Made by a program: the position numbers and the translations under genes
Origin: a virus
Lineage: Duplodnaviria > Heunggongvirae > Uroviricota > Caudoviricetes
Length of the DNA stretch: 9,199 nucleotides
IMG/VR virus record: IMGVR_UViG_2602041549_000006
Span: 1-9,199 of that record
Strand: one strand, 5' to 3'
Shown: piece by piece, positions 1 to 9,199 of the stretch
Position numbering within the stretch: the first letter of the stretch is position 1
Layout: the number at the start of each line of letters is the position of its first letter
The notes under the pieces: model-generated
What the model saw: the letters and a program-made list of their open reading frames with translations, nothing else
Database searches by the model: none
Told to the model about the DNA's origin: nothing

Positions 1-107
1 GATTCAGGGGGCCAGTCTAGAACATGATTCGCTTATCCCAGTAGTCATTACACAGGCGATACTCTTCCGTTTTCTCACCTGACTTCATCTGGTCGAAATA
101 TTCACCG

Positions 108-410
108 TTAACTGCCAGTTGAAGGTTGGCCACGACCTTCCTCCTTTGGCTTGTGAATTTGTATCGTCATGCCGCTTTGAGTGGTGACTACAATGACAGA
201 ACCAGGCTGAAGGCTGTTAAGATTGAATGCTTCGTAAAACGAATCCAATGCCAGTGCTTTTTTATTCTTTCGGTTCCACCAACGCCATCCCTTGCTACAG
301 GCTACATCGACAATCCACTGTACACTCCTGTAAGCCATATAAAACCAGATGAGCAAAACCTGAAGGAATGCTATCCAGTCAATAATCGTATATTTCGCGA
401 AGGAGTCCAT
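108..410 (-). CDS. Small hypothetical protein (about 100 aa) with one strongly hydrophobic N-terminal segment (IIDWIAFLQVLLIWFYMAY); probable small membrane protein
   Basis: ORF 108..413 in the track begins with GTG at 413; the ATG at 410-408 is preceded by a strong SD (AGGAGGTGA) and overlaps the upstream stop as TGATG. No recognisable domain. Confidence 0.45.
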   Translation of the reverse strand: MDSFAKYTIIDWIAFLQVLLIWFYMAYRSVQWIVDVACSKGWRWWNRKNKKALALDSFYEAFNLNSLQPGSVIVVTTQSGMTIQIHKPKEEGRGQPSTGS

Positions 411-919
411 CACTTCACCTCCTGCTGCGGTGCTGCTGGCATTTCACGCCAGTGCGTAACTGAGTGCGGATCCGGATATTCGGTGCCATCATCCCAGCGA
501 TTGCCATTCCACATTGCAGACCACATCTCACCGTCTTCATACATGACCATTACCGGAATTAACTTATCCGGCATTCGCTCACTACAGCTTATCCAACCAT
601 CCGGAGTTGCCGGAGAATTGCCATTTACCAAGTCAGCTCGAACATATAGCGTGTCATCATGGTGCTGATTGTGGCTGCACCACGTTAATTCGCTTAACTC
701 GCCATCTTCTGGCCATACTCCAGCCGTTTGCAGCCAGATATGGGCTGGCGCATCTTGGCAAGGTGTATTAACTGGCAACTTGTAAGTTTGGCTTACAGGT
801 TCTGCTCCCAGTGATGCCAGTGCAATCCGTGCCACTTCCATTTGTTCGCCACGGGTAAGCCCGTTATCAAGCGGATTTTTAATGGATAATTCAATACGTT
901 CTTTGGTAATAGTGGTCAT
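410..919 (-). CDS. Phage accessory protein, DUF551-like C-terminal region (169 aa)
   Basis: ATG at 919-917 with AAGGA upstream. The C-terminal stretch GWISCSERMPD...THWREMPAAP resembles the DUF551 pattern common in enterobacterial prophage early-left regions (recalled from memory). Stop overlaps the next start. Confidence 0.55.
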   Translation of the reverse strand: MTTITKERIELSIKNPLDNGLTRGEQMEVARIALASLGAEPVSQTYKLPVNTPCQDAPAHIWLQTAGVWPEDGELSELTWCSHNQHHDDTLYVRADLVNGNSPATPDGWISCSERMPDKLIPVMVMYEDGEMWSAMWNGNRWDDGTEYPDPHSVTHWREMPAAPQQEVK

Positions 920-1431
920 GCCGCGTTTCCTTCTTTCTTATTAACAATTACACCGTCATATATTTCATTAAGGTGCCCTCTCAACTCCATACGCCTTAAT
1001 GCAAATAACATGTAATCGCATTCAACCTGCTTATTTCCAGTAAATGGCTTATCGTCAGGATTACCCCAACAGCAATTACCCTTGGGCCACCCATGTACTT
1101 TCCGTACTCTTCCGTTAACAACGTGAAGTAATCCCCAGCCGGGAGGTAAATCCTCAACTGAAATAATTCCCGGCTCACTAATAAAGAATCGCCAGTCGCC
1201 CATTCCAAGAGATGGATTTTTACGAAAACGCTTTTTTCTATCTGCCAACAAGTCAGCACGAGAACACTTCGCCTCTATCAGGCATGATGCTGAATTTCTG
1301 AATCCCATAGCATCTGGCTGTTCTCCGGTACTGGTTACAGCTATAAAGCGGTCATGAAAACAAACCTTGAACCCATTGCGCTTAAGGAACTTATACGCAA
1401 TCTGACAGAGTTCGCGGTGTGTTAACGCCAT
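916..1431 (-). CDS. Hypothetical protein (171 aa) with a PD-x12-ExK arrangement (PDAMGF ... LIEAK); possible PD-(D/E)XK-fold nuclease
   Basis: Track ORF 916..1767 overlaps the upstream gene; the internal ATG at 1431-1429 has an AAGGAG SD and sits 1 nt after the upstream TGA stop. The motif was read directly from the translation; the fold assignment is inference. Confidence 0.5.
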   Translation of the reverse strand: MALTHRELCQIAYKFLKRNGFKVCFHDRFIAVTSTGEQPDAMGFRNSASCLIEAKCSRADLLADRKKRFRKNPSLGMGDWRFFISEPGIISVEDLPPGWGLLHVVNGRVRKVHGWPKGNCCWGNPDDKPFTGNKQVECDYMLFALRRMELRGHLNEIYDGVIVNKKEGNAA

Positions 1432-1432
1432 A

Positions 1433-2053
1433 TCACTCTCCTTTGATGCGAATGCCAGCTGCGCTTGCTGATTCTTCATATGCGCGTTTAGCAGCGTTAA
1501 GGATTGCTGCCAGTGGCGTATAGCCGCCATCCATTCGGATTGTGTTGTGGATGCCAGCCATTGTGTCGCGCAATTTGCTGTGGCTAGCAGACAGTTCTGC
1601 AATGCGCTTCTCTGCGGCTTCCAGCTTCTCGCGCATATCGTCAACGTACTCGACCAGAGATCCGCCAGCAGGAATTTCGCATTCCTCGACCAGTTGGAAG
1701 TAGATATCAGCTGCGGCCCGTGTGTTGCTATGCCTAGCGTCGCCCATCTCACCTTCACGAAGAGCATCGCGTTCGGCGGTAAGATTGGCTATTTTGCTGT
1801 CTTTGCCTTCCAGCTCAACGCGCAGCCTCCCTACCGTTAGCGCAATATCCTCGTTCTCCTGATCGCGGCTTTTGATGTATTGCAGGTTTCTTTCCCGTTC
1901 ATCCAACAATGCCAGCGCGATATCTGGCGAAAAGTGCTTCATAAAATCGTTAAGCGCATTAATTCGCTGATCGAAAGGCATTACAGGTGCTTCACCAGCA
2001 ATTTTTGTTTTTTCAGCGATTTCACGAAGCTTTTGATAATCAATCTTGCTCAT
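1433..2053 (-). CDS. Ead/Ea22-like phage protein (206 aa) with a coiled-coil segment
   Basis: The N-terminus MSKIDYQKLREIAEK matches the typical start of Ead/Ea22-like prophage proteins (recalled). AAGGAG SD present; ATGA overlap with the upstream gene's stop. Confidence 0.6.
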   Translation of the reverse strand: MSKIDYQKLREIAEKTKIAGEAPVMPFDQRINALNDFMKHFSPDIALALLDERERNLQYIKSRDQENEDIALTVGRLRVELEGKDSKIANLTAERDALREGEMGDARHSNTRAAADIYFQLVEECEIPAGGSLVEYVDDMREKLEAAEKRIAELSASHSKLRDTMAGIHNTIRMDGGYTPLAAILNAAKRAYEESASAAGIRIKGE

Positions 2054-2889
2054 TGGATGACTCCTTTACGAAGCTGTTCGGCGATATCTTCGAGAACGCC
2101 ATCAGAGAATGAACGGTCAAAATCGCCTTCCGGCGCATTAGCCATAAACTCAGTAGAGGTAAGAATCATCCGGGCAATATCCGCGGCGTTCTTCGCAGTA
2201 TCATCAATAAAACCAGCTTCCCAGGCAGCCAGCATTCTGTTCGCCACAAAGTAAGCGCCCTCCTTGCGTGCTTCAGTCTTCACTTCAGCCAGGAAAGCAT
2301 CGGTGGCTGGGGTGTCTGATTGCAGAGACTTTGCGCGATAGTCATTCCACCCTCTTGCATACATGGGATTAACTTGCACTCCATCTTTTACGCAATATGC
2401 CTGCCCTCCACGGTTGATAACCTTGATTTCGTCCATAGCGCCAGACTTCATCCCCGCATTCTCCGCTGCCAGCTCCGCGCACTTGGCCTCAAGAGCGGCA
2501 ACCACTTCCTGATGGTCTTTGTACTTAACGTATGAGCCGGAGATGTCATCACCTTCGGTGTTTAGCCATGCGTCATTGCAATTCACTGCGTAGGTTCTGA
2601 TGCTCTCCCGCCTATGACAGACGCCAGGCCAGTCAATAAAGTATCCGCATTCCTTCTCAGATTGCTTAAGCGATGTATTTTCAGCAGCCATCTTCGCGCA
2701 TTTAGCCTCAAGGTTATCAATCGTGATTCCAGCAGAACGACACTCCCGCAACGCCGTTTCCAGTTTTGATTCAAGTTCACCGAACTTACGGACAAGATAT
2801 TCAGCGTTTGTTTCGTTAACCTTTAAATCACTTGGGATGCATTTACCTTTCAGAAAACCATCCATCTCAATTAGTGACATTTGTTTCAT
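2050..2889 (-). CDS. Coiled-coil phage protein with an internal tandem duplication (Ea22-like region); start ambiguous
   Basis: Long minus-strand ORF. The track start at 2907 is GTG with no SD; the ATG at 2889 has GGAG upstream, so either could be real. The motif LEAKCAxxAAEN occurs twice in the protein and is visible as a DNA repeat (2476-2495 versus 2697-2715). Confidence 0.5.
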   Translation of the reverse strand: MKQMSLIEMDGFLKGKCIPSDLKVNETNAEYLVRKFGELESKLETALRECRSAGITIDNLEAKCAKMAAENTSLKQSEKECGYFIDWPGVCHRRESIRTYAVNCNDAWLNTEGDDISGSYVKYKDHQEVVAALEAKCAELAAENAGMKSGAMDEIKVINRGGQAYCVKDGVQVNPMYARGWNDYRAKSLQSDTPATDAFLAEVKTEARKEGAYFVANRMLAAWEAGFIDDTAKNAADIARMILTSTEFMANAPEGDFDRSFSDGVLEDIAEQLRKGVIQ

Positions 2890-2983
2890 TTCTTCCCACT
2901 CCGCCACATCGCATTCAGATATTTGTTGTCATTAACAGAACCGAAACTCTTTCTCTTAAGCAAGTCCTCTCATGGTAAATTCC

Positions 2984-3277
2984 TCAGTCATTACTGATAG
3001 CGCCATAACGTGAGCGGTAATTACGCAGGCGCGGGTCAATTTCAGGGAAGTGGGTATATGTGGCTTTGCGGAATGGTCGGATTGATGTCTGGTAAATTCG
3101 CTCGCGTTCTTCTTTCTCTGCAAGCCATATACAATGGCGAAATTCCTTTTCCTCTTTCGTTTCCTGCGGTATCGACATTATCAGGTTGTAGTTTTTCCTG
3201 AATTTATCCAGCACCTCCGATACGGAATTGCCGGAACATCGGCGCGCGTCATCCGCACCATACAGAGGCGCTGGCAT
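2984..3277 (-). CDS. Hypothetical small phage protein (97 aa)
   Basis: ATG at 3277-3275 preceded by an AGGAG SD; same orientation and tight spacing with neighbouring genes. No recognisable domain. Confidence 0.5.
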   Translation of the reverse strand: MPAPLYGADDARRCSGNSVSEVLDKFRKNYNLIMSIPQETKEEKEFRHCIWLAEKEERERIYQTSIRPFRKATYTHFPEIDPRLRNYRSRYGAISND

Positions 3278-3293
3278 GGTTTTCTCCTGTTGA

Positions 3294-3842
3294 TTATTTA
3301 GCTAACTTTTTCCAGATCGCTGAAACGTATTTGGCTTGGTGAATGGCATCATCAAGCGCGTTGTGGCGAGTTCCTTTGAATGGCATATCTCGCTTAGGGT
3401 CGAATCCTATTACCTTCCCAAGTTCGACGATTGTTCTTACGTCGCGGTCATTCCACCACTGCCACGGAACTGGCTGCCCTGTCAGCGAATAACTGTTTCG
3501 GAGAATAACGCAGTCAAATGATGCTCCATTCCCCCAAACCTGAACGAATTTGTGGTTAGCGTTCTTTATGATGAATTCAGATAACCATGAAAGAGCCGTT
3601 GAAAGCTCCTGAGTGTTGCTGGTTAGCGATTTTCTGGCTTCTTCACTCTGTTCCAGCCACCATAAAATCGTTGAAGCGTCAGGACGCGCTCGATATCGCA
3701 TTGATGACTCAAGCGAGATATTTACCGAGAACTCTTCTCCTGTTTCTCCGGTATTCGGGTCAAAGAATACCGCCCCAATAGAAATAACTGGCGCGTATGG
3801 CCCGTTGCCCATTGTTTCAAGGTCAACCATCAAGTGATTCAT
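3294..3842 (-). CDS. 3'-5' exonuclease, DEDD(h)/DnaQ-like fold (182 aa)
   Basis: N-terminal MVDLETMG (Exo I motif, D-x-E) and C-terminal HNALDDA (Exo III motif, H-x4-D) read from the translation. AAGGA SD upstream of the ATG at 3842. Confidence 0.7.
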   Translation of the reverse strand: MNHLMVDLETMGNGPYAPVISIGAVFFDPNTGETGEEFSVNISLESSMRYRARPDASTILWWLEQSEEARKSLTSNTQELSTALSWLSEFIIKNANHKFVQVWGNGASFDCVILRNSYSLTGQPVPWQWWNDRDVRTIVELGKVIGFDPKRDMPFKGTRHNALDDAIHQAKYVSAIWKKLAK

Positions 3843-3850
3843 GTAAGTCC

Positions 3851-4330
3851 TTAAATTGCGTGAATAGCGTGACGAGGGAAGGGGAGAGTTACTGGCTCCT
3901 CGTCTGGGTAGATAGGTTTGTTATGTTTGTGCCACTCGACATGACATGACTTGCAGAGCCACATCACATCGGTTGGTTTGCTGTAGTCGCAGTGGTGCGC
4001 CTGTGGTTTACATTCTGATCCGCAGCACTCACATTGTGGTGGTCGGATTAGCTTACCGTCGCGCAAAAAATTACCCACAATGATGTGGGCTTTTCTTTTC
4101 CATGGGTTGCTCTGAATGAACCGCTTTTTGGCTGCGTTACACCGTTCTCTTCCGCGTTCCGATGATTGATATTCTCTCCTTGCTGATACTCGATGTGGCA
4201 ATCCAGCGCGTTCTTTGTCGTATTCAGCCAGGCAAGCCCGGCAAGCGGCAGTTAATCCATCTCTGGATGCTCTTCTGATTTGAAAGTCCCTTTCTTCCTT
4301 ATGTTGATGGCATCTTGAGCAGATTTTCAT
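3851..4330 (-). CDS. HNH endonuclease (159 aa), zinc-binding, free-standing
   Basis: C-terminal QCECCG ... AHHCDYSKP ... WLCKSCHVEWH gives the HNH catalytic His pair plus Cys4-type metal ligands; additional CxxC pairs at the N-terminus. AGGAG SD upstream. Confidence 0.7.
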   Translation of the reverse strand: MKICSRCHQHKEERDFQIRRASRDGLTAACRACLAEYDKERAGLPHRVSARREYQSSERGRERCNAAKKRFIQSNPWKRKAHIIVGNFLRDGKLIRPPQCECCGSECKPQAHHCDYSKPTDVMWLCKSCHVEWHKHNKPIYPDEEPVTLPFPRHAIHAI

Positions 4331-4339
4331 ATTCAGCTC

Positions 4340-4813
4340 CTAGAACGGAATATCCGAATCGTCGAAGTTCATAGGTGGTTCGCTGTGATTCCCATGCTGC
4401 TGAGATTGCTGTCTTTGTTGCTGGCCGTTATTTCGCTGAGGTGAAGACTGTTCATTGCCTCCTTGCTTGCCACCAAGCATTTGCATGGTTCCACCAACGC
4501 CTACGATAACTTCGGTAGTGAACCGATCCTGTCCACTTTGATCCTGCCATTTTCTTGTCCGCAATTTGCCTTCAAGATAAACCTCTGAGCCTTTCCGCAG
4601 ATACTCGCTGGCAATTTCTGCCAGTTTCCCGCTCATTACCACACGGTGCCACTCCGTCTGCTCCTTTTGCTCTCCAGTTTGCTTATCACGCCATTGTTCT
4701 GACGTAGCAACTGTAAGGTTTGCAAATGCCGTTCCTGATGGTGAATATCTGATTTCTGGATCATGCCCAAGGCGACCAATAATGATCACCTTATTTACGC
4801 CTCTGCTTGCCAT
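4340..4813 (-). CDS. ssb: Single-stranded DNA-binding protein SSB (157 aa)
   Basis: OB-fold N-terminus ([17 protein letters not shown]...), Gly/Gln-rich linker and the canonical acidic tail DDSDIPF. Confidence 0.9.
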
Positions 4814-5521
4814 TTATGCCGCCTGTTTTAGCTCGTTAACTCTGATGTTCATTACCTGAACGCATTTAGCCTGCGCATCCTCATTGCCAGCCATTAATTG
4901 CCAGTCACGCTGATAACGCTCTATGAGTTTTTTCTTGTCAGTTTCTGTTGATGCATAATCGCTGAAGTCTTTCAGGATTTGTTCGCAGTCAACCGATGGA
5001 GATTTCTGGTTGGTATTTTCTGGTGATGGTTTGTTATCTGATGCTGGGATTGCCCATCCCGGCAGCGATGGAGGGAGCCAGTAAAATCCTGTTCCATCCT
5101 TCAGTTTTGCCCTGTGCCACCCCTGCTTTTTATCGAGAGATGTTTGTGCGAAACCTTCCTCAAGGTTATACAGATACCGACCGATTCCCCATTGAACGGC
5201 AGCACGCTTCATTGCACCGGAACGACCACCTTTGACGGCTTCTACCTGCGTGTTTTCAGCAGCATCCCATTTGGTTACCCATTCGGAATCAATCTTGATT
5301 GATATGCCGCATTCAACTCCGCCGTTGTTGGGAATATCGCGGTATTCATTGCGCCATCCTGCTTTGCCGCAAACATCGTCCAGGCGTTTCATGATTGCCC
5401 GGTTCGTGACATAAGCCAGCACCATAGCCCACACCTTGCCATCGCGTGTTTTACCGCTTTGCTGTATTCGCCATTCGATATCTTCAGGGCTGAATGGCTC
5501 ATCGAATTTGTTCAAATCCAT
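4814..5521 (-). CDS. Single-strand annealing recombinase, Rad52/Sak-like family (235 aa); functional analogue of lambda Bet / P22 Erf
   Basis: Motifs GWRNEY, GGVECGISI and AVQWGIGRYLY fit Rad52-family annealing proteins (recalled). Sits immediately upstream of ssb, with a GAGGTGA SD. Confidence 0.65.
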   Translation of the reverse strand: MDLNKFDEPFSPEDIEWRIQQSGKTRDGKVWAMVLAYVTNRAIMKRLDDVCGKAGWRNEYRDIPNNGGVECGISIKIDSEWVTKWDAAENTQVEAVKGGRSGAMKRAAVQWGIGRYLYNLEEGFAQTSLDKKQGWHRAKLKDGTGFYWLPPSLPGWAIPASDNKPSPENTNQKSPSVDCEQILKDFSDYASTETDKKKLIERYQRDWQLMAGNEDAQAKCVQVMNIRVNELKQAA

Positions 5522-5620
5522 AATTCACCTCAGAATGGACACGGCCCAAGAAAATAACGCTGATTTAATACTTCGACTCGGGACAAATTAAGGCATACCC
5601 GCATTCCTTCGCGGTCACCA

Positions 5621-5779
5621 TTATGGCGATACCAGAGAGCTTTCTGCGTGTACATGCGTCTCTGTAACTTGCTCTCCTTCACTGTGGTTGCAAGTGACAT
5701 GAATATCTCCTTCGTTACCGATTAATTCTTTCATCTGACGAATGAATTCTTCGTCTGACCATTTATCTGTAAAACTCAT
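5621..5779 (-). CDS. Small protein (52 aa) in the kil position, downstream of and translationally coupled to cIII; function unknown
   Basis: ATG at 5779-5777 overlaps the cIII stop as ATGA. Assignment is by position only; the longer track ORF 5621..5809 would overlap cIII by 34 nt. Confidence 0.35.
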   Translation of the reverse strand: MSFTDKWSDEEFIRQMKELIGNEGDIHVTCNHSEGEQVTETHVHAESSLVSP

Positions 5780-5946
5780 GGACGGCCTTGTTGTTTCAAA
5801 ATATCCCAAAGCTTTTCGAGCAAACTTTTCATTCTTGGTTGTTTAAAGTCTGCTCCGGTTAAAATGTTTTTTCGTGAATGCTGTACCGATAAAATCGGGT
5901 TGAAAGGGCGAACCGATGCCGCCCCTGCAATAGCGAACTGTTGCAT
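5776..5946 (-). CDS. cIII: CIII-like protein (56 aa); regulator that protects CII from FtsH
   Basis: Internal ATG at 5946-5944 with an AAGGAG SD. The protein MQQFAIAGAAS...LLEKLWDILKQQGRP resembles lambda CIII (MQYAIAGW...LIDILNQPGVP) in start, length and C-terminus. The longer track ORF would read through the terminator hairpin. Confidence 0.65.
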   Translation of the reverse strand: MQQFAIAGAASVRPFNPILSVQHSRKNILTGADFKQPRMKSLLEKLWDILKQQGRP

Positions 5947-6011
5947 AGGATGCTCCTTCTGTTTGATTGCATAACGAAAACGCCTCGAGTGAAGCGTTAT
6001 TGGTATGCATA

Positions 6012-6036
6012 TAAAAAAGCCCTCACACTGGAGGGC
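6012..6036 (-). terminator. Intrinsic terminator on the minus strand (tL1-like), downstream of the N plus orf156 unit
   Basis: The minus strand reads GCCCTC-cagtgt-GAGGGC followed by TTTTTTAT: a 6-bp GC stem, 6-nt loop and T6 tract. There is no T-tract on the plus-strand side. Confidence 0.6.
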
Positions 6037-6098
6037 AAAGAAGATTTCCAATAATCAGAACAAGTCGGCTCCTGTTTAGTTACGAGCGACATTGCTCC

Positions 6099-6126
6099 GT
6101 GTATTCACTCGTTGGAATGAATACAC
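6099..6126. repeat. Perfect 9-bp inverted repeat (GTGTATTCA-N10-TGAATACAC) just 3' of orf156
   Basis: Read directly from the sequence; no adjacent U-tract, so not a classical terminator. Confidence 0.5.
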
Positions 6127-6140
6127 AGTGCTTATTCGTA

Positions 6141-6611
6141 CTAATAAAACACCCAGTTTTCTGTTTCTTGGTTGTGTCCAAAGTTATATTCAATACCTGG
6201 TGTTGATGTATCAATATTCTTCATCCCATCAACAAGAGTTGATACAACAGCCAAATCTTGTTTGATTCTCATCAAATGGTATTTCTTCCGGCGCAATAAA
6301 CTTTCAATGGCAAGTTTCTTCGTCGGGAATGCAAAAGATCTTTCTGCATTTTTTGCTACTTTCTTAATTGCATATCTATTTCTCCTTTGTTTCCATTCCT
6401 GTAACCACTGATTTGGTGCTGGTTTAAAATTAACAATCCAATGCGCAGGAACCAACCATGCATAATGCTCTGTCTGATGAAAAGCTATATATTGAAGTGC
6501 GAATATTTTGATTCCATCTTCTTCAACTGTCGCTTGGAATCTCCAGAAAACAGGCATTCCATCATGTTCAGTTTCTGATTCAGGAAAAGGTACGCTCCAT
6601 GATTTTGTCAT
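6141..6611 (-). CDS. Hypothetical protein (156 aa), AT-rich moron in the ral/sieB position directly after N; function unknown
   Basis: ATG at 6611-6609 with SD GAGGTGA overlapping the N stop codon. The segment is visibly AT-rich compared with its flanks. No recognisable domain, no transmembrane segment. Confidence 0.6.
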   Translation of the reverse strand: MTKSWSVPFPESETEHDGMPVFWRFQATVEEDGIKIFALQYIAFHQTEHYAWLVPAHWIVNFKPAPNQWLQEWKQRRNRYAIKKVAKNAERSFAFPTKKLAIESLLRRKKYHLMRIKQDLAVVSTLVDGMKNIDTSTPGIEYNFGHNQETENWVFY

Positions 6612-6619
6612 ATATCACC

Positions 6620-6955
6620 TCAAATAAGTGGTTTGCTGCCTAATTTCATTTTCTGGCGACCAACACAAGTCACACCCATTTCACTGCGTGGCTTGCGGTA
6701 GTAAATACGATTCTGTTTACTCTCGACTTCATCTGCCTTCTTGCAGCGAAGGATTCCGAGTGATATTGCTTTTTCAGAAAGGCTTAAACGCTTTCTTGGG
6801 GCTTCCTGAACAGGTTCCTCACTGTCTGTGCCGAAGATAGAATCAATGATGTTGCAGATGGCATCACGCTCGATAGCCAGCTTTCTGCGCCGCTCATGAC
6901 GGCGAGTTTTGGCATTTCCTGCAAATGTTGATTTCCCGTACACGATTACCGTCAT
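6620..6955 (-). CDS. N: Antitermination protein N (112 aa) with a P22-type arginine-rich motif and a lambda-like C-terminus
   Basis: The N-terminus MTVIVYGKSTFAGNAKTRRHERRRKLAIER matches the P22 N ARM peptide (recalled); the C-terminus YYRKPRSEMGVTCVGRQKMKLGSKPLI parallels the lambda N C-terminus (WYSKPGERGITCSGRQKIKGKSIPLI). ATG at 6955 with AGGA upstream; the track ORF extends to 7039. Confidence 0.85.
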   Translation of the reverse strand: MTVIVYGKSTFAGNAKTRRHERRRKLAIERDAICNIIDSIFGTDSEEPVQEAPRKRLSLSEKAISLGILRCKKADEVESKQNRIYYRKPRSEMGVTCVGRQKMKLGSKPLI

Positions 6956-7074
6956 GATGTTTTCCTCATGTGAAATGGCTTTGGTGGTGATGCGCCAGAT
7001 GCTGATCTTCTGGTTGCTGTCGTTGCAGCTGCAATTCACATCACCGCCAAATCCATCTCGTTTGGTATCTGTTT

Positions 7075-7109
7075 GCGCTTTGTCAGCGCCCCATCGAAGT
7101 TAAAGAGCA
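7075..7109 (-). promoter_or_regulatory. nutL: boxA (TGCTCTTTA) and boxB hairpin (GCGCTGACAAAGCGC)
   Basis: On the minus strand: boxA-like TGCTCTTTA, a 12-nt spacer, then a 4-bp GCGC stem closing a loop that contains GACAA. This matches my recollection of P22 nutL boxB. It lies between the predicted PL and N. Confidence 0.7.
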
Positions 7110-7154
7110 TGCCAATCTGTTCCGTTTGGCTTCCAGCTTCCTGCTGATGGCTAA

Positions 7155-7183
7155 ATAGTACGATGTGTACTTTATTGAGTCAA
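7155..7183 (-). promoter_or_regulatory. PL candidate: -35 TTGACT (7178-7183), 17-bp spacer, -10 TACTAT (7155-7160), overlapped by operator-like palindromes
   Basis: Hexamers read on the minus strand. The 13-bp perfect palindrome TATTGAGTCAATA (7173-7185) overlaps the -35 and AGTAC-N5-GTACT (7157-7171) overlaps the -10/spacer. Confidence 0.5.
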
Positions 7184-7242
7184 TACAAAATGTTCTAAAT
7201 ATAATTAGTTTTTTATAACGCTTTGTATTTAATAGGTTTATA

Positions 7243-7278
7243 TTTTGGAAAAAGAAAACCCGACGCTAAGGTCGGGTT
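7243..7278 (-). terminator. Intrinsic terminator downstream of cI (weaker on the plus strand)
   Basis: 8-bp stem AACCCGAC/GTCGGGTT with a 6-nt loop; on the minus strand it is followed by TTCTTTTTCC, on the plus strand by ATTGTTGTGTATTTT. Confidence 0.6.
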
Positions 7279-7308
7279 ATTGTTGTGTATTTTAGAGTTG
7301 TGAGGCTG

Positions 7309-7968
7309 TTAACTAAATGTCTCTTCAGGCCACTGGCTGGCGATAACTTTCCCTACTACGGAACAGCTATCATTGCATGGAATCATTGGATATTGCGGGT
7401 TTAGTGGCTGTAGGAACACCTGACCGCTATCCCTGATCAGTTTCTTGAAGGTAAACTCATCACCTCCAAGTCTGGCTATGCAAAAATCACCGGGCTCAAT
7501 AGCCTGCTCAGGGTCAACAAGAATTAACATCCCGTCAGGAAAGCTTGGCTTGGATCCTGTTGGCGCGGTCATGGAATTACCTTCAACCTCAAGCCAGAAT
7601 GCAGAATCACTGGCTTTTTTGGTTGTGCTTACCCATCTCTCCGCATCACCTTTGGTAAAGGTTCTAAGCTCAGGCGAGAACATCCCGGCCTGAACATGAG
7701 AAAAAACAGGGTACTCATATTGTTTTTTAACGGGGGCAGATGAGTATTCGCCAACAGGTGAAAATGTACCGTCGTGGTTGAATGAGACGTTATCAATACC
7801 AAGGTATTTAAACACCACACCAATCTCGTCAAGAGATGGATGACGAGATCCGCGCAACCAGTGACCAATTCCACCCTGCGTCATACCAAGCTCTTCAGCT
7901 AACTTCTCTTGAGTTATGCCGAGTTCTTTCATTCTGGATCTAGCCAGTTCATACCATTTCATTTTCAT
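7309..7968 (-). CDS. cI: CI-type prophage repressor (219 aa): non-lambda N-terminal HTH domain fused to a lambda-cI-like LexA/S24 C-terminal domain
   Basis: The C-terminal about 130 aa ([19 protein letters not shown] ... [12 protein letters not shown]) is near-identical to lambda cI as I recall it, including the Ala-Gly cleavage site and the Ser and Lys of the catalytic dyad; the N-terminal about 85 aa is different. ATG at 7968-7966 with an AAGGA SD; the track ORF extends to 8043. Confidence 0.9.
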
Positions 7969-8024
7969 ATCCTTATTATTACGCTCTGTACTAAAACCAT
8001 CCATGCACAAGATGTATTTTTTGT

Positions 8025-8053
8025 TTGCATTCCAAAAGTACATATCGTATTAT
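8025..8053 (+). promoter_or_regulatory. PR candidate: -35 TTGCAT (8025-8030), 17 bp, -10 TATTAT (8048-8053), inside the OR region 7969-8079
   Basis: Best sigma70-like match on the plus strand upstream of cro; SD GGAGGG at 8071-8076. Operator half-sites could not be defined confidently; AGTACATATCGTATT (8036-8050) and ATTACGCTCTGTACT (7979-7993) resemble the OL element. Confidence 0.4.
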
Positions 8054-8079
8054 TGTTTCATGATTACTATGGAGGGCAT

Positions 8080-8295
8080 ATGAGCAACCTACGAAAATAT
8101 CGAGAGTCACTGAATATCTCTCAAACAACACTTGCTAAGGCGGTTGGATGCACACAGGGAGCTATCGGACATTGGGAATCTGGTCGTCGCTTCCCAGACC
8201 TTAAAACATGCCGTGCTCTTGTTGCGTGCCTAAACAAGTTAGGCGCAAAAGTCAGTCTTGATGACGTGTTCCCACCGGAACACAAAGCCGCTTAA
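8080..8295 (+). CDS. cro: Cro-like HTH repressor (71 aa)
   Basis: Divergent from cI across a 111-bp operator region; ATG at 8080 with a GGAGGG SD; HTH segment QTTLAKAVGCTQGAIGHWESG. The track ORF 7909..8295 is an upstream extension without an SD. Confidence 0.8.
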   Translation: MSNLRKYRESLNISQTTLAKAVGCTQGAIGHWESGRRFPDLKTCRALVACLNKLGAKVSLDDVFPPEHKAA

Positions 8296-8305
8296 TAAGC
8301 GGATC

Positions 8306-8340
8306 CGCTCTTTATCAATCTGCACCGCCGACAACGCGGT
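8306..8340 (+). promoter_or_regulatory. nutR: boxA (CGCTCTTTA, 8306-8314) and boxB hairpin (ACCGC-cGACAAc-GCGGT, 8324-8340)
   Basis: Consensus boxA followed 9 nt later by a 5-bp stem whose loop contains GACAA, the same loop core as the nutL boxB, as expected for a P22-type N. Confidence 0.7.
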
Positions 8341-8352
8341 AACTAATTAAGC

Positions 8353-8385
8353 ACTCATCGAAAGATGAGTATTAGTGATTATTTA
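8353..8385 (+). terminator. tR1-position hairpin (ACTCATC-GAAA-GATGAGT) followed by a weakly T-rich tract
   Basis: 7-bp stem with a GAAA tetraloop between nutR and cII; the downstream tract ATTAGTGATTATTTA is only moderately U-rich, so this may be a weak or N-suppressible terminator. Confidence 0.35.
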
Positions 8386-8394
8386 CCTATGGAA

Positions 8395-8437
8395 ATAGTA
8401 AGAAATGGAACAAACAAGTTACAGCAAACTATCACAG
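8395..8437 (-). promoter_or_regulatory. PRE-like CII-dependent promoter: TTGC-N6-TTGT box (8424-8437) and -10 TACTAT (8395-8400)
   Basis: On the minus strand TTGCtgtaacTTGT lies at codons 7-11 of cII, analogous to the lambda TTGC-N6-TTGC site in early cII codons; a 17-bp spacer then TACTAT. Confidence 0.4.
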
Positions 8438-8701
8438 CGCGATGTTGATCGCGCAGAAACAGATTTACTTATCAACCTGTCAACGCTTACACAGCGCGGT
8501 CTGGCAAAGATGATTGGCTGTCATGAATCGAAGATAAGCAGAACGGACTGGAGATTTATTGCTTCGGTCTTGTGTGCTTTCGGAATGGCATCAGACATCA
8601 GTCCGATTAGCAGGGCTTTTAAGTATGCGCTTGATGGACTCACCAATAAAAAACGCCCGGCGGCAACCGAGCGTTCTTATCAAATACAAATGGAATTTTA
8701 A
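8405..8701 (+). CDS. cII: CII transcriptional activator (98 aa)
   Basis: The C-terminus LTNKKRPAATERSYQIQMEF is nearly identical to lambda CII (ILTNKKRPAATERSEQIQMEF, recalled); length and position after cro and nutR fit. Confidence 0.9.
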   Translation: MEQTSYSKLSQRDVDRAETDLLINLSTLTQRGLAKMIGCHESKISRTDWRFIASVLCAFGMASDISPISRAFKYALDGLTNKKRPAATERSYQIQMEF

Positions 8702-8712
8702 CAACATCCAGC
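8646..8712 (-). ncRNA. OOP-like antisense RNA overlapping the 3' end of cII (terminator 8645-8673, putative -10 TATAAT at 8719-8724)
   Basis: On the minus strand: stem CGCUCGG/CCGGGCG (one G-U pair), loop UUGCCG, then UUUUUUAUU; matches my recollection of the lambda oop terminator. A TATAAT hexamer lies about 70 nt upstream on the minus strand. The 5' end is inferred. Confidence 0.5.
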
Positions 8713-8723
8713 GAGGTAATTAT

Positions 8724-8867
8724 ATGCGAAAAACGCAGGAAAATAAACGCGTTAATCACCGAAAAGATGTGCTACGTGACCAGTTTTATCAGGGGGTTAA
8801 TCCAGCAATAGCTGTGCCACTGAGAGAAATACTTAACAGGTACAAAACTTCGGAGAAGTCAAAATGA
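8724..8867 (+). CDS. Small hypothetical basic protein (47 aa) between cII and the replication gene
   Basis: ATG at 8724 with a GAGGT SD; stop overlaps the next start as ATGA. The track ORF 8559..8867 extends upstream into cII in another frame. Confidence 0.4.
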   Translation: MRKTQENKRVNHRKDVLRDQFYQGVNPAIAVPLREILNRYKTSEKSK

Positions 8868-9199
8868 GCATGAATCTTATGGCTAAGGCCATGAATATAA
8901 AGGTTGGCAACCCACTGAGAAAACTGGTTCTGATTAAACTTGCCGATAACGCCAATGATAATGGCGAATGCTGGCCTTCATATCAACATGTCGCTGACCA
9001 GTGTGAGGTGAGCAGATCGACAGTAAAAAGTCACATTAGGGCACTGGAAGAGATGGGGCTTTTGAAAAGGGAATTCAGAAGAAAAGGAGAGCTTAACCAG
9101 TCAAACGTTTTTTATCTGACGCTGGATAATGCACAACAAATCCAACCAGAATCAGGTGGGGCAGGAGCTGCCCGGGGTGGGGCAGGAGCTGCCCGGGGT
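8864..9199 (+). CDS. Replication initiator, O-like, with N-terminal winged-HTH (5' partial, runs off the window end)
   Basis: Open frame from the ATG at 8864 to the window end (112 codons, no stop). The translation MSMNLMAKAMNIKVGNPLRKLVLIKLADNANDNGECWPSYQHVADQCEVSRSTVKSHIRALEEMGLLKR is HTH-like and the gene is in the O position; iteron-like repeats lie inside it. Confidence 0.65.
   Translation, partial: MSMNLMAKAMNIKVGNPLRKLVLIKLADNANDNGECWPSYQHVADQCEVSRSTVKSHIRALEEMGLLKREFRRKGELNQSNVFYLTLDNAQQIQPESGGAGAARGGAGAARG
9155..9199 (+). repeat. Iteron-like direct repeats (putative ori): 21-bp unit GGTGGGGCAGGAGCTGCCCGG, two exact copies plus the start of a third at the window edge
   Basis: Exact tandem copies at 9155-9175 and 9176-9196; each unit contains the dyad GGGCAG-gag-CTGCCC. 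In frame they encode a Gly/Ala-rich linker (GGAGAARG repeated). Confidence 0.6.

Follow-up and report, generated by a model that had tools for sequence, protein, structure and literature searches.

MmcB is an SOS-regulated endonuclease of the PD-(D/E)XK superfamily that confers resistance to mitomycin C and cisplatin (PMC9578287). The MmcB-like proteins are chromosomally encoded, mostly alphaproteobacterial and, in Caulobacter, SOS-regulated (PMC3424549, PMC9578287); their family, PF06319, was formerly named DUF1052 (COG5321) and has MmcB of Caulobacter crescentus as its founding member. For DUF1052/COG5321, an active PD-(D/E)XK nuclease akin to the archaeal Holliday-junction resolvases has been predicted (PMC1189080), and 3dnx (SPO1766 of Ruegeria pomeroyi) is the structure listed for PF06319 (PMC3424549).

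Here we analysed a 9,199-nucleotide stretch (the window) of a lambda-like phage with E. coli as the host, in which an early gene on the minus strand at 916-1431 encodes a protein of 171 residues plus stop. Judged from its sequence and its structure model, this protein is very probably a small DNA-cutting enzyme with a restriction-endonuclease fold, closest to MmcB. The gene and its surroundings comprise the following features:

410..919, minus strand: DUF551 protein of 169 aa, downstream neighbour (PF04448, E 3.8e-18; ATGA overlap)
916..1431, minus strand: coding sequence of the predicted MmcB-like PD-(D/E)XK nuclease, 171 aa, TGA 916-918 included (from translation and homologues)
1433..2053, minus strand: Ead/Ea22-like coiled-coil protein of 206 aa, upstream neighbour (PF13935, E 8e-19)
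1438..1443, minus strand: Shine-Dalgarno sequence AAGGAG, six bases 5′ of the ATG at 1429-1431 (read from the sequence)

The ATG at 1429-1431 is the true start of the gene, and the same start methionine is found in the 171-aa homologues, whose 90%-identity cluster holds 1,363 member sequences. A longer frame in the open reading frame list, 916-1767, was rejected as the gene, since in another frame it runs into the Ea22-like gene, and the homologues begin at the methionine of 1431. Because the stop of the Ea22-like gene (TGA 1433-1435) falls between AAGGAG and the nuclease ATG, translation of the two genes appears to be coupled; at the other end, the nuclease TGA (916-918) overlaps the next ATG (917-919) as ATGA. 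The gene lies in the exo-xis part of a tightly packed leftward early operon with stops overlapping starts, which upstream encodes a Rad52/Erf-type annealase, an SSB, a DEDD exonuclease and the anti-RecBCD protein Abc2. Within positions 1-3400, no promoter-like site was found on the strand of the nuclease gene, so that the gene is probably silent in the lysogen. A defence gene expressed by the lysogen was considered and rejected on the lack of such a site, the stop/start overlaps and the lack of a PADLOC match. The identical protein in NCBI, ESS94836.1, is labelled 'hypothetical protein', as is almost every record inspected for the gene and its relatives, and searches of the literature on the exo-xis region, DUF551, MmcB-like proteins and PF06319 turned up no description of the gene.

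The AlphaFold2 monomer model of the protein (pLDDT 80.3, pTM 0.77) displayed the alpha-beta-beta-beta-alpha-beta nuclease core of the PD-(D/E)XK superfamily, built of alpha1 (residues 5-18), beta1 (23-26), beta2 (41-45), beta3 (48-54), alpha2 (58-65), beta4 (80-85) and a beta hairpin (100-113). The check put forward in the earlier note, a structure prediction for a restriction-endonuclease-like fold, therefore returned that fold, and the sole Foldseek match in the PDB at E<=1e-3 was 3dnx (E 5.3e-6, TM 0.58/0.66). Among the Foldseek matches in BFVD were viral entries with the name 'MmcB family DNA repair protein', and nucleases of the same fold include restriction enzymes and CRISPR-associated effectors (Can2, Card1, SdaI and NgoMIV). 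The protein can be divided as follows:

1093..1431, minus strand: conserved nuclease core, residues 1-113 (AlphaFold2, block mean pLDDT 77-94 over residues 1-110)
1351-1353, minus strand: D27, fifth conserved acidic residue (position acidic in 56/58 distant relatives)
1267..1323, minus strand: predicted active-site segment (E37 1321-1323, P39-D40 1312-1317, E53 1273-1275, K55 1267-1269)
1033..1092, minus strand: variable loop with C120-C121, residues 114-133 (low pLDDT; gaps in many relatives)
955..1032, minus strand: C-terminal helices, residues 134-159 (helices 134-151 and 154-159 in the AlphaFold2 model)

The suspicion of a nuclease had arisen from the strings PDAMGF and IEAK, read by the earlier note as a PD-x(n)-(D/E)-x-K arrangement. 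Both are present, at residues 39-44 (P39 codon 1315-1317, D40 codon 1312-1314) and residues 52-55 (with the E53 and K55 codons as listed), and the 12-residue spacing from D40 to E53 is exact. With the active-site geometry judged from the secondary-structure positions of the AlphaFold2 model, D40 stands just before strand 2, E53 in strand 3 and K55 directly after it. Such a motif is of low information: PD-x(8-25)-[DE]-x-K was found in 5.8% of 20,000 shuffles of the 171-aa protein, and relaxing the pattern to D-x(8-25)-[DE]-x-K raised this share to 60%. As sequence evidence, the bare motif is thus weak, and it is conservation that gives it credibility. Among 58 relatives at 33-55% identity, D40 is invariant (58/58), 57 retain E37, 57 E53, 57 K55 and 56 P39, a result that upholds the motif by the second proposed check, conservation among distant homologues. 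The window protein reads D40...E53-A54-K55-C56-S57-R58-A59-D60-L61 and the family consensus PD...IECKxSRxDF, so that the D...E-(V/I/C)-K signature of COG5321 (PMC1189080), followed by S-R-x-D-F, is found in the nuclease family. A chance motif in a protein without a nuclease fold, in keeping with the shuffling frequency and with the lack of any matching curated family model, is consequently extremely improbable, and is effectively refuted by the conservation across the 58 relatives, the structural match to 3dnx and a profile alignment to PF06319 (hhalign probability 98%).

No match to the 171-aa query was obtained in scans of Pfam, NCBIfam and PADLOC, and a single-sequence phmmer search of the PDB yielded chance-level matches alone (a lectin and a flavin reductase). 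In PHROGs, the strong matches were to phrog_9263 and phrog_631, both families with unassigned function, and the first pointer to MmcB was a single weak match, at E 0.0026, whose target phrog_5429 is labelled 'DNA repair protein'. At E<=1e-3, a word-indexed search found 322 homologues and an exhaustive search 3,234 clusters at 50% identity. The family profile matched 3dnx by sequence (E 4.9e-5), and when aligned by hhalign with 20 PF06319 proteins it covered residues 1-117 of the query over 105 columns (E 2.8e-13). Single sequences stay below the PF06319 gathering threshold of 22 bits: the query has no match even at E<=10, the homologue from Taipeivirus reaches 12.3 bits (E 0.14), and 16 of the 58 relatives match at E<=1, all sub-threshold (best E 2.9e-4). 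The query likewise does not reach the gathering threshold of PF01870 (Hjc; 21.1 bits), for which 35 of the 58 relatives give matches with E<=1, the best at E 1.3e-4, again sub-threshold, with the two displayed bit scores of 16.9 and 17.7 lying below the cut-off. The statement that the protein could not be placed in a named family accordingly stands in so far as no Pfam model is reached, but the protein is placeable, as a member of a phage clade homologous to PF06319. For these sequences the best explanation appears to be a large clade, carried for the most part by phages and sister to the MmcB-like family, with the archaeal Holliday-junction resolvases best explained as its more distant relatives. 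We hold the nuclease fold and the homology to MmcB-like proteins with high confidence.

The phage clade and the MmcB-like proteins have in common a single domain of about 150-170 aa, an acidic residue ending strand 1, and the run D...E-C-K-x-S-R-x-D-F-x-x-D-x-K followed by two strands, R-[FY]-[FY] and L-P-x-x-x-G-L. They differ in that the MmcB-like proteins read V-D where the phage clade reads P-D and are without its near-invariant H5, E37, G76-x-G78, W99 and E137, and in an insertion between K67 and G76 in the phage clade. In contrast to the chromosomal MmcB-like genes, those of the clade are borne by phages and prophages, and the window gene is under early phage transcription. Hjc/Hje (PF01870; 1hh1, 1ob8, 2wcw) and the AHJR-like proteins (PF18743) are minimal PD-(D/E)XK nucleases of similar size, and in the profile alignment D40, E53 and K55 are paired with the PD...ExK of Sulfolobus solfataricus Hjc as well as with the D...ECK of 3dnx; I-P-D-I-I...I-E-M-K-S-R-K-D of Hjc falls on PD...ExK-S-R of the family. 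The likeness to Hjc is limited to about 45 residues around the motif, with scores below the Pfam cut-off, and the C-terminal half, a beta hairpin and long helices in the window protein, is unlike Hjc. Hjc itself cuts four-way junctions as a homodimer. Whereas the Hjc catalytic tetrad includes a Glu of helix 1, in the phage clade position 7 on this helix is acidic in 42/58 relatives and H5 is near-invariant (56/58).

Copies with at least 95% identity occur in 910 of 5,426 complete E. coli genomes, with Shiga-toxin prophages and P1-like phage-plasmids among the carriers. The core is also shared with relatives from lytic phages at 43-47% identity, and Ackermannviridae with relatives include Kuttervirus, Taipeivirus, Vapseptimavirus and phages of Dickeya and Serratia. 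Several of these genes lie beside that of the DNA primase: in Kuttervirus dinky the homologue's stop overlaps the primase start, in Taipeivirus one small gene lies between the two, and in the Vibrio Mardecavirus the genes for polymerase I and two helicases are followed by the homologue and then by the primase. A census of the nearest same-strand open reading frames up- and downstream at 53 IMG/VR loci, scanned with Pfam, revealed no conserved operon partner; its neighbours included DUF551 (4), Ea22 (3), C5 methylase (3), SNF2 (2), NinG (2) and NinB (2), and a dATP/dGTP pyrophosphohydrolase is also among the neighbours in other phages.

These surroundings bear on whether the enzyme could be an offensive or competitive nuclease that degrades the host chromosome, plasmids or rival-phage DNA, for superinfection exclusion or nucleotide scavenging. 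The fold shared with restriction enzymes and CRISPR-associated effectors is in line with such a role, as are the free swapping of genes in the accessory exo-xis region and the C5 methylases, SNF2 helicases and dATP/dGTP pyrophosphohydrolases found nearby elsewhere. Ackermannviridae use modified thymidines, which could allow their relatives of the enzyme to act against unmodified DNA; temperate lambdoid carriers, however, have unmodified DNA and would be exposed to their own enzyme. Moreover, PADLOC gave no match, the census found no conserved immunity or inhibitor partner beside the gene, the protein has no sequence-recognition domain, the probable silence in the lysogen makes prophage defence unlikely, and the closest characterised relative is a repair enzyme. 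We thus regard an offensive role as unlikely; the earlier note had considered an anti-host or recombination factor, and the context weakly favours DNA metabolism over attack on the host.

Fusions were observed as well. Some prophages of Salmonella and E. coli encode the nuclease domain as a fusion with the Ea22 N-terminal module (P0093, P0104 and P0009), and nuclease-DUF551 fusions occur in other phages, namely P0221 (DUF551 E 8e-4, just under the Pfam cut-off) and P0019 (PF04448). A fusion scan of the long homologues found a TniB-like ATPase, dATP/dGTP pyrophosphohydrolase and DUF551 once or twice each; the spread of partners is suggestive of module shuffling and does not point to a pathway. 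The exo-xis genes Ea22, orf60a, orf61 and orf63 are reported to shift lysogenization and induction (PMC3824215, PMC7093339, PMC10834534), and with the coupled Ea22-like gene and the Ea22 fusions this would fit a regulatory, DNA-binding exo-xis protein that steers the choice between lysis and lysogeny and uses the nuclease fold mainly as a binding scaffold. The relative P0150, which lacks both E53 and K55, agrees with that reading. Nevertheless, 57-58 of the 58 distant relatives retain the catalytic D, E and K, pointing to catalysis, and homologues are carried by strictly lytic phages, which make no lysogeny decision, so that a regulatory role is quite improbable.

We favour, as a reasonably probable explanation of the whole, a stand-alone metal-dependent PD-(D/E)XK endonuclease that processes intermediates of phage replication, recombination or repair. 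The protein is likely to be an active nuclease, with catalysis and metal use argued from the superfamily, whereas its role in processing such intermediates is proposed tentatively. It would be an early product of the leftward operon, with the phage recombination genes just ahead of it, and is most likely a Mg2+-dependent DNA endonuclease. By analogy with the superfamily, Mg2+ would be held by D40, where strand 2 begins, and by E53 in strand 3, and K55 would position the attacking water; E37 and the conserved acidic position 27, with which strand 1 ends, are probably the remaining parts of the metal site, and the conserved S57-R58-x-D60-F61-x-x-D64-x-x-K67-x-x-R70 helices, together with R81, probably contact the DNA backbone. 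Because the protein lacks a separate sequence-reading domain and its closest kin work on DNA that is damaged or branched, the enzyme would be expected to recognise DNA structure rather than sequence, such as branches, forks, flaps or lesions.

DNA is taken as the substrate here. Cleavage of RNA or another phosphodiester instead would accord with structural matches that cut both RNA and DNA (Can2/Card1-type effectors and viral cap-snatching endonucleases) and with the adjoining exonuclease, which belongs to the Rv2179c-like 3′-5′ exoribonuclease family; yet MmcB-like proteins and Hjc, the nearest by every measure, are DNA enzymes (PMC9578287), and the context is that of DNA replication and recombination, making such a substrate very unlikely.

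If the proposed DNA-processing role is right, T7 endonuclease I, lambda Rap/NinG, RusA and T4 endonuclease VII would do the same job of branch removal. T7 endonuclease I also has a PD-(D/E)XK fold; in the searches none of these nucleases gave a detectable specific match, whether by sequence or by structure. The nin region of lambdoid phages usually encodes other enzymes that resolve junctions, and NinG was a neighbour of homologues in two viral loci, so that a resolvase role here would be redundant. In those two loci NinG is a separate gene that co-exists with the homologue, and the two are therefore not obvious alternatives. A further reading, which we consider rather improbable, is that the family forms a distinct, unrecognised class of replication-associated structure-specific nuclease, primase-coupled in lytic phages and Ea22/DUF551-coupled in lambdoids. 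Such an enzyme would act at a step beyond the known phage resolvases, e.g. in cleaving stalled or cross-linked forks for recombination-dependent replication restart, and the recurrent Ea22-nuclease and nuclease-DUF551 fusions would, if this is true, offer the first biochemical handle on the exo-xis region.

The MmcB-like/resolvase-like PD-(D/E)XK assignment provides a usable annotation for a very common gene, and a Pfam or PHROG label (phrog_631, phrog_9263) could follow. It also places a probable enzyme in the exo-xis region of Stx phages. This region is little understood, and its genes affect the induction of the prophage and with it the release of toxin. The family is widespread and of an ordinary kind, leaving the view of phage biology unchanged; in the DNA-metabolism modules of phages, small PD-(D/E)XK nucleases are no surprise.

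The C-terminal region had been described in the earlier note as Cys-rich. CCWGNPDD (residues 120-127) and VECD (136-139) are indeed present, but the cysteines are not conserved among the 58 relatives: Cys occurs at position 120 in 3 and at position 121 in 4 of them, and at position 138 it is outside the six commonest residues. A zinc site, for which four conserved Cys/His ligands were sought, was rejected on these counts and on the low pLDDT (block mean 63-67 over residues 111-130). The Cys-bearing segment is a lineage-specific loop with no conserved metal site. In the helices that follow, position 137 is acidic in all 58 relatives (E in 56, D in 2), R146 is kept in 56/58 and R147 in 52/58.

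The window (9.2 kb) comes from a lambdoid E. coli phage of P22/Stx-phage-like type and corresponds to its immunity and early-left region. By megablast, 634 phage records, chiefly Escherichia, Stx-converting and Salmonella phages, partly matched it at 90-99% identity, each covering at most 46% of it, which is the usual lambdoid mosaic. Following the gene order leftward from the repressor, the predicted nuclease gene sits in the exo-xis region of the lambda literature. The mapped genes are:

7309-8043 (-), LexA/cI-type repressor, as annotated in matching records
about 6620-6955 (-), P22-type N antiterminator, our own reading of an arginine-rich stretch
4814-5521 (-), Rad52/Erf-type annealing protein (PF04098)
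4340-4813 (-), SSB (PF00436)
3851-4330 (-), Cys/His-rich protein, "endonuclease" in a related phage's annotation
3294-3842 (-), DEDD exonuclease (PF16473)
2984-3277 (-), anti-RecBCD protein Abc2 (PF11043)
2050-2907 (-), 285-aa protein, weak coiled-coil-type matches only
1433-2053 (-), Ead/Ea22-like protein (PF13935)
916-1431 (-), predicted nuclease, the present analysis
410-919 (-), DUF551 protein (PF04448)
108-413 (-), DUF4752 protein (PF15944)

Two early-left ORFs, 2050-2907 (-; weak matches to bZIP_1 and RIMB1_N) and 6141-6611 (-; 156 aa), had no Pfam family above threshold. The ORF 6620-7039 (-) contains GNAKTRRHERRRKLAIERD, which we take to resemble the arginine-rich RNA-binding motif of the P22-type N antiterminator, and its true start is probably an internal Met (MTVIVYGK...), not the GTG of the listed ORF. 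The 159-aa product of 3851-4330, lying between SSB and the DEDD exonuclease, has several CxxC pairs as well as the stretch ...QAHHCDYSKPTDVMWLCKSCHVEWH..., and had no Pfam match at E<=0.01; it looks like an HNH-type nuclease missed by the Pfam models, and the gene at the equivalent position in the closely matching phage Bas106 is the one named "endonuclease".

Translation of 916-1431 yielded 171 aa, and the strings quoted in the earlier note were all present as written, namely PDAMGF (residues 39-44) and IEAK (52-55), with twelve residues from D40 to E53, as well as CCWGNPDD (120-127) and VECD (136-139). The ATG at 1431 is well supported as the start, with a Shine-Dalgarno-like AAGGAG (1438-1443) six bases 5′ of it and the same start Met in the full-length 171-aa homologues; a longer mechanical frame, 916-1767, was rejected, as it overlaps the Ea22-like gene and those homologues begin at Met 1431. 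The TGA of the upstream gene lies at 1433-1435 and the gene's stop TGA shares bases with the start ATG of the DUF551 gene (ATGA), so that it is translationally coupled on both sides. This coupling, together with the finding of no promoter-like site on its strand in window positions 1-3400, indicates that it should be read as part of the early-left operon, following the recombination genes, and stay silent in the lysogen. That the product of this exo-xis gene is mainly regulatory appears quite improbable.

By itself, the PD...E-x-K motif falls short of significance: 5.8% of shuffles of the sequence contain PD-x(8-25)-[DE]-x-K. In the alignment of 58 relatives (33-55% identical to the target protein), however, D40 was kept in all 58 and E53 and K55 in 57 each, so the motif residues on which the earlier note had based a possible nuclease are conserved among homologues; together with the fold and homology below, this effectively excludes a chance match. 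E37 was likewise kept in 57. P39, H5, R146 and an acidic residue at position 27 were each found in 56, D60, G78 and R81 in 58 each, D64, K67 and R70 in 57 each, and S57 in 53, while position 137 was invariably acidic (E in 56, D in 2). The Cys-rich C-terminus, also raised in that note, did not hold as a conserved feature, with Cys at C120 and C121 in 3/58 and 4/58, and at position 138 among close enterobacterial relatives only. In one relative, P0150, E53 and K55 are replaced by H and V (RVHVVLS) and the K67/R70 region is missing as well; on this sequence it may be a catalytically dead family member.

The AlphaFold2 model, built on a 28-sequence alignment (mean pLDDT 80.3, pTM 0.77), is a predicted PD-(D/E)XK core, the fold that the nuclease proposal called for. 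It comprises helix 5-18, strands 23-26, 41-45 and 48-54, helices 58-65 and 68-71, strand 80-85, a hairpin at 100-113, a lower-confidence loop, and helices 134-151 and 154-159; D40 opens strand 2, and E53 lies on strand 3 with K55 directly after it. The sole significant PDB match by Foldseek was 3dnx (E 5.3e-6), and among viral models several proteins named "MmcB family DNA repair protein" in UniProt were hit.

The structure 3dnx is that of Pfam PF06319 (MmcB-like, formerly DUF1052), and matches to its sequence carry PF06319. The phage-clade profile also found 3dnx by sequence (E 4.9e-5), and profile-profile comparison with 20 MmcB-like proteins gave a probability of 98% (E 2.8e-13, 105 columns); beyond the catalytic residues, the two share E-C-K-x-S-R-x-D-F-x-x-D-x-K, an R-[FY]-[FY] strand and L-P-x-x-x-G-L. 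Archaeal Hjc resolvases aligned weakly (E about 0.2) across I-P-D...I-E-x-K-S-R. Single-sequence Pfam scans touched Hjc in 35/58 relatives and MmcB-like in 16/58, with displayed bit scores below the gathering cut-offs. We read the phage clade as a sister group of PF06319 outside the reach of the current Pfam model: a homologue, though by Pfam's own criterion not a member. A prediction from 2005 made COG5321/DUF1052 an active PD-(D/E)XK nuclease with kinship to the Holliday-junction resolvases of archaea (PMC1189080), and the superfamily survey of 2012 lists it alongside 3dnx (PMC3424549). In Caulobacter, MmcB is an endonuclease under SOS control that is required for mitomycin C and cisplatin resistance; the proposal is that it works together with translesion polymerases at interstrand cross-links (PMC9578287).

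The fold, homology and conserved catalytic residues are established here; catalysis, substrate and role are inferred. The evidence best fits a Mg2+-dependent DNA endonuclease working on its own, which would recognise DNA structure or damage and would serve phage replication, recombination or repair. Against it, lambdoid nin regions already have junction resolvases, and in place of the helix-1 glutamate of Hjc the clade has a histidine. That the enzyme acts on RNA or some other phosphodiester has very little probability.

In unrelated lytic phages (Ackermannviridae, Mardecavirus), the homologue lies in the replication module, directly upstream of DNA primase or one small gene away: its stop overlaps the primase start in Salmonella phage Kuttervirus dinky (L089:3980-5661), one small gene intervenes in the Klebsiella Taipeivirus phi1_175010 (L002:2980-4935), and the order in the Vibrio Mardecavirus vB_VpS_C2 (L004:4863-6607) is polymerase I, two helicases, homologue, primase. 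A nuclease directed against the host or competitors is an unlikely alternative to the replication, recombination or repair endonuclease. When the closest neighbours on the same strand were surveyed in 53 viral loci, no single conserved partner emerged, from which the protein appears to act alone.

The Ea22 N-terminus, nuclease and DUF551, separate coupled genes at 410-2053 (-) here, are fused in pairs elsewhere, and these modules recombine with one another. Ea22-N-terminus-nuclease fusions occur in Salmonella prophages (P0093, P0104), in one E. coli contig a deletion fuses precisely the two genes seen in the window (P0009), and nuclease-DUF551 fusions occur in other phages (P0221, P0019); the same three-gene cassette is carried by the P1-like phage-plasmid L007. 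Ea22 C-terminal domains have been proposed as "portable domains" (PMC10834534), and the fusions and phage-plasmid cassette suggest that the three modules cooperate or are freely exchangeable in this manner. We give only about one chance in five to a distinct replication-coupled, structure-specific nuclease class linking Ea22, DUF551 and primase.

The protein had no match in Pfam, NCBIfam or PADLOC; its strong PHROG matches, phrog_9263 and phrog_631, are function-unassigned, and phrog_5429, "DNA repair protein", matched weakly. A word-indexed search found 322 homologues, and an exhaustive profile search 3,234 clusters (50% identity) at E<=1e-3, 2,415 of them at E<=1e-10. By tblastn, 642 phage records carry a homologue, spanning Stx, other lambdoid, Vibrio, Klebsiella, Salmonella, Dickeya and Serratia phages, many being lytic Ackermannviridae. 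The gene was present, whether intact or decayed, at >=95% identity in 910/5,426 complete E. coli genomes, on chromosomes and in 250 places on plasmids. In the P1-like plasmid pCREC6306-2 (L007:5396-6516), the annotation gives the nuclease gene a frameshift and marks the DUF551 gene as fragmentary, so at least some E. coli copies are decaying pseudogenes. The observation in the earlier note is confirmed and its nuclease interpretation supported, the cysteine motif excepted. The protein is a new member, hitherto without annotation, of a well-known enzyme kind, and strictly forms a new subfamily. The value is practical: a prophage gene that is very common gains the annotation it lacked, and the exo-xis region of Stx phages gains a probable enzyme. 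Inspected records and cluster members are named "hypothetical" or "uncharacterised", with "DNA repair protein", "adenylosuccinate synthase" and "structural protein" as exceptions among the homologues. The latter two are misleading names of Vibrio-phage homologues (Cla, L090:3986-4678; CAU_VPP01, L005:4929-5717), and "structural protein", with its note "spo1766 structure", is apparently a structure-prediction match to 3dnx recorded as a product name.

Follow-up and report, generated by a model that had tools for sequence, protein, structure and literature searches.

The motif that occurs twice in the gene at positions 2050-2889 of the window (the whole 9,199-nt stretch of DNA analysed here, the reverse complement of KI543966.1) is best explained by gene fusion together with crossover at the motif itself. 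We put the probability of this explanation for the gene as a whole at about 0.8. The gene belongs to the early-left operon of a prophage, P22-like/lambdoid in type, in E. coli CE516; the operon and its surroundings run in the order cI-like repressor, N, Rad52-type recombinase, SSB, exonuclease, Abc2, gene 2050-2889, Ead_Ea22, DUF551, DUF4752 and integrase. Judged by the positions at which its homologies break, the gene is a mosaic of an hkaH/Eae head, an Ead/Ea22 core, a variable segment and a shared C-terminus (Table 1). Mosaic phage evolution of the ordinary kind accounts for the repeated motif, and the locus is a clear case of this known phenomenon.

Table 1. Coordinates of the gene, its modules and motif copies, and neighbouring features in the window
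Feature	Position	Strand	Remarks
Mosaic early-left accessory gene	2050..2889	(-)	279 aa + stop; start ATG 2889
Module A, HK620 hkaH/Eae-type head	2650..2889	(-)	residues 1-80, with motif 1 + TSLKQSEKE
Module B, CGYFIDWPGVC...HQEVVAA cassette	2494..2649	(-)	residues 81-132; elsewhere core of Ead/Ea22-like (PF13935) proteins
Module C, variable segment (..SGAMDEIKVINRGGQAYCVKDG...SLQSD)	2322..2445	(-)	common only to P0002, P0005, P0006, P0013-type alleles
Module D, common C-terminal module	2050..2321	(-)	stop overlaps next gene's ATG as ATGA
Motif copy 1, LEAKCAKMAAEN	2677..2712	(-)	residues 60-71; 16-residue version reaches 2665
Motif copy 2, LEAKCAELAAEN	2458..2493	(-)	residues 133-144; 16-residue version reaches 2446
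GGAG, Shine-Dalgarno-like	2899..2902	(-)	9 nt upstream of ATG 2889, read from sequence
Alternative in-frame GTG start, rejected	2905..2907	(-)	homologues start at MKQM
Remnant of upstream DUF2737 gene	2886..2973	(-)	77-nt out-of-frame deletion
Bona fide Ead/Ea22-like gene, downstream paralogous neighbour	1433..2053	(-)	206 aa; PF13935, E = 8.1e-19, 69 bits
Abc2	2984-3277		PF11043
SSB	4340-4813		PF00436
Rad52-type single-strand-annealing recombinase	4814..5521	(-)	same operon; PF04098

A short motif, and not a longer unit, is repeated

An initial annotation of this DNA had noted a motif recurring about 70 residues apart, with repetition of the underlying DNA, and both observations were borne out. 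The two peptides lie in the minus-strand ORF with a spacing of 73 aa (219 nt), beginning at residues 60 and 133 when numbered from ATG 2889 (66 and 139 from GTG 2907). A DNA repeat search aligned 2458-2493 with 2677-2712 as a 36-nt direct repeat with 29/36 nt (81%) identity. The second of the repeat strings originally listed is located exactly at 2476-2495, whereas the first occupies 2695-2713 and not 2697-2715, an offset of 2 nt. The top off-diagonal ungapped BLOSUM62 segment is the 16-mer pair LEAKCAKMAAENTSLK / LEAKCAELAAENAGMK, with a score of 60; residue shuffles score 28.6 +/- 4.1 (maximum 52), and none of 1000 reaches 60. Similarly, codon shuffles give DNA self-matches of 21.8 +/- 1.0 (maximum 27), with 0/500 reaching 29/36. 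A candidate third copy in the downstream gene (1610-1645) matches at 22/36, a marginal value attained by 15/1000 shuffles, and was rejected as a real copy.

Self-similarity was not found to extend past the short motif. Along the 73-residue diagonal only 4/57 residues outside the motif are identical, and Tandem Repeats Finder reported no array at a score of at least 30 between 1900 and 3100. Furthermore, the motif copies differ at 7/36 nt, with synonymous variants in five of the ten codons for identical residues. Because of the unmatched diagonal, the missing array and these codon differences, the repeat is not a recent tandem duplication, and the recent intragenic duplication originally proposed is not supported: what the two regions have in common is a motif of 12-16 residues. 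Copy 2 is also nearer to the motif copies of Ead/Ea22-like genes in other phages (mean 34/36) than it is to copy 1 (29/36); all motifs found elsewhere in the module B context resemble copy 2 more than copy 1. Between the two copies lies DNA with ~92% identity to the core that Ead/Ea22-like genes have when they stand on their own.

Module boundaries and unfused relatives

Homology breaks place the module boundaries at 2649, at about 2446-2457 and at about 2321. The DNA of module A is 97.8% identical to the gene for WP_000812206.1 (E. coli RM8385) and 94.5% identical to a ‘hypothetical protein’ gene of strain EH01-18-04-A, both alignments ending at 2649; HK620 hkaH matches the head side of this junction at 98.5%. 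Alignments of the adjoining segment (2649-2446) to the ead/Ea22-like genes of EH01-18-04-A (91.7%) and phage HZ41 (92.7%) start exactly at 2649, and the PF13935 profile spans the module B cassette in two family members (P0108 and P0110). The junction itself (...SEKE|CGYF...) shows microhomology of only 2-3 nt and lies 28 nt beyond motif 1. Module C is absent from the WP_000812206.1 and EH01-18-04-A loci (L001 and L002) and from L003. Module D is 98.2% identical to the first of these loci and 95.8% to the second, and includes two anchors, TPATDAFLAEV (2281-2313) and LRKGVIQ (2053-2073), that form invariant columns in the alignment.

The locus of EH01-18-04-A carries the head and the core as separate adjacent genes (hyp + ead1 + ead2), with synteny running into the next gene of the window (1433-2053), the counterpart of ead2. 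Dropping positions 1759-2117 (359 nt) of that locus yields the window junction in frame. In a survey of 5,426 complete E. coli genomes and 50,697 phage records, no sequence joined the two junction halves directly; two of the genomes have them at a distance of 478 bp. The two-motif head occurs in only six protein clusters at 90% identity, all with the SEKE|CGYF junction. Repeat copy number, which the initial annotation proposed comparing among homologues, does vary: 195 of the 222 relatives retrieved have one motif and only six have two. The homology search yielded roughly 8,000 homologous genes overall.

Most likely, an hkaH/Eae-type gene was joined in frame, at 2649, to the Ead/Ea22-like gene immediately downstream. 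Because the junction offers only 2-3 nt of microhomology, this event would have been illegitimate. Both parental families carry one motif copy, and the fusion would therefore have united two copies of LEAKCA-x-x-AAEN-x-x-x-K, one from each family, in a single frame at a spacing of 219 nt. A later exchange would have replaced the variable segment that follows motif 2. On this view the motif is old and paralogous, and its two copies met through fusion instead of arising by fresh duplication. We infer this order and direction of events from comparison of the alleles.

Single-copy alleles of the P0002 type could also be ancestors rather than deletion products. The module B cassette could likewise have been inserted, as an alternative to fusion by deletion. 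Among the sequences surveyed, no deletion variant was found for this particular prophage lineage.

The motif as a mosaic joint

In the five other two-motif alleles, DNA homology to the window extends from 2971 to 2442-2457 at 93.5-98.3% identity and then stops, 1-16 nt 3′ of motif 2, leaving five different tails behind one A+B head. The prophages that carry these alleles have neighbouring genes with Rad52, ERF, RecT or AAA_22 domains. One single-copy allele (P0002) matches the window gene except that it lacks exactly 219 nt, and over its first 18 nt the motif of this allele aligns with either copy in the window. Comparison of locus L124 with the window gives a junction overlap of 18 nt, inside the motif. 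In four viral contigs (L022, L077, L084 and L058), the gene corresponds to hyp of EH01-18-04-A up to the motif and to ead1 of EH01-18-04-A from the motif on, with a junction overlap of 32 nt that coincides with the motif.

A wider survey covered 121 motif occurrences in viral contigs, where three classes of downstream cassette were seen behind both A and B upstream modules. The motif, conserved in hundreds of family members, is preceded by 12 different 8-mers and followed by 36 different 10-mers, which group into about 20 downstream classes; unrelated flanks around the motif are also evident in an alignment. Behind an A head the motif is of the ‘AL’ type whenever the tail is not of the SLKQSEKE type. 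Loci were selected for this survey by an exact 18-nt pattern and flank-identity cut-offs; because of this anchoring, the clustering of change points at the motif in a histogram is partly circular, and our breakpoint claims rest instead on unanchored BLAST alignments.

These comparisons indicate that the motif is a family-wide mosaic joint, with recombinant junctions inside conserved sequence. The suggestion that the repeat is recombination-prone is therefore supported at the level of comparative sequence, by copy-number variation, by an allele that is 219 nt shorter and by mosaic breakpoints at the motif. Cassettes that are otherwise unrelated share the motif as an island of 36-48 nt with 80-100% DNA identity, and homologous or homeologous recombination would therefore use it for crossing over. 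Phage recombinases are reported to act at short or diverged homologies (PMC2327257), and phage enzymes of the single-strand-annealing kind, for example the Rad52-type recombinase whose gene lies 2 kb upstream, would be the likely agents.

The arrangement resembles the boundary sequences of lambdoid phages and homeologous Red/Erf-type recombination (PMC2327257) in that a short conserved island separates unrelated cassettes, individual flanks recur with changing partners, junction overlaps fall inside the island and a gene for a single-strand-annealing recombinase is nearby. Unlike those sequences, the island in the window lies inside a coding sequence, doubles as a heptad motif and occurs twice in cis.

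Alternative explanations

A recent tandem duplication of a ~73-residue unit, since decayed except for the motif, would fit two direct, in-frame copies whose 219-nt spacing amounts to a whole number of codons. It is nonetheless very improbable given the absence of similarity outside the motif: the middle cassette and the head are instead ~92% and ~98% identical to independent Ead/Ea22-like cores and hkaH-type genes, respectively, synonymous divergence is saturating and the copies are not each other's nearest relatives. Coiled coils are compositionally biased (A, E, K, L), and the third weak match is only marginal, as might be expected if two heptad stretches had come to look alike by chance or convergence, with neither common descent nor a role in recombination. 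We consider this scarcely credible, as none of the shuffles equals the observed match, the 81% DNA identity includes a Cys codon, the motif recurs throughout the family and natural recombinants have junction overlaps of 18-32 nt. Equally hard to credit is a chimera in which two paralogous prophage genes were collapsed during draft assembly. The window is indeed a 9.2-kb draft contig and the region is repeated among prophages (up to eight places per genome), but the identical protein occurs on 16 independent contigs, one or more of them 364 kb in length, and five further clusters have the same junction in different backgrounds.

More weight, while still unlikely, attaches to the possibility that the motif is maintained only as an oligomerisation core and is not recombinogenic, the joints near it reflecting random illegitimate recombination with selection for in-frame hybrids (Hendrix-type). 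The junction at 2649, with almost no homology and past motif 1, is what such a process would leave; other conserved anchors (TPATDAFLAEV and LRKGGNQ) bound cassettes too, and the heptad pattern suggests function. Against this, several junctions fall within the motif, where both partners have 18-32 nt in common, and the length difference of one allele is exactly one repeat period; these are two signatures of homology-dependent exchange. The type of motif behind the A head also changes with the tail. Fusion with crossover at the motif is the explanation that we prefer.

Family membership

The label ‘Ea22-like’ that the gene had been given is apt for its core cassette but not for its head, which is of the hkaH/Eae type, and a true PF13935 gene follows directly downstream. 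With PF13935 the full-length protein reaches 15.2 bits (E = 0.034, residues 65-160), short of the 27-bit gathering score, whereas the sister two-motif alleles P0015 and P0086 pass at 42-45 bits. Residues 81-144 constitute the CGYFIDW...LEAKCA.LAAEN core seen in P0108, P0110, HZ41 and EH01-18-04-A ead1, within the 2649-2446 segment of 91.7-92.7% DNA identity. The gene also shares the early-left location of Ead/Ea22-like genes (PF13935; lambda Ea22, HK620 hkaG), between the recombination genes and int, and their genomic neighbourhood. In contrast to these proteins, it lacks the MSKIDYQALREAAE N-terminus (the MSKI(D/N)YQ.LREAAE segment) and begins with MKQMSLIEMDGFLKGKC.

Its similarity to HK620 hkaH/‘Eae’ proteins such as WP_000812206.1 (185 aa) comprises the head (MKQM.LIEMDGFLKGKC...GITIDNLEAKCAKMAAEN.SLKQSEKE) and the C-terminal module with TPATDAFLAEV, at the DNA identities of 97.8% and 98.2% given above, and a position directly after abc2 and DUF2737 with an ATGA start overlap. 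The difference lies between these parts, where an 18-residue linker (FNDFCREEFSEWEDDITE) is replaced by 112 residues containing the Ead/Ea22 cassette with motif 2 and segment C; the product has 279 aa and two motifs as opposed to the single-motif architecture of ~150-190 aa.

Members of the Ea22 family are known for mosaic architecture and a central coiled coil (PMC10834534, PMC7093339), and experiments confined to lambda and Stx phage Ea22 have reported pro-lysogenic activity and a tetrameric state (PMC7093339, PMC10834534). A sequence search of the PDB with the window protein returned only noise (amine oxidases, E of about 0.8) and did not match the lambda Ea22 CTD (8DSX). NCBIfam and PADLOC gave no match, PHROGs gave only families of unknown function, and a literature search on ‘hkaH’ retrieved unrelated papers only.

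Heptad pattern and possible wider role

The motif corresponds to three heptads, with Leu or Met at d positions (L60, M67, L74 and L133, L140, M147) and Cys and Asn at a positions (C64, N71 and C137, N144). Predicted helices at residues 57-77 and 126-150 contain both motifs in an AlphaFold2 model that was used for secondary structure only, being poor overall (20-sequence alignment, mean pLDDT 43.7, pTM 0.20). The bZIP_1, TSC22 and DivIC profiles match the motifs below threshold; bZIP_1 reaches 19.4 bits against a cut-off of 27.6 bits, and only at profile positions 25-47 (the zipper part). Because the structure model has low confidence, the coiled-coil reading, which the initial annotation had also offered, relies on the heptad pattern and these weak profile matches, and on them a coiled coil is plausible. 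A leucine-zipper heptad pattern probably explains why the motif is conserved. As in the zippers of bZIP proteins and GCN4, Leu or Met recurs every seven residues with Asn at a, and sub-threshold bZIP_1 matches fall on both copies; unlike them, the window protein has no visible basic DNA-binding region, scores below the cut-off and has only about three heptads.

One speculative extension is that LEAKCA..AAEN, TPATDAFLAEV and LRKGGNQ make up a selected three-anchor scaffold for cassette exchange, something more than passive homology. The hkaH/Eae and Ead/Ea22 proteins of enterobacterial temperate phages might then exchange variable effector cassettes in different combinations while keeping a constant oligomerisation frame built on the zipper, with diversifying selection (e.g. 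through interaction with host or defence factors) as the driving force. We regard this as doubtful at present; were it true, two-motif alleles would be intermediates able to donate and delete cassettes.

The locus reveals no new mechanism or function, as mosaicism in the Ea22 family and short-homology recombination in lambdoid phages have already been described. It is a well-resolved example of how accessory genes of lambdoid/P22-like phages may be built, by fusion of adjacent paralogues and exchange at a 36-nt in-frame motif. Public data contain its parents and reciprocal architectures as well as a natural allele that differs by exactly one repeat period. For annotation, gene 2050-2889 should not be listed as a plain Ead/Ea22 member, and coiled-coil ‘repeats’ in such genes should not be taken as duplications.

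Start codon and genomic surroundings

From the raw sequence the start codon is ambiguous between GTG 2907 and ATG 2889, as first remarked, and comparison resolves it to the latter. Public records contain the product as ‘Eae protein’ ESS94838.1 of E. coli CE516 (P0001), with 100% identity along all 279 aa, and gene calls on 16 contigs (NCBI, ENA and Logan samples, with contigs of 364 kb among them) give the same 279-aa product. Practically every head-type homologue opens with MKQM, and in relatives the stop codon of the DUF2737 gene overlaps the equivalent of ATG 2889 as ATGA; the GGAG sequence points to the same start. The GTG has no Shine-Dalgarno-like sequence ahead of it, and relatives use this stretch, in a different frame, to encode part of DUF2737.

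No Rfam family reached its gathering threshold anywhere in the window, and a scan of 1300-3400 for promoters and terminators stayed at or below shuffle expectation. The upstream DUF2737 gene should be annotated as a deletion remnant. Its deletion lies between 12-nt imperfect direct repeats (GAGAGGACTTGC / GAGAGGAATTGC), with the junction at 2957-2971.

Genomic context of the target gene

The DNA is the reverse complement of KI543966.1 (9,199 nt) from E. coli CE516 (GCA_000496995.1). Its genes, read from the minus strand, make up the immunity and early-left region of a P22-like/lambdoid prophage. In longer contigs, the DUF551 gene is followed by DUF4752 and an integrase. A 159-aa Cys/His-rich protein encoded at 3851-4330 (minus strand; CxxC ... 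HHC ... CKSCHxxWH) has no match in Pfam or PADLOC and by eye appears similar to an HNH-type zinc-finger nuclease motif. Also, a mechanical ORF of 283 aa at 916-1767 (minus strand) overlaps the Ead/Ea22 gene; the gene call on identical contigs is a 171-aa product (window 916-1431) that has no Pfam family.

Features of the early-left region and of the target gene
Feature	Position	Strand	Remark
cI-like repressor	7309-8043	minus	
N-like protein		minus	Listed between cI-like repressor and Rad52-type recombinase
Rad52-type recombinase	4814-5521	minus	
SSB	4340-4813	minus	
Rv2179c-like exonuclease	3294-3842	minus	
Abc2 anti-RecBCD	2984-3277	minus	
DUF2737 deletion junction	2957-2971	minus	
Target gene	2050-2889	minus	Between Abc2 and PF13935 gene
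Anchor TPATDAFLAEV	2281-2313	minus	Bounds variable cassettes in family alignment
Anchor LRKG..Q	2053-2073	minus	At ATGA stop/start overlap with next gene
PF13935 Ead/Ea22-like gene	1433-2053	minus	
DUF551 gene	410-919	minus	

Two diverged motif copies in distinct contexts

The motif recurrence reported for this gene in the initial annotation is real: LEAKCAKMAAEN and LEAKCAELAAEN both occur in the ORF, 73 residues apart. The DNA repeat spans 36 nt, with 29 of 36 positions identical between 2677-2712 (copy 1) and 2458-2493 (copy 2). One of the two DNA strings first cited lies exactly where it was placed, and the other is found at 2695-2713, a shift of 2 nt. The top off-diagonal segment is a 16-mer (LEAKCAKMAAENTSLK / LEAKCAELAAENAGMK) whose BLOSUM62 score of 60 was reached by none of 1000 shuffles (28.6 +/- 4.1, maximum 52), and the 29/36 DNA match was reached by none of 500 codon shuffles (21.8 +/- 1.0, maximum 27). 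This match is far above chance, and the observation is significant. However, similarity does not extend past the short motif (4 of 57 residues identical elsewhere on the diagonal), and TRF found no tandem array in the target-gene region. The refuting outcome named at the start, no significant self-similarity beyond the motif, was thus only half realised.

The proposal of a recent tandem duplication is wrong, because the copies are diverged, each is tied to its own context, and similarity stops at the motif. Specifically, the copies differ at 7 of 36 nt, and five of the ten codons for identical residues carry a synonymous difference. Motifs that follow the CGYFIDW cassette (module B; 37 of 121 viral-contig occurrences) are in every case closer to copy 2, with mean matches of 34.0/36 to copy 2 versus 27.9/36 to copy 1. 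The 'KM' spelling of copy 1 goes with the hkaH/Eae-type head (module A) and an SLKQSEKE tail in 46 of 46 cases.

The target gene as a probable fusion of two phage gene types

Sharp module boundaries were obtained by BLAST against three annotated relatives (RM8385, EH01-18-04-A and phage HZ41). Positions 2971-2649 share 94.5-97.8% identity with the 'hypothetical protein' gene (hyp) of the HK620 hkaH family that follows DUF2737 in E. coli RM8385 (WP_000812206.1, 185 aa) and strain EH01-18-04-A. From 2649 to about 2446/2457, identity is 91.7-92.7% to the ead/Ea22-like core of EH01-18-04-A (WP_203075303.1) and phage HZ41. BLAST gave no counterpart of 2445-2322 in any of the three relatives, and 2321-2050 is a shared C-terminal module (D; 95.8-98.2% identity).

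Proteins of the hkaH type have the layout A-[motif]-TSLKQSEKE-FNDFCREEFSEWEDD.TE-D, and those of the Ead/Ea22 type MSKIDYQALREAAE...GRH-CGYFIDWPGVC...HQEVVAA-[motif]-variable-D. The target protein reads A-[motif 1]-TSLKQSEKE-CGYFIDWPGVC...HQEVVAA-[motif 2]-C-D, where C is a variable segment. These three layouts indicate that each motif copy was brought by its own parental module. The description that suits the protein best is that of an hkaH/Eae::Ead/Ea22 hybrid. The earlier label 'Ea22-like' fits its central cassette, which comes from the PF13935 family, but not the Pfam score (15.2 bits vs 27) or the N-terminus, as that of the family is absent. The protein has no relative by PDB sequence search and no match in NCBIfam or PADLOC, and its PHROGs matches are to families of unknown function only. 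Lambda Ea22 is reported to be pro-lysogenic, tetrameric and mosaic (PMC7093339, PMC10834534); to carry its function over to the target protein would be speculation.

In EH01-18-04-A the genes are unfused and lie in the order hyp, ead1, ead2; homology to the window runs through the D module of ead1 and on into ead2. Loss of positions 1759-2117 (359 nt) of this locus would create the SEKE/CGYF junction in frame, with a microhomology of only 2-3 nt (GGAAT/GCGG versus GGAATTT and GGCATTGCGG). The contiguous junction was not found in 5,426 complete E. coli genomes or 50,697 phage records; two genomes carry the junction halves 478 bp apart. Among 5.8 billion protein clusters, the two-motif head occurs in only six (P0001, P0003, P0014, P0015, P0062 and P0086), all with the identical junction, which speaks for one fusion, a relatively rare event. 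Genes in the unfused state are much more frequent (e.g. cluster P0030 on 999 contigs). Proteins similar to residues 85-282 of the longer, GTG-2907 ORF (the B-to-D part) are present in four phage records (H113, H118-H120), at about 50% in phage vB_EcoM-813R1 and 47% identity in Punavirus/phage P1 records; the Ead/Ea22-type core and C-terminal module thus also occur outside lambdoid phages.

The motif as a probable recombination joint

That the repeat is recombination-prone is supported by comparative genomics, namely by copy number, a 219-nt indel, tails, recombinants and reassortment. Among 222 proteins retrieved, 195 have one motif and six have two, the remaining 21 being spelling variants missed by the motif pattern; none of 120 motif-bearing ORFs of viral contigs has two. 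The P0002 allele (206 aa) is exactly 279 - 73 residues long, and its gene aligns to the window with a clean 219-nt gap that has the motif repeats at its edges. Over its initial 18 nt, the P0002 motif can be aligned to both window copies.

Between 2971 and 2442-2457, the five other two-motif alleles share 93.5-98.3% identity with the window; beyond this they are unrelated to it, which indicates that five different tails were joined 1-16 nt past motif 2. In their loci (L129-L133; genes at 2001-27xx), the neighbouring genes encode four recombination modules with Rad52, ERF, RecT or AAA_22 domains, which means that the fused gene itself moved between phage backgrounds.

In four viral contigs (L022, L077, L084 and L058), the gene equals hyp of EH01-18-04-A as far as the motif and ead1 of that strain from there on, and the 32 nt overlap of the two parts is the motif itself. 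Such genes would be the expected product of recombination between the motif copies that lie 590 nt apart in EH01-18-04-A. Furthermore, three downstream cassette classes are found after both A and B upstream modules. A motif-anchored change-point analysis agrees with the motif as the joint, but it is partly circular and was therefore given no weight. When 20 representatives are aligned, unrelated cassettes lie between three conserved anchors (the motif, TPATDAFLAEV and the C-terminal LRKGGNQ), and relatives carry several different C-terminal domains between the last two. The locus shows intragenic mosaicism at a short stretch of conserved sequence in a lambdoid accessory gene, a phenomenon of a known kind.

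In the protein, the motif probably serves as a leucine zipper. In both copies, the heptad d positions are Leu or Met (L60, M67, L74; L133, L140, M147), and the a positions are Cys and Asn (C64, N71; C137, N144). Asn at an a position classically sets the register of dimeric leucine zippers. The copies fall in helices 57-77 and 126-150 of a low-confidence AlphaFold2 model (pLDDT 43.7) taken for secondary structure only, and both give sub-threshold matches to bZIP_1, TSC22, DivIC and ZapB-type coiled-coil profiles. A functionally conserved zipper could maintain an island of DNA identity, which would then be a substrate for a phage annealing recombinase. Efficient recombination of diverged sequences by lambda Red has been shown in a paper that also discusses Erf-type enzymes (PMC2327257).

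Start codon and DUF2737 remnant

The start is ATG 2889 and not GTG 2907, the other start initially considered. Public databases contain an identical 279-aa protein under the name 'Eae protein' (ESS94838.1), and it is called on 16 contigs; relatives begin with MKQM; the TGA of their upstream DUF2737 gene overlaps the target-gene ATG; and GGAG lies 9 nt upstream of ATG 2889. Where relatives have DUF2737 intact, the six codons from GTG 2907 form part of that gene and are read in a different frame.

Here, only a remnant of DUF2737 lies between abc2 and the target gene (2886-2973, minus strand). Compared with RM8385, it has lost 77 nt between imperfect 12-nt direct repeats (GAGAGGACTTGC and GAGAGGAATTGC), leaving MRGLA and a stop, then an out-of-frame C-terminal part whose TGA still overlaps ATG 2889. 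This position is at intact length in the loci of the five other two-motif alleles.

Additional repeats

An 18 nt inverted repeat (2409-2426 and 2708-2725; 17/18 complementary, arms 281 nt apart) encloses motif 1, the B cassette and motif 2, and 1 of 300 codon shuffles reached this level. By eye, the corresponding arms match at only ~11/18 in the P0002 allele, and the repeat does not look conserved. A weak third motif match (22/36 nt) lies at 1610-1645 (minus strand) inside the Ead/Ea22 gene, with the peptide ...EKLEAAEKRIAEL...; it is marginal, as 15 of 1000 codon shuffles reach the same level. Phage HZ41 has LEAAEKRIAEL as well, in its second Ead/Ea22-like gene.

Follow-up and report, generated by a model that had tools for sequence, protein, structure and literature searches.

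A probable early-left recombination module of a lambdoid phage with a Rad52-type annealing protein, SSB, Abc2 and two predicted nucleases

Results

Gene content and position of the module

The window analysed here is a stretch of 9,199 nucleotides (positions 1 to 9,199 of IMG/VR virus record IMGVR_UViG_2602041549_000006). Four tightly packed genes, all on the minus strand, fill positions 3294-5521. An earlier note on this DNA had described an annealing protein, an SSB and an exonuclease here; all three are real minus-strand open reading frames (4814-5521, 4340-4813 and 3294-3842), and a fourth gene, at 3851-4330, had been overlooked. The features of the region are:

5621-5779, minus strand: overlapping 52-aa ORF in another frame, Sf6 gp30 / HK97 gp42.1 family (PHROG 2123, 1.3e-40)
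5530-5700, minus strand: conserved 56-aa gene, Sf6 gp29 / HK97 gp42 family (PHROG 1723, 9.4e-36)
4814-5521, minus strand: predicted single-strand annealing protein, 235 aa, Rad52/Sak-type N-terminal domain and Erf-type C-terminal domain
4340-4813, minus strand: ssb, phage single-stranded DNA-binding protein, 157 aa (PF00436, 1.7e-38)
3851-4330, minus strand: predicted HNH-like nuclease, 159 aa, Cys/His-rich, N-terminal zinc ribbon and C-terminal HNH-like motif
3294-3842, minus strand: predicted DEDDh 3'-5' exonuclease, DexA / Rv2179c-like family, 182 aa (PF16473, 2.9e-73)
2984-3277, minus strand: abc2, anti-RecBCD protein, 97 aa (Pfam Anti-RecBCD_p2, PF11043, 6.7e-63)

The order in the module is small ORFs, Rad52-type annealing protein, SSB, HNH cassette, DexA-like exonuclease and Abc2, with an intergenic spacing of 0-16 bases. 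Profile searches identified N, cIII-like, cI, cro-like and cII genes in the window, and a promoter scan placed a PL-like promoter at 7183-7155 and detected no promoter-like site within the module. The region is probably a recombination ('Rec') module, belonging to the early-left (PL) operon, under N antitermination, of a temperate lambdoid phage of E. coli. None of the ORFs scanned matched a Gam, lambda Exo, RecE, RecT or ERF profile, the search for Gam, Exo and RecE covering Pfam and PHROG. The description of the module as non-lambda is true but unremarkable, modules of this type being standard in P22-like and HK97-like lambdoid phages.

The stretch 5522-5620 had been noted as holding no ORF of 60 aa or more, which is literally correct, but the stretch is coding: a check for small ORFs showed that it is covered by the 3' half of the conserved 56-aa gene. 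This gene is found at full length in 69 phage records at 100% to 48% identity, has a PGAP annotation in an E. coli prophage, and in 88%-identical variants has substitutions at codon positions 3, 1 and 2 in a ratio of about 12:6:2. It occupies the arf position of P22; homology to P22 Arf was rejected on the lack of a Phage_Arf match, the P22 Arf control scoring 1.9e-35. The 52-aa ORF, annotated in Sf6 and mEpX2, overlaps the 56-aa gene by 80 bases. The few substitutions outside the overlap sit at its own third codon positions, and the pattern within the overlap follows the other frame. Searches of 5522-5620 with Rfam (E<=1) and with tRNA, promoter and terminator scans gave no sRNA, tRNA, promoter or terminator.

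The annealing protein belongs to the Rad52/Rad22 family

The 235-aa protein is a member of the Rad52/Rad22 (Sak-type) family, and annealing activity is predicted from this membership. Residues 4-136 score 91.9 bits (cutoff 20.3; E 5.1e-26) with Rad52_Rad22 (PF04098), the sole Pfam match even at E<=10, and all 120 listed homologues carry the same domain. The assignment to a Rad52/Sak-like family made in the earlier note therefore stands, and the outcome that would have spoken against it, placement with RecT/Redbeta or Erf, did not occur: the RecT and Redbeta profiles of Pfam gave no match at E<=10. ERF (PF04404) was likewise rejected as the identity of the annealing domain, with no match at E<=10 and a P22 Erf control at 4.6e-46.

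The annealing domain (approximately residues 4-136), whose core has the beta-beta-beta-alpha layout of the Rad52-type fold, is followed by a short beta segment and then by a disordered linker, which leads to a three-helix C-terminal domain (179-234). Residues K105 and R106 do not vary among 30 homologues. Searches against PDB sequences, with the single sequence or with a profile, found nothing significant, and the link to solved structures was reached by fold comparison only. Identity to the solved Rad52-type annealases, Sak of Staphylococcus phage 80alpha, human RAD52 and yeast Mgm101, is 11-17%. Unlike these proteins, the window protein has a C-terminal domain of the P22 Erf type, residues 157-235 being 65% identical to that of P22 Erf; hence the 'Erf-like' names in PHROGs and GenBank.

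The SSB and an HNH cassette at the 3' end of its gene

The ATG start codon of ssb lies directly 3' of the stop codon of the annealing-protein gene. The phage has its own SSB, as had been proposed: the product matches PF00436 with 131.3 bits (cutoff 26) and TIGR00621 with 181.5 bits (cutoff 53.95), and ends in a canonical acidic tip, ...NFDDSDIPF.

The 159-aa product of the next gene matches a PHROG 'endonuclease' family at 5.7e-47. Its motif CxxC...HH...CxxCH...H is conserved across 36 sequences with 34-87% identity to the window query, with C100, C103, H112, H113, D115, H130 and H134 invariant and C126 and C129 kept in at least 90%. Neither single-sequence nor profile searches against PDB sequences found anything significant, and Foldseek with a model of the protein gave no significant match.

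The gene sits exactly after the IPF codon of ssb, and its last 14 codons and stop codon are the original ssb 3' end. In a tally in which some contigs were fetched twice, all 37 SSBs with an HNH neighbour end at ...DIPF, and all 122 without one have 15 more residues, APVTLPFPRHAIHAI or a single-residue variant. In the window and in Sf6 the HNH protein ends in the last 14 of these 15 residues, and the junctions are identical between the 37 sequences with the cassette and the 122 without it. The 42 bases concerned are almost invariant at the DNA level, which allows no inference on selection acting on the extension. In the HNH-less ssb allele, the sequence around the putative target reads ...GATATACCCTTTGCACCAGTAACTCTC....

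Homologues of the HNH protein are present in 513 phage records at unrelated positions (Vibrio, Staphylococcus, Bacillus and other phages), one of which is the intron-bearing polA / I-KsaII locus. Two lineages, 47-48% identical to the window protein, also end in the ssb-derived tail, one identically and one with a single substitution, and three loci have apparent, putative premature stops in the HNH frame. The gene is preceded by a strong AGGAG ribosome-binding site. Like a free-standing homing endonuclease, it is present or absent at one precise site and sporadically distributed. The HNH gene is most likely a selfish, homing-endonuclease-like mobile insertion and not a core component of the module; cleavage and homing are predicted activities.

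The exonuclease is a relative of T4 DexA

The 182-aa protein falls in the DexA / Rv2179c-like family of DEDDh exonucleases, and 3'-5' polarity is predicted for it. It matches PF16473 over the full length with 245.7 bits (cutoff 27), a family with both DNase (T4 DexA) and RNase (Rv2179c of M. tuberculosis) members, and it matches the T4 DexA structures 8KEL and 8KEN at 9.5e-14. Residues D7, E9 and D110 align to D7, E9 and D119 of DexA. H160 and D165 lie past the end of the alignment and are assigned from an H-x4-D spacing that matches H186/D191 of DexA. These features bear out the earlier family call (DEDD, 3'-5' type) and place the protein in the same DEDDh fold family as DexA (PDB 8KEL) and Rv2179c. 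The window enzyme is 31% identical to T4 DexA (tblastn), is shorter (182 vs 227 aa) and is without the loop bearing D90, a residue needed for the DexA tetramer, which falls in a gap of the alignment. W152 of DexA is conserved, as W130. D169 of DexA aligns to F147, an Asp occurring only at the next position. The gene has an AAGGA Shine-Dalgarno-like sequence and begins after an 8-base gap from the upstream stop codon.

Among the 80 loci retrieved with the exonuclease, 76 also hold this SSB, the Rad52-type annealing protein or both. Pairing with other annealase types in close relatives was considered and rejected; the three loci without a Rad52-type gene (L096, L155 and L158) are uninformative, resembling prophage remnants that have undergone rearrangement or deletion. 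In distant phages the same exonuclease family adjoins DNA polymerases, a Gp2.5-type annealase or an integrase, and not Rad52-type genes.

Abc2 is encoded next to the exonuclease

The last gene of the module, abc2, lies outside the interval first described and begins 16 bases downstream of the exonuclease gene. Its product matches PF11043 over residues 1-97 of 97 with 209.4 bits (cutoff 25) and is 92% identical to P22 Abc2. Abc2 is the functional counterpart of lambda Gam. The statement that no Gam-like ORF is visible was right in that no Gam homologue was found, but misleading, since the Gam analogue adjoins at 2984-3277. Abc2 binding to RecC and the conversion of RecBCD are summarised in PMC5928155 and in PMC12315714. 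A reference cited in PMC5928155 reports that Abc2 also functions with lambda Bet; nothing therefore requires Abc2 to be tied specifically to the C-terminal domain that is shared.

Distribution and related modules

The 80 annealing-protein loci closest to that of the window all encode SSB and Abc2; the exonuclease is present in 30, HNH in 18, both nucleases in 4 and neither in 36, rough frequencies, as these IMG/VR loci are redundant and many are E. coli prophages. The core machine is probably the annealing protein, the SSB and Abc2-modified host RecBCD, because SSB and Abc2 are constant in this set and the two nucleases are not; the exonuclease is accessory. The five-gene arrangement recurs unchanged in phage Bas106, at 98.5% identity. 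Of the two nuclease genes, Sf6 has just HNH, and mEpX2 and epsilon34 just the exonuclease, which N7 and IME10 lack as well as Sf6. Roughly 20% of complete E. coli genomes contain parts of the module, and in 100 of 5426 the coverage of the five-gene query reaches at least 80%.

The module is already known: it is annotated in many sequenced phages, with the RefSeq product names 'Rad52/Rad22 family DNA repair protein', '3'-5' exonuclease', 'ssb' and 'phage anti-RecBCD protein', and a survey of lambdoid Rec modules published in Genome Research in 2025 describes it and explicitly lists DnaQ-like and HNH nucleases within annealing-protein/SSB/Abc2 modules (PMC12315714). The Rec modules of epsilon34, mEpX2 and mEp235 consist of annealing protein, SSB-1, DnaQ-like nuclease and Abc2, and those of Sf6 and ES18 have HNH in place of DnaQ; the survey names both the 'ES18 functional type' and states that the Sf6/ES18-type proteins are without experimental study (PMC12315714). 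The window shares the genes, their order, the early-left operon position and 90-98% DNA identity with these modules, and differs in carrying both nucleases, a form also seen in Bas106 and in the four double-nuclease IMG/VR loci. The survey of 325 phages found two genes of one function in three phages only, none of these being a pair of HNH and DnaQ (PMC12315714).

The P22 module (arf-erf-abc1-abc2) occupies the same operon position and shares Abc2 (92%) and the C-terminal domain of the annealing protein (65%). Neither module has a lambda Exo-type nuclease, and resection in the window module, as in P22, is predicted to be left to Abc2-modified RecBCD. The annealing domain is ERF (PF04404) in P22 and Rad52_Rad22 in the window, where ssb, with or without HNH and exonuclease, stands instead of abc1, and unrelated small ORFs instead of arf. 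Lambda Red (exo-bet-gam) lies at the same genomic position and has the same task, to shield ends from RecBCD, make single strands and anneal them. The window has no Exo, Bet or Gam homologue and encodes its own SSB; RecBCD would be modified in this module and not blocked, and the sole exonuclease is optional and of predicted 3'-5' polarity.

Discussion

Lambda divides end protection and resection between Gam and Exo. In the window module, going by what is known of the families, Abc2 would bind RecC of host RecBCD after infection or induction. RecBCD so bound would stop destroying phage DNA ends and become a resection activity yielding 3' single-stranded tails. The phage SSB would coat the single strands and the Rad52-type protein would anneal complementary ones, its C-terminal helical domain, also found in P22 Erf, possibly serving as a partner-docking domain. 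In the analogous HK620 module the cognate SSB stimulates the phage annealase (PMC5928155). The DexA-like exonuclease appears dispensable and would most likely trim annealed intermediates at 3' non-homologous tails or flaps, by analogy with T4 DexA, which works in intron homing via its 3'-5' activity (PMC12153337). Two views of the survey count against this scheme: DnaQ-type 3'-5' exonucleases usually inhibit homologous recombination, and tightly packed DnaQ and HNH genes are likely true module members (PMC12315714). The HNH gene, as a putative selfish insertion, would stand outside the core machine.

The role assigned to the exonuclease differs from that implied earlier, in which it replaces lambda Exo as a dedicated resection partner of opposite polarity, leaving 5' and not 3' tails, and no RecBCD inhibitor is needed. 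Its location within the module, 8-16 bases from its neighbours, and the 76 of 80 exonuclease-retrieved loci with this SSB, the annealing protein or both are consistent with such a partnership, and annealing proteins are not known to have an intrinsic strand-polarity requirement. This explanation is nevertheless most improbable, and wrong as far as the lack of RecBCD control is concerned: Abc2 is present, in all 80 of the closest annealing-protein loci, 50 of which (and Sf6, N7 and IME10) are without the exonuclease, and distant members of the exonuclease family have neighbours other than Rad52-type genes. It is very unlikely, too, that the enzyme merely hitch-hikes in the Rec module and acts, as an 'HREX'-type nuclease, against rival phages whose DNA is modified. 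The precedent is EcD, an E. coli DexA homologue that protects against T4 and is reported to digest 5hmC-containing T4 DNA (PMC12153337). The same paper lists WP_001016185.1 among 'bacterial' DexA homologues (PMC12153337), and this protein is the exonuclease product of an E. coli prophage module, with 98.6% DNA identity to that of the window. The retained W130 and the position of D90 in an alignment gap are in keeping with this role; the replacement of D169 by F147 is not. The window exonuclease is not the published EcD, whose cloning primers encode MIDTET... and not MNHLMVDLET.... The gene lies in the repressed PL operon without a promoter-like site of its own, so expression in a lysogen is not expected, and membership of a defence system was rejected, PADLOC giving weak generic DEDDh matches only (2e-4).

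For the HNH protein, a true part in recombination would consist in nicking or cutting DNA to start annealing-protein-dependent recombination, as phage P1 Ref plays a DNA-cutting initiator role for RecA. Its tight packing and strong AGGAG site would suit such a component, and in the survey tightly packed DnaQ and HNH genes are viewed as likely true module members, the ES18-type HNH among them (PMC12315714). We consider this unlikely: HNH is found in only 18 of the 80 loci, homologues are scattered in unrelated phages and positions, including the intron-bearing polA locus, the last 14 codons and stop codon are borrowed from ssb, two lineages of 47-48% identity end in the same derived tail, and three loci may carry premature stops. 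These observations point to a selfish insertion.

The insertion could itself have consequences for the SSB, as SSB partners are known to read the free C-terminal tip. Most relatives hold ...DDDIPF internally, with the 15 extra residues (APVTLPFPRHAIHAI) after it, and insertion of HNH after the IPF codon would recreate a free ...DIPF end and move the extension onto the nuclease. The cassette would then be a switch on the phage SSB between two allelic states with different partner sets, possibly proteins of the host SSB interactome in one case and the phage's annealing protein and exonuclease in the other. We regard such a switch as unlikely; if true, a 'selfish' HNH insertion would alter how the module works.

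The Rad52-type annealase with its cognate SSB provides candidate recombineering parts. The exonuclease-plus, HNH-plus, both and neither variants form a clean natural experiment on the role of a 3'-5' exonuclease in single-strand annealing.

Organisation of the early-left operon

The window carries an immunity and early-left region of the lambdoid phage type, in which the following features were located.

Features of the immunity and early-left region
7309-8043, minus strand: cI-type repressor (Peptidase_S24 and HTH)
7183-7155, minus strand: PL-like promoter match (promoter scan)
6620-7039, minus strand: N antiterminator
Downstream of N, minus strand: cIII-like ORF
Plus strand: cro-like HTH gene
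Plus strand: cII gene
5621-5779, minus strand: small ORF, 52 aa, overlapping 5530-5700
5530-5700, minus strand: small ORF, 56 aa (PHROG 1723)
4814-5521, minus strand: annealing protein, 235 aa (Rad52_Rad22)
4340-4813, minus strand: SSB, 157 aa (SSB profile)
3851-4330, minus strand: HNH-like protein, 159 aa (Cys/His pattern in homologues)
3294-3842, minus strand: exonuclease, 182 aa (Rv2179c-like family)
2984-3277, minus strand: Abc2, 97 aa (PF11043)

The minus-strand genes after N are spaced by 0-16 bases, apart from the two overlapping small ORFs, and the promoter scan found no further promoter-like sites within the gene string downstream of N. Two terminator-like hairpins on the minus strand (6036-6019 and 5998-5979) immediately precede the cIII-like ORF, where lambda has its tL terminators. 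Expression of the recombination (Rec) module would require N-mediated antitermination through these hairpins. Elsewhere on this strand, a 283-aa ORF without a Pfam match shares a 335-base overlap with an Ead/Ea22-like gene (916-1767 and 1433-2053); its N-terminal third is probably untranslated, the internal Met of 'MALTHRELCQ...' being the likely true start.

An earlier note had named a Rad52-like protein, an SSB and a DEDD 3'-5' exonuclease here; its observations were confirmed in part and its interpretation was supported in part. All three families were recovered, the SSB with Pfam SSB (1.7e-38) and TIGR00621 (181.5 bits), but the 159-aa ORF is a further gene within 3294-5521, making four. 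The statement that no Gam-like ORF is present holds by homology but not by function, since the next gene downstream encodes Abc2, known from P22 as an anti-RecBCD protein.

The stretch 5522-5620, described as lacking an ORF of 60 aa or more, does so literally, but it is the 3' half of the 56-aa ORF. The suggested search of this stretch for small ORFs or an sRNA thus returned an ORF, while Rfam, tRNA and promoter/terminator scans found nothing. The 56-aa ORF matches PHROG 1723 (9.4e-36), occurs at full length in 69 phage records with identities between 100% and 48%, is annotated by PGAP in an E. coli prophage, and shows substitutions at codon positions 3:1:2 of about 12:6:2 (5530-5620; 88%-identical variants). 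The two small ORFs are both conserved and share 80 bases, read in different frames; Sf6 and mEpX2 carry annotations for each. Within the overlap the substitution pattern tracks the 56-aa frame, the more downstream of the two. Their shared PHROG label, 'recombinase', is uninformative.

Domain architecture of the annealing protein

Rad52_Rad22 was the sole Pfam match of the 235-aa protein (E 5.1e-26; 91.9 bits, cutoff 20.3), with no ERF, RecT or Redbeta match at E<=10. A database search returned 5593 relatives; PF04098 was present in 120/120 of those listed, many of them named 'Rad52/Rad22 family DNA repair protein'. The Rad52 assignment therefore stands against the RecT/Redbeta or Erf assignment that the earlier note had set against it. 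Residues 157-235, predicted to form three helices, share 65% identity with P22 Erf residues 134-205, a stretch called outside Erf's own ERF domain (residues 5-146). On these alignments the protein is a domain chimera, with a Rad52-type annealing domain and an Erf-type C-terminal domain (window 4814-5051; 3255-3470 in the compared locus L172), and the Erf-type C-terminus accounts for its being called 'Erf-like' by PHROGs and GenBank. In phage annealases, the C-terminal domain is considered a docking site for SSB and the partner exonuclease (PMC11611040).

A WW-domain-like segment, GWHRAKLKDGTGFYWLPPSLPGWAIP, was also seen within residues 129-160 (window about 5044-5137). It matches the Prp40 WW domain weakly (E 0.03-0.1) and is modelled as three short strands; W148, P151, P154 and W156 are invariant among homologues. 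The resemblance may be fortuitous, or the segment may be a small docking element.

The HNH gene and its insertion at the 3' end of ssb

The 159-aa protein has no Pfam or NCBIfam match, and its gene lacks annotation in an E. coli prophage of 98.6% identity (PGAP) and in the N7 GenBank record (window 3851-4330; retrieved loci L006 2368-2847 and L005 2956-3457). It is nevertheless a real gene, as Sf6 gp26 is 99.4% identical and homologues occur in 513 phage records. Across 36 homologues (34-87% identity), C100, C103, H112, H113, D115, H130 and H134 are invariant and C4, C7, C30, C33, C126 and C129 nearly so, a pattern that reads as a putative zinc ribbon with an HNH motif after it. An AF2 model of high confidence (pLDDT 93) gave no significant Foldseek match. 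Homologues are scattered among unrelated phages and positions, such as the intron-bearing polA/I-KsaII locus of Staphylococcus K-like phages.

SSB of the window ends canonically (...DDSDIPF). Where the HNH gene is absent, as in mEpX2 and epsilon34, SSB has 168 aa and ends ...DDDIPF-APVTLPFPRHAIHAI, so that the canonical tip is internal; where it is present, as in the window and Sf6, SSB stops directly after IPF and the HNH protein ends ...EE-PVTLPFPRHAIHAI. The 3' end of the HNH gene reuses an essentially identical 42 bases, together with the stop codon, from the longer ssb allele: its last 14 codons are those of that allele, and the insertion point directly follows the IPF codon (window 3851-4339 and 4340-4360; loci L007-L165; L002 4032-4100). 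Among the retrieved IMG/VR loci, 122/122 HNH-less sequences had the long SSB form or a single-residue variant and 37/37 HNH-containing sequences the short ...DIPF form, without exception, in a tally where some contigs were counted twice and the sequences are therefore only partly independent. The ssb-derived tail is carried by two HNH lineages that share only 47-48% identity with the window protein, identically in one and with a single substitution in the other; it is absent from the remaining family members compared. This junction pattern indicates a mobile cassette targeting one site, and the tail explains the GenBank note that Sf6 gp26 has 14 contiguous residues in common with 'E. coli SSB'.

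The exonuclease

The 182-aa protein matches the Rv2179c-like family over its full length (2.9e-73). Among solved structures, T4 DexA (8KEL/8KEN, E 9.5e-14) is the nearest relative; by tblastn the protein is 31% identical to T4 dexA, with 1855 phage records matched in total. D7, E9 and D110 align with DexA catalytic D7, E9 and D119, and H160/D165, past the end of the alignment, keep the H-x4-D spacing of DexA H186/D191, indicating a DEDDh enzyme. Neighbours of DexA-like genes in distant phages are DNA polymerases, a Gp2.5-type annealase or integrase, which points to a general DNA-metabolism accessory rather than a fixed Rad52-type partner.

The 'bacterial' DexA homologues in supplementary file 3 of PMC12153337 include WP_001016185.1, the exonuclease of the E. 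coli prophage module L006, 98.6% DNA-identical to that of the window. At least some of the listed 'bacterial defence' homologues are thus phage early genes.

Module composition and proposed roles

Protein families, gene order, operon context and co-occurrence were observed directly. In the 80 closest annealing-protein loci, SSB and Abc2 each occurred in 80/80, the exonuclease in 30/80, HNH in 18/80, both nucleases in 4/80 and neither in 36/80; ssb-abc2 spacing takes four discrete values, matching the four nuclease combinations. Bas106 has all five genes (98.5% identity), Sf6 only HNH, and mEpX2, mEp235 and epsilon34 only the exonuclease. Parts of the module were found in 1107/5426 complete E. 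coli genomes, and >=80% of the five-gene query was covered in 100/5426.

Abc2 binds RecC and turns host RecBCD into a resection activity (Murphy 2000 via PMC5928155; PMC12315714), and in the analogous HK620 module the annealase is stimulated by its cognate SSB (PMC5928155). From this established knowledge of the families, Abc2 would convert host RecBCD to resection, SSB would coat the 3' tails and the Rad52-type protein would anneal complementary strands. The exonuclease would then trim 3' non-homologous tails or flaps, the favoured role and the least secure step, by analogy with T4 DexA and the part that its 3'-5' activity plays in intron homing (PMC12153337).

That the exonuclease is instead a resection partner with reversed polarity is contradicted by its optional occurrence beside an invariably present Abc2. 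A function as a 'HREX'-type nuclease against modified-DNA phages is very improbable: protection against T4 has been published for the E. coli protein EcD, and WP_001016185.1 is among the homologues in the same study (PMC12153337), but EcD differs in sequence and the exonuclease gene belongs to the repressed PL operon and has no promoter of its own. For the HNH protein, a genuine part in initiating recombination is the view favoured in PMC12315714; set against the mobility signature of the cassette, we consider it unlikely.

Comparison with known systems

Abc2 of P22 is 92% identical to that of the window (PF11043, 6.7e-63), and P22 and the window module have both Abc2 and the Erf C-terminal domain in common. 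A survey of 325 lambdoid phages (PMC12315714, Genome Research 2025) defines a Rec module by its combination of SSB, nuclease, strand-annealing protein and anti-RecBCD, and places DnaQ-like 3'-5' nucleases (in epsilon34) and HNH nucleases (in ES18) among the genes packed into such modules; 25 phages have all four functions and 27 the same without a nuclease. Both nucleases in one module is the sole window feature unlisted in the main text of that survey, and this form also occurs in Bas106 and elsewhere. Four of the module proteins are already correctly named in RefSeq. The module is ordinary and already known, and therefore of low interest as such. Worth keeping are the chimeric Rad52/Erf architecture of the annealing protein, and the unannotated HNH cassette at the IPF codon of ssb with the two forms of the SSB C-terminus that result.

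Follow-up and report, generated by a model that had tools for sequence, protein, structure and literature searches.

A putative HNH endonuclease gene at the 3′ end of ssb in a lambdoid phage recombination module, probably a homing-type cassette

Free-standing endonuclease genes next to ssb are already known from phages. In phage T4, segG is a free-standing endonuclease cassette that lies between gene 32, which encodes the T4 SSB, and gene 59; it targets gene 32 of phages without segG, with co-conversion of flanking markers (Edgell et al., 2010, PMC2988022). It is counted among the cassettes driven by upstream T4 promoters, and according to the same review there is also a segG-specific promoter, located within the 3′ end of the preceding gene (PMC2988022). 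HNH genes are likewise known from the recombination (Rec) modules of lambdoid phages, and gene 26 of Shigella phage Sf6, whose protein (NP_958202) is annotated as an "endonuclease," is known as a sequence. In the literature on Sf6 gene 26, on its relative I-KsaII and on ssb-linked HNH homing, no functional study was found.

The DNA analyzed here (the window) is a stretch of 9,199 nt that contains the immunity region and the early-left operon of a lambdoid (Sf6/P22-like) phage or prophage (Table 1). An earlier, first-pass annotation of the window had placed a free-standing HNH endonuclease between ssb and the exonuclease gene, and its coordinates, strand and neighbors were all correct. The ORF is intact, with its ATG at 4330 and its TAA at 3851-3853, and is 99.6% identical in DNA to Sf6 gene 26 over all 480 nt. 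In transcription order, the genes are those for the annealing protein (SAP), ssb, the HNH ORF, the exonuclease gene and abc2, with intergenic gaps of 0–16 nt, of which the HNH ORF is flanked by one of 9 nt to ssb and one of 8 nt to the exonuclease start. Its Shine-Dalgarno sequence (AGGAG at 4337-4341) overlaps the ssb stop codon. The HNH ORF is co-transcribed from pL with the recombination genes, as judged from where it lies, how it is oriented and the absence of a promoter of its own (no promoter-like site was found in 2900-5600). The search for a terminator returned one hairpin inside the ORF (4073-4090), which is within the number expected by chance, and an Rfam scan of the window matched no structured RNA family. 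Neither direct or inverted repeats nor a target-site duplication were found at the flanks, where two 14-nt imperfect pairs were at chance level; homing is not expected to leave a target-site duplication or flanking repeats.

Table 1. Features of the window discussed in the text.
Feature	Position	Strand	Basis or remark
cI-type repressor	7309-8043	minus	
N	6620-7039	minus	
Rad52-type single-strand annealing protein	4814..5521	minus	PF04098, E 5.1e-26; PHROG 1097
ssb, "short" form, free ...DDSDIPF C-terminus	4340..4813	minus	PF00436, E 1.7e-38; translation
Recoded SSB tip, AAC TTC GAC GAT TCG GAT ATT CCG TTC TAG = NFDDSDIPF and stop	4340..4369	minus	left edge of the proposed cassette; travels with the ORF
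Spacer, 9 nt, ssb stop to HNH ORF start	4331..4339	minus	read from sequence
HNH-type endonuclease ORF (putative), 159 aa, PHROG 2340 member	3851..4330	minus	ORF list, Sf6 gene 26 identity, AlphaFold2
N-terminal zinc ribbon (predicted), residues 1-33, CxxC...CxxC at C4, C7, C30, C33	4232..4330	minus	cysteines conserved in at least 90%
HNH (beta-beta-alpha-metal) catalytic core (predicted), residues 98-136	3923..4039	minus	C-x2-C-x8-HH-x-DY-x2-P-x5-LC-x2-CH-x2-WH
Last 14 codons plus stop of the HNH ORF (PVTLPFPRHAIHAI and stop)	3851..3895	minus	right edge of the proposed cassette; ends the "long" SSB in relatives without the ORF
DnaQ-like 3′-5′ exonuclease gene	3294..3842	minus	PF16473 Rv2179c-like, E 2.9e-73
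abc2, anti-RecBCD gene	2984..3277	minus	PF11043, E 6.7e-63; distal end of the recombination module
Ea22- and DUF551-type accessory genes		minus	last in transcription order
cro-like HTH gene and cII		plus	

The HNH zinc-finger label given to the product at first pass needs qualification: it is supported by invariant residues and by a beta-beta-alpha unit in the AlphaFold2 model, and received no support from Pfam, NCBIfam or hhalign. Pfam and NCBIfam scans of the ORF returned no match even at E ≤ 10, ten distant homologs matched no Pfam HNH model (E ≤ 0.01), hhalign of the family against HK97 gp74, a bona fide HNH protein that itself belongs to PF01844, returned nothing, and a profile search of PDB sequences with the family was also negative. 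The only family model that matched the ORF was PHROG 2340, "endonuclease" (E 5.7e-47). It is nonetheless not a chance ORF, as 77 database homologs were found, and a profile search recovered 1,080 cluster representatives at E < 1e-30; the ORF belongs to a large family that lacks a Pfam or NCBIfam model. One homolog, P0073, is listed with Pfam PF27269. In an alignment of 37 homologs (35–87% identity), C100, C103, H112, H113, D115, Y116, P119, L125, H130, W133 and H134 were invariant and C126 was conserved in at least 90%, while C129, the CxxC partner of C126, was replaced in a few members by His, as expected for a zinc site. The conserved general-base His, the metal-binding His and the structural zinc ligands (CxxC pairs) were all found in this alignment. 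The N-terminal region had weak PHROG matches to zinc-ribbon families, and the zinc ribbon and the helices of residues 31–90 are probably part of the DNA-binding half of the protein. The AlphaFold2 model (pLDDT 93) consists of beta-hairpins at residues 1–30, i.e., in the zinc-ribbon region, four helices and then the beta-beta-alpha unit, with the last ~19 residues disordered, and its structural matches include P1 Ref, Cap5 and McrA. By predicted fold and conserved residues, the HNH ORF product can be assigned to the HNH/His-Me finger (beta-beta-alpha-metal) superfamily. With invariant catalytic and zinc ligands and an HNH fold, the nuclease looks intact.

The immediate context of the HNH ORF invites the explanation that it is a resident Rec-module nuclease that works with SSB and is recruited to SSB-coated DNA, perhaps via the SSB tip. 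Its cuts or nicks would make ends for the annealing protein or start recombination-dependent replication, and its patchy occurrence would reflect modular swapping. The ORF is contiguous with the SAP, SSB and anti-RecBCD genes of the early left operon, as Rec-module genes are by the definition of Zheng et al. (2025, PMC12315714), and it is tightly packed and translationally coupled within the module. HNH nucleases have been described as a fourth nuclease type of lambdoid Rec modules, of which the tightly packed ones are regarded as likely legitimate members, and the same study also warns about the mobility of HNH genes in these modules (Zheng et al., 2025, PMC12315714). An analogous pairing of ssb with an HNHc_6 gene is found in staphylococcal phages (PMC8093625).

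The distribution of the HNH ORF speaks against this explanation. The whole ORF was found in only seven of the 26 matching phage records; another 18 matched only its last 45–46 nt and, where annotated, this stretch was the end of ssb. Phages Sf6, CurroJimenez, IME10 and N7 have the ORF, and phages HK75, epsilon34, g341c, mEp235 and mEpX2 lack it. Similarly, the full ORF was identified in 98 of 5,426 complete E. coli genomes and roughly 300 others matched only the 45-nt tail, which, among the matches listed, always ended an annotated ssb gene; also among the matches listed, RefSeq leaves the HNH ORF in these genomes unannotated. We then defined close relatives as IMG/VR viral contigs or loci whose annealing protein is at least 99% identical (n = 80; as database loci, these are not phylogenetically independent samples). 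At first pass it had been reasoned that an ORF universally present and syntenic in all relatives, with no insertion signature, would be an integral component of the module. The relatives instead proved polymorphic at the exact ssb junction: the ORF was present in 18 and absent in 62 of the 80, despite their near-identical annealing proteins. Working phages such as HK75 and epsilon34 also do without it, and the ORF is hence dispensable.

Nor does the HNH ORF depend on the gene downstream of it. The first-pass annotation had proposed, as an alternative to mobility, an end-processing nuclease acting with the annealing protein and the exonuclease, and the exonuclease part of this proposal found no support. 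All four combinations of the HNH ORF and the exonuclease gene exist (window +/+, Sf6 +/−, epsilon34 −/+, HK75 −/−), and the contingency among the 79 scorable IMG/VR loci was 4/14/26/35 (Fisher p = 0.17); a coupling of the two was therefore rejected. The DnaQ-like exonuclease gene is an independent optional gene. Because of its presence in 18 of 80 relatives and this lack of association, the HNH ORF is neither universal nor exonuclease-coupled; neither the consistent presence nor the complementarity with other module nucleases that a functionally needed Rec-module nuclease would show was found, and the absence of such complementarity also counts against a resident Rec-module nuclease. What was found, sporadic presence and absence at one fixed site among close relatives, is the pattern of a free-standing homing endonuclease.

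Comparison of the alleles at this site revealed that ssb itself differs with the state of the locus. The SSBs of HK75 and epsilon34 have 168 aa and end in ...DFDDDIPF-APVTLPFPRHAIHAI, i.e., in the canonical acidic tip plus 15 residues, and the last 14 of these residues are identical to the end of the HNH ORF product. At the DNA level, the 45-nt tail is 100% identical at the ssb end of HK75, epsilon34, mEp235 and others. Tail DNA was present in 80/80 close relatives. All 62 relatives without the ORF had the long ssb (...DDDIPF-APVTLPFPRHAIHAI and stop), and all 18 with the ORF had a short ssb ending in ...DIPF, the tail there closing the ORF. There are two ssb backbones, which share 45–60% DNA identity over the distal two-thirds, and each is known in both states; among the 80 loci are the long forms and the short form of the window type, and the HK75-type form with a normal stop followed by a homolog occurs in other contigs. 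For the window-type backbone, the two consensuses, one with the ORF and one without it, agree at every one of the first 444 nt and differ at 8 positions plus one codon, all in the last ~30 nt. The long allele reads ATG GAT TTT GAC GAC GAT ATC CCC TTT GCA and then CCAGTAACT..., and the short allele reads ATG AAC TTC GAC GAT TCG GAT ATT CCG TTC TAG gagctgaat ATG...(ORF)...GAC GAG GAG and then CCAGTAACT.... From this comparison of consensuses, the polymorphic unit therefore comprises the recoded tip with its stop, the ribosome-binding site and all of the ORF except its last 14 codons. The junction thus carries an insertion signature of the kind asked for at first pass: the tip of ssb has changed codons, and the ORF has taken over the codons of its tail. 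The junction of tip and tail exists only in alleles without the ORF, so that the sequence disrupted and recoded by the insertion is of the kind on which self-immunity would be based. Protein co-evolution of SSB with a nuclease partner would not explain this mostly synonymous recoding of the tip. Both the strict alternation of long ssb with short ssb plus ORF and the conserved tail of 14–15 residues, which is always encoded and moves from SSB to the nuclease, may be new.

The tail looks like a feature of SSB into which the ORF reads, because close homologs of the nuclease end differently, because the tail occurs on many SSB linkers and in unrelated phages, and because its substitutions are mostly synonymous. 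HNH homologs of 69–82% identity in other phage contexts have unrelated C-termini after ...PIYP, so that, judged from sequence comparison, the tail is not a feature of the nuclease family as such. The tip-plus-tail arrangement was found on at least 10 different SSB linker backbones, and related extensions of 9–15 residues follow the tip in unrelated phages (L080, Mt1B1_P17, L094, L077 and L057); the SSB ends in ...DEIPF-SPVGLQYGRHRIYAL in L080 and in ...DDDIPF-APIGLQYGRNFLHCF in Mt1B1_P17, and in these two part of the tail conservation may come from the overlapping start of a downstream homolog. Among 34 distinct tail sequences, substitutions in the reading frame were 23 synonymous to 9 non-synonymous, and the corresponding ratios in the other two frames were 5:27 and 2:30. 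The tail is thus under purifying selection as a peptide and not just as DNA, also where it is attached to the nuclease. This selection on the nuclease suggests a protein that is integrated into phage physiology, which would fit a resident Rec-module nuclease. The tail may serve as a short interaction motif or as a degron: a stretch of it, PVTLPF, presumably resembles clamp-binding hexapeptides such as QLSLPL, and we take its ...HAI end to resemble C-terminal signals for ClpX.

The same alleles can be read in the opposite direction, as products of an old resident gene that is being lost without any mobility; the long ssb would then be the scar of a precise in-frame deletion that joined ssb to the last 15 codons of the ORF, and this allele would have spread by recombination. 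This is consistent with the HK75-type ssb backbone that has a normal stop and is followed by a homolog ending in ...DE(E/A)PVTLPFPRHAIHAI (L005, P0021/P0022), as the long SSB is exactly this arrangement minus the ORF, and other in-frame deletion fusions are known (P0011 and P0014). The canonical SSB tip is expected to be C-terminal, where it binds SSB partners, and an extension after it looks derived. A simple deletion, however, would keep the tip codons that are linked to the ORF, yet long alleles differ from these on the same backbone. The at least 10 linker backbones with the tail, its purifying selection (23:9), the similar post-tip extensions in unrelated phages (L080, L094, L077 and Mt1B1_P17) and the close HNH homologs elsewhere without this tail all argue against loss as well, and we regard it as quite improbable. 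The in-frame synonymous excess and the different tip codons on one backbone also speak against seeing in the 45-nt tail no more than a DNA element or the scar of a simple deletion. Together with the signs that the tail belongs to SSB, the different tip codons on an identical backbone, which plain deletion of the ORF leaves unexplained, favor insertion of the ORF into a long ssb as the probable direction of the event.

The wider family bears on both partnership and mobility. In at least 54 of the 62 informative viral contigs, at identities down to ~31%, the family member follows at most about 100 nt behind a gene for a product that ends in an SSB tip (several of the remaining loci are failures of the ORF-picking heuristic); eight contexts that were retrieved by looking up the exact protein have this adjacency as well. 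In 50 loci the upstream product terminates with the tip, and in 4 a short extension comes after it. The upstream proteins are of 80–530 aa and include canonical OB-fold SSBs as well as proteins with no Pfam match, and the adjoining recombinases are Rad52-like, ERF or Sak4-like; the same arrangement of tip gene and HNH gene is found in annotated Vibrio and Phapecoctavirus phages. This linkage to genes ending in the SSB tip, which extends across the family and may be new, holds for any SSB type or recombinase family and is an argument for a working partnership of the nuclease with SSB; P1 Ref, an HNH-fold "recombination enhancement function" protein, is also among the structural matches. The consistent position after a tip gene would be expected equally from a homing target in ssb and from a nuclease that works in partnership with SSB.

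Other contexts of the family and of the slot point away from such a partnership. I-KsaII, in polA of Staphylococcus Kayvirus phages, is 34.9% identical to the HNH ORF product over residues 2–134 (E 3e-20) and is intron-encoded by annotation, and polA is split by a family member in Enterococcus phage EFGrKN. Relatives encoded inside self-splicing introns or inteins are a mark of homing endonucleases, and I-KsaII, by the annotation of its record, and the EFGrKN copy, by its splitting of polA, fit this pattern. The polA-located members, in split or intron-containing genes of Herelleviridae phages, are in places where an SSB partnership is inapplicable. These are classical homing positions, as is that of a member in Yersinia phage PYps23T, with the helicase/primase gene on one side and the DNA polymerase gene on the other. 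In addition, the slot is a hotspot for unrelated HNH genes, which also counts against a resident Rec-module nuclease: ES18 gp47 (PF13392, HNH_3) occupies the position between ssb and abc2, and another HNH_3 gene is an optional occupant of the gap between the annealing gene and ssb (eight of the 80 close relatives). The Rec-module HNH gene of ES18 was considered as a member of the same family and rejected, as it is an HNH_3 gene and does not match the family profile. Decayed copies are common and include in-frame SSB::HNH and HNH::exonuclease fusions and truncations; their frequency, too, sits poorly with a resident Rec-module nuclease, the main rival explanation, which on balance we consider rather unlikely.

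We therefore come back to mobility. The HNH ORF is probably a free-standing, selfish homing-type endonuclease cassette of the HNH (His-Me finger) kind, lodged in the 3′ end of ssb. The homing-type mobile endonuclease envisaged at first pass is supported by the junction polymorphism, the insertion signature and the polA-located relatives. According to this proposal, a promoterless cassette of ~0.47 kb would have been inserted into the 3′ end of the phage ssb. It would consist of the recoded last nine codons and stop of ssb, which leave SSB with a free ...DIPF tip, a ribosome-binding site and a nuclease ORF that, lacking a stop of its own here, continues through the 14 codons with which the long SSB ends. 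When a phage with the cassette meets a long-ssb relative, by co-infection or in a lysogen, the nuclease would nick or cut at or near the junction of tip and tail, found in the empty allele only, and recombination repair would copy the cassette and the recoded tip into the recipient. The analysis establishes anatomy, polymorphism, fold and homology; we infer the nuclease activity, its target at this junction and the repair-mediated copying. A carrier of the cassette would be immune because its site is split and recoded. An optional gene that spreads horizontally over ssb backbones and decays by deletion in prophages would follow from this cycle, and the cycle fits because of the patchy distribution, the recoded fixed junction, the intron-borne relatives, the reinvasion of the slot and the decay products. 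It should be noted that homologous recombination at the conserved flanks could also move the cassette without any nuclease activity, and that a domesticated element serving both homing and a Rec function is possible.

Some of these observations would also be compatible with a nuclease that serves mainly in inter-phage competition or defense, degrading the DNA of rival phages or of the host and not propagating itself. Early expression from pL, accessory status and patchy distribution would suit such a role, and HNH domains are common effectors of defense systems, of which the structural matches Cap5 and McrA are examples. The one fixed junction with a recoded flank is, however, unlike typical moron or defense islands, no partner sensor gene accompanies the ORF, and the exclusion of rivals with the empty allele is anyway a normal by-product of homing. 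We hold a primary role in defense to be very improbable.

If the ORF does home, the 3′ end of ssb would be a recurrent landing site for endonuclease genes, as with T4 segG, and local mosaicism of the recombination module could result. The HNH ORF is optional and probably selfish, and the "nuclease" box drawn in many lambdoid recombination modules is not to be taken, without testing, for a working part of the pathway. The insertion also alters the C-terminus of the phage SSB, the region that governs partner binding in bacterial SSBs, and the contacts of the phage SSB with host proteins may therefore not be the same in both allelic states. More speculatively, the HNH family may have specialized on DNA that encodes the near-universal SSB tip, which would provide a homing site in very different phages, and the insertion may act as a switch from a long, tip-masked SSB to a free-tip SSB, the tail being handed to the nuclease; this we put forward tentatively, as an idea with the odds against it.

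Among described genes, Sf6 gene 26 is essentially the same gene in the same position after ssb, and the Sf6 record already notes 14 residues common to the gene 26 protein and an SSB. Sf6 has no exonuclease gene, so that gene 26 abuts abc2, whereas in the window the exonuclease gene lies between the two. I-KsaII of Staphylococcus phage K and other Kayvirus phages is a true sequence homolog with the same layout of an N-terminal zinc ribbon and a C-terminal HH...CxxCH, but it sits in a split polA annotated as intron-containing and not after ssb, and it is a "putative endonuclease" by annotation. ES18 gp47 and the HNH_3 gene of L005 (PF13392; T7 gp7.7-like, related to I-HmuI) are free-standing HNH genes in the same lambdoid Rec module; they belong, however, to an unrelated HNH subfamily that is recognized by Pfam, and they have their own stop codons and show no tail capture. 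No sequence-profile relationship to the window ORF was detectable for T5 SciA, the Gme HNH and the GVE2 HNH, which are zinc-ribbon HNH nicking endonucleases, or for EcoKMcrA, and the roles of these proteins differ. P1 Ref, which acts with RecA, lacks both sequence similarity to the window ORF and linkage to ssb. Of the documented systems, T4 segG is the closest parallel; it is likewise intronless, adjoins the phage ssb and is co-oriented with its neighbors. SegG is a GIY-YIG enzyme, in contrast to the HNH ORF, which falls in a different nuclease superfamily, and the activity and biased inheritance that are proven for SegG are inferred for the window ORF. The T4 cassette does not read into the ssb ORF, whereas the window cassette reads into the tail codons of ssb.

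Different endonuclease families use the slot between ssb and the anti-RecBCD gene abc2, since the gp47 protein of phage ES18, described as a Rec-module HNH nuclease, is an HNH_3 protein unrelated to the family of the HNH ORF and is encoded in the same slot as that ORF. The ssb gene preceding gp47 is of the short form and encodes a protein ending in ...NFDDEIPF. A second free-standing HNH gene, also unrelated to the HNH ORF, encodes 155 aa with an HNH_3 domain (PF13392) and an HTH. This gene is optional, lies between the annealing-protein gene and ssb, and occurs irrespective of whether the HNH ORF, which is of the Sf6 gene 26 type, is present or absent. The locations of these and other features are listed in the table.

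Locations of the features discussed (L099-L178 are the 80 IMG/VR loci with near-identical annealing proteins)
Feature	Source	Coordinates	Strand	Remark
ORF, 283 aa	window	916-1767	-	early-left operon
ORF, 156 aa	window	6141-6611	-	early-left operon
GC-rich hairpin, then T-run	window	4073-4090		inside HNH ORF
Tail equivalent	window	3851-3895
Long ssb	HK75 (L002)	3001-3507		also 62 of L099-L178
Long ssb	epsilon34 (L003)	3001-3507
155-aa HNH_3 gene	L005	3060-3527		also 8 of L099-L178 (e.g., L148, L115, L129)
gp47	ES18 (L298)	8214-8735
ssb/nuclease overlap	L080	2394-2855 with 2827-3348		ERF-type temperate phage contig
ssb/nuclease overlap	Mt1B1_P17 (L305)	870-1802 with ~1774-2268		virulent Phapecoctavirus
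Unannotated intact ORF	E. coli 2013C-4991, NZ_CP027355.1 (L306)	1788-2289
Nuclease homologue	Yersinia phage PYps23T (L302)	1798-2181
Nuclease homologue	Escherichia phage Alux-21			match H100

In-frame chimeras found in public databases (P0011, P0014, P0023, P0054, P0062, and P0063) show that deletions across the ssb-nuclease-exonuclease stretch have arisen repeatedly in prophages. In some of them, the N-terminal part of SSB runs into the nuclease's C-terminal half, with one junction at a shared IVG; in others, the N-terminus of the nuclease is followed by a C-terminal portion of the exonuclease.

The HNH ORF seems to be systematically absent from RefSeq annotation. In all 10 of the full-length E. 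coli genome matches listed, no RefSeq/PGAP gene covered the intact 480-nt ORF, and in the single genome inspected the locus-tag series left out one number at this position. In two phage records, those of PYps23T and Alux-21, the homologues are labeled as baseplate wedge protein, which is probably a mis-annotation, given that the PYps23T homologue (the one of the two inspected) is found between helicase/primase and DNA polymerase genes. One distant homologue, P0073, carries the precomputed Pfam label PF27269.1; as this entry is not in the Pfam version used here, a very recent family may already cover part of the nuclease family. Two sizeable ORFs of the early-left operon (283 and 156 aa) had no Pfam match. 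The hairpin inside the HNH ORF scored as terminator-like on both strands, and the count of such sites, this one included, is no higher than chance alone would give in the region.

In L080 and Mt1B1_P17, ssb and the downstream nuclease homologue overlap in different frames, as the start codon of the homologue is within the codons of the SSB tail (...CAA T/ATG G..., the slash preceding the start codon). In Mt1B1_P17, the nuclease gene seems to begin further upstream than its annotation indicates.

Many enterobacterial phages have a long SSB in which APVTLPFPRHAIHAI extends the protein beyond the canonical ...DDDIPF tip, so that the tip is not C-terminal. This tail is borne by at least 10 SSB linker backbones, and its substitutions are mostly synonymous (23 synonymous to 9 non-synonymous). 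Similar extensions behind the SSB tip are also found in the unrelated phages L080, L094, L077, and Mt1B1_P17. Within the tail, we take PVTLPF to bear a loose likeness to clamp-binding hexapeptides, and its ...HAI terminus presumably resembles ClpX signals.

Follow-up and report, generated by a model that had tools for sequence, protein, structure and literature searches.

The interval between the antiterminator gene N and the conserved terminator region of lambdoid phages is occupied by different genes in different phages. Lambda and HK140 carry sieB and ral at this place, HK544 carries ral alone, mEp235 has a Nun-like exclusion gene and a 207-aa ORF, Salmonella phage 146851_sal5 has sieB and a 121-aa membrane ORF, and further occupants between N and the backbone are small Cys-rich or other ORFs. 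Lambda Ral, which alleviates restriction, is a 66-aa protein expressed early from PL. The superinfection-exclusion protein SieB of lambda and P22, encoded in the variable slot beside N, has its own promoter, is expressed from the prophage, and is membrane-associated. Morons, as usually defined in the sense of Juhala and Hendrix, possess both a promoter and a terminator of their own; those of the Hendrix type (e.g., HK97 gene 15) are AT-rich, present or absent between similar phages, and bounded by novel joints. The closest known systems further include the Tudor, PipX, PWWP, KOW, and UvrD-CTD domains, small beta-barrels with nucleic acid or RNA polymerase as their binding partners. Finally, HK97, 933W, phage 86, and H-19B have the order N, ORF, terminator, cIII, in which the ORF is named gp45 in HK97 and L0079 in 933W; a literature search for L0079, HK97 gp45, and phrog_1636 retrieved no experiment or published function.

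We analyzed a member of this last group in a 9,199-nt stretch of viral DNA (IMGVR_UViG_2602041549_000006:1-9199, hereafter the window). The window is the PL (early-left) region of a lambdoid prophage, with the genes reading along the minus strand (Table 1). Its 156-aa ORF matches the phrog_1636 profile over residues 1-156 of 156 (E = 1.1e-111), and the encoded protein is 98.7% identical to HK97 gp45 (AAF31125.1) and 99.4% identical to 933W L0079 (AAD25424.1). The orf57 of Stx2-phage 86, the H-19B ORF, and their equivalents in many Stx1a/Stx2a phages are the same gene (98-100% protein identity), and BP-4795 is another Shiga-toxin phage that carries it beside 933W and H-19B. Gene order, strand, Shine-Dalgarno sequence, and downstream backbone are shared with HK97, 933W, phage 86, and H-19B, whereas the allele itself is 100% identical to those of ATCC 11775, S88, and APEC O1 (WP_000167596.1). 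The initial annotation had implied a novel ORF; the gene is instead the long-catalogued and functionally uncharacterised HK97 gp45 / 933W L0079.

Table 1. Features of the early-left region in the 9,199-nt window (positions are counted from its first letter).
Feature	Position	Strand	Remarks
cI	8043->7309	-	244 aa as listed
Hairpin terminator after cI	7278-7257		scan; scores as terminator on both strands
PL-like promoter TTGACT-17-TACTAT	7155..7183	-	consensus scan; 3' of cI terminator hairpin, 5' of nutL
nutL: boxA GCTCTTTAAC + boxB GCGCTGACAAAGCGC	7077..7109	-	read from sequence
Antiterminator N, 112 aa	6620..6958	-	Pfam N_peptide E 7.6e-26; phrog_271 E 1.4e-45
N stop TGA	6622-6620	-
Shine-Dalgarno GAGGTGA of 156-aa ORF	6615..6621	-	overlaps N stop TGA
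156-aa ORF ATG	6611-6609	-	8 nt past N stop
156-aa ORF, HK97 gp45 / 933W L0079 / phrog_1636 family	6141..6611	-
Hairpin, 9-bp perfect inverted repeat, arms 6099-6107 / 6118-6126	6099..6126	-	12-bp RNA stem; identical to lambda ~34013-34040
Intrinsic terminator GCCCTC-N6-GAGGGC + T6	6013..6036	-	lambda ~33925-33950, between ea10 and ral
Second terminator-like hairpin, just 5' of cIII	5979..5998	-	lambda ~33495-33515
cIII	5776..5946	-	phrog_550 E 1e-22
Rad52/Erf-like annealing protein	4814-5521	-
SSB	4340-4813	-
Cys-rich 159-aa endonuclease-like ORF	3851-4330	-	phrog_2340; weak N-terminal Lar-like match
Rv2179c-like 3'-5' exonuclease	3294-3842	-
Abc2 anti-RecBCD	2984-3277	-
Ea22-like or coiled-coil ORFs (two)	1433-2053, 2050-2907	-
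283-aa ORF	916-1767	-	phrog_9263; start probably internal
DUF551	410-919	-
DUF4752	108-413	-

A megablast search of 5426 complete E. coli genomes located the gene in 598, with a maximum of four copies per genome, and among the genome matches listed it bears the RefSeq label 'hypothetical protein'. The 86 full-length copies represent 29 DNA alleles, each of which is intact; 21 of the 23 polymorphic sites among these copies are third positions of codons, with a pN/pS of 0.023. Homologues with 55-84% identity occur in Pectobacterium, Brenneria, Cronobacter, Rosenbergiella, Serratia, and metagenomes, with a mean column identity of 74% across Enterobacterales. The 156-aa ORF is a genuine protein-coding gene under strong purifying selection. 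It is also, as first noticed from the sequence, much more AT-rich than its flanks: the computed GC content is 36.7% (GC3 29.3%), whereas the window as a whole has 45.9% and its other genes have 41-50%, and only 0.8% of all 471-nt segments are as AT-rich, with the minimum at 6112. In each lineage checked, gp45-family genes lie 3-9 GC points under their flanks.

Compared with lambda, the ORF is placed between two conserved recombination anchors, where it replaces sieB and ral with joints at the gene boundaries. On the downstream side, positions 6008-6131 share 98% identity with lambda 33920-34045 (the ea10-ral interval, just 3' of ral), positions 5923-6008 match lambda 33443-33522 (the cIII start and leader), and the lambda homology ends 10 nt from the stop codon of the ORF. 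On the upstream side, the 55 nt that precede the ATG represent the 3' end of N, encoding ..TCVGRQKMKLGSKPLI, the lambda N counterpart being ..ITCSGRQKIKGKSIPLI; depending on the locus, upstream homology breaks at about -17, -29, or -55 nt, and GAGGTGA[G/T]AT-ATG is retained in all E. coli-type loci, irrespective of the DNA that precedes it. The initial assignment of the ORF to the ral/sieB slot is therefore borne out by lambda homology on both flanks and by the exact replacement of sieB and ral, and the gene content at the N-cIII junction, compared across related phages as had been proposed, varies as expected of such a slot (ral, sieB, Nun-like, ea10, and others). The segment between the 156-aa ORF and cIII varies as well; it is empty in some loci and in others holds ea10, a 103-aa ORF labelled 'superinfection exclusion', an HNH-like gene, or a 354-aa coiled-coil ORF.

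The initial annotation had also reported a perfect 9-bp inverted repeat followed by an intrinsic terminator, both of which are present, and had interpreted the whole as a moron forming a self-contained cassette. The latter interpretation does not hold. Because of their 98% identity to lambda, the inverted repeat and both terminators belong to the lambdoid backbone and lie outside the inserted unit; this DNA is found in 326 phage records, most of which are devoid of the ORF (83 carry it). It presumably lies within the bet-ral interval of lambda, to which the leftward terminators tL1 and tL2 have been assigned. The two terminator hairpins, which flank ea10 in lambda, stand side by side in the window because ea10 is absent, and the HK97 record annotates a putative terminator at the place that corresponds to the intrinsic one. 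The 181-nt leader between the ORF and cIII (5965-6145, minus strand) contains four consecutive hairpins (z = -5.9 against shuffled controls), and an Rfam search of positions 5700-7400 gave no match. A consensus scan from PL (7183-7155) to the ATG detected no sigma-70-like promoter, although weak or atypical sites could escape such a scan. The gene thus resembles the Hendrix-type morons in its deviant composition, its presence/absence polymorphism, and its novel joints at the boundaries; however, the analysis identified no promoter and no terminator belonging to it, which sets it apart from morons as usually defined. It belongs to the PL operon as an accessory gene and is read toward backbone terminators.

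The junction with N is as originally described, with the Shine-Dalgarno sequence overlapping the N stop codon and the ATG following after 8 nt (Table 1), yet, contrary to what the initial annotation had suggested, this arrangement is not a property of the gene. Among 78 related loci with an identifiable N, the 8-nt gap of the window recurs in 24, whereas in 27 loci the gap is 58 nt, as the HK97/933W-type N ends earlier (TGA in ..GGTGACTTG..), and in the other 27 it amounts to 200-1165 nt with other small genes intervening. The tight junction is therefore specific to the P22-type N allele, while HK97 and 933W, otherwise alike in this region, have the 58-nt gap.

Homologues in other phages occupy further positions. 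A metagenomic homologue with 71% identity starts 2 nt past an N gene. In Pectobacterium and Brenneria prophages (loci L088 and L089; 3950-4560), the homologue stands at the distal end of the early-left operon, directly ahead of xis-int, and has terminator-like hairpins on both sides, unlike the N-adjacent gene of E. coli. In Bas81 it is the first gene of the early operon, ahead of ParB-like and RusA genes, and in a Vibrio phage it lies in the early operon 5' of a putative replication-initiator gene. The constant elements among these homologues are the strand and the operon, which is early-left or, in non-lambdoid phages, early.

The proposed early expression from PL is supported by the layout of the region. 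PL and nutL precede N, which has a P22-type arginine-rich motif (Pfam N_peptide match), and boxB is of the P22 type. Transcription would proceed from PL through nutL and N into the ORF, after which the first intrinsic terminator is encountered; a hairpin scan from PL to 6036 identified no terminator-like structure ahead of the end of the ORF. N and the ORF are thus expected together on an immediate-early leftward transcript, ahead of N-dependent read-through, unless Rho-dependent termination intervenes within N or the ORF. In the present allele, ribosomes finishing N would re-initiate at the ORF, given the overlap of its Shine-Dalgarno sequence with the N stop codon and the ATG 8 nt further on. 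The 156-aa protein is probably made with N, before any other delayed-early gene.

The product is an 18.6-kDa protein that is predicted to be soluble and has no transmembrane segment (maximum Kyte-Doolittle score 0.56 with a window of 19 residues). Residues 76-117 are strongly basic, with 15 Lys/Arg against 2 Asp/Glu (+13), and are bordered by acidic segments on either side. The absence of a recognisable domain noted at the outset was confirmed by searches of Pfam, NCBIfam, and PDB sequences, none of which gave a match, and of PADLOC-DB, where the best match was at chance level (Cas1_II, E = 0.018, 12 bits) and no defence system was matched. A profile search of 1.8 billion representative proteins recovered 87 relatives, 15 of them at E<=1e-10, most of 130-165 aa and aligned over positions 20-135. 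An alignment of 67 sequences shows the pattern [FY]-[YW]-[RK]...G-h...[HRK]-E-T...K-x(2-3)-[SR]-R-[FY]-[AC]-[FY]-x-[TS]-K..A...L..RK..[QH]-L; all 67 aligned members match phrog_1636, 57 match phrog_13631, and 30 match phrog_25384, and none has a Pfam match. By these profile matches, the wider family comprises four PHROGs of unknown function, namely phrog_1636, 13631, 25384, and 28215. A tblastn search of the phage collection with a remote member returned only the already known Vibrio phage, and a word-based search with the Vibrio homologue added one further protein. Candidate domain fusions were rejected: P0060 (940 aa), a repeat protein, was matched falsely, and nothing could be learned from P0081 and P0052.

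With the 67-sequence alignment, AlphaFold2 produced a confident model (pLDDT 94.3, pTM 0.81), whereas the model obtained from close homologues alone was poor. The predicted fold consists of a three-stranded antiparallel sheet (strands 19-30, 33-46, and 50-55), short helices (56-61 and 66-74), a fourth strand (83-86), and a 33-residue helix (98-130). A fold search of this model against the PDB yielded no significant match to any solved structure, including the solved anti-defence proteins; the structural check suggested with the initial annotation thus returned no PDB hit to a characterised housekeeping or structural protein. The BFVD gave 12 structure matches at E<=1e-3, from phages of Erwinia, Achromobacter, Rhizobium, Delftia, Cellulophaga, Tenacibaculum, and others, and the neighbours of remote members include RecT/YqaJ, DNA polymerase A, dCTP deaminase, exonuclease, SNF2 helicase, and ERF genes. 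Two specific identities were considered and dropped. A 2H phosphoesterase of the Acb1 type had been prompted by H45-Q-T47 and the size of 156 aa, and both a second H-x-T/S motif and a 2H fold match are absent. T4 PinA, a Lon inhibitor of similar size, was set aside on the annotation of the matching PHROGs, which does not mention it.

We tentatively propose that the gene encodes an immediate-early protein which, at the very start of infection or induction, attaches to nucleic acid or to a host factor involved in nucleic-acid handling, and thereby benefits the phage. Counter-defence or host takeover would be its most likely purpose, and the preference is based on the company that the gene keeps in the slot and on the timing of its expression. 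Nucleic-acid binding is suggested by charge and gene context, that is, by the basic segment 76-117 with the motif K-x(2-3)-[SR]-R-[FY]-[AC]-[FY]-x-[TS]-K..A..L..RK, by the soluble character of the protein, and by the DNA-metabolism neighbours. The lack of a match in PADLOC or among solved structures, by sequence or by fold, counts against this proposal. Published surveys count against it as well: a DefenseFinder run that included the gene-bearing phages phi315, phi345, and phi419 found only a methyltransferase, Ral, and Gam (PMC12502783), and the 156-aa gene is absent from the supplementary files of an accessory-gene screen (PMC12373910).

The same basic segment and neighbours would also suit a helper in the phage's own replication, recombination, or transcription, i.e., a small DNA- or RNA-binding factor with no anti-immunity role, which we regard as possible though somewhat unlikely. 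Remote members reside inside replication/recombination modules of both temperate and virulent phages, the Bas81 gene precedes those for ParB-like and RusA proteins, and the family extends over phages of Proteobacteria and Bacteroidota, suggesting a universal target; such a spread over very different hosts and DNA-metabolism modules is explained no worse by a general DNA/RNA function than by an immune antagonist directed at particular hosts. A helper of this kind is less easily reconciled with the dispensability of the gene, which is patchy among lambdoid phages of the same backbone (83 of ~326 records) and has no fixed partner gene, or with a lambdoid slot that is otherwise held by host-directed genes (ral, sieB, and Nun-like).

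A functional analogue of SieB, guarding the lysogen by superinfection exclusion or abortive infection, is improbable. Such a protein would explain the use of the sieB slot, the AT-richness typical of lysogenic-conversion inserts, and the very common occurrence in E. coli prophages, at up to four copies per genome; however, with no sigma-70-like promoter detected by the scan between PL and the ORF, the gene is expected to be silent under cI repression. Moreover, a tblastn search with SieB gave no match in the ORF-bearing loci, and the soluble product, free of transmembrane segments, shares neither homology with SieB nor the hydrophobic membrane character of that protein. PADLOC gave no match either, and the structural relatives include phages annotated as virulent types, in which prophage protection makes little sense.

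Still less probable is a substitution of ral in both position and function, in which the protein would relieve type I restriction-modification as Ral does. The 156-aa gene and ral do share the interval between N and the conserved terminator region, the strand, and early expression from PL; sieB and ral are replaced between identical flanks, and tblastn found neither gene in the other ORF-bearing loci examined. Mutual exclusion with ral, which had been suggested by 92 loci, is nevertheless disproved by phage vB_EcoP_phi367 (locus L100, 1972-2708), whose order N-..-ral-hairpin-ORF combines both genes in tandem (155/156 identical for the 156-aa one), with a terminator-like hairpin between them. 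In addition, the two proteins differ in length (156 aa vs. 66 aa) and have no sequence similarity: lambda Ral used in tblastn matches lambda only among the loci, never overlapping the 156-aa ORF, and neither PHROG nor Pfam links the ORF to Ral. Judged by sequence, the 156-aa protein is not a Ral homologue. Lastly, a chance ORF in AT-rich filler DNA, for which the unusual composition is the sole argument, has practically no probability left, being refuted by the codon-position pattern and pN/pS of intact alleles, the homologues across Enterobacterales, and the confidently predicted fold.

The gene is carried by about one in nine complete E. coli genomes, by many Shiga-toxin phages, and by the model phage HK97, and has been called 'hypothetical' for 25 years. 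The broadest extension of the counter-defence and host-takeover reading is that the gp45/L0079 family (phrog_1636, 13631, 25384, and 28215) constitutes a phage-wide group of immediate-early effectors, not recognised before and possessing their own fold, which neutralise nucleic-acid-sensing or -cutting host defences or reprogram host RNA polymerase or the nucleoid; we consider it unlikely, but if true, the gene of Shiga-toxin phages would affect the range of E. coli strains open to lysogenisation. Should it encode a plain accessory DNA-binding protein, the interest would be modest. Its place in the ral/sieB slot, the probable co-production with N, and the broad family with an orphan predicted fold make it a sensible candidate for counter-defence and host-takeover screening, for which HK97 and lambda hybrids provide a system with good genetics. 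In itself the gene is a moderately interesting screening candidate and no discovery; the present analysis adds the exact boundaries of the module relative to lambda, the allele-specificity of its tight coupling to N, and a much wider family with a confidently modelled orphan fold.

Several other features of the region were observed. The listed cI ORF has about 25 surplus N-terminal residues ahead of its helix-turn-helix domain (HTH_3 at 36-83), and the true start is probably an internal Met. In loci with the HK97/933W-type N, where the annotated stop TGA precedes gp45 by 58 nt (window 6620-6680, minus strand; HK97 locus L005, 2885-3000; equivalents in 933W and phage 86), the conserved N C-terminal peptide ..TCVGRQKMKLGSKPLI is still encoded in another frame, within a 43-aa ORF in 35 loci; this out-of-frame C-terminus may be what a recombination joint has left behind, or it may indicate that N reaches its C-terminus by frameshifting. 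A 31-aa ORF, MSLVTKQEPTCSDYWKSSLPSSVRAFLYAYQ (6093-5998, minus strand), starts 48 nt past the stop of the 156-aa ORF and traverses the terminator hairpin. The conservation of its first 20 codons is due to their lying in the lambda backbone, and its start is elsewhere joined to other downstream sequences, including the 354-aa coiled-coil ORF (HK544 gp37-like); in this window it is probably not a gene. Positions 410-2907 (minus strand) contain a series of uncharacterised early-left genes, among which the ORFs at 916-1767 and 1433-2053 overlap by more than 300 nt, so that one of the two starts is probably wrong. The recombination module (2984-5521, minus strand) is of the P22/Sf6 type and includes Abc2, and the phage is thus already equipped with a RecBCD inhibitor.

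Follow-up and report, generated by a model that had tools for sequence, protein, structure and literature searches.

The small RNA LPR1 of phage lambda, since renamed PreS, is Hfq-dependent, lies between ea10 and ral, and ends at the terminator tL2a, which forms its G+C-rich hairpin and U tail (10.1101/2024.10.31.621285). It is about 88 nt long and is accompanied by a stronger processed form of 68 nt; it is made in the lytic cycle only, upon lytic induction, and raises the translation of dnaN, which supports phage replication (10.1101/2024.10.31.621285). MicL and CpxQ, Hfq-dependent like PreS, are cut by RNase E from the 3' UTRs of mRNAs or from operons and keep the terminator of the parent mRNA (10.1101/341578).

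Hairpins with a part in RNA processing are described in phage early transcripts. Those of the T7 R1.1 type are intercistronic, with a variable upper stem of about one turn above conserved residues that pair imperfectly around the cut. In T7 the 3' side is cut, which leaves the hairpin attached to the upstream RNA as a stabilizer. The RNase III sites of the lambda N leader and sib lie on the pL transcript and control the fate of the mRNA after cleavage. Both strands of these helices, which measure about 20 bp or more, are cleaved, and sib forms on read-through only. REP elements are a repeated sequence family scattered over the chromosome; barriers of this type are stable helices after a stop codon, largely free in sequence, that can block 3'-to-5' exonucleases.

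Here we analyze a stretch of 9,199 nt (the window), positions 1 to 9,199 of the Caudoviricetes record IMGVR_UViG_2602041549_000006. It contains the leftward early (pL) operon of a mosaic lambdoid phage, and no single phage record covers more than 46% of it. An earlier note, made from the sequence alone, had pointed out an inverted repeat downstream of orf156. The repeat lies in a cassette that occupies the same position as the lambda PreS cassette, in the pL operon downstream of N, with orf156 in place of ral upstream and cIII in place of ea10 downstream. Like a hairpin of the R1.1 type, it is intercistronic in an early polycistronic transcript and has a conserved, imperfectly paired base at what is here a predicted cut, but its predicted lower stem has only 2-3 bp, its mismatch is 1x1 instead of an asymmetric internal loop, and its helix is shorter. 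It shares transcript and host with the N leader and sib sites; unlike in sib, the helix lies wholly upstream of tL2a. In contrast to MicL, the conserved helix is 5' of the predicted cut, and the 5' end as annotated falls outside single-stranded, A/U-rich sequence. Unlike REP-type barriers, the helix occurs only in front of PreS, and its length, base and apex are fixed.

Gene order around the repeat

The genes flanking the repeat are all on the minus strand, in the order N, orf156, repeat, terminator and cIII, followed by kil-like and erf-like genes (Table 1). The exact boxA matches in the window are those of nutL and nutR only. The TAA of the conserved flank CGAATAA is the stop codon of the upstream gene in many relatives, and is here placed after the TAG of orf156 itself. 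The terminator downstream of the repeat, previously described as tL1-like, proved to be the homolog of lambda tL2a, with its stem at 6019-6036 (minus strand) and a T run (TTTTTT) at 6013-6018. Together with the hairpin at 5979-5998, it makes up a tandem terminator arrangement ahead of cIII. A two-directional terminator-like hairpin (AACCCGAC...GTCGGGTT, 7257-7278) lies between the repressor-like gene and pL.

Table 1. Features of the pL operon region and of the PreS cassette in the window, with the nutR boxA
Feature	Position	Strand	Description
Sigma-70-like promoter	7183-7155	minus	First element in transcription order
nutL, boxA and boxB	7078-7109	minus	boxA TGCTCTTTA at 7109-7101; P22-type boxB GCGCTGACAAAGCGC
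N-like antiterminator gene	6620..7039	minus	First gene in the pL operon; Pfam N_peptide, E = 1.6e-25
orf156	6141..6611	minus	Upstream gene; HK97 gp45 / 933W L0079 family, phrog_1636, function unassigned
Conserved 5' flank CGAATAA	6132..6138	minus	From comparison of relatives
Extended helix (predicted)	6094..6131	minus	From local folds; base GC-A-C / G-A-GC
Reported repeat, upper stem, hairpin family A	6099..6126	minus	12-bp stem, CAAC tetraloop at 6111-6114
PreS/LPR1 homolog (by sequence)	6013..6097	minus	Starts GAGCAATGTCGCTCG at 6097; ends in the terminator T run
Intrinsic terminator, tL2a homolog	6009..6036	minus	3' end of PreS; GCCCTCCAGTGTGAGGGC then TTTTTTATAT
Second terminator-like hairpin	5979..5998	minus	AACGCTTCACTCGAGGCGTT then TTCGTT; between tL2a and cIII
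cIII-like gene	5776..5946	minus	Next downstream of the cassette; phrog_550
nutR boxA	8306-8314	plus	CGCTCTTTA

The inverted repeat and its RNA fold

The sequence is exactly as the earlier note had it: a perfect 9-bp repeat with arms GTGTATTCA (6099-6107) and TGAATACAC (6118-6126) around a 10-nt spacer (6108-6117), and a gap of 14 nt (6127-6140) to the orf156 stop codon (TAG, minus strand) at 6141-6143. No T or U run adjoins it on either strand, the minus strand continuing with GGAGCAAUGUCG and the plus strand with AGUGCUUAUUCG, and the absence of a U tract bears out the view that it is unlikely to be a terminator. The stem is A/U-rich and was not called by the terminator scan, and an intrinsic terminator was rejected on these grounds.

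Perfect 9-bp inverted repeats with a spacer of 3-12 nt are expected 0.5 times per window, and 33% of dinucleotide shuffles have one; the exact pattern of the reported repeat is unique (0/200 shuffles). A second perfect 9-bp repeat, ATCTCGTCA-N9-TGACGAGAT, lies at 7823-7849 inside the repressor-like ORF, an example of what chance alone can produce in a window of this length. The bare repeat is thus statistically unremarkable, and its meaning comes from its context.

In the pL-sense (minus-strand) RNA, UUC/GAG lengthens the nine perfect Watson–Crick pairs by U-G, U-A and C-G to 12 contiguous pairs. Two more pairs, U6127-G6098 and C6128-G6097, would bring the helix to 14 pairs (6097-6128) and, past an A6129/A6096 mismatch, C6130-G6095 and G6131-C6094 to 16 (6094-6131). 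The pL-sense hairpin has a folding energy of -21.7 kcal/mol (z = -6.6). The opposite strand folds more weakly (-15.8), because the wobble pairs become A-C mismatches there. RNAalifold gave a structure without the lower stem, in which GAGC pairs with a local GCUC as a mini-hairpin instead. The lower stem is a thermodynamic prediction, and its pairs are invariant and hence show no covariation. In a search of Rfam, no family reached threshold anywhere in the window, and the matches around the repeat were at chance level only.

Relation to lambda PreS

Computed over 124 bp, window positions 6008-6131 are 97.6% identical to lambda 33920-34045, in the ral-ea10 spacer, and the repeat (6099-6126) is identical to lambda 34013-34040. 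The lambda-like seed and the tL2a terminator hairpin both match in the window cassette. By this sequence comparison, what lies between repeat and terminator is a homolog of PreS/LPR1. Expression, Hfq-binding and dnaN-regulation data come from lambda, and the window copy is known by its sequence.

The 5' end of PreS is defined by the primers P810, P1107 and P969: those for cloning and in vitro transcription start lpr1 at GAGCAATG / GAGCAATGTCGCTCG, which is window position 6097, and the full-deletion primer retains the hairpin up to ...GAATACACG / ...GTGTATTCATTCCAACGAGTGAATACACG (10.1101/2024.10.31.621285). Being taken from primer design and the band of about 88 nt, this end may be in error by a few nucleotides. 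On these coordinates the repeat is outside the annotated small RNA, since it ends at 6099 and PreS starts at 6097, with one nucleotide between. The predicted extended helix takes in the first PreS nucleotides; the repeat itself is a flanking element outside the mature RNA. By its size, a 68-nt processed form in the window would start near 6078-6080. The first 19 nt of PreS (GAGCAAT[G/A]TCGCTCGTAAC, 6078-6097) are invariant between the lambda and P22 types of the RNA, and the remainder has about 80% identity. Missing from the dominant 68-nt form, these 19 nt may be part of the processing signal and not of the regulator.

We found no sigma-70-like promoter near 6100-6180, and no -10 element common to the hairpin families described below could be recognized by eye. 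With no promoter of its own in sight, and with its appearance tied to pL transcription, PreS would have to be processed out of the operon transcript. The lambda study mentions neither the hairpin nor an lpr1 promoter, reports no RNase experiment, and does not describe production of PreS from the pL transcript (10.1101/2024.10.31.621285). PreS is not in Rfam 15.

Distribution of the cassette and of the hairpin families

At 85% identity or more, 326 phage records contain the cassette, a number that rises to 412 when P22-like copies at about 80% are included. It also occurs in 2237 of 5426 complete E. coli genomes (41%), in up to six copies each and never annotated, in Shiga-toxin phages, and in a diverged form in P22-like Salmonella phages. 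The copy in the window is an ordinary member of this very widespread cassette. In comparisons with lambda, HK97, 933W, H-19B, Dewey and mEp213, the block from CGAATAA to the terminator T run is conserved, with unrelated genes on both sides. Mosaic breakpoints flank this cassette, which spans about 125 bp, and are found at or just upstream of the CGAATAA flank: the similarity to lambda ends at 6131, and in other phages the break is at about 6132-6140. The proposal that the repeat marks a recombination junction at the insertion point of an accessory gene (moron) finds no support in this arrangement, in which the repeat is inside the conserved cassette and the breakpoints are just outside it.

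Loci were collected from viral contigs by exact patterns for the PreS seed and the PreS 5' segment (lambda type and P22 type), a retrieval that strongly diverged, hairpin-less PreS copies may have escaped. In 320 of 320 PreS-family loci of both types, a hairpin occupied the same slot. The hairpins fell into five families: A (162 loci, including this window, lambda, HK97 and 933W), B (101 loci, including P22 and mEp213), D (28 loci, including ST104), E (26 loci, in viral contigs such as L430) and F (3 loci, in viral contigs such as L447). The search patterns bias these counts, which should not be read as frequencies; in a curated phage collection, family B makes up 7 of 315 lambda-type records. 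Loci found by the seed only carried hairpin A or B in 198 of 199 cases. The single hairpin-less seed locus (L086, near 7111, minus orientation) has an insertion inside PreS that removed its 5' part and the hairpin; we take the inserted sequence to be an IS629 end. A search for the hairpin-A core without PreS after it gave 0 matches. The search of related genomes for the palindrome, suggested in the earlier note, thus found it in essentially all of them, with the core never away from PreS. A putative family C (L186, L200, L208) was discarded: an 18-nt match to the PreS 5' segment in an unrelated AT-rich phage is followed by a gene, not by PreS, and was judged a chance 15-mer match.

Family A was found in 31 upstream contexts and family B in 13, both of them with both PreS subtypes. 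Families A, B, D and E occur behind a nutL boxB of the P22 type, and A and B also behind the lambda type. The hairpin type is therefore independent of the upstream gene, of the PreS subtype and of the N/boxB type.

In P22 (L340) and ST104 (L341), positions 860-1005 hold an unannotated PreS homolog that is about 80% identical and has a terminator of its own. It occupies the spacer immediately before gene 17, which in P22 follows ORF67, and its homology to the window starts exactly at PreS +1. In mEp213 (L339), the PreS copy at 1565-1680 ends in a hairpin without a T run, and further down the operon there is another N-like gene (2003-2275).

Conservation of structure under replacement of sequence

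Covariation was computed on an alignment of 11 sequences with at least one representative per hairpin family (A2). Of the 15 pairs in A2, 9 vary in both partners, whereas the three at the base of the helix are invariant; pairing is kept in 94.5% of cells. Covariation scored 0.678, compared with 0.16 in shuffles (0/500). When the partner was slid by 1-3 columns as a control, pairing fell to 25-48%. An alignment of 7 phages (A1) agreed, and RNAalifold independently predicted the same helix.

The stems of the five families are unrelated except for a common, nearly invariant three-pair apex (A-U, U-G, U-A). At the other end, the base GC-A-C / G-A-GC is invariant across families except for the unpaired 5' residue, a purine-A or C-A mismatch being kept. 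Between them, the middle 8 bp tolerate any sequence, and the loop sequences are free to vary. From the loop to PreS +1 there are 12-13 stem positions in all five families. Within families, changes also preserve the structure: family B has a compensatory A-U to U-A exchange (GCAGA/TCTGC to GCTGA/TCAGC), and family A has wobble-preserving changes. One or two G-U pairs occur in each family, only in the pL sense, and the pL-sense fold beats the antisense fold in every family. These observations point to an RNA element of defined geometry that is read on the pL transcript. Small ORFs over the repeat (6080-6214, minus; 6092-6265, plus) were rejected as coding sequences, the slot being filled by unrelated inserts of 28-30 nt. 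In one viral contig (L062), a natural hairpin-A variant carries two substitutions in its 5' arm, by which both the A-A mismatch and the U-G wobble are closed, giving a perfect 18-bp helix that takes in GGAGCA of PreS (-30.4 kcal/mol).

Proposed role of the hairpin and alternative explanations

We consider it rather probable that an RNA stem-loop, with the repeat as its upper stem, serves as boundary and processing element at the 5' edge of the PreS/LPR1 cassette. In the order of transcription the cassette would consist of the conserved flank, the hairpin, PreS and the tL2a terminator, and a polycistronic N-orf156 transcript would read through it. An endonuclease would cut at the 3' foot of the helix, which homology with lambda places at G6098|G6097, and would free PreS with its Hfq-binding terminator. 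The hairpin would remain on the upstream mRNA (N-orf156 here, N-ral in lambda), with the 3' end at ...GAAUACACG, as a cap against exonucleases. The helix would work by its shape and length and not by most of its sequence. Among the possibilities raised earlier, that of an RNase III or mRNA-stability hairpin fares best in its RNA part, given the kept structure, the G-U pairs in the sense strand only and the position abutting a small RNA; as to the enzyme, RNase III and RNase E both come into question.

An unlikely but serious alternative is that the hairpin is only a passive insulator or exonuclease barrier, the cleavage site being set by the downstream stem-loops of PreS itself together with RNase E. 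Any stable helix would then do, by stopping variable upstream mRNA from mispairing with PreS and by blocking 3' exonucleases. The sequence-free middle of the stem and the free reassortment of the hairpin agree with this, insulation would be useful to a PreS in a mosaic region with more than 30 upstream contexts, and in MicL it is the stem-loops 3' of the cut that direct RNase E (10.1101/341578). However, a passive helix leaves unexplained why the distance from loop to PreS is fixed at 12-13, why the apex is nearly invariant, and why the base is invariant together with its mismatch. We regard as improbable a binding site for a specific RNA-binding protein of phage or host, with the five families as specificities in the manner of boxB and N. 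Replacement of the hairpin as a cassette between conserved flanks would suit such a site, as would the conserved apex and a boxA-like CGCTCGTAA 9 nt downstream of the helix. Yet four families (A, B, D and E) share the P22-type nutL boxB and two of these (A and B) also occur with the lambda type, which rules out an N-specificity element; hairpin type and upstream gene vary independently; and no candidate partner protein co-varies with the hairpin. A nut site or rrn-like boxA/boxB site was rejected as well, hairpin-then-boxA being the reverse of the nut-site order and the boxA-like 9-mer carrying one mismatch, a level at which matches occur by chance (12 observed against 7.7 expected in the window).

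An element acting at the DNA level, such as a dimer operator, a cruciform or a recombination hot spot marking accessory-gene insertion, is still harder to credit. The arms are perfectly symmetric in DNA, and mosaic breakpoints are about 5-15 bp away, but these flank the whole cassette and are not in the repeat, the stem sequence is not conserved across families, and the extended pairing needs G-U, an A-C mismatch on the other strand, the sense fold always being the more stable. The half-sites, moreover, have their centers 19 bp apart, an atypical distance for a dimeric operator. The protein-binding operator put forward in the earlier note is accordingly unlikely: five unrelated stem families fill the slot, each replacing the half-site with pairing kept and stronger in the sense strand, and their type does not follow N/boxB specificity. 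That the palindrome is a product of chance or a relic of no present function, for example a decayed terminator, we hold to be scarcely credible; 9-bp repeats of this kind do occur in 33% of shuffled windows, but the structure is kept in 320/320 PreS-family loci despite complete replacement of the stem sequence, the covariation speaks against an origin by chance, and the cassette is carried by 2237/5426 complete E. coli genomes.

Candidate nucleases

If the hairpin is a processing element, we slightly prefer RNase III, cutting one strand as at T7 R1.1, to RNase E, at roughly even odds. For RNase III speak the annotated cut, which is at or inside the helix and not in single-stranded A/U-rich RNA, the fixed loop-to-cut distance of about one helical turn, the least that an RNase III site would need between cut and helix end, and the conserved, imperfectly paired base beneath a variable upper stem. 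Against it, the helix has 16-18 positions, compared with about 22 bp accommodated by the enzyme dimer, and only 2-3 pairs would lie below the proposed cut. By the rules derived in vivo for RNase III, the two positions between the staggered cuts should be paired and include at least one G-C, and about 90% of sites are paired there (PMC6212723); the two positions just above the cut proposed here are U-G and G-C in family A, and one of them is mismatched in families B, D, E and F.

In favor of RNase E, this enzyme generates the majority of processed small RNAs that depend on Hfq. The sequence at the cut, CACG|GAGCAAU, at or inside the helix foot, departs from the RNase E preference for single-stranded A/U-rich RNA with a U two nt past the cut. 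The loop UAACUAAAC, about 20 nt downstream, fits RNase E better and matches the 68-nt form. In MicL, RNase E cutting is determined by stem-loops 3' and not 5' of the cut (10.1101/341578).

A stricter version of the processing element, in which the hairpin is an obligatory ruler-type signal for PreS that a structure-specific nuclease reads through the fixed base, the apex and the length of 12-13 bp, appears doubtful to us. RNase III in its single-cut T7 R1.1 mode would be the most plausible nuclease for such a signal. If this were true, a single cut would yield the mature form of a host-hijacking small RNA and at the same time determine how stable the N-operon mRNA is, and the five interchangeable stems would be a natural mutagenesis series defining the signal. 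More boldly, the diversity of the stems might reflect a factor of host or phage that recognizes them or that they escape.

Novelty and significance

We did not find the hairpin described as an obligate, length-constrained, sequence-replaceable partner of PreS, nor the extension of the cassette to P22-like phages, in a literature search that left aside the classical tL2 and pL-processing papers, where an earlier mention is possible. A full-text search for the hairpin or the PreS 5' sequence returned nothing relevant. PreS as a small RNA has been public since 2024 (10.1101/2024.10.31.621285), and the sequence itself since the lambda genome.

Annotation pipelines leave the cassette unmarked. The comparative pattern points to the features of the hairpin that may matter, namely a fixed base, apex and length around a free middle. 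If the hairpin is a maturation signal, it offers a handle to switch PreS off with the neighboring genes untouched, and it would link release of the small RNA to stability of the N antiterminator message. If it is a passive barrier only, it is an ordinary stabilizer hairpin beside a known small RNA.

Other observations

A hairpin followed by a T run (GAACGCTCGGTTGCCGCCGGGCGTTTTTTATT) lies at 8645-8680 on the minus strand, inside the cII-like ORF (8405-8701). It matches the terminator of the lambda antisense OOP RNA, and it had no match in Rfam.

A scan of genome contigs with a 17-mer, which was too short and gave many chance matches, yielded at least 18 true matches among the matches listed, mostly lambda-identical DNA in non-enteric assemblies. 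In L224, L239, L245, L252, L262, L268, L288 and others, the examined fragment matches lambda, the ral-downstream flank and the cassette included. The lambda-matching assemblies are assigned to Pseudoxanthomonas, Lacrimispora, Shewanella, Chromatium, Bradyrhizobium and Pseudomonas, and the lambda sequence in them is most likely contamination.

What the first reader, a model, noticed from the sequence alone, without database searches (positions are those of the whole stretch)
6620..7109. Mosaic N antiterminator: P22-type RNA-binding motif and nut sites combined with a lambda-like C-terminus
The N-terminal arginine-rich motif (GNAKTRRHERRRKLAIER) is P22-type, and both nutL (GCGCTGACAAAGCGC, minus strand 7075-7089) and nutR (ACCGCcGACAAcGCGGT, 8324-8340) carry GACAA loops, consistent with P22-type boxB recognition. 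The C-terminal about 30 aa resembles lambda N. RNA-recognition specificity and the host-interaction domain therefore seem to have different ancestries, and the two nut sites co-vary with the ARM.
Basis: partly seen in the sequence, partly recalled or inferred. Interest (0 to 1): 0.45.

Follow-up and report, generated by a model that had tools for sequence, protein, structure and literature searches.

The report
Mosaic phage N antiterminator gene
This is an ordinary lambdoid-prophage N antitermination gene: its RNA-binding head and both nut sites are of the phage P22 type and its RNA-polymerase-binding tail is of the lambda/phage 21 type, a module combination already common in sequenced E. coli and Shiga-toxin phages.

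Summary
Window 6955..6620 (-) encodes a 111-aa N protein. Residues 13-30 (GNAKTRRHERRRKLAIER) are identical to the arginine-rich motif (ARM) of P22 gp24. nutL boxB (7075-7089, -) and nutR boxB (8324-8340, +) are base-for-base the P22 boxB-left and boxB-right sequences, each preceded by a boxA.

Residues 1-75 align with gp24 (69% identity, E 6e-35). The last 40 residues give no alignment with gp24. They match lambda N residues 74-107 (19/35 identical, E 1e-10). At the DNA level, 6775-6609 is 95-96% identical to the 3' ends of the phage 21 and CUS-3 N genes.

A relative, Lambda_2G7a, shares the 5' part at 95% down to 6728 and then switches to a P22-type tail. The exchange points therefore flank a shared linker (aa 61-76, KAISLGxLRCKK).

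Across 126 distinct loci, the P22 ARM always travels with GACAA boxB sites, whichever of three tail types it carries.

The same architecture at 92-97% identity occurs in more than 80 Stx phages and in IMG/VR contigs. Mosaic gp24 was already described for phage L. The closest tail relative is phage 21/CUS-3, not lambda.

The parts
6620..6955 (-). N antitermination gene, 111 aa plus stop. It is the first gene of the leftward early operon.
   Evidence: ORF and translation. Pfam PF25694 N_peptide, 91 bits, residues 1-76. PHROG 271 'anti-termination protein N-like', E 2.9e-45. 92-97% identical proteins in Stx phages and IMG/VR contigs.
6866..6919 (-). Codons 13-30: the arginine-rich motif GNAKTRRHERRRKLAIER (RNA-binding, boxB specificity).
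   Evidence: Identical to P22 gp24 residues 13-30. DNA 80-93% identical to P22 over this part.
6728..6775 (-). Codons 61-76 (EKAISLGILRCKKADE): a linker shared at over 90% DNA identity with both partner classes. The exchange points lie at its two edges.
   Evidence: High identity to Lambda_2G7a ends at 6728, and high identity to phage 21/CUS-3 starts at 6775.
6623..6727 (-). Codons 77-111: the lambda/phage 21-type C-terminal module (VESKQNRIYYRKPRSEMGVTCVGRQKMKLGSKPLI). It is inferred to be the segment that binds RNA polymerase.
   Evidence: 54% identity to lambda N 74-107, E 1e-10. 91% identity to the phage 21 N tail. No alignment with P22 gp24. The role of the lambda N C-terminus inside RNAP is taken from review PMC8632103.
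7101..7109 (-). boxA of nutL (TGCTCTTTA).
   Evidence: Pattern search, with the same position in P22, ENT47670 and ST64T; sequence.
7075..7089 (-). boxB of nutL (GCGCUGACAAAGCGC): 5-bp stem, GACAA pentaloop.
   Evidence: Identical to P22 nutL boxB. Fold -7.1 kcal/mol. Present in every P22-ARM locus with enough flank.
7155..7183 (-). Candidate pL promoter (TTGACT, 17 nt, TACTAT), overlapped by an operator-like site.
   Evidence: Promoter scan. The 20-nt inverted repeat 7154-7173 / 8035-8054 links it to the pR region. Consensus match only.
7257..7278 (-). Intrinsic terminator after the repressor gene, just upstream of pL.
   Evidence: Terminator scan: 8-bp stem followed by a T run. 7251-7286 is 89% identical to the lambda sequence that spans the 3' end of rexB and the bases after it (locus 3024-3059; rexB ends at 3033).
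7309..7977 (-). CI-type repressor (HTH_3 plus Peptidase_S24).
   Evidence: Pfam. 71% identity to lambda CI overall; identity is low in the N-terminal DNA-binding part and nearly complete in the C-terminal part.
8024..8053 (+). Candidate pR promoter.
   Evidence: Promoter scan and operator-like inverted repeat. Consensus match only.
8080..8295 (+). cro-like HTH gene, transcribed ahead of nutR.
   Evidence: Pfam HTH_3.
8306..8314 (+). boxA of nutR (CGCTCTTTA).
8324..8340 (+). boxB of nutR (ACCGCCGACAACGCGGU): 5-bp stem, GACAA closed by a C.C mismatch.
   Evidence: Identical to P22 nutR boxB. Fold. Found with the P22 ARM in 60 of 62 loci with enough flank.
8405..8701 (+). cII gene, downstream of nutR. 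Its expression is expected to depend on N-modified transcription.
   Evidence: Pfam Phage_CII, E 3.8e-34.
6019..6036 (-). Terminator-like hairpin in the leftward operon, a candidate target of N antitermination.
   Evidence: Terminator scan. Not otherwise tested.

Best explanation
This is the early antitermination module of a lambdoid (pro)phage. Transcripts from pL and pR carry nutL and nutR (boxA plus boxB). The N protein binds the GACAA-loop boxB hairpins through its P22-type arginine-rich motif. With the host Nus factors assembled on boxA, it is then held on the elongating RNA polymerase. Its lambda/phage 21-type C-terminal segment inserts into the polymerase and makes it read through downstream terminators. 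The gene is an intragenic mosaic of three pieces. The first is a 5' part (leader, nutL, codons 1-60) of the P22 specificity class. The second is a conserved linker (codons 61-76). The third is a 3' part (codons 77-111) of the class shared by lambda, phage 21 and CUS-3. Shown here: the sequence identities, the breakpoints, and the strict ARM/boxB linkage with free assortment of the tail. Inferred from lambda and P22 biochemistry: RNA binding, Nus dependence, and the RNAP-binding role of the tail.
For: The ARM is identical to P22 gp24, and both boxB sequences are identical to P22 nutL and nutR. Residues 1-75 are 69% identical to gp24, E 6e-35. The tail matches lambda N 74-107 with E 1e-10 and is 91% identical to the phage 21 tail. 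In 45-nt identity windows, Lambda_2G7a stays at 91-100% from about 7123 to 6748 and then falls to 69% and below 50%. Phage 21 and CUS-3 are at or below 64% over codons 1-45, rise through the linker, and reach 91-100% from 6748 to 6628 (blastn segments). In 126 distinct loci, all P22-ARM loci with enough flank carry the P22 boxB-L, and 60 of 62 carry boxB-R, whether the tail is lambda/21 type (26 loci), P22 type (29) or L/ST64T type (9). In contrast, 57 loci with the same lambda/21 tail but a CUS-3 ARM carry a different boxB (CCCGCCGAAATGCGGG). The gene order pL-nutL-N and pR-cro-nutR-cII is canonical. Literature: phage L and P22 gp24 share the N-terminal 75 aa, have unrelated C-termini, and are functionally interchangeable (PMC8022706). 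The lambda N C-terminus enters the RNAP catalytic cavity and RNA exit channel (PMC8632103).
Against: No functional data exist for this allele. The promoters and terminators are consensus matches only. The region equivalent to the NusA-binding segment of lambda N shows no sequence similarity, so Nus-factor contacts are assumed. The direction and age of the exchanges cannot be read from these data. ENT47670 N (P22 ARM plus lambda-type tail) is diverged across the whole gene (72% DNA identity overall, ranging from 47% to 96% in 45-nt windows). That pattern suggests the combination itself may be old rather than a recent hybrid.
Confidence: 0.9

Rival explanations
1. The protein is simply an orthologue of P22 gp24 along its whole length, and the C-terminal resemblance to lambda N is chance.
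For: Residues 1-75 are clearly gp24-like, and the Pfam P22-family model is the top hit.
Against: The Pfam match stops at model position 76 of 100, whereas P22 gp24 and Lambda_2G7a N match positions 1-100. The last 40 aa have no alignment with gp24 at E<=100. They align with lambda N at E 1e-10 and are 91% identical to phage 21 N.
Confidence: 0.01
2. The arrangement is not a hybrid. The lambda-type tail is ancestral to all N proteins, and 'P22 ARM plus lambda-type tail' is an old, vertically inherited lineage. P22 and phage L are the lineages that replaced their tails.
For: The lambda, phage 21, CUS-3 and P22-ARM proteins all share this tail. Cronobacter ENT47670, Yokenella and many Salmonella proteins have the same architecture at only 60-69% identity over the full length, and ENT47670 DNA aligns across the whole gene at 72%. 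Among the 120 best protein clusters, the lambda/21-type tail is the most frequent partner of the P22 ARM.
Against: In this window the 3' 167 nt are 95-96% identical to phage 21 and CUS-3, whose 5' halves cannot be aligned with it. The 5' 424 nt are 95% identical to a gene with a P22-type tail. Such step changes require recent exchange among E. coli phages. The two views are compatible: an old architecture whose modules were recently reshuffled.
Confidence: 0.3
3. The different tail is an artefact of a frameshift or sequencing error in a P22-type 3' end.
For: None beyond the abrupt change of similarity.
Against: tblastn finds no P22-type tail in any frame of the window and no lambda-type tail in any frame of the P22 or Lambda_2G7a loci. 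The same tail is found intact in dozens of independent records.
Confidence: 0.01

Closest known systems
N of Stx-converting phages such as SH2026Stx1 (NC_049919), the Stx2a phages LC616031-LC616076, and IMG/VR contigs (for example L010)
   Same: Same architecture end to end at 92-97% protein identity and 95-96% DNA identity including the nutL leader, with the same nutL and nutR boxB.
   Different: A few substitutions and a 2-aa length difference in the linker (KKSKSEEVERKQ versus KKADEVESKQ). A different immunity region in some of them.
Phage P22 gp24 with P22 nutL/nutR
   Same: Identical ARM, identical boxB-L and boxB-R, the same boxA, and 69% identity over residues 1-75.
   Different: The P22 tail (GSVLLPGVALYAAGHRKSKQITAR) is unrelated to the tail here. 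DNA identity beyond codon 42 is below 50%.
Phage 21 N and CUS-3 N
   Same: Codons 61-111 plus 11 nt past the stop are 95-96% identical in DNA.
   Different: Different ARMs (TAKSRYKARRAE and NARNRRRARRQ) and different boxB hairpins.
Lambda N (PDB 6GOV chain N)
   Same: The same three-part logic of N-terminal ARM, middle region and C-terminal RNAP-binding segment. The tail is 54% identical over 35 aa, and the ARM core TRRxERR is shared.
   Different: Only 31.5% identity overall. The boxB loop is GAAGA/GAAAA rather than GACAA. The window protein does not match the lambda-specific Pfam N36 model.
Phage L / ST64T gp24 (a published example of mosaic gp24)
   Same: P22-type N-terminal 75 aa and P22 boxB sites joined to a non-P22 tail. 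Reported to be functionally interchangeable with P22 gp24 (PMC8022706).
   Different: A third tail type (…NRIYYRDVNPLGNKIHAVQKQRGKSIPAYYD) that shares only the NRIYYR motif with the window tail.

Membership tests
Lambdoid N/nut processive antitermination system | A small basic protein with an N-terminal arginine-rich RNA-binding motif. | tested here: met
   Residues 13-30 are identical to the P22 gp24 ARM. Pfam PF25694 scores 91 bits against a cut-off of 27.9.
Lambdoid N/nut processive antitermination system | nut sites (boxA followed by a boxB hairpin) in both the pL and pR transcripts, with nutL upstream of N and nutR between cro and cII. | tested here: met
   boxA/boxB at 7109-7075 (-) and 8306-8340 (+). 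Gene order.
Lambdoid N/nut processive antitermination system | A C-terminal segment homologous to the RNAP-binding region of lambda N (residues about 73-107). | tested here: met
   19/35 identical to lambda N 74-107, E 1e-10.
Lambdoid N/nut processive antitermination system | A NusA-binding middle segment and dependence on NusA/B/E/G. | not testable with these tools
   The middle region has no similarity to lambda N 34-47. Testing needs genetics or binding assays.
Lambdoid N/nut processive antitermination system | N-dependent read-through of downstream terminators. | not testable with these tools
   There is only a terminator-like hairpin at 6036-6019 (-). A reporter assay is needed.
P22 gp24 family (Pfam PF25694 N_peptide), full length | A match to the whole 100-position model, including the P22-type C-terminus. 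| tested here: not met
   The match covers model positions 1-76 only, whereas P22 and Lambda_2G7a match 1-100. The tail has no alignment with gp24.
P22 nut specificity class | A boxB with a GACAA pentaloop paired with the P22 ARM. | tested here: met
   Both boxB sequences are identical to those of P22. The linkage holds in all P22-ARM loci examined.
Lambda N N-terminal peptide (Pfam PF11438 N36) | A match to the lambda-specific ARM/NusA-binding 36-mer. | tested here: not met
   No N36 hit for the window protein at E<=1. Lambda N hits it at 92 bits.

The most novel reading that the evidence does not exclude
The linker at codons 61-76 (KAISLGxLRCKK) may be a dedicated intragenic recombination joint. 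It would let at least three C-terminal modules (lambda/21, P22, L/ST64T), which are unrelated or barely related in sequence, assort freely with ARM/nut specificity modules. The alternative tails might then engage RNA polymerase in mechanistically different ways or with different host-factor requirements. In that case this window's tail choice would be functionally consequential rather than neutral.
Probability: 0.15. Interest if true: 0.4.

Novelty: already known. Interest (0 to 1): 0.15.

Why it matters
It matters little beyond annotation. The result is a clean worked example of two established points. First, in N proteins the RNA specificity (ARM plus boxB) and the polymerase-engaging tail are separable modules. 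Second, lambdoid phages exchange parts of genes as well as whole genes. In practice, this prophage should be cross-activatable by P22-specificity N proteins at its nut sites, but not by phage 21, CUS-3 or lambda N, even though it shares their tail. Pfam PF25694 describes only the first 76 residues of proteins of this class.

Tried and rejected
- NCBIfam gave no hit for this N, nor for P22, lambda or phage 21 N.
- The Rfam gathering scan of the whole window found nothing; no family matched the nut sites.
- A PDB sequence search with the 30-aa ARM peptide found nothing. The library holds only chains of 20 residues or more, and such a short query has little power.
I used two viral-contig scans instead.
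- The Cocozaki et al. 2008 paper on P22 boxB requirements (PMC2446750) is not held. The P22 boxB sequences were therefore taken directly from the P22 genome record.
- The first automatic hairpin picker sometimes chose a longer downstream hairpin in place of boxB (lambda, ST64T). I replaced it with explicit boxB string matching.
- The frameshift explanation was tested and rejected.
- E. coli complete genomes hold no identical copy of 6500-7300; the best match is 97%. The source organism was not pursued further.
- Structure prediction was not attempted, because lambda N is described as intrinsically unstructured (PMC8632103).

Full report
**1. What is in the sequence**

The minus strand of 6955..6620 encodes a 111-aa protein:

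MTVIVYGKSTFAGNAKTRRHERRRKLAIERDAICNIIDSIFGTDSEEPVQEAPRKRLSLSEKAISLGILRCKKADEVESKQNRIYYRKPRSEMGVTCVGRQKMKLGSKPLI

The ATG at 6955 is preceded by GAGGAAA. The 139-aa GTG-started ORF in the mechanical list is just an upstream extension of the same frame.

The N-sense leader carries boxA TGCTCTTTA (7109-7101). After an 11-nt spacer comes GCGCTGACAAAGCGC (7089-7075). On the plus strand, 10 nt after the cro-like gene, lies CGCTCTTTA (8306-8314). After a 9-nt spacer comes ACCGCCGACAACGCGGT (8324-8340).

The isolated boxB-L folds as a 5-bp stem with a GACAA loop (-7.1 kcal/mol, z = -3.2). boxB-R forms a 5-bp stem with GACAA closed by a C.C mismatch.

**2. Context**

The surrounding genes form a canonical lambdoid immunity and early region.

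| Feature | Coordinates | Evidence |
|---|---|---|
| CI-type repressor (HTH_3 + Peptidase_S24) | 7977-7309 (-) | |
| Terminator after the repressor | 7278-7257 (-) | |
| pL-like promoter | 7183-7155 (-) | |
| pR-like promoter | 8024-8053 (+) | |
| cro-like HTH gene | 8080-8295 (+) | |
| cII | 8405-8701 (+) | |

The two promoters are consensus matches only. A 20-nt inverted repeat (7154-7173 / 8035-8054) overlaps both and looks like operators.

Leftward of N lie several genes: an unknown 156-aa gene, a terminator-like hairpin (6036-6019), a Rad52/Erf-family annealase, SSB, an endonuclease-like gene, an Rv2179c-like exonuclease, and abc2.

**3. The protein compared with P22, lambda and others**

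I took N genes straight from the genome records of nine phages: P22, lambda, phage 21, CUS-3, ST64T, Cronobacter ENT47670, Salmonella vB_ST415_1NRH, Lambda_2G7a and an Stx2a phage.

- Against P22 gp24: residues 1-75 align at 69% identity (E 6e-35), and residues 1-41 differ at only two positions.
- Against P22 gp24, tail only: the last 40 residues give no alignment at E<=100.
- Against lambda N: the same 40 residues align with residues 74-107 at 19/35 identity, E 1e-10.
- Against the PDB: lambda N (6GOV chain N) is the only hit, E 3.7e-6.
- Pfam gives the same answer independently. PF25694 matches P22 gp24 and Lambda_2G7a N over model positions 1-100, but matches the window protein only over positions 1-76.
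- A frameshift origin is excluded. Neither tail type is encoded in any frame of the other class of locus.

**4. Where the joints are**

blastn and 45-nt sliding-window identities give this picture.

| Comparison | Region of the window | DNA identity |
|---|---|---|
| Lambda_2G7a (P22-type tail) | 7151 to 6728 (leader, nutL, codons 1-76) | 95%, then falls below 50% |
| Phage 21 and CUS-3 | codons 1-45 | at or below 64% (background level for phage 21) |
| Phage 21 and CUS-3 | 6775 to 6609 (codon 61 to 11 nt past the stop) | 95-96% |
| P22 | ARM and nutL boxB | 80-93% |
| P22 | beyond codon 42 | below 50% |

The gene is therefore a three-piece mosaic whose exchange points flank the shared linker, codons 61-76 (KAISLGILRCKKADE). 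The closest relative of the tail is phage 21/CUS-3, not lambda itself.

**5. Co-variation of the ARM with the nut sites**

I collected 126 distinct N loci: the nine reference phages, the window itself, and loci from two IMG/VR scans (one seeded with the N alignment, one with the tail only). I classified the ARM, the tail, and the boxB on each side. Counts exclude loci whose flank was too short to score.

| ARM type | Tail type | Loci | boxB found |
|---|---|---|---|
| P22 | lambda/21 | 26 | P22 boxB-L in 25 of 25 scorable; P22 boxB-R in 23 of 24 |
| P22 | P22 | 29 | P22 boxB-L in 29 of 29; P22 boxB-R in 27 of 28 |
| P22 | L/ST64T | 9 | P22 boxB-L and boxB-R in all 9 |
| P22 | other | 1 | P22 boxB-L and boxB-R |
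| CUS-3 | lambda/21 | 57 | CCCGCCGAAATGCGGG on both sides in 50, on one side in 6 |
| phage 21 | lambda/21 | 2 | phage 21 boxB on both sides |
| lambda | lambda/21 | 1 | lambda boxB on both sides |

Every P22-type ARM locus with enough flank carries GCGCTGACAAAG(C/T)GC upstream of N, and 60 of 62 carry CCGCCGACAACGCGG in the rightward operon.

**6. How common it is, and what is already known**

- Full-length relatives at 92-93% protein identity occur in more than 80 phage records. These are mostly Stx1- and Stx2-converting phages, some annotated as N.
- Relatives at 95-97% identity occur in IMG/VR contigs.
- Among the 120 best protein clusters with this ARM, the three tail types are all abundant (37 lambda/21, 33 L/ST64T and 24 P22 by the strictest patterns, plus variants). 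Further hybrids occur inside the tail.
- Architecturally identical proteins at 60-69% identity occur in Cronobacter, Yokenella and Salmonella. The combination is therefore probably old as well as recently reshuffled.
- The phage L genome paper states that L and P22 gp24 are 96% identical over the N-terminal 75 aa, with unrelated C-terminal 25-35 aa. It also reports identical boxB sites and functional interchangeability, with specificity residing in the N-terminal part (PMC8022706).
- A review notes that N proteins diverge most in their C-terminal regions. [quoted passage not shown]

**7. Mechanism**

The following is inferred from the lambda and P22 paradigms. Only the sequence relationships are shown here.

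- RNA polymerase starting at pL or pR transcribes boxA and boxB.
- N binds the GACAA boxB hairpin through residues 13-30.
- NusB/E assemble on boxA, and NusA and NusG assemble with N into the modifying complex.
- The lambda/21-type tail (residues about 77-111) penetrates RNAP and suppresses pausing and termination.
- This allows expression of the leftward recombination genes and the rightward cII and replication genes.

The Nus contacts of the middle region could not be tested.

**8. Verdict**

The tail is closest to phage 21/CUS-3. The lambda-type tail is the widespread form shared by N proteins with at least four ARM types. The architecture is common. The feature is real but ordinary and already known in kind, so interest is low.

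Noticed in passing
window 7309-7977 (-): The CI repressor is also an intragenic mosaic. From about residue 85 to the end it is almost identical to the lambda CI C-terminal (oligomerisation/autocleavage) domain. The N-terminal HTH DNA-binding domain has low identity to that of lambda, which suggests a different immunity specificity.
   Followed up: partly
window 7251-7286: The repressor gene is followed directly by a terminator. This stretch is 89% identical to the lambda sequence that spans the 3' end of rexB and the bases after it. No rexA or rexB genes are present here.
   Followed up: partly
window 6141-6611 (-): A 156-aa gene starts 9 nt after the N stop codon. It has no Pfam hit and matches PHROG 1636 (unknown function) end to end. 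It sits where lambda carries sieB and ral.
   Followed up: no
window 7154-7173 and 8035-8054: A 20-nt inverted repeat, 90% complementary, overlaps the -10 regions of the candidate pL and pR promoters. These are probably the OL1 and OR1 operators of this immunity type.
   Followed up: partly
window 8353-8370 (+): A 7-bp hairpin with a GAAA tetraloop (ACTCATC-GAAA-GATGAGT) lies 13 nt after nutR boxB and has no T run. The start of the same sequence is seen in Stx2_EH0505 and Lambda_2G7a but not in P22. Its role is unknown.
   Followed up: no
proteins P0015, P0024, P0053: Some P22-ARM N proteins carry hybrid tails: a lambda/21-type core (…EMGVTCxGRQK) joined to the ST64T-type end (QRGKSIPAYYD). 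Exchange therefore also occurs inside the C-terminal module.
   Followed up: no
window 6019-6036 (-): A terminator-like hairpin with a T run lies downstream of the 156-aa gene in the leftward operon. It is a candidate first terminator overridden by N.
   Followed up: no
window 1-6600: No single phage record covers more than 46% of the window at high identity. The best partial matches are several E. coli lambdoid or P22-like phages and one Klebsiella phage. No complete E. coli genome has an identical copy of 6500-7300 (best 97%). The early-left region has a P22-like recombination set: Erf/Rad52-family annealase, SSB and Abc2.
   Followed up: partly

Follow-up and report, generated by a model that had tools for sequence, protein, structure and literature searches.

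Six putative repressor operators in the PL/OL and OR control regions of a lambdoid prophage of VT2-Sakai immunity type

Background

Control of divergent lytic promoters by a repressor that binds two groups of dyad operators, OL and OR, is established for phage lambda. The closest described relatives of the locus analysed here are the Stx-converting phages of the VT2-Sakai immunity type, namely VT2-Sakai (Sp5) and the Stx1-converting phage / Stx2 phage II, an immunity also found in the Nil2, 2851 and PA phages; the VT2-Sa immunity region was probably first described by Fattah et al. in 2000. The record of an Stx1-converting phage (AP005153) marks 17-bp 'putative operators', three each at OR and OL, plus PL, PR and PRM, and in the VT2-Sakai record (AP000422) putative operators are likewise annotated at OL. 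These annotations are predictions in every record. A literature search for footprint, EMSA or binding data for the cognate repressor on these operators found none, and the sole EMSA found on VT2-Sakai sites used the non-cognate lambda CI, which had micromolar affinity. The VT2-Sakai operator sequences listed in Table S1 of PMC10742460 differ from those reported below mainly at central and flanking bases. The BAA2326 repressor footprints of PMC5977221 were considered as a match and set aside because they concern a different lambda-like immunity with unrelated operators.

The DNA analysed here (below, the window) is a stretch of 9,199 nucleotides from a virus of the Caudoviricetes, positions 1 to 9,199 of IMG/VR record IMGVR_UViG_2602041549_000006. 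A preliminary description, made from the sequence alone, had pointed to two palindromes overlapping a predicted PL promoter, had considered both to be operator-like, and had left the operator consensus unsettled. We conclude, with a probability of about 90%, that positions 7155-7229 are the PL/OL region of a lambdoid prophage with VT2-Sakai/Stx1-phage immunity, where cI dimers would bind three dyads of the form ARTAC-N5-GTAYT. This is an ordinary feature, already annotated (as a prediction) in VT2-Sakai-type phages.

Results and discussion

Genes and promoters of the early-control region

The window comes from a lambdoid prophage, of which it is the early-control region, and has the lambdoid layout of flanking genes. 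The cI repressor gene (7309-7968, minus strand; Pfam HTH_3 and Peptidase_S24) encodes a 219-aa protein with the recognition helix TQGGIGHW and a lambda-type S24 C-terminal domain. Divergent from it is cro (8080-8295, plus strand; 71 aa, Pfam HTH_3, recognition helix TQGAIGHW), with cII beyond (8405-8701, plus strand; Pfam Phage_CII). To the left, the N antiterminator gene (6620-6955, minus strand; Pfam N_peptide, E = 7e-26) is the first gene of the PL transcript. No rex-like genes were found between cI and OL in the window. A terminator scan placed a terminator-like hairpin (7257-7278, minus strand), with an 8-bp stem and a T-run on either strand (AACCCGAC...GTCGGGTT), between the cI stop codon and OL3, just upstream of the latter. 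It ends the cI transcript, and a 'rho independent terminator for pRM transcript' is annotated at the same relative position in VT2-Sakai.

The promoter calls are consensus matches only. On the minus strand the scan found a promoter at 7183-7155 (9/12), with -35 TTGACT at 7183-7178, a 17-nt spacer and -10 TACTAT at 7160-7155, in agreement with the earlier placement of PL. That this promoter is PL follows from what lies downstream: a shared leader, boxA, boxB and then N. The leader (7120-7155) is common to P22, phage 21 and others, in which it is annotated as the PL RNA start, and alignment with VT2-Sakai brings the 'putative major leftward promoter' of that phage onto the same position. The nutL site (7075-7108, minus strand) was located by exact string matches to a boxA-like GCTCTTTAA (reverse complement at 7100-7108) and to boxB GCGCTGACAAAGCGC (reverse complement at 7075-7089); by likeness to the P22 sequences, the first is the putative nutL boxA and the second a putative boxB of P22 type. 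VT2-Sakai has a 'putative N-utilization leftward' feature at the equivalent place.

PR (8024-8053, plus strand) also scored 9/12, reading TTTGCA/TTGCAT ... TATTAT, and the 'putative major rightward promoter' of AP005153 falls at 8024-8053. The predicted PRM has a weak -35 (TGGATG, 8003-7998) and a -10 at 7980-7975 (AATAAT). PL and PR both contain AAAGTACA[C/T]ATCGTA[C/T]TAT.

A six-site operator set

Both palindromes of the preliminary description are present in the sequence, AGTAC-N5-GTACT at 7157-7171 and a 13-bp element at 7173-7185. Its statements that the former overlaps the -10 and spacer and the latter the -35 are also correct, since the scan puts the promoter at 7183-7155. Palindromy by itself was dropped as evidence, both palindrome classes being common by chance; perfect 5-N5-5 palindromes number 21 in the window as against 9.0 +/- 2.7 in shuffled sequences. 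What lifts the AGTAC element above chance is not its being palindromic but the recurrence of one motif. At up to one mismatch, AGTACNNNNNGTACT has four matches in the window (0.07 expected), a number reached in 0 of 200 shuffles; at up to two mismatches there are five (1.44 expected), four of which lie in the two short control regions. A repeat search (seed 6, minimum length 8) listed neither palindrome because their arms are only 5-6 nt long, and returned only OL2 and OL3, as a mutual inverted repeat, and the terminator hairpin.

With up to three mismatches to AGTACNNNNNGTACT there are three sites at OL and three at OR, and their 15-bp consensus is ARTAC-N5-GTAYT. OL1 (7157-7171; AGTAC GATGT GTACT, or AGTACGATGTGTACT) is a perfect dyad without mismatch and covers the PL spacer and 4 nt of the -10. 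OL2 (7182-7196; AATAC AAAAT GTTCT) has two mismatches and shares 2 nt with the upstream end of the -35, and OL3 (7215-7229; ATAAC GCTTT GTATT) has three. The centres of these sites lie 25 bp (OL1-OL2) and 33 bp (OL2-OL3) apart, at about -16, -41 and -74 relative to PL. On the other side, OR3 (7978-7992; ATTAC GCTCT GTACT, or ATTACGCTCTGTACT) has one mismatch and lies over the -10 and spacer of the predicted PRM. OR2 (8004-8018; TGCAC AAGAT GTATT), the weakest of the six with three mismatches, abuts the PRM -35. OR1 (8037-8051; AGTAC ATATC GTATT, or AGTACATATCGTATT) has one mismatch and sits between the PR -35 and -10, in the position that OL1 occupies in PL. The OR centre spacings are 33 and 26 bp. 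Aligned, the twelve half-sites read A-R-T-A-C; the last A and the C do not vary.

The set was checked by a leave-one-out test in which a position weight matrix (PWM) was built from five sites and the omitted site was ranked among the 9185 positions of the window. Five of the six sites rank 2nd to 6th (OL1 2, OL2 4, OL3 5, OR1 2), and OR2, a weak match, ranks 20th. OL1 has the top PWM score in the window. Outside the control regions, TGTACTTTCCGTACT at 1094-1108, in coding DNA about 6 kb to the left of OL, is an operator-like dyad with one mismatch. Its PWM score of 8.8 is below those of all six operators and it is probably a chance occurrence, though it may be a distal cI site.

Mapped via alignments, the annotated operators of the Stx phages fall at 7156-7172, 7181-7197 and 7214-7230 (OL) and at 7977-7993, 8003-8019 and 8035-8051 (OR), so that all six sites found here coincide with annotated putative operators. 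The consensus that had been thought unsettled is therefore ARTAC-N5-GTAYT, already marked as putative operators in the VT2-Sakai and Stx1-phage records. Of the two palindromes first described as operator-like, AGTAC-N5-GTACT is the putative OL1 and the 13-bp element is not an operator (see below). The imperfect copies reported at 7979-7993 and 8036-8050 do exist, as OR3 and OR1, with a best register one base away in each case (7978-7992 and 8037-8051); OL2, OL3 and OR2 had been missed. The consensus and the positions of the six sites are now fixed for this prophage, which has little significance beyond correct annotation.

Membership of the VT2-Sakai immunity type

The Cro protein is 100% identical to that of the Stx1-converting phage, and cI is 97% identical with an identical helix-turn-helix. 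Together with the shared operators, this assigns the prophage to the VT2-Sakai immunity type, a clinically relevant one. Eleven of the twelve half-sites are the same as in the VT2-Sakai and Stx1 phages, the exception being a single base in OL3 (ATAAC here, ACAAC there), and the spacing and the placement of PL, PR and PRM are equal. The central bases differ: in OL1 there is G here and A in the Stx phages, in OL2 AAAAT and AATTT, in OR2 AAGAT and AATGT, and in OR1 C and T. There are differences on a larger scale too. OL directly follows the cI terminator in the window, whereas in the Stx phages about 1.5 kb of additional ORFs come between cI and OL, and N and nutL are of P22 type here but of HK97/933W type there.

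Conservation among loci with the same repressor domain

A scan of IMG/VR gave 80 loci whose cI N-terminal domain is 100% identical to that of the window. Only 100%-identical domains were returned, which suits a comparison of spacers with sites; distant relatives were taken from a genome-contig scan. The IMG/VR loci, the window and the Stx1-converting phage together make 37 distinct haplotypes at OL and 29 at OR. Column classes were tallied by hand from per-column tables. Polymorphism affects 5 of 60 half-site columns, each in only one or two haplotypes, 11 of 30 columns of the central N5 and 27 of 57 spacer columns. The contrast between half-sites and spacers is strong (Fisher p = 2e-6), bearing in mind that the haplotypes are closely related and the counts are not independent events.

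The same pattern is seen site by site. In the 37 OL haplotypes the half-sites of OL1 are invariant or nearly so and its centre base, 7165, varies freely; variation in OL2 is restricted to 7182 (one haplotype) and the centre (7189/7190); and in OL3 it falls mostly in the centre (7220-7222), the half-sites being nearly invariant and both flanks variable. In the 29 OR haplotypes OR3 is invariant, OR2 is variable only at the centre (8011/8012) and OR1 only at the central positions 8044 and 8046. The OL1-OL2 and OR2-OR3 spacings (25-26 bp) show no indels among haplotypes. Between OR2 and the PR -35 there is a run of 5 to 8 T, mostly 6-8 (8017-8024 in the window, with the equivalent run in loci L007-L086), and the OR1-OR2 spacing consequently varies, mostly from 33 to 35 bp. 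Of 5426 complete E. coli genomes, 468 contain the OL segment.

Recognition helix and half-site in distant relatives

In locus L090, whose N-terminal domain is 83% identical (helix TQGGVGHW), the same sites are found between diverged spacers. Phage L has AATAC/AGTAC-N5-GTAYT sites spaced 25 and 30 bp at OL and 26 and 34 bp at OR, and in HK630 (helix TQGAVGHY) AATAC-N5-GTATT sites come in pairs spaced 25 bp. Phage L and HK620/HK630 thus resemble the present prophage in pairing related helices (GAIGHW, TQGAVGHY) with related half-sites (AATAC/AGTAC-N5-GTAYT), in the 25-bp O1-O2 spacing at OL and in the shared PL leader. They differ in having diverged repressors and, in HK630, a Cro of a different type. 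Relatives in the Morganellaceae (helix SKGAVGHW) have TATAC-N5-GTAT sites. Further away, all 71 Pseudomonas homologues with the helix SQGGIGHW (orthologues of one another, hence not independent events) have A[GA]TAC-N5-GTAYT with a PWM score of at least 12 within 160 bp upstream, a score found in 4.5% of all 160-bp segments of those loci. The central 5 bp of these upstream sites varies.

To judge from these sequence comparisons, relatives that keep the helix keep the half-site, and the pairing of [ST]QGxIGHW with ARTAC holds out to the Pseudomonas chromosomal repressors. This correspondence could help to predict operators for this HTH subfamily. In Pseudomonas (L096-L166) the sites lie about 56-90 bp upstream of a conserved chromosomal gene for an HTH plus S24-like repressor, and in one locus (L104) the repressor gene adjoins a biotin-carboxylase-like gene with no obvious prophage.

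Are all six sites operators? The true operators could be OL1, OL2, OR1 and OR3 only, with OL3 and OR2 vestigial or conserved for some other reason such as promoter context. OL3 and OR2 each have three mismatches to the dyad, OR2 is only 20th when left out of the PWM, and its position beside the PRM -35 could alone explain its conservation; phage 933W is reported to have only two OL sites (PMC4587872). We nevertheless consider this unlikely, because OL3 and OR2 both vary in the way of an operator, with the outer 5-mers conserved and the centre and flanks variable, both are kept at the same spacing in phage L (OR2 as CACAC..GTATT), OR2 is kept in L090 too, and OL3 still ranks 5th among the 9185 positions when the PWM is built without it. 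Weak sites of the OR2 type that are filled by cooperativity are normal in lambda. Relative KD values are given in Table 1 of PMC5977221.

The 13-bp palindrome at PL

The element at 7173-7185, TATTGAGTCAATA, reads TATTGA-G-TCAATA, a 6-N1-6 palindrome with perfect arms. Palindromes of this class occur at chance frequency, with 2 in the window against 2.4 +/- 1.5 in shuffles, and related copies at up to three mismatches are not above chance either (9 against 6.1 expected). The operator PWM gives the element scores of -15 to -31. An operator should be a conserved dyad with multiple copies in the control regions, and neither property was found for it.

Perfect arms are present in 22 of 74 loci with an identical cI N-terminal domain. 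In the others the left arm is TATCGA (45 loci), TACTGA (3), TATCAA (2), TATTGG (1) or TATTTG (1), and position 7176 is C in 20 of the 37 OL haplotypes. The left arm (7173-7178), which lies within the OL1-OL2 spacer, is the most variable stretch of PL; five of its six positions are polymorphic, and the right arm never changes in compensation. The right arm is made up of the -35 hexamer and the first bases of OL2, and this accounts for its conservation. In more distant phages GTCAATAC is unchanged but is preceded by unrelated left arms, CACTTG in the Stx1 phage and TGCTTG in L089, which have the same immunity, and TAATGG in L090 and AATATC in phage L, which have related repressors. The Stx phages lack the palindrome because their OL1-OL2 spacer is different. 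For the preliminary description, lack of conservation in phages with the same cI N-terminal domain was to count against an operator role, and this is what the 13-bp element shows. As far as conservation and copy number go, it is not an operator and not a functional unit. Its conserved part being the -35 and the start of OL2, the palindrome is incidental, an accident of the spacer in this lineage, and it should not be annotated as an operator.

Might it instead be a genuine second site over the -35, for Cro, another phage regulator or a host factor? It is a perfect dyad placed exactly on the -35, and the commonest haplotype has a version of it with one mismatch, TATCGAGTCAATA. Such a role is very improbable given the uncompensated changes in the left arm and the unrelated left arms in phages with the same cI and Cro as well as in L090 and phage L. 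Nor did a search of OR, where Cro and cI must act too, find a copy with fewer than three mismatches. The idea that the palindromes in general have arisen by chance in AT-rich intergenic DNA and take no part in regulation can be dismissed: single 5-N5-5 and 6-N1-6 palindromes are indeed common in 9 kb, but six copies of one motif restricted to two control regions, conserved in a footprint-like pattern, identically placed inside PL and PR, and found upstream of homologous repressors in other genera are not.

Proposed action of cI and Cro, and comparison with lambda

Multiple dyads of one consensus lie on both sides of cI, and the O1 sites overlap the cores of the divergent promoters PL and PR, as in the tripartite OL/OR regions of lambdoid phages. 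From site positions, motif recurrence, conservation and identity with annotation, all of which were computed, we infer binding, repression and cooperativity. With lambda as the model, cI dimers at OL1, between the -35 and -10, would exclude RNA polymerase from PL; OL2, which touches the upstream edge of the -35, and OL3 would add cooperative occupancy. The OR sites would control PR and PRM likewise, with OR1 inside PR, OR2 by the PRM -35 and OR3 over the PRM -10. The PRM start would fall near 7968, on the first base of the cI ATG, which puts the OR2 centre near -43, a position suited to activation.

Cro would be expected on the same six sites. It is related to the cI N-terminal domain (35% identity, E = 6e-12) and the two have the recognition-helix start TQG(G/A)IGHW in common. 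The C-terminal domain of cI is nearly identical to that of lambda cI (PDB 3bdn, 8gmu) from about residue 84, and for this reason RecA-stimulated self-cleavage and dimer-dimer cooperativity are expected as in lambda. A PDB search with the cI N-terminal domain returned only generic HTH relatives and lambda repressor. The protein is a natural domain hybrid, with a lambda-type C-terminal domain and a DNA-binding N-terminal domain that is only distantly related to lambda's. For Cro, the closest solved structure of the family appears to be PDB 28tn (E = 4.5e-17), described as a 'lambda repressor-like protein' of 82 aa, with no bound DNA indicated in the search result.

Several features are shared with lambda. 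Each side has three dyad operators, O1 falling within the lytic promoter; at PRM, OR2 adjoins the -35 and OR3 covers the -10. The cI and cro genes diverge, PL is followed by nutL and N, the module for cleavage and cooperativity is common to both, and PRM is predicted to start at the first base of the cI ATG, matching lambda's leaderless cI mRNA. The differences lie first in the DNA-binding domain and the operators, which are ARTAC-N5-GTAYT here and TATCACCGCCAGTGGTA in lambda. Here OR2 lies clear of the PR -35, the rex genes are absent, and OL and OR are about 0.9 kb apart rather than 2.3 kb. Operator centres are 25 and 33 bp apart at OL, and at OR the distances are 33 and 26 bp, against 24/20 and 24/23 in lambda; this non-lambda spacing in combination with a lambda cooperativity domain is mildly notable.

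The close pairs are OL1-OL2 (25 bp) and OR2-OR3 (26 bp), with OR1 and OR2 at 33-35 bp. It is possible, if rather unlikely, that the operators are paired differently from those of lambda despite the lambda cooperativity domain. If the cooperative pair at OR were OR2-OR3, PRM would be shut off at a lower repressor level, with lower steady-state cI and easier induction as the outcome. Such pairing would fit the 'hair-trigger' behaviour proposed for Stx phages (PMC5977221).

Mosaic structure and related loci

No full-length match to the whole window was found in the complete E. coli genomes; the window is a mosaic. Homology to phages of the same immunity starts at about 7136, and for the Stx phages only at 7309; the start near 7136 marks a mosaic joint adjoining PL. 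The N gene, with the arginine-rich motif GNAKTRRHERRRKLAIER, and nutL, with boxB GCGCTGACAAAGCGC, belong to the P22 type, and same-immunity phages (Dewey, the Stx phages) have other N genes.

At the other end of the window (9150-9199) there are two tandem 21-bp units, GGTGGGGCAGGAGCTGCCCGG, each containing the palindrome GGGCAG-GAG-CTGCCC, within an ORF that resembles a replication initiator and is cut off by the end of the window. By analogy with lambda O, these may be origin iterons within the initiator gene.

Finally, Klebsiella phage phiKp_30 (L004, positions 1600-1900) has the same OL1, a degenerate OL2, and near-identical OR and Cro. Its cI is deleted to a 53-aa stub, which suggests that a phage of this immunity type has given rise naturally to a clear-plaque or virulent form.

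Follow-up and report, generated by a model that had tools for sequence, protein, structure and literature searches.

Immunity region of an Escherichia coli lambdoid prophage, very probably of the Nil2/AP005153/Dewey type, with a repressor that is a domain chimera relative to lambda

The window, a stretch of 9,199 nucleotides of DNA, comprises the early region of an E. coli lambdoid prophage. Positions 7309-8295 are very probably its immunity region, which is of the known Nil2/AP005153/Dewey type and is organised as a lambda-style bistable switch. The immunity type is already known and very common, and the exact cI (in a 231-aa form), Cro and CII proteins are present in NCBI. The gene content, domain identities, breakpoint, operator motif and placement, and prevalence were computed, and the results were compared with lambda, with the closest phages and with more distant repressors.

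The gene layout of the region was determined from the open reading frames and their domains. The coordinates 7309-8295 given by the earlier note enclose precisely cI, the intergenic operators and cro, as follows.

7309-7968, minus strand: cI repressor gene, 219 aa from the ATG at 7968 (ORF list, Pfam, PDB, NCBI)
7309-7719, minus strand: lambda-type linker and C-terminal domain of cI, codons 84-219, with A94-G95, S132 and K175
7720-7968, minus strand: non-lambda HTH_3 DNA-binding domain of cI, codons 1-83, of the Nil2 / phage L / epsilon34 family
8080-8295, plus strand: cro, 71 aa, divergent from cI, of the all-helical HTH_3 type, with GGAGGG upstream

The intergenic region between cI and cro is 111 bp long. 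The 219-codon cI-like frame 7309-7968 is enclosed by a mechanical ORF at 7309-8043 on the minus strand. By Pfam, the neighbouring genes encode a homologue of CII (8405-8701) and an antiterminator of the N type (ORF 6620-7039), and the early genes in the window (N, cIII, cI, cro, cII and the recombination genes) are all intact ORFs. An Rfam scan of the entire window at the gathering threshold found no family.

The comparison with lambda (NC_001416) revealed two halves of cI with very different degrees of similarity. In blastn the window positions 7315-7719 matched the 405 nt at the 3' end of lambda cI with 94.1% identity, a match that cannot be due to chance, while no similarity was found in the 5' part of cI, OR, OL or cro. 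The sliding comparison with a span of 60 nt gave 83-100% identity up to about 7700 and 47-58% beyond, the drop from 88-100% to the lower level taking place across 7700-7730; the dense mismatches begin at 7720, placing the breakpoint at 7719/7720. The seam, at Tyr84 (lambda Tyr101), is within the linker between the domains and precedes the Ala-Gly site by ten residues. At the protein level, codons 84-219 are identical to lambda (residues 102-237) at 133 of 136 positions (97.8%), whereas codons 1-83 agree with the lambda N-terminal domain at only 19 of 83 (23%). The earlier note had described a repressor whose C-terminal domain, with its autocleavage site, is almost that of lambda, joined near the linker to a DNA-binding domain that is not lambda-like and accompanied by a non-lambda cro; each of these observations was borne out, and the repressor is a domain chimera relative to lambda. 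The region is not of the imm-lambda type, since the DNA-binding domain, Cro and the OL/OR operator sequences are all non-lambda.

The domain searches were in accordance with this division. The N-terminal part of cI matched Pfam HTH_3 (E 8.3e-11, residues 11-58) and the C-terminal part matched Peptidase_S24 (PF00717, E 9.6e-29). The protein aligned with the lambda repressor structure 3bdn at E 7e-97, and its C-terminal part matched the lambda repressor structures 3bdn, 8gmu, 2ho0 and 1f39. Numbered from the ATG at 7968, the protein has its cleavage site at A94-G95 and its Ser/Lys dyad at S132 and K175; with the HTH, the Peptidase_S24 domain, the dyad and the Ala-Gly site in the linker, cI belongs to the self-cleaving LexA/CI type. 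From the 97.8% identity to the lambda C-terminal domain we infer RecA-stimulated autocleavage.

Cro is also a Pfam HTH_3 protein. It gave no BLASTP alignment with lambda Cro even at E<=100 and is of another fold family than its lambda counterpart. It is 35% identical to the N-terminal domain of the window cI, and the motif TQG(A/G)IGHW is common to both. The protein is identical to the Cro of AP005153 at 71 of 71 residues and to that of Dewey at 70 of 71, and the exact sequence was found on at least 1000 contigs in NCBI.

The operators, promoters and terminator were located by sequence patterns, on which these calls rest, and are given below.

7157-7171, 7182-7196 and 7215-7229: OL, three putative operators with the motif ARTACANNNYGTDNT
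7978-7992: putative OR3, overlapping the PRM -10; coincides with a putative operator annotated in AP005153
8004-8018: putative OR2, with its centre at -43 from the predicted PRM start; coincides with a putative AP005153 operator
8037-8051: putative OR1, overlapping the PR spacer and -10; coincides with a putative AP005153 operator
7155-7183, minus strand: PL candidate, TTGACT-17-TACTAT, from the promoter scan, overlapped by OL1 and OL2
8024-8053, plus strand: PR candidate, TTTGCA-18-TATTAT, from the promoter scan
7975-8003, minus strand: PRM candidate, TGGATG (8003-7998), 17 nt, AATAAT (7980-7975), from a relaxed promoter scan
7257-7278, minus strand: intrinsic terminator with a strong hairpin just downstream of cI, homologous to lambda tImm, from the terminator scan
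8414-8427, minus strand: CII-box candidate TTGCN6TTGT, for PRE, within the 5' end of cII

The 15-bp operator sites follow the consensus A-R-T-A-C-A-N3-Y-G-T-D-N-T. When ARTACANNNYGTDNT was searched with at most one mismatch, 12 strand matches were obtained in the window against 1.39 expected, a count that is partly circular because the motif was derived from the same sites that it scores. Nine of the 12 fall on six sites, all of them at OL or OR. Independent support for the operators comes from their position on the promoters and from their similarity to the epsilon34 and L operators. The OL region aligns to that of the Stx1 phage AP005153, in which three putative operators are annotated, and OL1 and OR1 are 90% complementary over 20 nt. 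The -35 of the PRM candidate coincides with the -35 annotated in AP005153 and its -10 is conserved across the relatives; with this best PRM candidate, transcription is predicted to start at the first base (A) of the ATG at 7968. The terminator lies in the stretch 7251-7286, which is 89% identical to lambda 35799-35834, overlapping the 3' end of rexB (35825-36259) and extending downstream of it. The CII box was the sole match in the window and is not significant by count (1 found, 1.59 expected); it was retained for its position alone, which fits that of lambda PRE, and the match plausibly marks a candidate PRE.

The layout resembles that of lambda in having three OL and three OR operators, divergent PRM and PR, and an OR2 at nearly the same distance from PRM, namely -43 from the predicted start against -42 in lambda, a figure computed from annotated coordinates with the textbook PRM transcript start at the cI ATG. 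It differs in operator sequence, in the absence of rexA and rexB between cI and the terminator, and in spacing. The centre-to-centre distance is 33 bp for OR1-OR2 and 25 bp for OL1-OL2, compared with about 24 bp in lambda (annotated coordinates); at 33 bp, lambda-like pairwise cooperativity at OR is not guaranteed.

The working of the switch can be proposed from lambda biology and the C-terminal identity, and what follows on the occupancy of operators, the promoter starts, cooperative binding, cleavage and the specificity of immunity is inferred on these grounds. CI dimers would bind the three operators at OR and the three at OL through the non-lambda HTH_3 domain, thereby repressing PR and PL. 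The occupied OR2 would be positioned to activate PRM, and the overlap of OR3 with the PRM -10 would allow negative autoregulation. Through the lambda-type C-terminal domain the repressor would dimerise, bind with pairwise cooperativity and, stimulated by RecA, cleave itself at Ala94-Gly95 with Ser132/Lys175 as the catalytic residues. Cro, which is paralogous to the DNA-binding domain of CI and has its recognition-helix motif (TQGxIGHW), would bind the same operators and shut off PRM. The immunity is predicted to be common to Nil2, the Stx1 phage and Dewey and to be distinct from that of lambda.

The relatives of the region were searched by megablast of positions 7200-8400 against 50,697 phage records, and 62 of these cover at least 80% of the query. 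Dewey (PQ850600), vB_EcoP-683R2 (ON470594) and vB_EcoP-720R6 (ON470605) are 98.2% identical over 7200-8295, while Nil2 (AJ413274), AP005153, Stx2 II (AP005154), 2851, 1717, YYZ-2008 and the PA series have the same cI architecture and junction and are 93.1% identical over cI-OR-cro. The N-terminal domain of cI is at least 95% identical in 63 phage records. The nucleotide differences in cI were counted separately for the two domains.

Dewey: 1 of 249 in the N-terminal part, 10 of 411 in the C-terminal part
E. coli AVS0578: 0 of 249 in the N-terminal part, 14 of 411 in the C-terminal part
AP005153: 13 of 249 in the N-terminal part, 32 of 411 in the C-terminal part

The similarity to Dewey runs through OL/PL, the terminator, cI (11 of 660 nt different), OR and cro (one of 71 residues of Cro different). 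This common block extends from about 7136, inside the N leader, to exactly 8295 and corresponds to the classical immunity module; beyond it the two part, and the cII and the N-terminal part of N in Dewey are of other types. The CI of AP005153 differs at 7 of 219 residues, none of them in the TQGGIGHW recognition motif, and its OR1-OR3 cores differ at central or degenerate positions only; the OR spacers, in contrast, are 80-87% identical, and AP005153 has extra ORFs between cI and N. The Nil2/Stx phages carry stx, on which the window is silent. With a full-length cI that matches without a step, and with Cro and operators in common, the region falls in the Nil2/AP005153/Dewey type.

The prevalence in complete E. 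coli genomes was also determined. At least 80% of 7309-8295 is carried by 776 of 5426 complete E. coli genomes (about one in seven). The segment made up of the N-terminal domain, OR and cro is also found in 776 of the 5426, and from these equal counts the N-terminal/cro module appears to be joined to the lambda-type C-terminal domain essentially always. A combination of this module with another C-terminal domain in E. coli was considered and rejected, as 776 modules against 776 whole blocks leave no room for it. The lambda-type C-terminal segment alone is more widespread, in 1212 complete E. coli genomes; among four loci sampled from these hits, one was a true imm-lambda, two were of the Nil2 type with a 92% C-terminal match, and the remaining one was of a third type with a 76% C-terminal match. 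The exact cI and cII proteins recur on 26-29 contigs in NCBI, where the 231-aa form of cI is deposited as 'LexA family transcriptional regulator [E. coli]'.

These data bear on two other explanations of the region. The earlier note had taken the junction to be new; on this reading the lambda C-terminal domain was recently fused to a foreign DNA-binding domain, with an immunity specificity not seen before. The sharp nucleotide breakpoint against lambda at 7719/7720 agrees with such an event, as does the greater polymorphism of the C-terminal domain than of the N-terminal part among the closest relatives. The junction is nevertheless not new, because the whole cI matches single known phages such as Dewey and AP005153, and the sliding profiles against both have no identity step at the linker, which is the outcome that the earlier note had itself named as refuting a new junction. 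The same junction with its flanks is present in the 62 phage records and the 776 genomes, the Cro is that of AP005153 without a single difference, and the exact proteins had already been deposited, so that a recent fusion is extremely improbable. It is also very unlikely that the region is part of a decayed cryptic prophage in which cI and cro were kept and the switch no longer works. Only 9 kb are visible, which is too short to show intactness or inducibility of the prophage, and in any complete E. coli genome the largest match at a single locus covers at most 58% of the window, indicating that the element is heavily mosaic. Against decay stand the intact early genes with the expected regulatory sites present, the recurrence of exact cI and cII on 26-29 contigs and of exact Cro on at least 1000, and the occurrence of the same module in the free phages Dewey (from sewage) and vB_EcoP-683R2. 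An immunity region of known type in a lambdoid prophage thus accounts best for the region.

The start of cI was analysed separately, as the earlier note had stated that this cI, unlike that of lambda, has a Shine-Dalgarno (SD) sequence and a leader. The first ATG is preceded by GCGTAATAATAAGGAT, giving GCGTAATAATAAGGAT-ATG-AAA-ATG. Between the AAGGA at 7970-7974 and the ATG at 7968 there is 1 nt, too short a distance for an SD; the ATG at 7962 is 7 nt away from the AAGGA. In homologous repressor genes the first ATG follows the end of a -10-like GTAATAAT or GTATAAT at a distance of 6-7 nt, and this geometry is conserved in the window, Dewey, AP005153, phage L and epsilon34 and further in Klebsiella ST340-VIM1phi10.1, Vibrio H8 and Proteus Pm34. 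None of the five more distant relatives (L, epsilon34, Klebsiella, Vibrio and Proteus) has an SD there; the bases between the -10 and the ATG are not SD-like in L (ctgcgc), Klebsiella (catggct), Vibrio (tgttgtt) or Proteus (gctggt). A conserved -10 without conserved SD-like bases is the pattern predicted by a leaderless mRNA that starts at the ATG. With the candidate PRM +1 falling on that ATG, the mRNA made from PRM probably begins at 7968 and is leaderless as in lambda, and the contrast with lambda that had been drawn does not seem to hold. CII-dependent transcripts from PRE would carry a leader that includes the AAGGA, and on these the ATG at 7962 could serve.

The contrary reading is rather doubtful. 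It holds that the PRM transcript has a leader, that translation of cI starts at the ATG at 7962 (served by AAGGA) or at that at 8004, and that cI expression is unlike the leaderless mode of lambda. The 7-nt distance from AAGGA to 7962 would suit it, no stop interrupts the frame as far back as 8004 in the window or in Dewey and AP005153, and PGAP and the depositors annotate 231 aa (GenBank, RefSeq) with the start at 8004, some records having 217 aa with the start at 7962. The ATG at 8004, however, lies inside OR2, on the upstream side of the -35 that the authors of AP005153 themselves assigned, and in epsilon34 and phage L the frame is closed by stops 8 and 17 codons, respectively, ahead of the homologous first ATG. 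These stops and the position inside OR2 make the 231-aa start doubtful; the start given in GenBank and RefSeq for Nil2-type repressors is probably 12 codons too long. In six lineages the -10 keeps its distance of 6-7 nt from the first ATG while an SD-like sequence is not conserved, which also speaks against a leader. The 244-aa mechanical ORF starting at 8043 was rejected, as in Dewey and AP005153 the frame contains stops before the residue equivalent to M14. A leaderless PRM transcript from 7968 is hence preferred. A further reading, on the whole unlikely, holds either that the cI of lambda is the historical chimera or that the window cI has two starts (7968 and 7962). In the latter case the two starts, two codons apart, may belong to different mRNAs, the AUG at 7968 being used without a leader on that from PRM and the AUG at 7962 with the help of the SD on that from PRE. 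If either were true, the identity of the element would be unchanged.

The evolution of the chimera was considered with the help of two full-length homologues. The epsilon34 cI is identical to the window cI at 56% of positions in the N-terminal and 79% in the C-terminal domain, and the phage L c2 at 47% and 48%, respectively; these values indicate that the N-terminal family of the window has long been paired with a related C-terminal domain. Both phages have the same operator family (AATACATCTCGTAAT upstream of L c2) and the same geometry from the -10 to the ATG. The identity of their DNA-binding domains to the window is, however, too low to predict shared immunity, and L has a C-terminal domain of a non-lambda type. 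For the epsilon34 repressor it was reported that the C-terminal protease domain is ~80% identical to lambda and HK97 and the N-terminal portion ~50% identical to L, VT2-Sa and Nil2, with WTACRAWWTGTAT as the proposed operator (PMC2629481). The lambda N-terminal domain is unrelated to the family of the window, L and epsilon34 (21-23% identity).

As judged by sequence comparison, the chimerism is relative, lambda being 23% identical to the window cI in the N-terminal and 98% in the C-terminal domain, and the historical chimera may be the cI of lambda itself instead of the window gene. The C-terminal segment is roughly equidistant among three members, with 27 differences between window and lambda, 32 between window and AP005153 and 29 between AP005153 and lambda in 411 nt. 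Variant positions are distributed in patches: at 7588-7630, for instance, Dewey and AVS0578 fall on one side, and the window, lambda and AP005153 on the other. Such a distribution would fit ongoing homologous exchange within the common C-terminal segment.

In the published literature the Nil2 CI is one of eight reference lambdoid repressor types (PMC2903704), and Nil2 is among the lambdoid sequences listed elsewhere (PMC3349717). A survey of 260 CI proteins of Stx phages placed clade I closest to lambda CI with 61% overall identity (PMC8951638), which is about what a lambda-type C-terminal domain with an unrelated N-terminal domain would give; the Nil2 type may belong to this clade. A literature search for biochemical or experimental work on the Nil2-type repressor (operators, PRM start, immunity) returned catalogue-level mentions only.

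The significance of the region goes little beyond its correct annotation and is that of textbook lambdoid mosaicism, in which the immunity module (about 7136-8295) moves as a unit and the C-terminal half of the repressor is common with lambda. Prophages carrying the Nil2-type module should be homoimmune with several Stx-converting phages, and this predicted homoimmunity bears on superinfection and co-residence in STEC, an idea that is not new.

The double ATG at the beginning of the repressor (MKMKW) was also seen to recur in epsilon34 (MKMN), Vibrio H8 and Proteus Pm34.

The cI genes of the nearest relatives were compared with that of the window, and the two parts of the gene were found to differ in their variation. 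In the lambda-type C-terminal segment (window 7309-7719 against the relatives' loci L001-L004), 10-14 of 411 nt differed, compared with 0-1 of 249 nt N-terminally. The C-terminal variants were distributed in patches among these relatives. This patchiness of the aligned sequences suggests gene conversion between co-resident prophages having a common lambda-type C-terminal domain.

A terminator that is 89% identical to lambda tImm lies within 30 nt 3' of cI (window 7251-7308), and rexA and rexB are absent between the two. The Stx1-converting phage AP005153 has other ORFs between cI and N, and the slot 3' of cI is evidently, on the compared sequences, a variable cargo site. Phage phi458 (OP434518 8696-10842) matched window 7200-8295 in two pieces, which span 2147 bp compared with 1096 bp in the window; this implies that about 1 kb has been inserted within or next to cI.

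The start of cI was placed differently in various records. The GenBank and RefSeq annotation gives a 231-aa repressor from the ATG at 8004 (window 7969-8004; likewise for the homologous CDS in AP005153, PQ850600 and NZ_CP124374), which lies within OR2 and 5' of the predicted PRM, while some database records give a 217-aa cI starting at 7962. On comparison, the homologues in epsilon34, L and another four relatives point to 7968 as the true start, giving 219 aa. The cII gene (8405-8701), judged from its matches, is itself mosaic. AP005153 showed 90-100% identity over 8390-8630, reaching 100% across 8510-8629, while the match to lambda cII was limited to the last 59 nt (8639-8697, 91.5%) and the N-terminal part of lambda cII is unlike that of the window. 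A single TTGCN6TTGT box on the minus strand at 8414-8427 is a plausible candidate for the PRE -35 region.

The c2 repressor of Salmonella phage L carries the recognition-helix motif TQGAIGHWLNG, very similar to that of the window cI. The sites AATACATTTCGTACT and AATACATCTCGTAAT upstream of c2 (L006 1100-1200) are consistent with the operator consensus of the window, and it is conceivable that the two immunity types cross-recognise one another in part. Residues 1-69 of the window Cro (8080-8295) matched the solved structure chain 28tn_A (82 aa, E 4.5e-17), labelled only 'lambda repressor-like protein'; therefore a close structural template exists for this Cro type.

The elements of the antitermination module are as follows.

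Antitermination elements of the window
6620-6958, N protein, arginine-rich motif GNAKTRRHERRRKLAIERD
7075-7108, minus, nutL: boxA GCTCTTTAA (7108-7100), boxB GCGCTGACAAAGCGC (7089-7075)
8306-8340, plus, nutR: CGCTCTTTA (8306-8314), ACCGCCGACAACGCGGT (8324-8340)

The arginine-rich motif and the boxB elements correspond to the P22-type N/boxB pair, which makes the antitermination module P22-like, whereas the C-terminal domain of the repressor is lambda-like. The 10-mer ATCACCGCCA, identical to the consensus half-site of lambda operators, occurs in the N leader just 5' of the N ORF (7040-7049) and may be there by chance or as a relic.

The leftward operon carries the following genes.

Leftward operon (window 400-6611, minus)
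410-919, minus, DUF551
1433-2053, minus, Ead/Ea22-like
2984-3277, minus, P22 Abc2 anti-RecBCD
3294-3842, minus, Rv2179c-like 3'-5' exonuclease
3851-4330, minus, putative endonuclease (phrog_2340; no match to a Pfam family)
4340-4813, minus, SSB
4814-5521, minus, Rad52-family annealase
within 5776-6051, minus, cIII
6141-6611, minus, conserved protein of unknown function (phrog_1636), between cIII and N

Lambda 34000-34045, upstream of ral, is matched at 100% identity by an isolated 46-bp stretch of the window (6086-6131) that lies in otherwise non-lambda sequence.

Follow-up and report, generated by a model that had tools for sequence, protein, structure and literature searches.

Among the lysogeny control regions described in lambdoid phages, that of lambda is one of the closest to the present locus. 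CII acts there at three experimentally known sites (pI, PRE and paQ; PMC4651098), all of which fit the pattern of two TTGC-type tetramers six nucleotides apart and all of which read TTGC/TTGC. For phage epsilon34 the form TTGCN6TTGC/T has been used (PMC2629481), a single-base change in the CII repeats has been noted in phi24B (PMC4651098), and the GenBank record of 434 gives ttgynnnnnnttgy as the consensus of the CII site, together with annotations of pRE, CII sites and an oop ncRNA. The second element is the antisense RNA oop, which in lambda (38675-38599) is 77 nt long and is no longer expressed when its -10 is replaced (PMC3349717, PMC5869508), and 45 nt of sequence upstream of lambda oop are insufficient for full function of its promoter pO (PMC5869508). 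Hayes et al described a 33-bp box, covering pO and the 5' part of oop, that is conserved in 23 lambdoid phages (PMC3349717). In lambda, the pO-oop region carries a LexA box, and an RNase III cut has been mapped 12 nt past cII (PMC5869508). RNA-seq has revealed an OOP-like RNA at the corresponding position of the P22-like prophage BTP1 (PMC7067206); OOP-like sequences have been described in Stx phages, and OOP is listed for lambda and Stx phages in reviews (PMC5488031, PMC12197685). Sequence records also hold such modules: HK629 is annotated with a 'putative lambda cII binding site' at cII nucleotides +10 to +23 and with a feature 'similar to lambda oop RNA', and HK75 with a feature 'similar to HK022 pE'.

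In the present study, a stretch of 9,199 nucleotides of viral DNA (Caudoviricetes; positions 1 to 9,199 of IMG/VR record IMGVR_UViG_2602041549_000006), hereafter called the window, was compared with these systems. An immunity and replication region of the lambdoid type occupies the right third of the window, with a cI-like repressor gene, cro, a putative nutR, cII, a small ORF and an O-like gene. As judged from these genes and elements, the window very probably carries an ordinary lambdoid lysis/lysogeny decision module (CII/PRE/oop) of a phage or prophage from E. coli or a close relative. The PRE/oop module around cII is an already known one, that is, textbook lambda-like lysogeny control. 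Its sequence elements lie at positions homologous to those of lambda, they are conserved among related phages, and the terminator covaries. The features considered here are the following.

7309-7968, minus strand: cI-like repressor gene (Pfam Peptidase_S24, 9.6e-29; HTH_3, 8.3e-11), the presumed target of PRE transcription.
8080-8295, plus strand: cro-like gene (HTH_3, E=4.2e-12), which a PRE transcript would cross in antisense.
8395-8400, minus strand: PRE -10, TACTAT, aligned with AAGTAT of lambda.
8405-8701, plus strand: cII, 98 aa, the HK022/HK97/Stx-phage allele, from the ORF list (Pfam Phage_CII, E=3.8e-34, 117 bits).
8414-8427, minus strand: putative CII-binding direct repeat TTGC-TGTAAC-TTGT (TTGCTGTAACTTGT), assigned by homology; the only match in the window.
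8645-8653, minus strand: U-tract of the terminator tO, UUUUUUAUU.
8647-8712, minus strand: predicted oop-like antisense RNA, about 65-66 nt long, its ends being placed by reference to lambda oop.
8654-8673, minus strand: tO hairpin with an 8-bp stem and a 4-nt loop (fold -12.6 kcal/mol), 100% identical to lambda and supported by covariation.
8719-8724, minus strand: putative pO -10, TATAAT, aligned with CATAAT of lambda (38688-38683) with a 2-nt shift.
8724-8867, plus strand: 47-aa ORF located after cII and before the O-like gene, with an ATG (8724-8726) that overlaps the putative pO -10.
8742-8747, minus strand: weak candidate pO -35, TTTATT, matching the consensus at 3 of 6 positions with a 17-nt spacer, below the criteria of the promoter scanner.
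From 8864, plus strand: O-like replication gene, from the ORF list.

Parts of the region 7300-9199 are matched in 2016 of 5426 complete E. coli genomes, four of which contain at least 80% of the region; in the best three it is present in full with 98.1-98.3% identity. Compared with phage records, the window is mosaic over its whole length, and no record reaches 80% coverage. The segment with the cII/oop module (8380-8870) is 96-98% identical in phi24B, Min27 and the Stx2a phages, and to the left of 8380 the immunity region of the window (cI, cro) is unlike theirs. Mosaic junctions near 8380 and 8731 flank the module: in one set of Stx2a phages the match begins at 8380, just left of the PRE -10, and runs rightward, and a second set of phages matches 8305-8731, ending right at the pO -10 and the start of the 47-aa ORF. 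Both regulatory ends of the cII-oop module therefore coincide with recombination joints.

On its sequence, the gene at 8405-8701 is a genuine cII. Its product also matched the lambda CII structures 1xwr, 1zpq and 8igr (E=4.5e-9; HMMER aligned residues 13-98 only), and it is 99% identical to CII of Stx2a phages, 96% to that of phi24B, 94% to HK629 and 85% to HK75. In comparison with lambda, the N-terminal four-fifths of the protein, the HTH included, belong to a different allele, whereas the C-terminal tail is of the identical type, and the last 20 codons and residues are nearly the same as in lambda cII. An activator of the CII family is thus encoded beside PRE, as it is at the lambda promoter.

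The putative CII box consists of a distal TTGC (8427-8424) and a proximal TTGT (8417-8414). The first-pass annotation had recognised a TTGC-N6-TTGT on the minus strand correctly but had set it at 8424-8437, which is 10 nt away from its real position and holds just the distal TTGC and ten unrelated bases. The TACTAT that it had named as the -10 downstream of the box was found at 8400-8395, 13 nt from the proximal repeat, which is the spacing of lambda PRE. By alignment with lambda, the leftward start is predicted at about 8388 (A). The -35 would be formed by the central six bases of the box, TGTAAC, which agree with the consensus at 2 of 6 positions, and PRE was not called by a sigma-70 consensus scan of the window, as is expected for an activator-dependent promoter. 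A promoter that lies antisense within the first cII codons, points toward cro and cI, has a poor -35 and carries its -10 at the lambda spacing is of the PRE type, and by analogy with lambda it would be activated by CII.

The window box fits the TTGY consensus of lambdoid phages and departs from the strict TTGC/TTGC of lambda, whose box at the same cII nucleotides (+10 to +23) reads TTGCGTTTGTTTGC in the alignment with lambda 38289-38759. In the reading frame of cII, the proximal tetramer falls on codon 4: Thr4 (ACA) in the window gives TTGT, and Ala4 (GCA) in HK629 and HK75 gives TTGC. It had been proposed that the degenerate TTGT may alter CII dependence. We consider this weak, since TTGT is present in all 79 IMG/VR loci whose CII is at least 95% identical, in phi24B (whose box is TTGCTGTAACTTGT, as in the window), in g341c and in the literature, and hence is normal for this allele; Shigella 75/02 has it as well. 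Scans for TTGCN6TTGY and TTGYN6TTGY gave no further CII box of the pI or paQ kind in the window, which contains neither int nor Q. A pattern scan of the first 30 kb of phi24B, Q included, returned only PRE and one plus-strand match in cro. This second TTGY-N6-TTGY within cro, at 11766-11779 of phi24B and at 171-184 of the 434 record, is absent from the window; the 434 record labels it as a CII binding site, and we regard it in both phages as probably a chance match.

At the other end of cII, the first-pass annotation had placed a minus-strand terminator at 8645-8673, within the 3' coding region. The hairpin and its U6 (8653-8648) were confirmed and are identical to tO of lambda. The stem pairs 8673-8666 with 8661-8654 around the loop UGCC (8665-8662), and a block of 39 nt across it (8640-8678) is 100% identical to lambda in the alignment described above. 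On the plus strand the U-tract encodes the conserved Asn-Lys-Lys of CII. A simple terminator scanner did not flag tO in the window, which we attribute to the upstream A-tract, since this can pair with the T-run and does so in the MFE structure. An inverted-repeat search with 6-nt seeds also found nothing at tO, because the stem contains G-U pairs.

Hairpin and T6 are kept in all nine alleles compared, with energies from -11.7 to -13.5 kcal/mol (ViennaRNA), and the residues encoded by tO differ between them (KKRPAATERS, KKSPAATEDF, KKRPVGAGRS, KKAPAVTEAD). In a MAFFT alignment of nine sequences, a small sample with one misaligned row (Meifeng), 93% of the cells were paired, as against at most 45% in slid controls. 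Compensatory double changes were seen in 4 of the 8 pairs, and a covariation score as high as that observed was reached in none of 500 shuffles. In this alignment the 5' arm of Meifeng is shifted by three columns, so that its 'unpaired' cells are an alignment artefact; folded alone, the same sequence forms a hairpin of -13.5 kcal/mol. In HK75, Shigella 75/02, phiEt88 and Meifeng, such compensatory substitutions preserve the hairpin although the CII residues change. The direction of this result is clear although the sample is small. It indicates that the tO structure itself is under selection, which would imply that leftward transcripts terminate there.

The spacer separating cII from the replication gene contains the putative pO, with a consensus -10 and a weak -35 (TTTATT), because of which no promoter was called here by the sigma-70 scan. 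The earlier reading had put a TATAAT about 70 nt upstream of the terminator, which agrees well with the hexamer at 8724-8719, 45 nt from the stem and about 71-77 nt from the end of the T-run. Its estimate of a roughly 70-nt antisense RNA is also close enough to the length of about 65-66 nt predicted from the lambda alignment. The 3' end would fall at 8647 and the 5' end, inferred from the position of the -10, at 8711 or 8712, so that the RNA would overlap the last 55 nt of cII (8647-8701), the same overlap as in lambda. As a whole, the proposed correspondence with the PRE and oop arrangement of lambda was supported by the alignment, in which box, PRE -10 and tO correspond base for base and the putative pO -10 is aligned. 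The 5' part differs. Of the 33-bp pO/oop-5' box with its LexA site (ACTGGATCaATCcACAGGAGTaATTATGaCAAA), only the promoter-proximal part is kept (ATCCAGCGAGGTAATTAT against ATCCACAGGAGTAATTAT), no CTG-N10-CAG LexA box was found near oop in the window, and the sequence upstream of oop is not that of lambda. The 5' part is of the lambda type, with LexA box, in 59 of the 79 loci, of the window type, lacking this box, in 18 and of a third type in two. A search of Rfam gave no match at gathering thresholds, and in E-value mode 8280-8800 produced only sub-threshold chance matches; Rfam appears to contain no oop family.

Two other explanations were weighed against the reading as a PRE/oop module. It could be argued that TTGC-N6-TTGT reflects no more than cII codons 4-8 or chance, and that the repressor is established from some other promoter. 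The counts speak for caution: TTGCN6TTGY was found once in the window against 1.6 expected and TTGYN6TTGY once against 2.7, and therefore the motif by itself carries no weight. In addition, one tetramer is off the strict TTGC of the three lambda sites, and the first 30 kb of phi24B have no other box save the plus-strand match in cro at 11766. What stands above chance is the position of the box, antisense at cII nucleotides +10 to +23. An antisense TTGC-N6-TTGY occupies exactly these nucleotides in all nine divergent phages compared (lambda, 434, HK629, HK75, Shigella 75/02, Hafnia Meifeng, Erwinia phiEt88, Salmonella g341c and HF4s), as it does in the window. The peptide encoded under it is ANKRN in lambda and TSYSK in the window, which are unrelated, and the constraint therefore acts on the DNA. 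Furthermore, the tetramers are invariant in all 79 related loci (73 with TTGCTGTAACTTGT, six with a spacer variant), whereas the flanks and the neighbouring -10 vary, the latter being TAAGAT in 41, TACTAT in 25, TAATAT in seven and other hexamers in the rest. The distance from box to -10-like hexamer equals that of lambda, and TTGY is the accepted consensus (434 record; PMC2629481). A coincidental box is hence scarcely credible to us.

The alternative for the other half of the module is that tO is a passive relic, with 8640-8678 kept for the C-terminus of CII (NKKRPAATERS) and travelling with cII, pO being dead and no oop-like RNA being made. Several features of the window could be read in this way, namely the poor -35 and the silence of the scanner at pO, the loss of most of the 33-bp box and of the lambda upstream sequence (PMC3349717, PMC5869508), and the mosaic junction at about 8731, right at pO. 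The TATAAT also overlaps the start codon of the 47-aa ORF and its ribosome-binding spacer, and this overlap alone could account for its conservation. Against a relic stand the compensatory substitutions, which keep the hairpin and T6 in alleles with other amino acids, and the behaviour of the -10. In eight of the nine phages, as in the window, a near-consensus hexamer (CATAAT or TATAAT) is found at a similar distance from tO (Shigella 75/02 has no clear hexamer), and the window-type -10 is retained in 18 loci that have two different downstream genes. We judge a dead pO to be improbable, though less so than a coincidental box, and we retain the reading of a complete PRE/oop module.

With this PRE/oop reading, the locus would work as follows. 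The start sites, the CII dependence, the activity of pO in the context of the window and the antisense effect are carried over here from lambda by homology. After infection, rightward transcription from pR would lead to expression of cro and cII. CII tetramers would bind TTGC-N6-TTGT (8427-8414), astride the poor -35 on the strand opposite cII codons 4-8, and would bring RNA polymerase to PRE (-10 at 8400-8395, start at about 8388). The resulting leftward transcript, antisense to cro, would express the cI-like repressor gene (7968-7309). A constitutive leftward pO (-10 at 8724-8719) would meanwhile produce the RNA of about 65-66 nt, which would stop at the intrinsic terminator in the 3' end of cII (8673-8654 plus U6). 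By pairing with the last 55 nt of the cII mRNA, this RNA should reduce CII through duplex-dependent mRNA decay, as in lambda, and the lowered CII synthesis would bias the phage to lysis.

Several further observations were made in the neighbourhood of the module. The cI-cro intergenic region (7969-8079) should carry OR, pRM and pR, and the scanner reported TTTGCA-18-TATTAT at 8024-8053 (plus strand), a plausible pR. A long ORF (7309-8043) reaches upstream of the likely cI start at about 7968. GNAKTRRHERRRKLAIERD, which we take to be the arginine-rich motif of a P22-type N antiterminator, occurs in the minus-strand ORF at 6620-7039. On the 3' side of cro, a boxA-like CGCTCTTTA (8306-8314, plus strand) and a boxB-like hairpin ACCGC-CGACAAC-GCGGT (8324-8340) would constitute nutR. 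Between nutR and cII, a perfect 7-bp hairpin, ACTCATC-GAAA-GATGAGT (8353-8370, plus strand), is followed by a moderately T-rich stretch and lies at the same position as the 'putative tR' terminator annotated in the g341c record. Within cII, the scanner flagged a terminator-like plus-strand hairpin at 8545-8570 (GGACTGGAGATTTATTGCTTCGGTCT then TGTGTGCTTT; an 8-nt loop and nine pairs, four of them G-C). Chance alone would give about 0.3-0.9 sites of this kind, and the hairpin is probably not functional.

The 47-aa ORF encodes a basic product beginning MRKTQENKRVNHRK, and its stop codon overlaps the start of the O-like gene (ATGA). It had no Pfam match, and a comparison with the HK97 gp53-type ORF, which has the same position in HK629, showed no similarity. 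phi24B contains the same sequence, without a gene annotation. Within the O-like gene, a 21-bp perfect tandem repeat (GGTGGGGCAGGAGCTGCCCGG; 9155-9199, plus strand, 2.1 copies) is cut by the end of the window and probably marks the beginning of the origin iterons.

Confirmation of the module matters little beyond correct annotation, for which exact coordinates of the CII box, the PRE -10, tO and pO are now given. Of mild use is the finding that a subset of phages that carry the window cII allele (Stx2 phages such as phi24B among them) has a short oop 5' region without a LexA box, which is worth recalling in studies of OOP regulation in Stx phages. This short variant (18 of the 79 related loci, plus phi24B and Min27) might represent a functionally distinct class of OOP, although we consider this rather unlikely. 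Lacking the LexA box, such a class would be free of SOS control, and it would be made constitutively from a consensus -10. Its short 5' end would be unable to direct the lambda-type RNase III cut beyond cII, and it would therefore follow a different decay or translation-coupled route. If this were true, Stx-type phages with the short variant could have a shifted lysis/lysogeny set-point.

Set beside the described systems, PRE of the window shares with lambda PRE (pE) the TTGC-type repeats 6 nt apart flanking a poor -35, their antisense location at cII +10 to +23, a -10 located 13 nt downstream, transcription toward cro and cI and a Phage_CII activator. It differs in the proximal tetramer (TTGT, not TTGC) and in the -10 (TACTAT against AAGTAT). 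With lambda OOP, the window has in common tO, the 39-nt block, the predicted 55-nt overlap with cII and a putative -10 in the cII-O spacer that overlaps the next start codon. Eight nucleotides are deleted directly behind the cII stop codon, which together with the 2-nt shift of the -10 would give an RNA of about 65-66 nt rather than the 77 nt of lambda. Its 5' part is 10 nt shorter and would extend past the cII stop by about 11 nt, compared with 22 nt in lambda; the RNase III cut of lambda, if transferred to the window, would fall at or beyond the predicted 5' end. Moreover, the LexA box is absent, the 33-bp box is partial, the -10 is the consensus TATAAT, and the -35 region is within another gene, namely the 47-aa ORF.

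The modules of HK022, HK97, HK629, HK75 and the Stx phages carry the same cII allele with 85-99% identity. Within this group, phi24B shares the short oop body, the putative pO and the 47-aa ORF of the window, and its terminator loop is 3 nt longer, whereas HK629 and HK75 have TTGC/TTGC boxes and a lambda-type oop 5' part with LexA box. In the group of P22 (C1/PRE) and the P22-like phages (g341c, epsilon34, the OOP of BTP1), g341c has TTGC-N6-TTGT at PRE as in the window, and the oop 5' part is likewise short and without LexA box. These phages also have a small ORF between the cII-like and replication genes, although the sequences of this ORF and of the pO -35 region are unrelated to those of the window and the C1/CII protein is only 38% identical to its CII. 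The short oop 5' part is the sole departure of the window from the textbook locus, and it is also present in sequenced Stx phages.

Follow-up and report, generated by a model that had tools for sequence, protein, structure and literature searches.

Does the window, i.e. the whole stretch of 9,199 nucleotides analysed here, end within the replication origin of a prophage? The window represents the early region of a lambdoid prophage, with genes for an exonuclease, SSB, an Erf-type annealing protein, an N-like antiterminator and the cI repressor on the minus strand, and with cII (8405-8701) followed by an HTH_36 initiator gene on the plus strand. The order of genes is cI, cro, cII, the initiator gene and a gene for a Toprim and DnaB-like protein. 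The initiator gene runs off the edge of the window, and a set of short direct repeats begins shortly before this edge. The original prediction regarded these repeats as iterons embedded in an O-like gene, similar to those of phage lambda, with the full array and any AT-rich unwinding region located beyond the window. Based on the data presented below, we consider it probable that the repeats are the iterons of the prophage replication origin, embedded in that part of the initiator gene which encodes a flexible linker; we infer this origin function from sequence comparison.

Within the window, two exact 21-bp units and the first three nucleotides of a third were confirmed (Table 1), and both complete units carry the predicted dyad GGGCAG-gag-CTGCCC, with arms of 6-7 bp and a 3-nt centre (shuffle p 0.002-0.009 for the 6-bp arms). 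Counted from the ATG at 8864, 291 nt of the ORF precede the array (about 290 bp had been predicted), which directly follows the HTH_36 domain. Translation of the two units as GGAGAAR agrees with the proposed Gly/Ala-rich linker. G+C content is 82% in the units and 0.82-0.85 in the array. A scan of the whole 9.2-kb window for the dyad 15-mer with up to 3 mismatches displays 4 matches, i.e. the two sites on both strands, where 0.15 matches are expected by chance and where none of 200 shuffles reached 4; outside 9159-9173 and 9180-9194 the dyad core is absent from the window at this threshold. Also in the replication region of the relative L002 (3500-7600, including the helicase gene), the array is the sole multi-copy repeat besides the operators. 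Search of the whole window against Rfam gave no match, and a promoter and terminator scan of 7900-9199 gave counts not above those of shuffles.

Table 1. Features of the initiator gene and the repeat array at the end of the window (window coordinates).
Feature	Position	Strand	Remark
Replication initiator gene, first 112 codons, HTH_36 type ('Eru5' HTH protein)	8864..9199	+	runs off the window
Winged-helix DNA-binding domain, aa 17-67	8912..9064	+	Pfam match coordinates
Presumed recognition-helix region, aa 49-63	9008-9052	+	VSRSTVKSHIRALEE; alignment of nine relatives
Repeat unit 1, 21 bp	9155..9175	+	GGTGGGGCAGGAGCTGCCCGG, encodes GGAGAAR
Dyad of unit 1, GGGCAG-GAG-CTGCCC	9159..9173	.	proposed initiator-dimer site
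Repeat unit 2, 21 bp	9176..9196	+	GGTGGGGCAGGAGCTGCCCGG, identical to unit 1
Dyad of unit 2, GGGCAG-GAG-CTGCCC	9180..9194	.	15-mer scan
Start of unit 3, GGT, 3 nt	9197..9199	+	cut at the window edge

The first 70 residues of the encoded protein match the Pfam family HTH_36 (PF13730, 9.4e-15), and PHROGs lists the protein as 'replication initiation protein / O-like'. Neither the window protein nor the full-length protein of L002 matches PF04492 (Phage_rep_O) at E<=0.01, and comparison of the N-domain profile with the lambda-O-type N-domain of contig L048 by hhalign gives a probability of 0.3%, i.e. no detectable relation. The designation of the gene as O-like therefore holds for its function only, while a homologue of lambda O is ruled out by the HTH_36 assignment, the missing PF04492 match and the hhalign result. 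None of the plasmid Rep families in Pfam reaches its threshold (RepL displays 16.6 bits at a cut-off of 20.3), and comparison with solved structures yields none below E = 0.06, listing generic winged-helix regulators only.

An HTH_36 protein together with a primase constitutes the 'Eru5' replication unit of Shiga-toxin phages, with Stx2a_F403 (AP012529.1) as representative (Fagerlund et al. 2022, PMC8951638). The locus described here belongs to this unit, as it displays an HTH_36 protein downstream of cI, a primase gene next to it, and a match to AP012529.1: positions 8400-9199 of the window are 98.2% identical to Stx2a_F403 over 99%, and the same holds for phi24B and Min27. The window ends upstream of the primase gene; in relatives with a complete locus, the initiator gene is followed by a gene for a Toprim and DnaB-like primase-helicase of 626 aa, and a Toprim_2/DnaB_C gene is present 3' of the initiator gene in L002, L213-L215 and L217. 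Full-length initiators of relatives comprise 243-301 aa, depending on the number of repeats (full genes in L002, L214 and L215). The work on Eru5 is a gene classification only (PMC8951638), and neither of the Eru papers mentions iterons or an origin (PMC8951638, PMC8044961). In the searchable literature we found no description of, and no experiments on, an Eru5-type origin, and the repeat and block sequences matched unrelated primers only.

A look-up of contigs encoding exactly the cII protein of the window gave L214 for the continuation of the array. This contig matches the final 3,795 bases of the window (5405-9199) with 100% identity and extends past the edge, as predicted: the array comprises six units, of which five measure 21 bp and one 24 bp, and is followed by AGAACCTATCACTCTTTTGAACCAGTCAATGAACC, a conserved block discussed below, and by the remainder of a 279-aa protein. 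L215 displays four units, whereas L213 and L217 display one unit each, with one mismatch in 3.8 kb. Contig L219 ends at the same base as the window. Ten other viral contigs begin in the array or adjoining it (the region of L036-L041 and L043-L045), and three phage records have an end inside it, among them 'complete' records with arbitrary ends (MG197996 and LC768498). Because so many contigs and records break at this site, it is most likely that the repeat caused an assembly break at the end of the window.

The number of units varies considerably. Complete viral loci carry 1-6 units per array, with three in phi24B and in the Stx2a prophages of O157, and the spacing of units within the family is 21 or 24 bp. 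In a large protein collection the initiator lengths range from 265 to 301 aa in steps of 7 aa, and in finished E. coli genomes a 321-nt query with four units spans 255 to 468 bp, which corresponds to about 1 to 11 units. Arrays with a single unit present a difficulty for a lambda-like mechanism, because unwinding in lambda needs two iterons and the A+T tract (PMC7466680). Some of these single-unit alleles are draft assemblies nearly identical to the contig with six units, and collapse during assembly or a defect of the prophage may explain part of them; single-unit spans are, however, also found in a finished genome and in a phage record. In a sub-lineage (L032-L034, L043 and L045) every unit carries GGGCAGGAGCTGACC, a C to A substitution which replaces Ala by Asp and weakens the dyad; the same contigs display E to D and S to L substitutions where the N-domain ends and the linker begins. 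Occurrence of the same substitution in all units shows homogenisation by slippage or conversion, i.e. concerted evolution. In practical terms, assemblies of E. coli prophages repeatedly break at the array, and its variable length makes it a marker for them.

In L042 (IMGVR_UViG_2537561977_000031) an element of the IS110 family at about 1051-2501 lies between two array units and splits the initiator gene; its transposase ORF is located at 1077-2273 on the minus strand (Pfam DEDD_Tnp_IS110, 6.9e-49). The central triplet of the unit at the right junction is flipped from GAG to CTC, as it is in the first unit of L195.

The block directly 3' of the arrays comprises 28-35 nt of the form AGAACCAGTCACTCTTT(T/A)GAACCAGTCA..GAACC, also written as AGAACC(AG/TA)TCACTCTTTTGAACCAGTCAA.GAACC. 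It starts at 3880 in L214, about 85 nt past window position 9199, and is found at 4843-4877 in L002. The block has a G+C content of 43% and contains GAACCAGTCA twice, 18 nt apart. An exact match to a 28-mer of the block is present in at least 120 viral contigs, and among the matches listed all are single copy, all are located inside the ORF of an HTH_36 initiator, and 81 distinct N-terminal sequences are represented. Conservation of its synonymous sites extends across phages of Escherichia, Klebsiella, Salmonella, Vibrio, Aeromonas and Stenotrophomonas. The block marks the point past which the C-terminal domains of relatives become unrelated. A codon alignment of eight relatives gives a third-position identity of 0.44-0.69 for the N-domain, its most conserved protein stretch included, and of 0.96-0.97 for the 12 codons of the block. 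The block is hence constrained as DNA.

The AT-rich region postulated downstream of the array is present in a modest form only. In the window family, the 40-mer with the lowest G+C content of the gene (0.30, a value tied with that of another low region upstream) starts 6 nt into the block, right after the array. The outcome named as speaking against the original prediction, i.e. only two copies and no AT-rich region, is thus not what the extended sequence displays: it has six units, and the stretch of the gene with the lowest G+C content comes next. The stretch is, however, of about 30-35% G+C, and the tract downstream of the window-family array has an A+T content of 65-70%, compared to a tract of 17% G+C in a lambda-type relative. 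Across the family, the lowest-G+C window follows the block in only 49 of 142 distinct genes, and owing to this inconsistency an A+T-rich tract was rejected as a family-wide feature.

These data may also be read in a different way, namely that the repeats are bound by the initiator or by another protein for regulation only, as in autorepression, copy control or origin pairing, and that initiation takes place elsewhere, for instance at the block alone or within the gene for the primase-helicase, an arrangement known from some primase-helicase replicons. The block of 28-35 nt is indeed more strongly constrained than the repeats, the number of units is highly variable and goes down to one, and the A+T tract is weak. 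We nevertheless consider this reading unlikely. No other repeat family is found in L002 3500-7600, the helicase gene included, the regulatory roles of iterons are compatible with origin function, and a lambda-type relative with the same helicase has a complete origin at the exact position of the array.

This lambda-type relative consists of 37 viral contigs (L046-L082), which share with the window family the C-terminal domain of the initiator (the last 140 residues are 86-87% identical), the primase-helicase (99.7% identical) and the position of the origin. Their N-domain, on the other hand, is Phage_rep_O (1.2e-37 for the L048 protein), and the conserved block is lacking. Between the two domains these contigs carry a fixed set of four TGTCAC-N7-GTGACA iterons with a spacing of 20, 24 and 23 bp, a tract of about 17% G+C, and an inverted repeat with 14-nt arms, which together represent the layout of the lambda origin. 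Presence of this layout at the same position supports the prediction of lambda-like iterons in the linker part of the initiator gene. Homology with the window family begins at the inverted repeat with 14-nt arms. The DNA-binding domain and the repeats have thus been exchanged jointly as a module, precisely where the array of the window is located, which is the expectation if the N-domain recognises the repeats. The shared C-terminal DNA segment also matches replication genes of ES18 (gp59), Sf101 and vB_EcoP-720R6.

The shared C-terminal part ends in a tail, ...SKPSSAITVSKTGYVFFDR (5203-5262 in L002), which is common to the window family, the chimera with a lambda-O-type N-domain (end of the L048 gene) and Salmonella phage S107 (L084). 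The central region of S107 is otherwise different, yet both the tail and the primase-helicase are kept. The Toprim and DnaB-like primase-helicase is present in 3 of 3 types with this tail and in 0 of 7 relatives with other C-termini. The tail may hence be regarded as a candidate helicase-docking peptide. A two-part initiator would fit this distribution, with the N-domain and the repeats recognising the origin and with the C-terminus recruiting the helicase.

Ten phages with N-domains 72% down to 38% identical to that of the window were fetched (hosts: Klebsiella, Salmonella, Vibrio, Shigella, Stenotrophomonas, Aeromonas, Psychrobacter and E. coli), and 9 of the 10 display their own tandem array of 15-24-bp repeats at the same position, encoding different peptides. 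All eight relatives with 47-72% identity carry 1.9-5 tandem units with a period of 21-24 bp at about aa 90-125, directly after the winged-helix domain. Across the window and these relatives, the peptides encoded by the units are GGAGAAR, PPMPSDGT, STPPVPPE, SAGDSLGG and PSDKMSP. Most of the relatives' units contain a centred dyad, e.g. TGCCA-N5-TGGCA, TGTGC-N9-GCACA, TAGTG-N9-CACTA or GTGACA-N3-TGTCAC; in the units of Vibrio phage D65 no clear dyad was found. SfII (L091, 43% identical) has 15-bp repeats instead of repeats of 21-24 bp, and phiP27 (L092, 38% identical) has both 15- and 24-bp repeats. These 15-bp tandem repeats, TCTGACCCGTCAAAA and TGAACCGTCAAAATC, are located at about aa 104-134 of the two initiators and are closer to the block motif GAACCAGTCAA than to the dyad units.

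Symmetry of the elements was assessed with a 19-mer in a fixed register directly 5' of the block, taken from 77 distinct sequences with no selection for symmetry. On average 5.18 of 8 arm positions pair in this register, compared to 1.3-3.4 at shifts of -8 to +8 and to 2.0 expected by chance. Among 30 distinct elements, arm pairing amounts to 5.03 of 8 positions, while permutation of the right arms among these elements yields 3.27 +/- 0.29, and none of 5000 permutations reaches the observed value. At position 5 from the centre, 14 elements have GC and 10 have CG (6 mismatches); at position 6, TA is found 13 times and GC 15 times (2 mismatches); at position 7, GC is found 16 times and TA 14 times, without any mismatch. 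Both arms thus change together, from which it follows that selection acts on a symmetric nucleic-acid element rather than on a peptide.

These results bear on the possibility that the array is a coding minisatellite, i.e. a low-complexity Gly/Ala linker that is prone to slippage and has no role as DNA. Such a view would be in line with units that are exact and in frame, with about 1 to 11 copies and protein lengths that change in steps of 7 aa, and with the sub-lineage in which concerted evolution has placed the same substitution in all units. Slippage, however, accounts for the number of units and not for their symmetry; the covariation of the arms and the register-specific symmetry are unexpected if only the peptide is constrained. 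Moreover, a Gly/Ala coding artefact had been named as an outcome that would speak against the original prediction, whereas homologues were found to keep the DNA architecture (period, position and centred dyad) with quite different, unrelated peptides. We therefore regard the minisatellite as quite improbable. Formation of mRNA hairpins by the dyads, e.g. for ribosome pausing between the domains or for stability of the message, appears highly improbable to us. It is true that the G+C-rich array gives a strong RNA fold (-60.4 kcal/mol, z -3.4) and that compensatory changes would preserve RNA stems too. In many classes, however, the arms are A+T-rich and 5 bp long, around centres of 5 nt (e.g. 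TAGTGAAA-ata-TTTCACTA), and would form marginal hairpins. Only 6 of 19 mismatched arm positions are of the G.T type (a number too small to be decisive, without clear enrichment of wobble pairs), the outer half-site triplets show the partial conservation between classes that is seen in protein-binding sites, and the lambda-type counterpart at this position matches the lambda iterons, which are established DNA sites (PMC7466680).

The origin reading also agrees with a tabulation of repeats against the presumed recognition helix of the N-domain, in which the dyad sites were chosen by their symmetry. The helix ..SRSTVK.HIR.. of the window family, shared by a separate lineage (L113, L195 and L198), is found with TGGGGCAG-gag-CTGCCC, and the helix ISKRSVM.. 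of Shigella and Aeromonas phages with TAGTGCAG-gag-CTGCAC. The helix MTRRSAI.. is associated with TAGTGAAA-ata-TTTCACTA, IDRSTVR.. with TGTAGGCA-cac-AGCCTACA, and CSK.AVRNHI with TATGCCAT-ctg-ATGGCACA. Repeat classes hence track helix classes, and the outer triplets of the half-sites (GTG...CAC and variants) are partly conserved across them. This match is suggestive only, because helix and repeat are encoded within 200 bp and are inherited together by shared ancestry. Taken together with the arrays of the 9 diverged relatives and the covarying arms of the dyads, it is the lambda-like iteron reading that these data support.

Based on this dataset, we consider the following course of events at the putative origin most likely. 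Dimers of the initiator would bind each dyad via the winged-helix domain, in analogy to lambda O dimers on 19-bp iterons, and the resulting nucleoprotein array on 2-11 sites would distort the DNA. The adjoining stretch, i.e. the conserved block and the segment of about 40 nt with 30-35% G+C, may then open, as assumed by analogy. The C-terminal domain and the tail would recruit and load the primase-helicase of the Toprim/DnaB-like type encoded downstream, and rightward early transcription from the cI/cro region would cross the array, as it does in lambda. Exact units in frame may expand and contract by slippage, such that the linker would change by 7-8 residues only.

Iterons within the initiator gene of a phage are a well-known kind of element. 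In ori-lambda, iterons and an A+T-rich tract are located inside the initiator gene O, and the iterons are tandem sites of about 19 bp, each of them an imperfect inverted repeat (PMC7466680). The Stx phages 933W and P27 have a variant of ori-lambda with six iterons, in which the number of iterons alters the length of the protein (PMC7466680). The window family resembles ori-lambda in that the array occupies a central position in the initiator gene and separates the part for DNA binding from that for recruitment of the partner, that tandem inverted-repeat units encode the linker, and that a less stable stretch follows, albeit a weak one; as in 933W and P27, the number of iterons varies between phages and alters the length of the protein. 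It differs from ori-lambda in that the N-domain is HTH_36 and not Phage_rep_O, in that the units are exact, 21-24 bp long and of 82% G+C, in that about 1-11 units are found instead of the fixed 4 or 6 of the lambda type, in that the downstream tract is only 65-70% A+T, and in that a block conserved at the nucleotide level lies between the array and the low-G+C tract. Theta plasmids with Rep of the pPS10, F or RK2 type carry tandem direct repeats of about two helical turns beside an unwinding element, which are bound by a winged-helix initiator in the form of Rep monomers. Such plasmid iterons are normally intergenic and not individually symmetric. The repeats of the window, unlike those of plasmid Rep-iteron origins, are intragenic, each of them is symmetric, and the encoded protein matches no Rep family at the Pfam threshold. 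Judged by sequence, the gene is not a member of the lambda O family, and the locus is very probably an origin of lambda-like layout in the HTH_36 initiator gene of an Eru5 unit.

A broader view may be taken, according to which the repeats represent the variable half of a widespread, hitherto undescribed HTH_36 origin design, conferring specificity, and the block its invariant half. The block would then be a shared site of opening or loading, or a second (perhaps single-strand) site of the initiator, and would double as a crossover for the swapping of modules. We consider this two-half design possible but doubtful. If true, natural pairs of helix and half-site would constitute a readable specificity code, and the polymorphism of 1-11 units would tune replication or the exposure to defences that sense origins. 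Lamassu is reported to sense origin structures at the iterons of lambda (PMC12663957).

Eru5-type Stx phages such as phi24B, Min27 and Stx2a_F403 occur in outbreak strains, and the replication region of Stx phages has been linked to the stability of the lysogen and to toxin output (PMC8044961, PMC8951638). A predicted origin with sites, binding domain and partner helicase makes the replication of Eru5 phages accessible to experiments and may open a way to interfere with it. Further work seems most rewarding on the block, which is conserved throughout the family, and on the natural combinations of recognition helix and half-site.

Two further observations concern the initiator gene itself. In Min27 (L001, about 4869-4890), one T is missing in a 12-bp palindrome, ATGTTCGAACAT, just after the block; the resulting frameshift accounts for the shorter annotated O protein of 222 aa, and it represents either a sequencing error or a real defect. 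At the 5' end of the gene in the window, an inverted repeat of 20 nt (8779-8798 and 8909-8928, 90% complementary and 110 nt apart) flanks the ribosome binding site and the ATG at 8864. The RNA of 8772-8935 folds with -50.9 kcal/mol (z -4.4), none of 200 shuffles being as stable, and the start region is closed in a long stem, which might regulate how the initiator mRNA is translated or processed.
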